Source: a virus
Taxonomy: Duplodnaviria; Caudoviricetes
Virus record (IMG/VR): IMGVR_UViG_3300032221_000131
Location: 1-25,559 of that record
Strand: one strand, 5' to 3'
DNA: 25,559 nt
Shown: in pieces, positions 1 through 25,559 of the stretch
Position numbering within the stretch: the stretch's first letter is position 1
Layout: each line of letters starts with the position of its first letter
Notes under the pieces: model-generated
What the model was told of the DNA's origin: nothing
Database searches by the model: none
Seen by the model: the letters and a program-made list of their open reading frames with translations, nothing else
Made by a program: the position numbers and the translations under genes

Positions 1-123
1 GCTCCTATGATCCATTCTGGCAGAGGTATGGGTAAACCTGATAACGGTTTCCGTGATCTGCTTAAACATATGAAGAAGGGAAATAATAAAGGTATAACGA
101 GGAGCACCATAAACACATTTTAG
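1..123 (+). CDS. 3' end of small protein (FmdB-like regulatory protein typical upstream of phoH in T4-like phages), partial
   Basis: Frame 1 reads APMIHSGRGMGKPDNGFRDLLKHMKKGNNKGITRSTINTF then TAG (121-123); the KPDxGFRDLL...STINT tail is recalled from such phage proteins. Confidence 0.5.
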   Translation, partial: APMIHSGRGMGKPDNGFRDLLKHMKKGNNKGITRSTINTF

Positions 124-133
124 TAGGGGTATA

Positions 134-889
134 ATGCAAGAAGAAAAAACAACAAGATTAACCCGTAGAGAAAAAAGACTTCTTCGCCAAAAAGGAAAAA
201 CACCCGAGAATTATCAAGAAAAAATAAATTTTAATCTTAAACATTTTAATCCTTTAACAGAGAATCAAAAACTAGCATTCGATTCTTTTAAAGATGATAA
301 AAACTTAATGCTTCATGGTATTGCCGGAACAGGTAAATCGTTCATGGCATTATACCTTTCGCTTAAACAAATATTAAACGATCCAGATTGTATCTATAAA
401 AAGATTGTTATTGTAAGATCCGTTGTTCCTACCAGAGACATGGGATTTCTTCCTGGTAGCGATAGAGAAAAGACTAAAGTATACGAAGCACCTTATTATG
501 CCATCTGTACTGAATTATTTGGTAGAGGTGATTCGTACGAGTATATGAAAAAGAAAAACGTAATAGAGTTTATATCCACATCATTCATTCGTGGTATAAC
601 TCTTAACGATTGTATTGTTATTGTTGATGAAATGCAGAATGCTACTCTACACGAGTTAGATTCTGTAATCACACGTATTGGTCATAACTGTAAAGTTGTG
701 TTCTGTGGAGACTTTAGACAGTCTGACTTTACAAGAGAACACGAACGTAACGGTTTAACTGACTTCATGCGTGTTGTTAAGAATATGAGATCATTCGATC
801 TTATAGAATTCGAAGCAAAAGATATCGTTCGTTCTGCTCTCGTTAAAGAATATATTATTCTTAAAGACAAGATGAGGATAATAACTTAG
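134..889 (+). CDS. phoH: PhoH-like ATPase
   Basis: PLTENQ Q-motif, Walker A GIAGTGKS, MGFLPG, FIRGITL, DEMQN, TRIG, GDFRQSD, DIVRS. Confidence 0.95.
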   Translation: MQEEKTTRLTRREKRLLRQKGKTPENYQEKINFNLKHFNPLTENQKLAFDSFKDDKNLMLHGIAGTGKSFMALYLSLKQILNDPDCIYKKIVIVRSVVPTRDMGFLPGSDREKTKVYEAPYYAICTELFGRGDSYEYMKKKNVIEFISTSFIRGITLNDCIVIVDEMQNATLHELDSVITRIGHNCKVVFCGDFRQSDFTREHERNGLTDFMRVVKNMRSFDLIEFEAKDIVRSALVKEYIILKDKMRIIT

Positions 890-897
890 GAGGATTT

Positions 898-1641
898 GTG
901 TCAAAAGATAAAAAGAAAAGATATCGTTCGATCTTTATATCTGATGTACATCTTGGAACTCGTCACTCTAACGCCGAAAGATTATTAGAATTTCTTAAAT
1001 CTACTGAAGCTGATAGGTATTATCTTATTGGAGATATTATAGATGGTTGGATGATGAGAAAGAAAGTTTACTGGCCACAAACACACAATAACGTGGTTCA
1101 ATTCTTTTTGAAACAATCTAAAAAGGATATTAACATAATTTACGTAACTGGTAATCATGATGAGTTTCTTAGAGAATATTCCGGAACTGAGATGGGTAAC
1201 ATCCAAATTGTAGATAATGTTATACATACTGGCGTTGATGGTAAACGATATCTTGTTATACATGGAGATCAGTTTGATATTGTTACTATGAACGCGAAAT
1301 GGCTCGCCTATATTGGTGGATGGTTATATGATTGCATGATATCTCTTAATGTTAAATTACAGTGGATATATGCTAAATTAAATATTAGAGGATTCTCTTT
1401 ATCTACTTGGGCAAAAAGCTCTGTTAAAGAAGCAGTAAACTTTATTGGAGACTACGAAAAAGTTGTTGCTGACTATGCAAAGAAAAGATGTGTAGATGGG
1501 ATTATATGTGGTCATATTCATCACGCTAATATATGTGATGTTAATAATATTAAATATATGAACACAGGCGATTGGGTAGAATCCTGTACCGCAATCGTTG
1601 AATACGACAACGGAAAGTTTGAGATTATAAGGAAACTCTAA
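898..1641 (+). CDS. Metallophosphoesterase of the PlcP/LpxH-like family (PlcP-like phospholipase C)
   Basis: SDVHLG, GDIIDGW, YWPQTHN, GNHD, HGDQFD, CGHIH, NTGDWVES; GTG start after AGGAGG; GNHD rather than the LpxH GNRD; directly upstream of a GT4 gene. Confidence 0.85.
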   Translation: MSKDKKKRYRSIFISDVHLGTRHSNAERLLEFLKSTEADRYYLIGDIIDGWMMRKKVYWPQTHNNVVQFFLKQSKKDINIIYVTGNHDEFLREYSGTEMGNIQIVDNVIHTGVDGKRYLVIHGDQFDIVTMNAKWLAYIGGWLYDCMISLNVKLQWIYAKLNIRGFSLSTWAKSSVKEAVNFIGDYEKVVADYAKKRCVDGIICGHIHHANICDVNNIKYMNTGDWVESCTAIVEYDNGKFEIIRKL

Positions 1642-2630
1642 TGAATATAACTATATTCACAGACGCTTGGGATCCACAGATCAATGGTGTGGTTACTACG
1701 TTAAAAACTACGCTAAAACATCTTTAATCCCGTGGACATAATGTTAAAGTAATTCATCCTGGGTTGTATAAACTTACAATACCATTACAACCATCAACTG
1801 GAATTTTTATGCCACTTTTGCCTATGGGTATCGCTGATGAAGAAGTGAAGAATTCTGACAAGATTCACATTTCAACAGAAGGAGCAATAGGTCTTGCCGC
1901 TAGATATTCTTGCAAGAAATACGGAAAGAAGTTTACAACATCCTTTCATACTAAATATCCGGAATACGTTAAGATTCATACTGGTATATCACCAAGAGTT
2001 AGCGGTGAATATTTTCGTTGGTTCCATAGAGACAGCAGTGCTGTTATGGTTACAACCCCCTCAATGGTTGATTATTGTAAAGAGTTGGGTATTAAACATC
2101 TAAAACTTTGGTCACGTGGTGTTGATACAAAATTATTTCATCCAATGTATCCTAAACCAAAGAGCGGCAATATATCTGCAGTGTATTGTGGTCGAATTTC
2201 AGCAGAAAAGAATATAGAAGCATTTCTTTCCATAGATAATCCATCAATTAGTAAAACTCTTATTGGCGACGGTCCACAGTTGGAAGAATATAAAACAAAA
2301 TATCCTGATGCAATTTTCTTAGGTAAAATGGATGCTAAAAGAATTGCTCAAGAGTTACCTAAACATGATGTGTTTGCTTGGCCTTCGCTAACAGATACGT
2401 TTGGTCTTGTTGTATTAGAGGGAATGGCTTGTGGACTACCTGTTGCTGCATTCGATAACGAAGTTAATCGTTACATTATTGAAGATGGTGTTTCTGGCTT
2501 CTTAGTAAAAGAACATTTAGAATTAGCAATTGAAGATGCTATACATTTAAGACCAGAAGACGCTGTTGCGAGAGCAGCAAAATTTTCTTGGGAATCTGCA
2601 ACAGACCAGTTTTTGGAGAACATATCTTGA
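1641..2630 (+). pseudogene. GT4 (GT-B) glycosyltransferase, Agt/monoglycosyl-DAG synthase-like, interrupted by in-frame TAA at 1725-1727
   Basis: ATG at 1641 overlaps the upstream stop (TAATG) and reads MNITIFTDAWDPQINGVVTTLKTTLKHL*SRGHNVKVIHP, in frame with ORF 1764..2630 (TEGAIG, FHTKYPEY, WSRGVD, GRISAEKN, PSLTDTFGLVVLEGMACGLPV). Confidence 0.85.
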
Positions 2631-3280
2631 CAGCAAAAACATTTTTCGTTCCTCAATATTGGCCATCTCCGGTTTACGGAAAGATTTATAATTTCCACTA
2701 CGTAACTGTAGATAAATCTATGCCAGATCTAATAGTAAAGTTTGTTCTATCTGACGATAAAAAAGACATTCTTTATGTTGATTATGATGCTGCTGGTAAA
2801 TGGGTTGACACTTGGTATATGAGATATATTCCTGGTCAAGGTTTAATGGAATGGAGAGATGATTATCCAGAGGGTGGATGGATTACTGGTCGTAAGAAAG
2901 TAGTAATGAATCCTGGAATTGGTTGGGGAGAATTTGGAACAATCGGCAGTTTCTATAAGAATAATCCAAAAATGAATCCTTTATCTTCTAATCCACCTCA
3001 GTTTATGACAGGTACACAGACAGTTATTTGGGAATCTTGGTTACCAGAAATGACTCTCAGTAATGGTGATAAATATACTGACATTGTAACAATGGTATAC
3101 CAGCAGTCTTGGGGAAAGAAAACTTCTGGTGCTCGTTATTATATGGCAAAGGGAATTGGTCCCATTGCACTTAATTGGATTGCTCCTGATCCAAACAAGC
3201 CAGGTAACTTTATTACTACGGCTCGTATGGATGCGAAATATACGGTGATAGATGGCTACCAGAAAAATATTCAAACATAA
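2627..3280 (+). CDS. Hypothetical Trp/Gly/Tyr-rich protein
   Basis: Probable TTG start at 2627 (TTGA overlap with the GT4 stop, GGAGA upstream); long open frame; no motif recognised. Confidence 0.7.
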   Translation: MTAKTFFVPQYWPSPVYGKIYNFHYVTVDKSMPDLIVKFVLSDDKKDILYVDYDAAGKWVDTWYMRYIPGQGLMEWRDDYPEGGWITGRKKVVMNPGIGWGEFGTIGSFYKNNPKMNPLSSNPPQFMTGTQTVIWESWLPEMTLSNGDKYTDIVTMVYQQSWGKKTSGARYYMAKGIGPIALNWIAPDPNKPGNFITTARMDAKYTVIDGYQKNIQT

Positions 3281-3911
3281 TCTAGTTCCTGAGATTGATA
3301 TTACTACAGAAACAATTGACGGTAAAAGATATTATGTGTTACCGAGTGGAGAGAAATTTCGCTCGGTAACAACTGTTTTGTCAGATAAGTTAGATAAAAC
3401 TGCTCTACTAGAATGGAGAAAAAAGGTTGGCGAAGCTGAAGCTCAAAAGATTTCTACACAAGCTGCTCGTCGTGGAACCGCCGTACATTCGATCGCAGAA
3501 CGTTATGTCCTCAATGAAGAGAACTATCTTCGGGATTCTATGCCTTCTGGAATTGATTCTTTTAAAAGTATTCAAACGCTTTTAGATAAACACGTAGATA
3601 ATATTCTTGGTATTGAAACTCCTCTTTATTCTGTTGCTTTAAAAACAGCTGGACGTTGTGATCTTATTGCAGAGTTCGACGGAGTTCCTTCAGTGATTGA
3701 CTTTAAGACTTCCCGTAAACTTAAAAAAGAAGAATGGATCGAGTCCTATTTCCTTCAGACAACGGTTTATTCTATGATGTTTGAGTGGATATATAAAATA
3801 GCTATTCCTCAAATTGCTGTGATGATAGCTGTGGATCATGAAGAACCACAGCTTTTTGTAAAAGATAGAAAACAATATGTTGATAAAGTATTAGAGATCT
3901 TTACGAGTTAG
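3252..3911 (+). CDS. PD-(D/E)XK (RecB/Cas4-like) exonuclease
   Basis: RYYVLPSG, SVTTVL, RGTAVH, AGRCD, IDFKTS, YFLQ motifs typical of T4-like phage exonucleases. Confidence 0.88.
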   Translation: MATRKIFKHNLVPEIDITTETIDGKRYYVLPSGEKFRSVTTVLSDKLDKTALLEWRKKVGEAEAQKISTQAARRGTAVHSIAERYVLNEENYLRDSMPSGIDSFKSIQTLLDKHVDNILGIETPLYSVALKTAGRCDLIAEFDGVPSVIDFKTSRKLKKEEWIESYFLQTTVYSMMFEWIYKIAIPQIAVMIAVDHEEPQLFVKDRKQYVDKVLEIFTS

Positions 3912-4025
3912 TTCCACATAACTATAATCATCATCAGTAGAGTAAACTACCTTCTTAATTTTAAAATGATTGATTGCCATACGACGAGTGAACGCCATAA
4001 ACTTTTCGTCGCGAGGATTTATCAT
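3891..4025 (-). pseudogene. 44-aa ORF, probable internally deleted CMP/dCMP-type deaminase remnant
   Basis: MINPRDEKFMAFTRRMAINHFKIKKVVYSTDDDYSYVELTRKDL: deaminase-like N-terminal helix joined directly to an IKKVVYST C-terminal strand; no HAE or PCxxC. Confidence 0.55.
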
Positions 4026-4031
4026 AATATA

Positions 4032-4060
4032 ATTATACTACATTAAAAAAAATCAAACAA
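4032..4060 (-). promoter_or_regulatory. sigma70-like early promoter TTGTTT-17-TATAAT
   Basis: -10 at 4037-4032 and -35 at 4060-4055, just upstream of ATG 4025. Confidence 0.5.
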
Positions 4061-4178
4061 AATATTTTTTCGAACTTATCTCGATTATTGTATTACACGT
4101 TTGTATTGTTGTATTCGAATAAGTATCTAAACAAATAACATTCGAAACAGGAACAACAATTATCTCTACGTTACACAT
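4053..4178 (-). CDS. 41-aa small ORF translationally coupled to the upstream structural-type gene
   Basis: TAATG overlap; MCNVEIIVVPVSNVICLDTYSNTTIQTCNTIIEISSKKYFV. Confidence 0.4.
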   Translation of the reverse strand: MCNVEIIVVPVSNVICLDTYSNTTIQTCNTIIEISSKKYFV

Positions 4179-4555
4179 TAACGAGTTACCTCACCATAAA
4201 CGGTGACTTCTCCGTAGACTAATTTAGAGACATTAGAGCTTCCATCAATAAGTTCTAAATCATAAACATATTTTGTTCTTGGAGGCATTCCATTATCCAT
4301 ATCAACATGAATATTAGCTGTTCTTGCTGCTGATAATAGTAATGATACTGTAGAAGTGGATGTGTTGATTGAAATCTCGCTATTTGCTGTAGAGAGACTT
4401 TCAGTGACCGTATTTGATTGATAAGAAGGTCTAATCTGCATACGTGCAGTATAACCAGAAAGACTTTTCAAAGCACCGTTAGATTGTTTTAAGGTAAGAT
4501 TGAGCGAGAAAGTATCGCCCTGATTCATGTCAATATTATATTTGTTATTTGGCAT
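4178..4555 (-). CDS. Virion structural adaptor-type beta-sandwich protein (BppU N-terminal/LtfC-like)
   Basis: NIDMNQGDTF, LSGYTARMQIR, YVYDLEL, GEVTVYGEVTR pattern; late promoter upstream. Confidence 0.65.
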   Translation of the reverse strand: MPNNKYNIDMNQGDTFSLNLTLKQSNGALKSLSGYTARMQIRPSYQSNTVTESLSTANSEISINTSTSTVSLLLSAARTANIHVDMDNGMPPRTKYVYDLELIDGSSNVSKLVYGEVTVYGEVTR

Positions 4556-4580
4556 GTTACGACCTTCTAGAAGTTTTTAA

Positions 4581-4588
4581 TATTTATA
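4581..4588 (-). promoter_or_regulatory. T4-type late promoter TATAAATA inside an inverted repeat (4561-4602)
   Basis: Exact TATAAATA on the - strand, intergenic, about 25 nt upstream of ATG 4555. Confidence 0.75.
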
Positions 4589-4607
4589 TATCTAGAATGG
4601 TCTATTT

Positions 4608-5408
4608 TTAGTCTAAGAACATAACCAAACACTTACATGCGCCACCAGACTTCATAAATTCTGACATATTAAACTGACGAACATAGAACCTTAAATCTTC
4701 TAATTTGCCCATAACAGATTTACATCTTGGCATAAACACGTTATTCTTAATGATAACAGCATTACAACAGAAAGTCAGTGCTTCTTCTTCTGTAACTTCG
4801 ATAGAAAGTTTCTTTACAGTATTCTTACGGATCTTCTCCTGAGATTCTTCAGAGAACGCTCCAGGATACCATAATACTCCACCACCATTCTTCAATGGCA
4901 TGAAGCAAGTATCTAGATGATAGAATCGAGGATCTACCATTTCTAAATGTTTAGCGTTATGGAATTCTGTAAAAGGAAAAGTATTCTTAACTTTACGATC
5001 AGACCTAAAACCATGTCCAAACCAGTGTATATGATCTTCGCCTTTTAATAGGTCGCCCTCACCTTCATAGTGTATCTTAGGTTGACACACCGCATAGCCG
5101 TTCATAATAAACCAGCTAATGAAGTGCTCTTCTTCGCCTGTGCGCTCTTTGTTTCTAAACTTAGAGACATAGACCATATTATGTTTTCTTTTAAAGAAAC
5201 CAGCGTTGGCGGTAAAGACCATATCAGGGAGTCCTGGATATGGATCGATCAATTTAATATTAATCACACCACCAATACAACTATAAAGATCATGCCATTG
5301 ACTATACGCTAATTCTTGATCTACTCTACCAGAATTACCAGTCATCCATGGATTGATGTCATACGAAACATCAAAATATTTTGGTTCACACATTAATATA
5401 TTTCTCAT
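4608..5408 (-). CDS. Amidinotransferase / dimethylargininase / arginine deiminase-superfamily (pentein) enzyme
   Basis: YDINPWM, LPDMVFTANAG, EGEGD, FYHLDTCF, SEFMKSGGACKC (catalytic Cys); true start ATG 5408, since the longer ORF runs into the tRNA. Confidence 0.88.
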   Translation of the reverse strand: MRNILMCEPKYFDVSYDINPWMTGNSGRVDQELAYSQWHDLYSCIGGVINIKLIDPYPGLPDMVFTANAGFFKRKHNMVYVSKFRNKERTGEEEHFISWFIMNGYAVCQPKIHYEGEGDLLKGEDHIHWFGHGFRSDRKVKNTFPFTEFHNAKHLEMVDPRFYHLDTCFMPLKNGGGVLWYPGAFSEESQEKIRKNTVKKLSIEVTEEEALTFCCNAVIIKNNVFMPRCKSVMGKLEDLRFYVRQFNMSEFMKSGGACKCLVMFLD

Positions 5409-5424
5409 ATGACATCCTAAAGTT

Positions 5425-5499
5425 TGGAGCGGGTAACAGGATTCGAACCTGCGACGAACAGCTTGGAAGGCTGACACTCTACCCCTGAGTTATACCCGC
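5425..5499 (-). tRNA. tRNA-Gly(TCC)
   Basis: GCGGGTA acceptor stem pairs with TACCCGC; anticodon loop CTTCCAA; GGTTCGAATCC T-arm; encoded CCA. Confidence 0.95.
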
Positions 5500-6111
5500 T
5501 TAATCTAATCTTAAACCCGTTAAAGAGTTTTCGTCTCCAATATCACCTTTCAAAAAGGTATTAAAGGACAAACTAATTCTTGTTTCTTTTGATTCTGTTA
5601 CTGAAACATCGTGAGTTAATCTAGAAGGAAAGATTAATAGTTTTCCCGTCTTGGCAGATAACCACATTGAACCCGTATTATAATCCGAACCTTCCTTAGT
5701 AGGAACGTCTAAACAAAACCCAGACCACTCTCTATGAAAATTTATTTTATCACTAGATCCATCAGCATTAAAATATAAAACCCCTGACAAATAACTATTA
5801 GGATGAGCGTGTCTATGATGAAATTCTCCTGGCTTTGTATAATTAAACCAAGATTGCGTTATGTATGGATATATTATATTTTGCGGTTTAATAATATTGT
5901 CGATATAATAATTAACGTGAACCATTACGAAATCTCTAATGGATTTCATAGATTCATGTTCTAAAATTGTTCTATTTTTGCTTGTCAAGTTCCCCATATT
6001 TTTCGTGCATTCTTTTCCGCACTCATCTACAAACTTTAATTCTTCTAAAGTAAAATCTCTATTAAGATGGTTTTCTATGACAGCTGTAGGAAATACAGAA
6101 TGAAGTTCCAT
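5500..6111 (-). CDS. 2OG-Fe(II) oxygenase (TIGR02466-like)
   Basis: VFPT start, QSWFN, HRHAHPNSYLSGVLY, LIFPSRLTHDV, RISLSFN; ATG at 6111. Confidence 0.85.
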   Translation of the reverse strand: MELHSVFPTAVIENHLNRDFTLEELKFVDECGKECTKNMGNLTSKNRTILEHESMKSIRDFVMVHVNYYIDNIIKPQNIIYPYITQSWFNYTKPGEFHHRHAHPNSYLSGVLYFNADGSSDKINFHREWSGFCLDVPTKEGSDYNTGSMWLSAKTGKLLIFPSRLTHDVSVTESKETRISLSFNTFLKGDIGDENSLTGLRLD

Positions 6112-6116
6112 AATAA

Positions 6117-6224
6117 TTATCCAAATTGATAAAGGTCTTGTAGAACAAATCCAGAAATAATCATCAAAAGAAAGAAACAAACGATCTTAATAATTGCTGA
6201 TGTTCTATGTTGATTATAATCCAT
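6117..6224 (-). CDS. 35-aa small membrane protein
   Basis: AAAGGA RBS; MDYNQHRTSAIIKIVCFFLLMIISGFVLQDLYQFG with one hydrophobic helix; fills the gap between the tRNA and the oxygenase gene. Confidence 0.55.
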   Translation of the reverse strand: MDYNQHRTSAIIKIVCFFLLMIISGFVLQDLYQFG

Positions 6225-6238
6225 AAAAAATCCTTTAG

Positions 6239-6314
<76 letters not shown>

Positions 6315-6320
6315 ATTATT

Positions 6321-6752
6321 TTAATAGGCAGGACGCCAACAACTCTGAACCAAATCAGCGCCCCCAAAAAGTTGTCCGAAAAGATCATATGGATCAACAT
6401 ACATAGCACATCCATTAGGACTAGATGCAACTGGAACATTCGTAGGATATCCAGGAGGAGAATATATATTAGATGCCTCTGGAGTTGGAACGTAATTATA
6501 TGTAGGAACCATAGGTACTGGTCTAATAGGAACTGGTACCGGAACAGGAATTGTTGAACTTATTGGTCCTGGCCCAGCTGGAACGTATTCCACTGCGTAA
6601 GGAGGAGGAACTACTACTGGCTGAACTACTTTCTTTATAACTCTTTTTGGTTGTACGTAAGTAATCCTGCAGTTATTACAAACGTCAATATTATCTTGAG
6701 CGTAAGCAGGAACTGTTAGGAGAATAGCGAGAGTTAATAGAATTTTTTTCAT
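6321..6752 (-). CDS. Secreted Pro/Val-rich protein with signal peptide
   Basis: MKKILLTLAILLTVPAYA-Q signal; CNNC, Pro-rich linker and C-terminal Cys pair; start ATG 6752. Confidence 0.7.
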   Translation of the reverse strand: MKKILLTLAILLTVPAYAQDNIDVCNNCRITYVQPKRVIKKVVQPVVVPPPYAVEYVPAGPGPISSTIPVPVPVPIRPVPMVPTYNYVPTPEASNIYSPPGYPTNVPVASSPNGCAMYVDPYDLFGQLFGGADLVQSCWRPAY

Positions 6753-6753
6753 T

Positions 6754-7059
6754 TTACCACCCGTAGTAATAACCACCATTACCGTAATAATTATAGTAAG
6801 GAGTATTAGCATATGGATAAGAACGTCCATAATACTTAGGATAAGCGTAAGGATTATAATATGGGCCATATCCGTAACCATATCCACCGCCAGCTAATCC
6901 ACCAATAATTCCGCCAAGTAACGCACCACCAGCCAATGCTCCTAGATAAGCACCACCGTATCCGTATCCACCATAACCATATCCCCAAGCATTAGCTGGA
7001 GCGATGGTAGCAAAAGTAAGACCAAAAACTGTAAGTAACACAAGTAGCTTCTTTTTCAT
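6754..7059 (-). CDS. Secreted Gly/Tyr-rich low-complexity protein (glycine-zipper, BA14K-like style)
   Basis: Signal peptide MKKKLLVLLTVFGLTFATIAPANA, GYG repeats, GALAGGALLGGIIGG; GGAG RBS. Confidence 0.75.
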   Translation of the reverse strand: MKKKLLVLLTVFGLTFATIAPANAWGYGYGGYGYGGAYLGALAGGALLGGIIGGLAGGGYGYGYGPYYNPYAYPKYYGRSYPYANTPYYNYYGNGGYYYGW

Positions 7060-7105
7060 CTTTTATCTCCATAAGAAATGGGCTAACCTTTGGCCCACAC
7101 GAGTC

Positions 7106-7113
7106 TATTTATA
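7106..7113 (-). promoter_or_regulatory. T4-type late promoter TATAAATA
   Basis: Exact motif between tRNA-Asn and the secreted-protein genes, followed by a TGGGC...GCCCA leader hairpin. Confidence 0.65.
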
Positions 7114-7128
7114 GCGACCAACCTATAG

Positions 7129-7204
7129 TGGCTCCCCGAGAAGGACTCGAACCTCCGACCCAGGCATTAACAGTGCCTTGCTCTACCAGCTGAGCTATCG
7201 GGGA
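7129..7204 (-). tRNA. tRNA-Asn(GTT)
   Basis: TCCCCGA...TCGGGGA acceptor stem, anticodon loop CTGTTAA, GGTTCGAGTCC, CCA end. Confidence 0.95.
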
Positions 7205-7233
7205 ATAAAGGGGGATCGCACCTCCCTTTATTT
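7205..7233 (-). terminator. Hairpin (terminator-like or processing site) between the HTH gene and tRNA-Asn
   Basis: ATAAAGGGAG-GTGCGAT-CCCCCTTTAT inverted repeat directly after the stop codon. Confidence 0.55.
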
Positions 7234-7235
7234 TA

Positions 7236-7499
7236 TTAAATACCAGCAGCTAGTGCACGATAACCAGCAGCGATCAAAGAACGTGATGGCTTACCTGCAC
7301 GATACTTCTGTGTAACTTCACCCTTTGAGTTCTTACGGTCATTAAGATAGATAGCATAACCCATACGACGGATCTGATAAACAGCATCATGCGGATTAGC
7401 AACACCATAACGAGAAGTGATTTGCGAAGCAGTTAGCTCCTCACCACGTTCTACGAGAGCAGTAAAAACCTTCTCAACTTGAGTAGCATTAGCAACCAT
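7236..7499 (-). CDS. Small winged-HTH-like DNA-binding protein conserved in T4-like phages
   Basis: GEELTASQITSRYGVANP...YAIYLN...YRAGKPSR; GGAGA RBS before ATG 7499. Confidence 0.7.
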   Translation of the reverse strand: MVANATQVEKVFTALVERGEELTASQITSRYGVANPHDAVYQIRRMGYAIYLNDRKNSKGEVTQKYRAGKPSRSLIAAGYRALAAGI

Positions 7500-7520
7500 T
7501 ATATATTTCTCCATATTGTA

Positions 7521-7694
7521 TTAAAAGATGTCGACAACTCGACCATTCGAATCAACTGCACGAATCCGAGCATTCGGAAACTGCCATTGCAGCTGACGCA
7601 TCCCATCCCGATAGAGGAGTGGAATATTTTGAGTGCACGAATATGTACGCCAATTACCAGATTCGTCTTGAAGTTGGATTTCGATCATATTCAT
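7521..7694 (-). CDS. Hypothetical protein
   Basis: GGGAGA RBS; IEIQLQDESGNWRTY...RIRAVDSNGRVVDI. Confidence 0.65.
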   Translation of the reverse strand: MNMIEIQLQDESGNWRTYSCTQNIPLLYRDGMRQLQWQFPNARIRAVDSNGRVVDIF

Positions 7695-7712
7695 ATCCGT
7701 ATCTCCCATTTT

Positions 7713-7910
7713 TTACCGTAACTTAATCTTACTATATTCTTCTAGTAAAGTCAAGACATTTTTTAGATCAGGACAAACGAGTTTTTTAGTAACCCATTCT
7801 TCGCTACTATCTTCTCCTGAAAGCTCTACCATCCAACCATTATCATAACGATATACTGTAACGCTATCGTTTACTTTCTCTATCATTTCGTTCAACTTAG
7901 GAAGCGCCAT
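7713..7910 (-). CDS. Hypothetical protein
   Basis: ORF packed in an operon with a GAGGA RBS; YRYDNGWMVE. Confidence 0.65.
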   Translation of the reverse strand: MALPKLNEMIEKVNDSVTVYRYDNGWMVELSGEDSSEEWVTKKLVCPDLKNVLTLLEEYSKIKLR

Positions 7911-7915
7911 AATGT

Positions 7916-8323
7916 TTATCCTCTTCTTGATTTAGTTCCGATCTGGGTAAGATCGTCTTTCGGAGAAAGAAGCTGTAGTCCGCCCTTATTATAGAGGGGC
8001 ATAACTCGCGATGCTTTCTCTAAAATAGCGTCTTGAACATGCTTTGGCTCTTTATGAAGATTGGTCATGATGTCTCGTTTAGAACAATCTCCAGCAACTA
8101 ACTGTTTACTATCGTATTCTTTAGTAGAACGATCAACCATCATATCATCATTATACCGCTTTTTCCACGATAAGTCAACAGTTTTCTTTCCGCGAATCTG
8201 GTCTGGATGAAGACCCTTATTTAACAACCAGATATCGTGAGCCGATATCTTTTTTTCTGTCTTTCGTTTACGTTTACGAGTGTTATTTGTAGTATAAAAA
8301 GCTGGAAGAATATGCATAGACAT
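7916..8323 (-). CDS. Hypothetical basic protein (T4-like conserved YNKGG tail)
   Basis: AGGAG RBS, strong promoter upstream, PLYNKGGLQ motif. Confidence 0.7.
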   Translation of the reverse strand: MSMHILPAFYTTNNTRKRKRKTEKKISAHDIWLLNKGLHPDQIRGKKTVDLSWKKRYNDDMMVDRSTKEYDSKQLVAGDCSKRDIMTNLHKEPKHVQDAILEKASRVMPLYNKGGLQLLSPKDDLTQIGTKSRRG

Positions 8324-8345
8324 GGGCGAACTCCTATGTTCTTTT

Positions 8346-8374
8346 ATTATACCCTATATCTAGAAAAAAGTCAA
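8346..8374 (-). promoter_or_regulatory. sigma70-like early promoter TTGACT-17-TATAAT
   Basis: Near-consensus -35 (8374-8369) and -10 (8351-8346) with a 17-nt spacer. Confidence 0.85.
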
Positions 8375-8553
8375 ATATCTTTTAATAGCTTCTCGAAGAG
8401 CTCTTTGCAAGGATTATATTTTTCCTCTAGAACTTTTCTACTATGATAATGATTCTCATAATTTTTCTCTTGTAAATATTCGTATCTTGCATCAATCATT
8501 TGTTCAAGAGCTTCGAGTATTTTATTAATTTTTTGTTCAGATATCTTCGACAT
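8371..8553 (-). CDS. Hypothetical helical protein
   Basis: 60-aa ORF overlapping the upstream gene end. Confidence 0.6.
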   Translation of the reverse strand: MSKISEQKINKILEALEQMIDARYEYLQEKNYENHYHSRKVLEEKYNPCKELFEKLLKDI

Positions 8554-8884
8554 TCATATTATCCCTACTACTTTCGACCATAATATATCTGGCCTCAGGA
8601 TCTAATTCCATATGAGCTTCGAGTAAATCTCTAACGCTTGTTAGTCTTTTACTGATGTCTTTAATTGTGTTATGAACTGCTTGATCATTATTACCTTCTT
8701 CTAGATCCATAAGAGCAGCATCTAAGTTCATATCAACTGAATAATCAATTTGCCATTTATAAACAGAACCATCTTTATCTAGTTCTTCGTTTAATCTTGA
8801 AGGAGGAAACAGAATATTTTTAATCTGTTCCAATCTCTCTTCGGCTGGAGTATTAATTTTTCTTTCAACTTTAAATGGCCACAT
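8537..8884 (-). CDS. Hypothetical protein
   Basis: AGGTGA RBS downstream of regA; 115-aa ORF. Confidence 0.7.
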   Translation of the reverse strand: MWPFKVERKINTPAEERLEQIKNILFPPSRLNEELDKDGSVYKWQIDYSVDMNLDAALMDLEEGNNDQAVHNTIKDISKRLTSVRDLLEAHMELDPEARYIMVESSRDNMNVEDI

Positions 8885-8901
8885 AATATATCACCTTTCC
8901 A

Positions 8902-9303
8902 TTATTTCTTTTTACGACCCATGTTATATTTTGCCTCTAGAGTCCAATCATTTTTCTCTTTATGGTTAATGATTTTAATCTGACTCATTGAAGCTAATGG
9001 ATCTTCAATACGCTCTGGTTCAATAACTTTGAGCAATCCCCATTCTTGTAATAGTTGAATTATTTTATTACGACGTCCTTTATCTTCATCGGAGAAATTA
9101 GATGGTTTACCATCAATAGAAAACATCTCTTTGAAATGGACTATGTAATATTTGCCCTGTTTATGAAAGATATGACATGATTGATAAAGTTTTTTCTCTT
9201 TACGAGAAGCAACCCCAATACGGGTTAAGGTTTCTTTGATCTTAAGAAAATCTTCTTCTTCAGCTATACGTACCTCTACTAGCGTGTCGAGCAGTTCATT
9301 CAT
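8902..9303 (-). CDS. regA: Translational repressor RegA
   Basis: DFLKIKETLTRIGVAS, LYQSCHI, YYIVHFKE, RRNKI..LL.EWGL, KY.MG. Confidence 0.96.
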   Translation of the reverse strand: MNELLDTLVEVRIAEEEDFLKIKETLTRIGVASRKEKKLYQSCHIFHKQGKYYIVHFKEMFSIDGKPSNFSDEDKGRRNKIIQLLQEWGLLKVIEPERIEDPLASMSQIKIINHKEKNDWTLEAKYNMGRKKK

Positions 9304-9308
9304 AACTT

Positions 9309-9350
9309 TCAACCTTTTCTTGTTTTTGCTTAATATATTTCATTCTGCTC
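9309..9350 (-). pseudogene. Decayed duplicate of the gp62 3' end
   Basis: GAG CAG (A) ATG AAA TAT ATT AAG CAA AAA CAA GAA AA- GGT TGA = EQ-MKYIKQKQE(K)G*, in register with the gp62 tail EQINDIKIRMSKGG. Confidence 0.55.
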
Positions 9351-9367
9351 GGTTACCCGTAGCCTTA

Positions 9368-9381
9368 TATTTATATAAATA
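9368..9381. promoter_or_regulatory. Palindromic divergent pair of late promoters TATTTATATAAATA
   Basis: TATAAATA on + (9374-9381, towards the endonuclease) and on - (9375-9368, towards regA). Confidence 0.7.
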
Positions 9382-9439
9382 GATTTGTCAGTCGCGGATG
9401 GCCGTCCCACTGACTCTACGTCTGAAAAGGAGACCCAGC

Positions 9440-9919
9440 ATGATATATTTATACGTCAAAATCCACAATATAACTGGCCTGAAATATCTAGGCAAAACAG
9501 TACAAGATCCTTTCGTTTATAATGGTTCTGGCAAAAGATGGCTGAATCATCTGAAAAAACATGGCGTAGACATTACCACAGAAATCTTATTTCAGACAGA
9601 AGATAAAGACATATTCAAACAAAAAGCCATTTATTATTCTAATCTGTATAACATAGTCGAATCAGATGATTGGGCTAATATCAGACCAGAAGAAGGAGAT
9701 GGTGGCGACACTTCACAGTATATTGATTATGTTAAAGTAGAAGCCATCAAAAAACATCGAAAAGATCTTGGACATTACAAAGATAGACCCAAAAGAGTAC
9801 TATCAGAACAAACTAAGTCCAAGATGTCAAAAACGAGGACTGGGCAAAAAAGAGGACCATACAAACCTTACGTTAGAAAAAAACGTGGTCCATACAAGTC
9901 TAAGAAACCCCTCCCTTAG
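9440..9919 (+). mobile_element. Free-standing GIY-YIG (Seg-like) homing endonuclease with NUMOD3-like tail
   Basis: MIYLYVK...TGLKYLGKT, YNGSGKRW..HLKKHG, WAN, LSEQTKSKMSKTRTG; AAGGAG RBS before ATG 9440; opposite strand to the flanking core genes. Confidence 0.88.
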
Positions 9920-10358
9920 ACATACGAATCTTGATATCATTTATCTGCTCGTCATTAAGTATCTTCAATGCTTCTTTAGTGCGCACAATATTATATTTAT
10001 AATAATCAGAAACTAGGGACTGGAGTTCTTCCTTATGCTTACGTTCCTTCTTTTCTTGATCAGTTTCTTTCTTAGAATACATTTTCTTTTTACGAATTGA
10101 ATTAAACATGTAATCATAATGCATTTGATCTGTTACATTATAATTAATATTCATTTCGTTGGCGTAGAGAATGGTTTCCCTGTAATTCGAAAGAATGTTA
10201 TTAGTTCTCCATTGAGAATAATCATTATCCACCTCAATCGTTTTTTTCCCAGAGGTAATTGAATTTTCATAGCGCCAATCATACCTTGGTTTGTCTTGTT
10301 TAATTTCTGGTTTCGGTTCTTTTCTTTCATGTAGAGTTACGTCTAAAAACTTAGCCAT
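9900..10358 (-). CDS. 62: Clamp loader small subunit (gp62)
   Basis: YANEMN, QMHYDY.FNSIRK, YYKYN..RTKEALKIL..EQI...KGG; lies between gp44 and regA; TGATG overlap. Confidence 0.88.
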   Translation of the reverse strand: MAKFLDVTLHERKEPKPEIKQDKPRYDWRYENSITSGKKTIEVDNDYSQWRTNNILSNYRETILYANEMNINYNVTDQMHYDYMFNSIRKKKMYSKKETDQEKKERKHKEELQSLVSDYYKYNIVRTKEALKILNDEQINDIKIRMSKGGVS

Positions 10359-11296
10359 CAGACGAACTCGCAATTAATCATTACCTCTACTAGAAAGGCC
10401 AAGAAGTTAATTTCTGGATTAGCCGAGAAAGCATTTTGATATTGATATTTTGCTAACTGTAAAACCATTACAGGGGCTGTTTGCTTTGAACAAATATCAG
10501 AAGAAATATCATAGAACTGATTGTAAAGATAATTAACATCCGTATCTAGATTATTCTTAACCCATTTACGTATCTCAGTATAATTAGAATCTTTAAGGAA
10601 AGCGACTAATTCTTTAATAGAAGATTCAGTCATATTCGCAAGAATACCAGAATCAATCTTGCCTGTTGCTGAATAACGCTGAAGCTCGTTAAGAACTCGA
10701 CGCCAATCCGGAAAATGCTTATTGATTACTTCGGCAACAACCTTCTGATCAAACTCAATGTTCTCAGATTGTAGAATAGTAGTTACACGCTTAAAGAACT
10801 GAGTAGCAAGTTTGGCCATTGCCTTCTTGCTAATCTTAAAGTCAATTACCGAACACCTTGAGTGTAGAGGCTCGATAATACGGTTCTTGAAGTTACAAGT
10901 GAGAATAAATCCACAGTTTCTGGAAAATTCTTCCATGAAGTTGCGAAGTGCAGGTTGCGTAGAGTTAGCGTTGAGATAGTCTGCCTCATCTAGGATAACA
11001 TACTTTCTTCCACCAGACAAACTGACGGCTGAGGCAAAATTGAGTATCTCATTTCGGAGAGTGTCGATGTTTCCATTCATAGATCCATTAATTACAATAT
11101 AATCACAACCAAGTTGTTCGAGCATAGCACGTGCTACAGTAGTTTTACCTACACCAGCTGTACCAGATAAAATTAGATTGGGAATATTTTTTTGATCAAC
11201 AAACTGTTGGAATGTTTGTTTTAAATCGCAAGGAAGAATAGTTTCTTCAATAGTTTTTGGGCGATACTTCTCCACCCACAGAAATTCTTCGTTCAT
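10358..11296 (-). CDS. 44: Clamp loader large subunit (gp44)
   Basis: LWVEKYRP, GTAGVGKTT, ILDEAD, QPALR, SRC, FPDWRR. Confidence 0.97.
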   Translation of the reverse strand: MNEEFLWVEKYRPKTIEETILPCDLKQTFQQFVDQKNIPNLILSGTAGVGKTTVARAMLEQLGCDYIVINGSMNGNIDTLRNEILNFASAVSLSGGRKYVILDEADYLNANSTQPALRNFMEEFSRNCGFILTCNFKNRIIEPLHSRCSVIDFKISKKAMAKLATQFFKRVTTILQSENIEFDQKVVAEVINKHFPDWRRVLNELQRYSATGKIDSGILANMTESSIKELVAFLKDSNYTEIRKWVKNNLDTDVNYLYNQFYDISSDICSKQTAPVMVLQLAKYQYQNAFSANPEINFLAFLVEVMINCEFV

Positions 11297-11298
11297 TA

Positions 11299-11604
11299 TT
11301 AAACCTCATTACAAAAAAAGTTTTCAAGAGTTGTAGAAAAAGTAGATCTAGGTCTAGAACCTTTATTATAACTCTTATTCTTTTCATCATAACAAACTAT
11401 ACAATAATCTCTTAAATCTTTTGAAACTATCTGCGATGGATGAATATGTTGTTTATTTGGTTTTGTATAAAAATCGCTGTATAGTTTCCATTCCCCACAA
11501 CAAGTGCACTGTTTCTTCTTAAAAGATTTTCCTCCAAAAACATCTCTAGTTACATTGTTAGAAACATGTCTACTAACTCGTCCAATAGTTTCTACCCTTT
11601 TCAT
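11299..11604 (-). CDS. Small Zn-finger protein (CxCC...CxxC) inserted between gp45 and gp44
   Basis: KQCTCCGEWKLYSDFY...RDYCIVC; GGAGA RBS before ATG 11604. Confidence 0.7.
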   Translation of the reverse strand: MKRVETIGRVSRHVSNNVTRDVFGGKSFKKKQCTCCGEWKLYSDFYTKPNKQHIHPSQIVSKDLRDYCIVCYDEKNKSYNKGSRPRSTFSTTLENFFCNEV

Positions 11605-11619
11605 CAAAATCTCCATAGC

Positions 11620-11646
11620 AAAAAGTGGGGGACCGAAGTCCCCCGT
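11620..11646 (-). terminator. Intrinsic terminator with cUUCGg tetraloop after gp45
   Basis: GGGGGAC-TTCG-GTCCCCC followed by ACTTTTT on the - strand. Confidence 0.9.
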
Positions 11647-11651
11647 CAAGT

Positions 11652-12305
11652 TTAGAAAGTTGAAGTTGATTCAACTGCAATATAGTACTCTACTTCATCA
11701 TGAACAAAATGGGAAATACCTCTTGACGAAATATTTACCTCATAATCACCTGGAATGATTTTAATATTCTCAGCCTTAAAGATCGCCTTAAACGCTTTAT
11801 CTGTTTCTCCAATCTGTATAGAATAAATATCACCTGTCGGATTCTTTGAGTCTGCTGCTTGAAGAAATAAATTCTTTCCATCACCAAGCACTACGATCTC
11901 CGGAAGCGCAAGAATACCTGCTGCCTTTTCGACATCCTTTAGATGATCATTTGTTAACTTAAACGTGACATCAATAGAAGGAAGATTAATTTCCTTTTCC
12001 GGAGCCTTCGTAACAGTATTCTCATCAGCATAAACATAATGAGTTTTACGATTGTCTCCAGAAATATCAACCGACTTTTCACCAAACTTGAATTCTGGAT
12101 CAGTAAAAGTGCTTACGATCGATATAAAACGATCAAGATTATAAATTGCAAAACGTTTTGCAAACTCAGTCTTAACCTTTGCCTTTGCCATTATTGTCTT
12201 AGTTGGCGAAATGGTCTTTAGAACATTTCCTTCCTGAACAACAATAGATGGATTAATCTTCGCAAAGTTCTTTAGTACGTTTACTGTATCTGTATCAATT
12301 TTCAT
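11652..12305 (-). CDS. 45: Sliding clamp (gp45)
   Basis: LKNFAKINPSI, FAIYNL..F, ENIKIIPGDYEV.IS, YYIAVE. Confidence 0.96.
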   Translation of the reverse strand: MKIDTDTVNVLKNFAKINPSIVVQEGNVLKTISPTKTIMAKAKVKTEFAKRFAIYNLDRFISIVSTFTDPEFKFGEKSVDISGDNRKTHYVYADENTVTKAPEKEINLPSIDVTFKLTNDHLKDVEKAAGILALPEIVVLGDGKNLFLQAADSKNPTGDIYSIQIGETDKAFKAIFKAENIKIIPGDYEVNISSRGISHFVHDEVEYYIAVESTSTF

Positions 12306-12320
12306 AATAAATTTCTCCTA

Positions 12321-13199
12321 TCACTTGCCTTTGTTTTGGGACTTCATCATTTTCTTACCTTTAAGAGCTCCTGGATCAGCTGTCGCCGAAGCGCCAATCG
12401 ATGCAAGATCAGCAAGAGAACCACCAAAGATATAAGTTCCGACATGCTGTAATTTCATCCAAGGACAGAACCATGTACGCAAATTAATTTGTTGCGCCTT
12501 TTGACAGAACCAATAATCTTCTGAAAGATAACGCTTAGACACAGGATCAATTTCTGCTTGAAAGAACTGTAGAATTTCTCTAGTGCCGTCAAAATGCTCA
12601 GTACGAACATGATCTGGTTTATAAGAATATTGATCTTTATAAGAATCATAAAACTTAGTCATAGCTTCTTTTGTTACCATCATGAAGCCAGTGCCAATCT
12701 CGAGAACCTCTACTGGCTCAGAAATTGAAATACTTGTTTGACCTCCCTTTGGATTGAACACATAATCACCAACGAACTTTTCAAGAACATTTGGATCTTC
12801 GTCGGCAACACCCTTATCAACTGCACGTTTAATCTTTTCCCAACTAATGCACTTCTTTGGATATGGGCCACCAATGATATCATACTTCTCGATCTCGTTT
12901 GCCTGAAGAGCCATAAGAGCAATAACATCCTGTGGATTAAATCCGATATCAGAGTCAATAAACATTAAATGTTTAGCTTGAGAACGCATGAATTCATCAC
13001 AGCAATAATTTCTTGCACGAGTAATCAAAGACTCGTTAAACAAATAATAAAACTGTAGGGGAATACCATACTGCGTACAAATAGCAGAAAGATCAGCGCA
13101 AGACTTAGCAAACATACCTGCGCACTGTCCGCCATACATTGGCGCAGCTACGAATAGCCCACGCTCTTTTAACTTTTCAATTGGGATTTTAATTTCCAT
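12321..13199 (-). CDS. GT-A fold glycosyltransferase-like protein
   Basis: PMYGG, NESLITRARN, LMFIDSDI (DxD), GPYPKK, GTGFMM, YLSEDYWFC. Confidence 0.75.
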   Translation of the reverse strand: MEIKIPIEKLKERGLFVAAPMYGGQCAGMFAKSCADLSAICTQYGIPLQFYYLFNESLITRARNYCCDEFMRSQAKHLMFIDSDIGFNPQDVIALMALQANEIEKYDIIGGPYPKKCISWEKIKRAVDKGVADEDPNVLEKFVGDYVFNPKGGQTSISISEPVEVLEIGTGFMMVTKEAMTKFYDSYKDQYSYKPDHVRTEHFDGTREILQFFQAEIDPVSKRYLSEDYWFCQKAQQINLRTWFCPWMKLQHVGTYIFGGSLADLASIGASATADPGALKGKKMMKSQNKGK

Positions 13200-13215
13200 A
13201 CTCTATTCACCTTTC

Positions 13216-13404
13216 TTATGCTGTAATAGTATTTTTGTAATTACATGTTTGACAATGAACTGCTTTACGTGGAGGATACGATGTCAAAATCATTCCTGGT
13301 TGTGATTCGATTAATTCGTCACCGCATGCAGGACATTGAATACCAGTACCATGACTTATCCTAACATTTCTTTTCTGTTCTTCATATTCTTCAAGGGTTT
13401 TCAT
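13216..13404 (-). CDS. Small Zn-ribbon protein
   Basis: CPACG...CQTC. Confidence 0.7.
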   Translation of the reverse strand: MKTLEEYEEQKRNVRISHGTGIQCPACGDELIESQPGMILTSYPPRKAVHCQTCNYKNTITA

Positions 13405-13790
13405 TTCGAATCCTTATAATGATCAACATGTAAACATAGTATAATATAATGAAGAGCTTTTAGCAAGTCATCTTTATTATTACCATGCTTTTTTCCATAA
13501 CGCCAAAGATATTTTAAAGCTGTGTTACGGAAAGTTGGCATTGAATCGCCAAGAGCTATCCAAGCATCAAAACATTCGACTGACTGATCTTCTGTTTTGT
13601 AATGTTGACCATATGTATTATCTATATAGTCTCTTAGGTCATTAATGATACGACCTTCAGAGTATTTATATGGAATTTTTCTTGGTTCGGCGACTGAAAA
13701 AGTAACTGTTTCATATGGTCTTCCTAAACCTCCAGTAACTGTTCCTCCACCATCAGCCATTATAAATCCACCATCAACTACCTTTGTCAT
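13401..13790 (-). CDS. DUF3310-like (SaV-like) protein
   Basis: YIDNTYGQHY, ALKYLWRYGKK, DLLKALHY. Confidence 0.75.
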   Translation of the reverse strand: MTKVVDGGFIMADGGGTVTGGLGRPYETVTFSVAEPRKIPYKYSEGRIINDLRDYIDNTYGQHYKTEDQSVECFDAWIALGDSMPTFRNTALKYLWRYGKKHGNNKDDLLKALHYIILCLHVDHYKDSK

Positions 13791-13794
13791 CTGT

Positions 13795-14349
13795 TCACCC
13801 TTCTCCCATAATTTCTAGAATTCTATCAACAGTTACATCTCTTTCTTTTGTATTATTGTTAGAAAACTTTTCAGTATTAAACATTAAAGTCATATTTGAA
13901 AGAATATTAGCAATCTTTGTTTCTCGACCTTGAAGCCAAGTTTCGTTTTGATTACTTCCACGCTCTTTATATCTTTCTTCTCTTATACTTTTATCCGTTG
14001 AGAGATAAAGAATATATGTATCATAGTTTTCTACACAATGTTCTAAAAATGAAGATGTAAAAAGACGATCGCCTTCAAAAAGAACGATTGAATCTTTATC
14101 TAAACTTGCTAGAAATTTAATTGCTTCTGGTTGAACAGCCATTGACATACGATCTGTTCCAGAAAATACTTCATCCTCGTCATACTTTCCAAGAAGATAA
14201 ACAGAACCACATTGGATATAAGGAACCAACTTAAACGAATCATAACATTTAAGGTAAACATACTTATCTAAATAATTAAGGATTTCTTTCATTAAAGTAG
14301 ACTTACCAGATCCTGGCTCACCACCAATAGCGATAATTTTCATATTCAC
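13795..14349 (-). CDS. P-loop nucleotide kinase associated with base-modification clusters
   Basis: IAIGGEPGSGKST, GTDRMS, FEGDRL, RYKERGS. Confidence 0.8.
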   Translation of the reverse strand: MNMKIIAIGGEPGSGKSTLMKEILNYLDKYVYLKCYDSFKLVPYIQCGSVYLLGKYDEDEVFSGTDRMSMAVQPEAIKFLASLDKDSIVLFEGDRLFTSSFLEHCVENYDTYILYLSTDKSIREERYKERGSNQNETWLQGRETKIANILSNMTLMFNTEKFSNNNTKERDVTVDRILEIMGEG

Positions 14350-15515
14350 TCCATAAAGTTTTCAAGAGTAGTCTCATTATGATAATCGTTTTTAAAACAG
14401 TCCCATTCTTCATCCATCATAATAACTTGACCAGTTTGTAGATAATGATTCTGTTTTTCCTTACAAAGTCCTTTATCCCAAGGATTATCTTCTAACCTTA
14501 GATACTTAGGCAAACATTCACGTCTCATATCCCAAAAATGTTGAAATTTATTTCCCCATTCTTCTTCGGCGTATTTAATACGATTATACATCATATCCAT
14601 ATAGACATTAGGATAACGACGATTAGGACGATGCCAAGATTTATAACAACAAAAAGTAGACTCTAACGTAAAGTAACTAACATCCTCATGATTTATTCTT
14701 TGTTTCGCTTCTTCTAAAAGTATTTTTCCTTCTTCTTTCAACCATTCTATAGTCTCTGGTTTATATCCAGGAAAGTTTTTATTTTGAGATTCTTTAGCGT
14801 CCCACCAATCTAAATCGTCTCTTCCCAAGACTTTACAAAGACCGTTACGATGAGATTTTGAACCTGACATATCTTCTAAAAATAAACTATTACAATCAAT
14901 ATTAATACCCTGAATACGAAGATATTCTAAGTAAGAAAAAGTAGATAGTCGCCCAAAAGATAAAAAATTATTACGAACAAAATCCCATACACTTATAAAA
15001 TTAACATACTTATCATCTGAGTAGCATAAAGAGTAAAATAAATTTTCTTGAGATCCAAACTTTTCAACATTATCTTTATACGATTTTACACAAGCAGGAA
15101 AACCAGTTTTACCAATTTTAAAATACTTGCGATCAGAATCCCAACCAGAACCTGCTTTAAATTTACTATGAACTATATTCCACCAATGATCAAGTTCTTC
15201 TATTTCTAAATCTTTTAAAGATGGAAACTTTTCGTAAATCATGGAAGACGTAACTATATTTTGAGAACATCCATTAATAAATGCAATCCATAATTTATCT
15301 TCTTTGCTCATACGCTTATATTTTGATAGCCAAGGAAAAGCAAAATAAACTCCTCCAGGATGACTTTTATATTTTAAATGAAATTCATAAAAGCGTAAAA
15401 ACACTTCACGACGATATATTTGTTTACGAAAATCTAACCCGACAAATAGATTTTTTACTTCTTTTTGATTATTTAATTCTGACCATCTACCTATTTGCTG
15501 CTCAAAAGAACTCAT
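14346..15515 (-). CDS. aGPT-Pplase / amino-acid:DNA transferase family (HhH-glycosylase-like fold)
   Basis: WDSDRKY, FGRLSTFSYLEYL, SKSHRNGLC, FTLESTFCCYK, RRYPNVY; adjacent to the kinase. Confidence 0.75.
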   Translation of the reverse strand: MSSFEQQIGRWSELNNQKEVKNLFVGLDFRKQIYRREVFLRFYEFHLKYKSHPGGVYFAFPWLSKYKRMSKEDKLWIAFINGCSQNIVTSSMIYEKFPSLKDLEIEELDHWWNIVHSKFKAGSGWDSDRKYFKIGKTGFPACVKSYKDNVEKFGSQENLFYSLCYSDDKYVNFISVWDFVRNNFLSFGRLSTFSYLEYLRIQGINIDCNSLFLEDMSGSKSHRNGLCKVLGRDDLDWWDAKESQNKNFPGYKPETIEWLKEEGKILLEEAKQRINHEDVSYFTLESTFCCYKSWHRPNRRYPNVYMDMMYNRIKYAEEEWGNKFQHFWDMRRECLPKYLRLEDNPWDKGLCKEKQNHYLQTGQVIMMDEEWDCFKNDYHNETTLENFME

Positions 15516-16287
15516 CTAATGATCTCGTTTCATCGTTTTTAATAATAAAATTAGATTCGTTTCCTTTAGCAGGAAAATGTTTCATTTCAACTTCATACTG
15601 TCCAGGAGCGCAAGTTAGATATACTGCATTACGATCCCGGAAAGCTGCTCTAATAAGAGAGTAACCAAAATTCTTATAGAGCCAAGTTGATATACCTTTT
15701 ACATATTCCTCTTTCGTCGTAACTTTAACTCCGAGTATTTCGGAGTATTTTTCGCCATGTAAAGACGTAGGATATGTAACAGAAGTGTCAGTCCACATAA
15801 GAAACTTAGGACGTGAAGTAAATGCATTCTCGAATCCCTTCCATTGTTTTTGAAGTTGAAGGATACTAGAATTTGGAAAGTCCAAAAACTTTATATCACT
15901 ATCATCTTCTTTTTGAAGAGCGTCAATAACGCTCTCATGATTAACAACTGTCGGAACTCCCCAATTTGTTAAACGTAATTGTTCAACGCATTCCGCATCT
16001 AGTTCTCCGAGAGTCTGTTTAGAAATATTCAGCATATTGGTGATTATACAAGTCATAACCCCAACGCCAGCCAAATATTCACGAGACGTATAACTCTTAT
16101 CTGTATCGAGTAACGTCTTCTCAAGAGCCCAAGCGGTGGCCACAACTTTCGCTGCTACTAAAGGCTGATGATCTGCAAGATAATGAATATATGAACGTTT
16201 ATGTAGTTCTACATTATCTTCTGAATGTAATTTAATATGAAAGGGAAGTTTCCACTTCCCCATCAATGTTGCTTCTCCATACATCAA
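15502..16287 (-). CDS. Divergent class I SAM-dependent methyltransferase-like protein
   Basis: EYLAGVG (motif I-like), acidic ELD at the end of strand 2, KFLDFPN (motif IV-like). Confidence 0.45.
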   Translation of the reverse strand: MMYGEATLMGKWKLPFHIKLHSEDNVELHKRSYIHYLADHQPLVAAKVVATAWALEKTLLDTDKSYTSREYLAGVGVMTCIITNMLNISKQTLGELDAECVEQLRLTNWGVPTVVNHESVIDALQKEDDSDIKFLDFPNSSILQLQKQWKGFENAFTSRPKFLMWTDTSVTYPTSLHGEKYSEILGVKVTTKEEYVKGISTWLYKNFGYSLIRAAFRDRNAVYLTCAPGQYEVEMKHFPAKGNESNFIIKNDETRSLDEFF

Positions 16288-17675
16288 AGATAATCCAAAA
16301 GATTTGCTTGTTCTGCTTTACCATATGGATCTAACATTTTATGAGCATGAAGATAATCATACCATTCTTTATCTTCCCACATTCCTGGTGAAACTCCATT
16401 CCATAACGGTTTCCATAAACGATGGTTTTTATTAAGTCTACGTTCATCTACATACTGACGTCTTAAAACTTCGTAATCATAAGATTTAAGTTCTAACATA
16501 TTCTCGCGGAAATAACAAACTACAGAGATTCTTTCACTACTAGGATCGTCAGGATGATTAAGAACAATAGGGGTATTACCATGGATAATTTCATGGTTGT
16601 TAACAAGTAATAAGTCTCCAGGACGCACATTATCAGCAATGCGAAACTCAGGAAAAACAAGATACCCTCCTGTATAATCTCCAGTGCCAAGCACCAATAG
16701 ATTACTTAGTCCAGTTTCTAGATCACCAGCATCTGTATGACAAGCTGTGCGGAAAGATTTATTTACTGTTAATGTTGTAAATACTGTTCCTGGAACTAAA
16801 AATCTTGGATCAAGTTTATCGGCTTCTCTACGTTGATTTGCCCAACGCCATGGTAATAATTCCCTAAATCCTTTATTAAGAGTTTGAAGAAACGGATAAG
16901 CTAATTCGAATAATTTTGGATACTTTTCAGTATAGGCTGTAGGTCTCCCGTAAGGTATCCGAGGATAGCGGTCATACCAACCAGCCACGCCAGAGAAAAC
17001 AGATTTAGCATAATTAGTAGTTGAAGCCCACTTTTCAGCGACCATCTTTGCTTCATTACGAACTTCCTCTGGTGATTTATTTGAAAGACCGTCTACCCAT
17101 TTATCGAACCAACCATGATATTCTGGATAAACTTTTTCTACTTCTGAACGCAACCAAACTGTACCTCGAACTTCGTCTGCTGGTTTATATTTTGGATCTG
17201 CATATTTTGCACGAATACTTTCGACTGAAGTTTCTTCTTTAAGAAACTCACTAAGATCAGCAGAATCGTCTTGTAAAAATTCTAAAATTTCTTGCTGATA
17301 AGGACTAACCCAATCACGACCACCACGTCCTTCAACCGCTAACATATGTCCACGTGGGCCAGCAGCAATACCACGATTCTGACTTTCCGTCGCAGCTTCT
17401 CTTAAACCGCGATAAGCCATATCTTGTTCTTCTTTAGAAAAGTAATTCTTTCGAAACTTAAATGCAATACGTAATTCATCATTACCTTTATCGCATGTTT
17501 CGCAATCTTTTGTACCACAATCTGCTTTCTCTAAAGGATCGCAGAGTGGAGGCATATAACAATCAGTATCTGATTCTATTAGAATATCATAATTACTTTC
17601 GTCGACAAATTGACCAAGAAGATGTTCGCAATTATGTTTTTCTTTAGCTACAATACGTCTTACTTTAGCCATCAC
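16284..17675 (-). CDS. TET/JBP-like 2OG-Fe(II) dioxygenase (5-methylpyrimidine oxidase type)
   Basis: SQNRGIAAG, SGVAGWYDRYPRIPYGR, FTTLTVN, TACHTDAGD (HxD), IHGNT, RISVVCYFRE. Confidence 0.85.
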   Translation of the reverse strand: MMAKVRRIVAKEKHNCEHLLGQFVDESNYDILIESDTDCYMPPLCDPLEKADCGTKDCETCDKGNDELRIAFKFRKNYFSKEEQDMAYRGLREAATESQNRGIAAGPRGHMLAVEGRGGRDWVSPYQQEILEFLQDDSADLSEFLKEETSVESIRAKYADPKYKPADEVRGTVWLRSEVEKVYPEYHGWFDKWVDGLSNKSPEEVRNEAKMVAEKWASTTNYAKSVFSGVAGWYDRYPRIPYGRPTAYTEKYPKLFELAYPFLQTLNKGFRELLPWRWANQRREADKLDPRFLVPGTVFTTLTVNKSFRTACHTDAGDLETGLSNLLVLGTGDYTGGYLVFPEFRIADNVRPGDLLLVNNHEIIHGNTPIVLNHPDDPSSERISVVCYFRENMLELKSYDYEVLRRQYVDERRLNKNHRLWKPLWNGVSPGMWEDKEWYDYLHAHKMLDPYGKAEQANLLDYL

Positions 17676-18049
17676 TCACTCCATAAAATAGATTTAATAT
17701 TTGGCGGTTTCCAACCATCTGGTTTTAATATTTTACCATCTGCTCTACGAACAGGTTTTCCGTCAACTAATTTTGCCATGTTCGATTTATGGACTTCGTC
17801 GAAGACTCTATCCAAGGGAATACCGTAAGATGCAGCAGTCCCACACACAATGTAAATAATATCAGCCAACTCTTTAGCAATGTTTTCCAAATCATTCTTA
17901 CATTCACCTTGTATATATTCTTCATATTCTTCTTTAAGTAATCTAATACGCAGATCTCTTTCGGCTCCATCAGGGAATCCTGGATTATCTCCAACATTCT
18001 GACCAACAGCTGTTTGAAACTCTTTTACATCTTGGAACATATTAGACAT
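17672..18049 (-). CDS. MazG-like all-alpha NTP pyrophosphohydrolase
   Basis: LLKEEYEE, KELADIIY, EVHKSNMAK, DGKILKP..W. Confidence 0.88.
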   Translation of the reverse strand: MSNMFQDVKEFQTAVGQNVGDNPGFPDGAERDLRIRLLKEEYEEYIQGECKNDLENIAKELADIIYIVCGTAASYGIPLDRVFDEVHKSNMAKLVDGKPVRRADGKILKPDGWKPPNIKSILWSE

Positions 18050-18062
18050 TATACTATATCCT

Positions 18063-18641
18063 TCATATTAAGTCAAAGTTTATTATGCAACGATAACCAT
18101 TTCTTGGTTGAGAAGAACAATGATACCTCGCGCCGTCAAAGACAACCATTCTACCTTTTTTGGGAGTTACTCTTTTGTGTTCAACAAGTTCTACGTTCTT
18201 GGAACCAGCAATAGTATTATATTTTGTTTGTTCGTAAAGAATTGTATCTCCATCAGAATCATTTACATAATATACGCATGCAATATGATCTTGAGGAACG
18301 TCTATATGAAGACCATTATGTTCTTTAATGAATCTTTTTTCTAAAGGTAATTGTAGAAAAGCTCTATTAAAATAGAGTTCTTGTATTTCAATTCCTGTTT
18401 TTTCTAACATAGAATTTACGATAGGAACTGAAATAGCTTCATATAATTCAGAAACGATTCCTGTGTCTGGATGTTTAAATAACATATTAAATCCATACGA
18501 AGGAAAAGGCATATCGAAATTAGCGTATGACATATCTTTAATGAATCTCCATTCAGGTCTATTCATTAAAGTATTTTCAACCGCATCTTGTAATTCTGGT
18601 GCGATTACATCATCAATTACTATTGTTGGTTTAAGATCCAT
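18063..18641 (-). CDS. 2OG-Fe(II) oxygenase
   Basis: HID, YYVNDSDGDT, PKKGR.VVFDG..YH.S, RCIINF. Confidence 0.85.
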   Translation of the reverse strand: MDLKPTIVIDDVIAPELQDAVENTLMNRPEWRFIKDMSYANFDMPFPSYGFNMLFKHPDTGIVSELYEAISVPIVNSMLEKTGIEIQELYFNRAFLQLPLEKRFIKEHNGLHIDVPQDHIACVYYVNDSDGDTILYEQTKYNTIAGSKNVELVEHKRVTPKKGRMVVFDGARYHCSSQPRNGYRCIINFDLI

Positions 18642-19189
18642 TCTGGTGGCTCACGTCTTTTCCATGAAAATAAATGTTGTTTACCGTTCTTATAATAGTT
18701 ACGGTAATTTGATACGGGATCATCAGAAATAATATATTCTTCTGCCATTGCACAAAGCATAGGGGTCATATCAAATTCTGTCATATTTTTTGGCGGCGAA
18801 GCAAGCATATAACTTAGTTCGCCATAACACTTATGCTCTTTATCATAACGATAAGTATATTCTTGCATAAGTGCAAAGAAATGATCTACCAACCAATTAT
18901 AATTCTCGATGCTACTGCGAGCCCATATAGCAGATGGGTGATTGATGTGCGTAGCCGAATAAAGAACAGATTCACGTGCGTCATGTAACATCCACCATTT
19001 CTTTTTACGAGTTTTTATTGTACCGTCTTCTTTTTCTATACGGACTTCTAATGGAATTTCTTCACCATCTAGAATACGATGAGCAGTAGAAAGTAGTTGA
19101 GCAGATTCTAAGATCATCTTAACAACATGACGATCTACCATCCACTCGGCTGCTTCAATAGGATTTTTCGAAAGATAAAAAATATTCAT
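18620..19189 (-). CDS. Pyrimidine-dimer DNA glycosylase (DenV-like/Pyr_excise family)
   Basis: MNIFYL, DRHVVKMILESAQLLSTAH, THINHPSAIW, YRNYY. Confidence 0.75.
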   Translation of the reverse strand: MNIFYLSKNPIEAAEWMVDRHVVKMILESAQLLSTAHRILDGEEIPLEVRIEKEDGTIKTRKKKWWMLHDARESVLYSATHINHPSAIWARSSIENYNWLVDHFFALMQEYTYRYDKEHKCYGELSYMLASPPKNMTEFDMTPMLCAMAEEYIISDDPVSNYRNYYKNGKQHLFSWKRREPPEWILNQQ

Positions 19190-19200
19190 AGTTTAGTCTT

Positions 19201-19974
19201 TTAGTTAGGAACAAATACAGCTGTGATTTCTGTTTTTCCATATTCTTTAATCTTTTTATAATTCATACTTTCTAACACTGCAGTAATAGTTTTATTATTA
19301 GTTGAACCATTAGCGTCCGAAACATCTGAGAATATTACAGGTTTACATCTTTCGATAGTTTTTCTAGCACCTTCGAACGCTTTGGCTTCATATCCTTCTA
19401 TGTCTAAATGTATTAGAGATAATTCCTCAATTTCTAAAGAATCTATAGTCATAGTATATATTTCATTTGTACCAGTATCGTCTATCTTATTCATACCAAT
19501 ATTGTTTATTCCCATTATTTTTAATCTAGAAATACCACATTTATCAGAAAGACCTGCATTAAATTTAAATACATTTTGAAATTTACAATTATCCGCCAAA
19601 CATCTGAAATTAAAAGATTCTGGTTCAAAAGTATATACTCTTCTAAAATTTAAACCATATAGAAGAGGATAAAGACCTGCTGCCCCTCCTGCTTGTAAAA
19701 CAGCATTAAAATCTTTTACGTGTTCTCGAATCATTTCATTATAATAATTTTGCCAATCTGCAGCAATTATATTAAAACAATCTAGATCGCTTTTAGGCCA
19801 ATTAAGTTCTACTAATATATCAGAAAATTGTATTCCTCTTACAATTGTTTCTGCATTAGAATAATCTTCTATAGTTTGAATATATTGTTCTTTATTTAGA
19901 CCTATTTCTTTTAATTTCTTTTTATTTTCTTCATAAGATTTTTCGTACATTTTTAGTTTTTCATCATCTAACAT
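19201..19974 (-). CDS. FkbM-family methyltransferase
   Basis: LQAGGAAGLYP, VYTFEP, LIHLDIEGYE..A..GA..TI.RCKPVI; probable ATG at 19974. Confidence 0.85.
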   Translation of the reverse strand: MLDDEKLKMYEKSYEENKKKLKEIGLNKEQYIQTIEDYSNAETIVRGIQFSDILVELNWPKSDLDCFNIIAADWQNYYNEMIREHVKDFNAVLQAGGAAGLYPLLYGLNFRRVYTFEPESFNFRCLADNCKFQNVFKFNAGLSDKCGISRLKIMGINNIGMNKIDDTGTNEIYTMTIDSLEIEELSLIHLDIEGYEAKAFEGARKTIERCKPVIFSDVSDANGSTNNKTITAVLESMNYKKIKEYGKTEITAVFVPN

Positions 19975-19975
19975 T

Positions 19976-20122
19976 TTAATTATCCCAATCAAGAAACCAT
20001 TTAACTAAAGTATAAACTACTATCACGTAAATAGCAAGCCATATTAATCCAGTTAAGAACTCTACCTGCTCGTTGAAATGTTTGTTCAACATTTCAAAAT
20101 CGAAATATTTGGTATACGTCAT
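19976..20122 (-). CDS. 48-aa small membrane protein
   Basis: ATGA overlap with the def stop; MTYTKYFDFEMLNKHFNEQVEFLTGLIWLAIYVIVVYTLVKWFLDWDN. Confidence 0.6.
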   Translation of the reverse strand: MTYTKYFDFEMLNKHFNEQVEFLTGLIWLAIYVIVVYTLVKWFLDWDN

Positions 20123-20586
20123 TTCTTTAATTTCCTAATTGCTTGATCTCTATGGAACTTATTAGCTTTTTTATAAAAAACAATTCCATCTAGATGATCA
20201 TACTCGTGTTGAAAAACTCGCGCTGTCATTCCAGTAAATTGTCTAGTAATAGTATCTCCGTTCGGAGTTGTAAATCTAGCTCGAACGTGTTGTGGTCTTT
20301 TTATTTTAACTAATAATCCAGGATAAGACAAACAACCTTCTTCTAAAACTACATCCATTTCACTAGTCTGAACAATCTTAGGATTAAAACAGACAAAGTT
20401 CTCTGGATGCCCACGCATAGCGAAAATACGATAAGGTGTTCCCACTTGATTAGCCGCTAAACCAAGACCGTTACTTTCATACATAAATTTAACAAGGTTC
20501 TGGGCAAAATCAATAGGATCGAATGGGGGATCTTTAAAATCAAATTCCTCACATTGTTCTGTTAAATATTTATCGTTTAATTTCAT
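20119..20586 (-). CDS. def: Peptide deformylase
   Basis: GLGLAANQVG, EGCLS, QHEYDHLDG. Confidence 0.95.
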   Translation of the reverse strand: MKLNDKYLTEQCEEFDFKDPPFDPIDFAQNLVKFMYESNGLGLAANQVGTPYRIFAMRGHPENFVCFNPKIVQTSEMDVVLEEGCLSYPGLLVKIKRPQHVRARFTTPNGDTITRQFTGMTARVFQHEYDHLDGIVFYKKANKFHRDQAIRKLKK

Positions 20587-21293
20587 AGTAAACTCTTAGC
20601 GAATGCTTCTCGTCGATCAAAGCCATGACCTGCTCTTGGATTATCTCGTTTATAACCAACAGGTCTTTCATAACCAATAGCGGCTTCTAATGCTTCATCA
20701 ATGTTCTTTGATGCTGCTAGTAGTTTGCCCACACCTTTTTCCGAACCCTTGCGTAGTTCCCAATCAGCAAAGCGAACTTGTGTATCAAGATCATCAATTG
20801 GCTTCTTACGGTCATTAGCAAACTGTAGAAGATCAGTCAAACGACCTGGCGTATGAACACCAGTTGTCTTGTCATAGTTATCACGCCACTGAGCAATACC
20901 AAATGCTGTTTTCTTATCTCCCCATACATTTGTGCGAAGATCAGAATATGATTCTTGCATAAACTGCCCAACGAGTGCGGCTGCTTGATAATCTTTCCAA
21001 CCAAGATCAATTAATACTTTCTTAGCATAAAGAGGACGCTCTTTACCTTTTAATGTATTAGCATCGAATGCTGGTTCTACTGATTTGGGTGGAATTATTT
21101 TAGCAACAGCTGATTTTCCAGCTTCGCCTATCTTACTAATAGCTGTTGGCCCAACCGCATTTTTAGTTGCATTAAAATAATTCTTTAAGGCGGTATAAGA
21201 TTTTAATCCAAAATCGCCATCAATAGCGCCAGGATCAAATAATTTATCTTTAAGGAATTTTTGAATCTCCTTAATTTTATCTTTATCAATCAT
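20583..21293 (-). CDS. Peptidoglycan hydrolase: N-terminal PG-binding-like region plus phage-tail-lysozyme (lysozyme2-like) domain
   Basis: IQKFLK..LFDPGAIDGDFG..S..AL; AAALVGQFMQES, AFGIAQW, YERP. Confidence 0.75.
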   Translation of the reverse strand: MIDKDKIKEIQKFLKDKLFDPGAIDGDFGLKSYTALKNYFNATKNAVGPTAISKIGEAGKSAVAKIIPPKSVEPAFDANTLKGKERPLYAKKVLIDLGWKDYQAAALVGQFMQESYSDLRTNVWGDKKTAFGIAQWRDNYDKTTGVHTPGRLTDLLQFANDRKKPIDDLDTQVRFADWELRKGSEKGVGKLLAASKNIDEALEAAIGYERPVGYKRDNPRAGHGFDRREAFAKSLL

Positions 21294-21296
21294 GAC

Positions 21297-23003
21297 TTAC
21301 TCCTGAATCTGTGAGAAATTTTTATGTTTAATAAACTTAATTACATTATTGAATTTTTCATTCATATGTTCTTTATGAGATATAATGAAAATATTACTAT
21401 CTTTAGAAGCTTCTCTTATTATGTTCATTAAATAATCTACAGCATTCATATCAAGAGAAGAATCAAATACTTCATCCATAATTAATAAATTAGTACTAAT
21501 AGAATTACGTAATTTAGCGATAGCTCTCCACGTAAATAATAAAGCAAGATCTATTTTTTGTTTTTCGCCTTCAGAGAAAGAAGCATACGTAAAATCGTCT
21601 CTATGTCTAGATTTTATTGTTTCGTTAAACTCTTCGTTAAGTTCGAAAGAAACAAAGAAATCCATAGAAGAAAGATACTTGTTAATTAATTTATTAATAA
21701 CTGGTATATATTGTTTAATTATTTTAGATTTAATCCCACTATCTTTTAATAGAGTTCCAGCTGCAGTAAGAACATTTTTTTCTTCTATTAACTCGTTATA
21801 GTTTAAAGAGAGATTTTCTAATTCTTTTTCAAATTCTATAATTTTATTATCTGTAGTAAAGTTTTTATTTTCTTTTAATTTTTTAATTTCATCTTCTAGC
21901 TGATGAGAATATTTTATTAAAGATTGAGTGGTTGTTTTATATTCTATTTTTTGCATTTCTAAATTTTGTATCTCAGACATAAGATTCATAATTTGTTTGA
22001 AGCGATTGTTTGCTGTCTCATATTCAAGAGAAAGAAGTTTAAGACCTTCTTCTGTTTCTTTAATTTGAGTGTTTTTCTCTTCTACTGTTTTAATTCTAAA
22101 ACCTTCATTGATATGCTGTTTACATGTTGGACAGTTTTCATGTTTATTAAAGAAATCGACATCTTCATTAAGAAGAGCTACTTTTGCCTCTATCTGATGT
22201 TTAAGCTGAGAGAGTTTATTAATCTTTTTAGAAATATTCTCTTCTTCTCCAACATCTTCTTGAAGTTTTTTAATCTCTTGAGAAACTCTATGGAACTTAT
22301 CGCTTAATTGTTTAAGTTGAGTTGTTGTTTCATCGATCAATATTTGTTTTTCTGCAGCAAGTTTATAATTATTATCTTTTAAATCAAGCATATGCTGCTT
22401 AGTCATTTCAATTTTAGACTCTATTAATTTTTTCTCGGTATATGTTCTATTAATATTGTCGCCATTAGAAAGAACTTTATCTTTAAGTAAAGAATTCATA
22501 ATAGTAAATATCTGAAGATCTAGAATATCTTCGATAACTTCCCTACGTTGACCTCCTGGAAGTTGCATAAAAGGCTGAAAAGTCGCTGATCCTAAGACAA
22601 CAACTTGATTAAAAGATTTATGATTTACTTTAAGTATCTGTTTTTCAAGTAGCTCTTGATAATCTCTCATTTCCGCAGACTGATTCAAAAGATTATCGTT
22701 TTGATAGACTTCGAAAACAGTAGGTTTCATTCCACGAATAATTTTATAATTATTAGAACCTATAGAAAATTCTACTTCTACTACGCAATTCTTTTTAGTA
22801 ATAGAATTTAAAAGTTGTGGTTTCGAAATTTTACGAAAAGGTTTACCAAACAAAGCAAAAGATAATGCATCTAATATTGTTGATTTACCCGCACCGTTTT
22901 GACCAACGATAAGAGTTGTATCTTTCCCACAAAGATCTATTTCTGTAAAAACATTACCTGTTGATAACAGGTTTTTCCATCTAAGTTTTGAAAATCGTAT
23001 CAT
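21297..23003 (-). CDS. 46: Recombination endonuclease ATPase subunit (gp46, Rad50/SbcC-like)
   Basis: KNLLSTGN, GQNGAGKST, CPTC hook, FSEGEK, MDEVFDSSLD, ISH. Confidence 0.97.
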   Translation of the reverse strand: MIRFSKLRWKNLLSTGNVFTEIDLCGKDTTLIVGQNGAGKSTILDALSFALFGKPFRKISKPQLLNSITKKNCVVEVEFSIGSNNYKIIRGMKPTVFEVYQNDNLLNQSAEMRDYQELLEKQILKVNHKSFNQVVVLGSATFQPFMQLPGGQRREVIEDILDLQIFTIMNSLLKDKVLSNGDNINRTYTEKKLIESKIEMTKQHMLDLKDNNYKLAAEKQILIDETTTQLKQLSDKFHRVSQEIKKLQEDVGEEENISKKINKLSQLKHQIEAKVALLNEDVDFFNKHENCPTCKQHINEGFRIKTVEEKNTQIKETEEGLKLLSLEYETANNRFKQIMNLMSEIQNLEMQKIEYKTTTQSLIKYSHQLEDEIKKLKENKNFTTDNKIIEFEKELENLSLNYNELIEEKNVLTAAGTLLKDSGIKSKIIKQYIPVINKLINKYLSSMDFFVSFELNEEFNETIKSRHRDDFTYASFSEGEKQKIDLALLFTWRAIAKLRNSISTNLLIMDEVFDSSLDMNAVDYLMNIIREASKDSNIFIISHKEHMNEKFNNVIKFIKHKNFSQIQE

Positions 23004-24058
23004 TCAAGAGTTACCGCCTCAAAATATAAATCACTAATTTTTTTCTCAAGTTTTGACTTATCTACGCCTTTAATATCAGCGCCAGAAATATACTTCTTGA
23101 AAATATCAATAGTTGATTCTGCTTCATCTATAATATCTTGATCTTCTTCTAAATTAAGATTAAGATGATCTTCTACAATCTGTATATCTACAGGATTTGT
23201 TTTTTCTACATTATTAATGAATTGATCAAACCAAGTTGGATTGTTTTTTTCTTGGATAATAATTTTTATTATTTTACCTGAAAATTGATTATAGTCAATG
23301 TTTTTATCGACGAATTTAGGATCTCCGTCGTTATACCAAAACTTAATAAACATTTTATAAGGGTTTTCAATAAATGTTAACTGTCTCGTTTCTGTATCAA
23401 AGATATGAAAGCCACGTGGGTCATTATAATCAGACCAAGTATATTCTGCAGGAGACCCGAGATAATAAATGTTGTCGCGAGTAGAACGATGATGGAAATG
23501 ACCACTACCAACGATATCAAATCGAGAAAAAAGTTTAGGATCTTCACCATGAGAGATGATTGATCCTTTGAACATTTCGAAACCTTGAAGTTCAAGATGC
23601 CCGAAACAAATTTGTGCATTAGTTTCCTTTATTAATTTGAAGGAATGCTCTTTATTGTCATCGCATATCCAAGGAACTAATAATATTTTCAAACCATCGA
23701 ACATAACTTCGGTAGCTTTATCATATATATTTAGTGGGAATCTGTTGAAAAGTTCAACAAAAGAACTTACCTCATTAGTATTTTTATGATAGGTATCATG
23801 ATTACCAAGACACTGATGCCAATCAATGTTTCTTTCTAAAGCTGGTTCTATTAAATCTTTTCTGAGACGATAAGCTGTATTAATATTAATATACTTACGA
23901 CGATCAATAATGTCCCCGCAATGAATGACAGTATTAATATTATGGTCGTCCAGGTATCTAAAAAAGATATCATCATAAAACCTTTTCATATAATCATGAA
24001 AGGCAAGAGAATCGTTTCTTACGCCAGCATGACTATCTGTTAAAAGAGCTATTTTCAT
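23000..24058 (-). CDS. 47: Recombination endonuclease nuclease subunit (gp47, Mre11/SbcD-like)
   Basis: TDSHAG, GDIIDRRK, GNHD, GHLE, SGHFHH, YLGSP. Confidence 0.96.
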   Translation of the reverse strand: MKIALLTDSHAGVRNDSLAFHDYMKRFYDDIFFRYLDDHNINTVIHCGDIIDRRKYININTAYRLRKDLIEPALERNIDWHQCLGNHDTYHKNTNEVSSFVELFNRFPLNIYDKATEVMFDGLKILLVPWICDDNKEHSFKLIKETNAQICFGHLELQGFEMFKGSIISHGEDPKLFSRFDIVGSGHFHHRSTRDNIYYLGSPAEYTWSDYNDPRGFHIFDTETRQLTFIENPYKMFIKFWYNDGDPKFVDKNIDYNQFSGKIIKIIIQEKNNPTWFDQFINNVEKTNPVDIQIVEDHLNLNLEEDQDIIDEAESTIDIFKKYISGADIKGVDKSKLEKKISDLYFEAVTLE

Positions 24059-24237
24059 TTTTTTGTTTGAACCAGGGTTGGAGCTCGAGAATGTTTTGCT
24101 ACAGCAGCTGCTGCATAATCTCTAATTGCCTCTAGACGAAGGACAAGATTCATTCTTTCGTTTTCACGAAGTCCTTTTTCTGACAATCTCTGAACGATAT
24201 CAGCAACGTTTACGGGAACTAGATGTTCATTCTTCAT
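24055..24237 (-). CDS. Small hypothetical protein between gp55 and gp47
   Basis: ATG at 24237; ERMNLVLRLEAIRDY; ATGA overlap with gp47. Confidence 0.65.
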   Translation of the reverse strand: MKNEHLVPVNVADIVQRLSEKGLRENERMNLVLRLEAIRDYAAAAVAKHSRAPTLVQTKK

Positions 24238-24769
24238 TTTCTTTTTCCTTCTCAGAAAACTTTTCAACGCCAACAAGTTTACTTGATTTTTTACTTTTAG
24301 TCAACTTATCTTCAAAAGAACGAACAATATCAGCCGAATAGTCGTTAGATTTCAGCTGCATAGAATGATTCGAATCTTCGAAGATTTCAGAAAATATAAA
24401 ACTATTTTCGAAATTCTTATGCTTTATATAGGTTTGTTTCTTTTCTTTTTGTATTCTACGGAGGAATGCATTCCAAGCAATCTGAGTAAAATACGCGAAA
24501 GGATTATTAGTCCTATCCGGATCAAAGTTATCTACAGCCGAGATACAATCCATTATTCCATCAGAGATCATATCTTGTTTATACGTATATCCGGAGAAGT
24601 TTGGTTTCTTAGCAAGATTATTACAAATTAAAAGAATAGACTCTCCAATATATTTTGGAACAATTGGTTTCTCTACTTCTTTTTTCTCTGCTTCTCTTAA
24701 TTCATTTTTATAATGAATCATTGCACCATACAGAGTTTTATTGTTTATATAATTCTTCGCTTTTGACAT
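24227..24769 (-). CDS. 55: Late-transcription sigma factor (gp55)
   Basis: NYINNK, YIGE, PNFSGYTY..DMISDG, NFDP, NPFAYFTQIAWNAFLRRIQKEKKQ. Confidence 0.96.
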   Translation of the reverse strand: MSKAKNYINNKTLYGAMIHYKNELREAEKKEVEKPIVPKYIGESILLICNNLAKKPNFSGYTYKQDMISDGIMDCISAVDNFDPDRTNNPFAYFTQIAWNAFLRRIQKEKKQTYIKHKNFENSFIFSEIFEDSNHSMQLKSNDYSADIVRSFEDKLTKSKKSSKLVGVEKFSEKEKENEE

Positions 24770-24779
24770 AATCTAGTCC

Positions 24780-24807
24780 TTGACTTTTTTCTAGACTCTA
24801 GTATAAT
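24780..24807 (+). promoter_or_regulatory. sigma70-like promoter TTGACT-16-TATAAT oriented antisense into uvsW
   Basis: Shares TTGACTTTTTTCTAGA with the promoter at 8346-8374. Confidence 0.6.
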
Positions 24808-24827
24808 CACTAGTGCCCCAGTTGAAA

Positions 24828-25559
24828 TTAAACTTCTAAAGATACTTTATATATTTTGTATTCAAACTTTTCTTCATTGTATGTTTTGATTCTCTCCATA
24901 AAATGGAGTAACGTATAATTCTTTTTACCTTTCCAAGACATATCATCTGAAATATCATAAAGAGTTGAACTTGATTTAGTTTCAGACTTTCTTAATCCTC
25001 TTCCGATTGATTGAAGATTCCTAATACGAGACTTCGAAGGTGAGGCAAATATAATATTGTGAAGGTTTCGTATATTAACACCAGTGGAAAAAGTACCAAA
25101 ACTAGCAACGATAATAGCATTACTCTCGTCTTCGACAATTTTACGAATTCCTTCGCGATCTTCGCCACTAACTTCGCCAGAGACAAAAAATACGTTACGT
25201 GATTCGCCAGCTTCTTTTGTAAGGTTATTAAATAATTCTTTACCATGTTTCTCTACATATTGAAATAACAATAAAGTATTACCTTCTAAAGATAATGCTA
25301 AATTTCTAATAAATTTATTTCTAGCTTCTAATCTAACAAGATAATCCATTTCTGATTGATAATCTGTTGAACGAGCAATCATTTTTCTAACTTCATCTGG
25401 ATACGAAAGAACGATTGCCTTAATTTTAAAATCAGCCAAATGTTTTTTATCAATTAATTCAGAAGTTGTTGTTACTTTTCTGACTGGTCCGAATAACCCT
25501 TCAAGAACGAGCTTGTGGGTTTGGGTACCATCCAATGTTCCGGTAAATCCAAAACGGTA
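24828..25559 (-). CDS. uvsW: UvsW SF2 helicase, C-terminal part (continues beyond the window)
   Basis: RFGFTGT, LEGLFG, ASFGTFSTGVNI, SPSKS.IRNLQSIGRGLR, LYDISDD. Confidence 0.95.
   Translation of the reverse strand, partial: YRFGFTGTLDGTQTHKLVLEGLFGPVRKVTTTSELIDKKHLADFKIKAIVLSYPDEVRKMIARSTDYQSEMDYLVRLEARNKFIRNLALSLEGNTLLLFQYVEKHGKELFNNLTKEAGESRNVFFVSGEVSGEDREGIRKIVEDESNAIIVASFGTFSTGVNIRNLHNIIFASPSKSRIRNLQSIGRGLRKSETKSSSTLYDISDDMSWKGKKNYTLLHFMERIKTYNEEKFEYKIYKVSLEV

Follow-up and report, generated by a model that had tools for sequence, protein, structure and literature searches.

Three consecutive enzymes of a predicted thymine-hypermodification operon in a T4-like phage end in short C-terminal peptides. 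We interpret these tails, with a probability of about 0.7, as clamp-binding motifs that dock the pathway on the gp45 sliding clamp on new DNA, most likely with the enzymes taking turns. Docking on gp45 appears likely because the tails mostly follow the C-terminal peptide of the polymerase gp43, are conserved and are absent from ParB-linked cassettes. In T4 itself, gp43, gp33 and gp55 dock on gp45 through C-terminal [S/T]LDFL[F/Y/L] peptides. The operon is located in IMG/VR record IMGVR_UViG_3300032221_000131 (Duplodnaviria; Caudoviricetes), whose 25,559 nt are referred to below as the window.

A first-pass annotation had drawn attention to these tails, and all three C-termini read as claimed: EQANLLDYL in the dioxygenase, TRSLDEFF in the methyltransferase (MTase)-like protein and ETTLENFME in the amino acid:DNA transferase (AADT). 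Its span, 14346..16320, contains the tails but takes in no more of the dioxygenase gene than its last 12 codons. The idea of clamp tags stands insofar as the tails are gp43-like, conserved, predicted to be flexible and missing in ParB-linked homologues; the processive three-enzyme line that it also envisaged is not supported.

Table 1. Features of the window discussed in the text
Feature	Position	Strand	Remarks
Sigma70-like promoter	18048..18076	(-)	11/12 consensus matches; consensus scan only
TET/JBP dioxygenase	16284..17675	(-)	463 aa; Pfam Tet_JBP E 5.8e-23
Dioxygenase tail QANLLDYL	16287..16310	(-)	divergent copy; family consensus [ST]L[ED]xFF
MTase-like protein, class I SAM-dependent methyltransferase fold	15502..16287	(-)	260-261 aa; AF2 + Foldseek
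MTase-like tail TRSLDEFF	15505..15528	(-)	strict motif match
AADT (formerly aGPT-Pplase)	14346..15515	(-)	389 aa; phrog_3271
AADT tail ETTLENFME	14349..14375	(-)	strict motif match
P-loop kinase, predicted 5-hmU DNA kinase, tail-less	13795..14349	(-)	Ploopntkinase3 E 4e-13
gp45 sliding clamp, inferred binding partner	11652..12305	(-)	phrog_223 E 5.9e-68
Clamp loader gp44	10358-11296	(-)	Pfam Gp44_lid
Clamp loader gp62	9900-10373	(-)	Pfam Phage_clamp_A
gp55 motif GVEKF, then acidic end	24257..24271	(-)	gp55 C-terminus comparison

The operon and its products

The dioxygenase, MTase-like and AADT genes are consecutive and overlapping: the first two meet in the junction TGATG, and the AADT start codon lies inside the codons of the MTase-like tail. 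A consensus scan places a candidate Sigma70-like promoter at the head of the run MazG - dioxygenase - MTase - AADT - kinase, and gp45, gp44 and gp62 are encoded about 2-4.5 kb downstream of the tailed enzymes. The gp45 profile matches the RB69/T4 gp45 structures 1b77/1b8h, 1czd and 6drt (E about 1e-36). Pfam and PHROG gene annotation did not find gp43 or gp33 genes on the 25,559-base record, and a metagenome scan for near relatives possibly carrying gp43 returned one distant locus.

The original labels of all three enzymes held up. The dioxygenase scores 81.4 bits with Tet_JBP against a Pfam cut-off of 34.9, and H313-x-D315, H365 and R382 are invariant among 30 homologues. It shares 40% identity over 188 aa with a ParB-linked homologue that, on visual comparison, is almost the same as 5mYOX177, a tested T-dioxygenase. 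The window genes scanned include no C5-cytosine methyltransferase, and none of them matches ParB in Pfam. Judged by these sequence relationships, the enzyme is likely a thymine oxidase converting T to 5hmU in DNA.

The MTase-like protein has no Pfam, PHROG or cultured-phage matches. However, its AF2 model (mean pLDDT 92) gives SAM methyltransferases, namely Trm1, KijD1 and TcaB9, as best Foldseek matches (E about 1e-8), and E70, G74 and G76, belonging to the glycine-rich motif I of the Rossmann-like SAM-binding fold, are invariant. The model thus points to a class I SAM-dependent methyltransferase fold; methylation of DNA by this protein is putative. The AADT matches phrog_3271 (E 2.5e-67), a PHROG shared with a Pfam-ADDT protein, and its best fold match in PDB is PaMx11 gp46 (8z2m; probability 1.00, TM 0.49/0.63, E 7.8e-3). 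The window protein itself does not reach the Pfam cut-off for ADDT (PF18724), yielding only a sub-cut-off match to aGPT-Pplase3, but its homologues do pass ADDT. With E285 and the cysteine C289, a putative counterpart of gp46 Cys247, invariant in the homologue alignment, the assignment to AADT (aGPT-Pplase clade 2; a helical fold of PUGT/gp46 type plus a conserved cysteine) is upheld. Sequence searches against PDB gave nothing significant for either the dioxygenase or the AADT.

C-terminal tails and the polymerase peptide

To define the motif, we used the strict pattern [LI][DE]x[FL][FYLM], located at most 4 residues from the C-terminal end. It was derived from the tails of the enzymes, at a stage when no gp43 tail had yet been inspected. 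At internal pseudo-termini it occurs in 85 of 43,057 cases (0.2%). In the window, 3 of 36 genes have it (MTase-like, AADT and a 116-aa ORF) versus 1 of 691 internal positions. The window dioxygenase tail (LLDYL) fails this pattern, which counts against docking, although it can be aligned with the SLExFF tails at every column. The MTase-like and AADT tails are predicted to be flexible add-ons outside the folded core, as structure models assign pLDDT <50 to residues 255-261 and 384-389, respectively. Tail-less homologues of both enzymes stop at the core, and the MTase-like tail is added beyond the core end that it has in common with them. The linkers measure about 4-7 residues on enzymes of 30-54 kDa, with core anchors of our choosing; since the equal 7-residue linkers of the dioxygenase, MTase-like protein and gp43 depend on those anchors, they are kept out of the argument.

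The comparison with gp43, run on relatives of the phage, revealed the same type of peptide. Their gp43 proteins end in STLESFFT, SNLEDFFND, ATLEDFFS, RATLEDFFG, IASLENFF, ATLEDFFG and ATLDSFFA, so that [ST]L[ED]xFF is the common form of both gp43 ends and modifier tails. In contrast, gp33, proposed as another model tail, ends in RGARLPI or RAKLPV in three relatives and lacks the motif. The GVEKF of gp55 looks like another form of the presumed clamp motif: of 30 distinct gp55 C-termini compared, 27 contain G[VIL]ExF, and many AADT tails are alike (GIExF[MT]).

The motif is also highly restricted. In the complete relative G015, which has the same cassette, 4 of 193 ORFs carry the strict motif, and these are gp43, the dioxygenase, the MTase-like protein and the AADT. 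Across six records there are 15 matches among 1,088 ORFs (five gp43, nine cassette enzymes and one unrelated), against about 2 predicted from the internal rate of 0.2%. In more distant phages, the polymerase and the modifiers mostly switch peptide together. In Vibrio phage K469, [KR][KR]LW ends 5 of 222 ORFs: gp43, HMUD2 kinase, ADDT, HMUDK_hel and a 107-aa ORF. Salmonella phage CRW-SP2 has VNLLAMMG in gp43, VNLMALMK in ADDT and VSILGLMK in the kinase, and Caulobacter phage Cr30 has ADLSSLFD in gp43 and SDLSKLF in a TAGT-like protein. Tail and gp43 likewise agree in DLP_6, C48C1, Melnitz and G015. There is one clear mismatch, Aeromonas phage phiA8-29, with KKLW/KRLW on the modifiers and VNVLKFFK on gp43, and one case of drift, G011, with ASLENFF on gp43 and VLDFL, ILDFV and GLREFL on the enzymes. 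The Cr30 dioxygenase ends in GATLF, unlike its gp43, and the Melnitz C5-methyltransferase is tail-less.

We next compared cassettes in T4-type loci with those linked to ParB, counting representatives at 90% identity. In this comparison of tail conservation, of a kind that had been suggested, the tails are common in T4-type loci and absent from ParB-linked homologues. The strict motif is present in 44 of 54 T4-context dioxygenases versus 0 of 18 in ParB context; the corresponding figures are 8/17 versus 0/5 for the MTase-like protein, 16/35 versus 0/10 for AADT and 9/9 versus 0/5 for the TAGT glycosyltransferase. It is missing from the P-loop kinase (0 of 42 T4-context homologues) and from other T4-context neighbours (MazG 0/33, PDF 0/41, DUF3310 0/28, GT 0/33, PDG 0/26, PLP enzyme 0/4 and INO1 0/2). 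A wider pattern, set afterwards, includes 15 of 17 T4-context MTase-like proteins and leaves 4/54 dioxygenases, 2/17 MTases and 8/35 AADTs motif-less. The strict counts carry the argument, because the wider pattern was chosen post hoc and also matches conserved core ends (2 of 5 ParB MTases and 10 of 42 T4-context kinases).

ParB and T4 markers did not occur together in any of 183 loci, nor was ParB_N found in the near-complete T4-type relatives G001, G002 and G015. ParB-type dioxygenases form one clade, as do ParB-type MTases, and therefore these context contrasts are single events; Fisher tests on the counts ignore relatedness, and their values overstate independence. Tail-less ParB AADTs, on the other hand, arise twice as distinct clades in a quick tree with long-branch rows included, and one of these clades sits within the tailed AADTs of T4 type.

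Alternative readings and a model for probable docking

The tails might bind another partner, such as gp32, the clamp loader, the packaging motor, each other or the host beta-clamp, their likeness to gp43 being that of a generic amphipathic end. Host beta-clamp motifs are likewise short Leu-Phe peptides, and gp32 has an acidic, LEFF-like end. Moreover, baseplate gp26 of five relatives, for which a clamp role is implausible, ends in SLNDFF, TLNDFF or SLTDFF, and the phiA8-29 and G011 tails differ from their own gp43. However, the motif tracks gp43 when it changes to KLW or VNLxAxM, genome-wide matches are nearly confined to gp43 and modifiers, and ParB-linked cassettes, with no T4-type replication genes nearby, are tail-less. 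We therefore regard a different partner as unlikely.

It had also been suggested that three enzymes could occupy all three sites of a single gp45 trimer and, trailing the fork, carry out oxidation, transfer and methylation as a processive line. Three tagged enzymes encoded by overlapping genes of one operon would fit such a line; three ligase peptides can occupy all three gp45 sites (PMC6212786), and modelling has placed gp33 and gp55 on two protomers within the same clamp (PMC7892883). Nevertheless, full-length T4 ligase binds one per gp45 trimer (PMC6212786), and an RB69 peptide crystal has one of three sites filled (PMC2988020). The kinase step, which falls between oxidation and transfer (PMC8989533), is untagged throughout the 42 T4-context homologues, the linkers are short for enzymes of this size, and the number of tagged modifiers differs among relatives, some having, for example, only dioxygenase and TAGT. 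Simultaneous occupancy by all three is thus quite improbable and the claim was not sustained.

A further reading gives the tails no role in the protein and derives them from gene overlap, Shine-Dalgarno sites and AT-rich codon use. The last two residues of the AADT, M-E, are indeed specified by ATG GAG, which resembles a Shine-Dalgarno site and lies just ahead of the kinase gene. All 7 strict AADT tails in which M is the last motif residue use ATG, and where E follows, ATG GAG lies just ahead of the kinase start. The AADT start codon lies within the MTase-like tail, as described above, and a Shine-Dalgarno-like 4-mer occurs in 23 of 54 T4-context dioxygenase ends. Yet the core Leu and Phe-Phe are free to vary at synonymous sites, which largely refutes this reading: five different codons are found for the dioxygenase motif Leu, and TTC as well as TTT at each Phe, indicating that selection acts on the peptide. 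Furthermore, equivalent gene junctions in ParB-linked cassettes are tail-less, the remaining overlapped operon genes lack the motif and the background rate is 0.2%. Such an artefact, accounting for the terminal ME of the AADT and not for the core, was rejected as a source of the core motif, and a complete absence of protein function is very hard to credit. Shine-Dalgarno or overlap constraint is perhaps behind the divergence of the window dioxygenase tail, whose codons include a GGA shortly before the start codon of the next, overlapping gene. An origin by chance or composition was rejected on the background rate, the window counts and the codon variation.

Under the preferred reading, docking on gp45, the dioxygenase would convert T to 5hmU, the kinase 5hmU to 5-PmU and the AADT would transfer an amino acid, all three steps being modelled on published homologues. 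Methylation by the SAM-fold protein would come last. The tails would bind the hydrophobic pocket of gp45, with the modifiers exchanging with gp43 and gp55, and by using clamps at or behind the fork they would modify progeny DNA before restriction or packaging. The untagged kinase may work as a freely diffusing enzyme or in association with the AADT.

Relation to known systems and implications

Like the T4 gp45 clamp-binding motif, the tails are short hydrophobic-acidic peptides that form the very end of the protein and follow a flexible linker, with the gp45/gp44/gp62 set nearby. They differ in being on base-modification enzymes, with binding predicted, and in form: [ST]L[ED]xFF or G[IVL]ExF in this lineage, whose gp33 is motif-less, versus LDFL[FY] in T4.

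T4 alpha-glucosyltransferase reportedly co-purified with gp45 in work by Sommer in 2004. A pull-down of the pair is confirmed in PMC13216743; in its preprint version, gp45 binding by alpha-glucosyltransferase was not found. The former also attributes the level of T4 alpha-glucosylation mostly to expression rather than clamp binding. DNMT1, in turn, binds PCNA (PMC9690074). The two are precedents, counter to the first-pass statement that no description of clamp-coupled hypermodification was known. Alpha-glucosyltransferase resembles the present case as a post-replicative hypermodification enzyme tied to gp45 (here by prediction), modification being proposed during replication. However, it is one enzyme acting on pre-incorporated hmC, through a binding motif unnamed in the accessible part of PMC13216743, whereas here at least four unrelated folds have a recognisable polymerase-type tail. 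DNMT1, similarly, modifies DNA and is brought to new DNA by a clamp-binding peptide (again, here predicted), but it is one enzyme of eukaryotic maintenance methylation rather than a multi-step phage pathway.

The cassette of dioxygenase, AADT and P-loop kinase is shared with the ParB-dependent clade C1 T-dioxygenases, of which 5mYOX177 produced 0% 5hmU by itself but 6.8-9.4% in the presence of its ParB (PMC13229309). Unlike these, the window cassette is without an adjacent ParB, and its dioxygenase is about 130 aa longer and has a clamp-type tail. Gene content and predicted chemistry are also shared with the TET_JBP + 5-HMUDK + AADT clusters (PMC8989533; AADT structure PMC11472151). The window cassette differs in its uncatalogued SAM-fold partner; the words 'clamp' and 'replisome' are absent from the text of PMC8989533.

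A bolder and tentative proposal, which we consider possible though doubtful, is that gp45 replaced ParB as the obligatory activator of thymine hypermodification in T4-like phages, the cassette coming in two mutually exclusive forms, one ParB-activated and tail-less, the other gp45-tethered and tailed. For some clade C1 dioxygenases that lack ParB, activity in E. coli was not seen, for a reason left unexplained (PMC13229309), their sequences stemming from PMC8256090. If the proposal is true, these enzymes would seem dead for want of loaded gp45. Swapped insertions can, however, make such dioxygenases independent of ParB (PMC13229309), and if the window enzyme were fully active by itself, its larger insertion domain would be the likelier cause. 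C-terminal His tags, used in several such studies, could moreover mask the tail motif.

A clamp tag would offer a simple answer to how modifiers gain fast access to phage DNA with host DNA spared, because gp45 is on phage DNA only. As a mining rule, the motif in relatives marks gp43 and DNA-modifying enzymes almost exclusively, the uncatalogued SAM-fold protein included. If the bolder proposal is true, a C-terminal tail matching that of the polymerase would be a genome-wide tag for new DNA-acting enzymes.

The modification cassette and its C-terminal tails

Along with the T4-type genes for gp55, gp47, gp46, gp45 (the sliding clamp), gp44 and gp62 (the clamp loader) and regA, the 25,559-base window encodes a closely packed minus-strand run comprising a MazG-like protein, a dioxygenase, a 260-aa protein, an amino acid:DNA transferase (AADT)-type protein and a P-loop kinase. 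Re-reading of the sequence bore out the C-terminal tails listed in the first-pass annotation: QANLLDYL in the dioxygenase, TRSLDEFF in the 260-aa protein and ETTLENFME in the AADT. The predicted fold of the 260-aa protein is that of a class I SAM methyltransferase (pLDDT 92; structure search). The AADT-type protein, whose own Pfam match falls under the cut-off, has the PaMx11 glycinyltransferase gp46 as its top structural match (probability 1.00, E 7.8e-3). In the models of these two proteins, the two that were folded, pLDDT is below 50 over the terminal 6–7 residues.

Features of the window, in order of position
Feature	Position	Strand	Remark
Endonuclease-like ORF (by eye)	9398–9919	plus	antisense, between gp62 and regA
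116-aa Cys-rich ORF	11299–11649	minus	between gp45 and gp44; ends STTLENFFCNEV
UUCG-loop terminator	11627–11644	minus	strong; immediately past gp45
Glycosyltransferase-like gene	12321–13199	minus	conserved, adjoins gp45; end basic, motif-free
P-loop kinase	13795–14349	minus	
AADT-type protein	14346–15515	minus	
MTase-like 260-aa protein	15502–16287	minus	no Pfam or PHROG match
Tet_JBP dioxygenase	16284–17675	minus	
Sigma70-like promoter	18048–18076	minus	11/12 consensus; heads modification operon
FkbM-family methyltransferase	19201–19992	minus	
gp55 C-terminal motif	24257–24271	minus	

The AADT gene ends ATG GAG TGA, and two bases past this stop comes the start codon, ATG, of the kinase; the AADT start codon lies within the MTase tail codons. 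Such overlap with translation signals likely accounts for the frequent FME ending. As the source of the core motif it was largely ruled out by synonymous codon variation: the motif Leu of the dioxygenases is encoded by five codons, with 14, 11, 10, 5 and 4 occurrences, and TTC as well as TTT is found at each of the two Phe positions.

Endings shared by polymerases and modifiers

We used a strict pattern, [LI][DE]x[FL][FYLM] at most four residues from the end, which was fixed after homologue tails had been seen and which matches 85 of 43,057 internal pseudo-termini. In the window it is found in three of 36 genes (MTase-like, AADT and the 116-aa ORF); the dioxygenase ending LLDYL misses it but can be aligned at every column with SLExFF, the form typical of its family. 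Since gp43 (the DNA polymerase) and gp33 are missing from the window, the tails of relatives were read instead, those of gp43 only once the pattern had been fixed. The gp43 C-termini (STLESFFT, SNLEDFFND, ATLEDFFS, RATLEDFFG, IASLENFF) resemble the enzyme tails in this comparison, which had been proposed at first pass. For gp33 the comparison was negative: in three relatives it is motif-free, ending RGARLPI or RAKLPV (L112:12617–12832 in G001; homologues in G003 and G015). This lineage thus differs from T4, whose gp33 motif is described as essential for activation in the accessible part of PMC7892883. In the complete genome G015, which has the same four-gene cassette, the strict pattern ends 4 of 193 ORFs, namely gp43 and the three enzymes. 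Over six records it ends 15 of 1,088 ORFs against about 2 expected: five gp43, nine cassette enzymes and one unrelated protein. In 27 of 30 gp55 C-termini the motif reads G[VIL]ExF and precedes an acidic end; numerous AADT tails have this form instead of the gp43 one.

The 116-aa ORF has weak endonuclease VII/HNH PHROG matches; some homologues end xFC[EN]EV, and the matching position in G015 holds a 186-aa ORF ending ATLKDFLGV. It is possibly a further clamp client. In five relatives the baseplate hub protein gp26 (e.g. G001 L112:17058–17765) ends in a look-alike of the motif, SLNDFFTWR, TLNDFFTLG or SLTDFFTLR, although a clamp role is not obvious for it.

In more distant phages the modifier tails often follow a different polymerase ending. 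Of the 222 ORFs of Vibrio phage K469, five end in [KR][KR]LW: gp43, the HMUD2 kinase, ADDT (the Pfam label on AADT homologues), HMUDK_hel and a 107-aa ORF (L241:1205–1525, phrog_4789). The last, with its gp43-like ending KTRKLW, is a candidate clamp client. Salmonella phage CRW-SP2 has VNLLAMMG in gp43, VNLMALMK in ADDT and VSILGLMK in the kinase; Cr30 has ADLSSLFD in gp43 and SDLSKLF in a TAGT-like protein. The LxxFF form is retained by gp43 in DLP_6, C48C1 (Dam methylase included) and Melnitz, the dioxygenases ending LGDFF, LEEFF and LNDFL, respectively. Mismatches also occur: G011 gp43 ends ASLENFF and its enzymes VLDFL, ILDFV and GLREFL; the Cr30 dioxygenase ends GATLF; and phiA8-29 has VNVLKFFK in gp43 versus KKLW/KRLW in modifiers. 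In the latter (L209 3221–10160) the polymerase tail is Salmonella-phage-like and three adjacent modifiers are K469-like, reflecting either recent exchange or one clamp accepting two motifs. Tails are also lacking in the cytosine methylase of Melnitz and in the kinase of VPALA. In VPALA (L151 2349–7980), STAKRLW ends ADDT, HMUDK_hel and a protein annotated as a DNA methyltransferase, and is partly matched by the polymerase frame's TNAKR.

Tails in T4 and ParB contexts

We sorted 183 loci, each spanning at most ~21 kb except the window, into 114 with T4 markers, 43 with ParB and 26 unassigned; none combined ParB with T4 markers. When representatives at 90% identity are compared, T4-context modifiers commonly have the strict tail and ParB-context ones lack it: dioxygenases 44/54 versus 0/18, MTase-like proteins 8/17 versus 0/5, AADTs 16/35 versus 0/10 and TAGT glycosyltransferases 9/9 versus 0/5. 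These contrasts are of limited independence, since ParB-type dioxygenases and MTases each form a single clade and AADTs two, one of which sits inside tailed T4-type AADTs (SH-aLRT 95–99) in a quick tree with long-branch warnings. The terminal 15 residues were left out of all trees. Unassigned loci, kept apart, gave 2/3 dioxygenases, 1/5 MTases and 1/9 AADTs. A wider pattern, defined post hoc and matching core ends too, is found in 50/54 dioxygenases, 15/17 MTases and 27/35 AADTs in T4 context. T4-context neighbours lacked the strict tail (kinase 0/42, MazG 0/33, GT 0/33, PDF 0/41, DUF3310 0/28, PDG 0/26, PLP enzyme 0/4, INO1 0/2), and two GNAT groups had 1/2 and 0/8. It was also absent in the cultured phages Hydro (a mycobacteriophage) and Montesquieu, which have no gp45 match, and in the ParB-linked HTVC112P. 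ParB_N was not found in three near-complete T4-type relatives.

Probable docking at gp45 and the possible range of modified bases

The gp45 pocket is used by gp43, ligase, gp33 and gp55, according to the accessible parts of PMC6212786, PMC7892883 and PMC2988020. Judging from sequence, the tails would dock the three tailed enzymes in this pocket, on clamps at the fork or behind it, a reading to which we assign a probability of roughly 0.7. By analogy with homologues (PMC8989533, available part), the dioxygenase would turn thymine into 5hmU, which would be phosphorylated and then receive an amino acid; methylation is predicted as the probable last step here.

Docking is the part of the first-pass interpretation that the sequence comparisons favour. 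ParB offers a possible counterpart. In the available part of PMC13229309, thymine dioxygenases linked to an AADT and a kinase depend on ParB, and ParB-less clade C1 members have no detectable activity, the cause being unclear. There, 5mYOX177 gave 0% 5hmU alone (4/4) and 6.8–9.4% with ParB (4/4), and the 23 dioxygenase constructs of Dataset S11 part 2 of 4 all end without the strict motif. The ParB-linked dioxygenase L022 is near-identical by eye to 5mYOX177 and shares 40% identity over 188 residues with the window enzyme. Because ParB and the tail are mutually exclusive among the loci compared, gp45 may stand in for ParB, although we regard such a takeover as rather doubtful; alternatively, the larger insertion in the window dioxygenase may free the enzyme from any activator. 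The other part of the first-pass interpretation, three enzymes forming a processing line on one clamp, is very unlikely: the trimer accommodates three ligase peptides but just one full-length ligase (PMC6212786, available part, section 19), the linkers between enzyme cores and tails are short, and the kinase step carries no tag (0/42).

At first pass no precedent was named for clamp-coupled hypermodification, but an association of T4 alpha-glucosyltransferase with gp45 was already on record. Sommer 2004 reportedly identified this enzyme as a gp45 binder. The accessible text of PMC13216743 (2026) confirms the pull-down and ascribes the alpha/beta ratio mostly to expression; that of its preprint reports no such binding. 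DNMT1–PCNA is a eukaryotic parallel (PMC9690074, available part). We found no published description of polymerase-type tails on hypermodification enzymes in a search that most subscription literature lay outside. In PMC8256090, bioRxiv 2023.12.21.572611 and PMC8989533, "clamp" refers to neighbouring genes only or is absent, and neither "gp45" nor "clamp" appears in 12 supplements of PMC13229309.

Tail-less MTase-like and AADT pairs occur in non-T4 contigs (L175/L176 in G013, L189/L190, L200/L201). The G013 pair adjoins two kinase-like genes and a thymidylate-synthase-like ORF, with no dioxygenase nearby by eye, a gene set that suggests pre-replicative production of 5hmU. By eye, the N-terminus of a G001 ORF (L110:12453–13214) resembles that of subunit C of particulate methane monooxygenase, a hint that some relatives may infect methanotrophs.

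In loci L002–L105, from otherwise syntenic phages, a swap site lies between the genes for the dioxygenase and the kinase, occupied by an MTase-like protein, a PLP enzyme, TAGT, GATase with amidoligase and GNAT, an N6/N4 methylase, or INO1 with a phosphatase-like protein. Such varied occupancy suggests that these phages make many different final bases.
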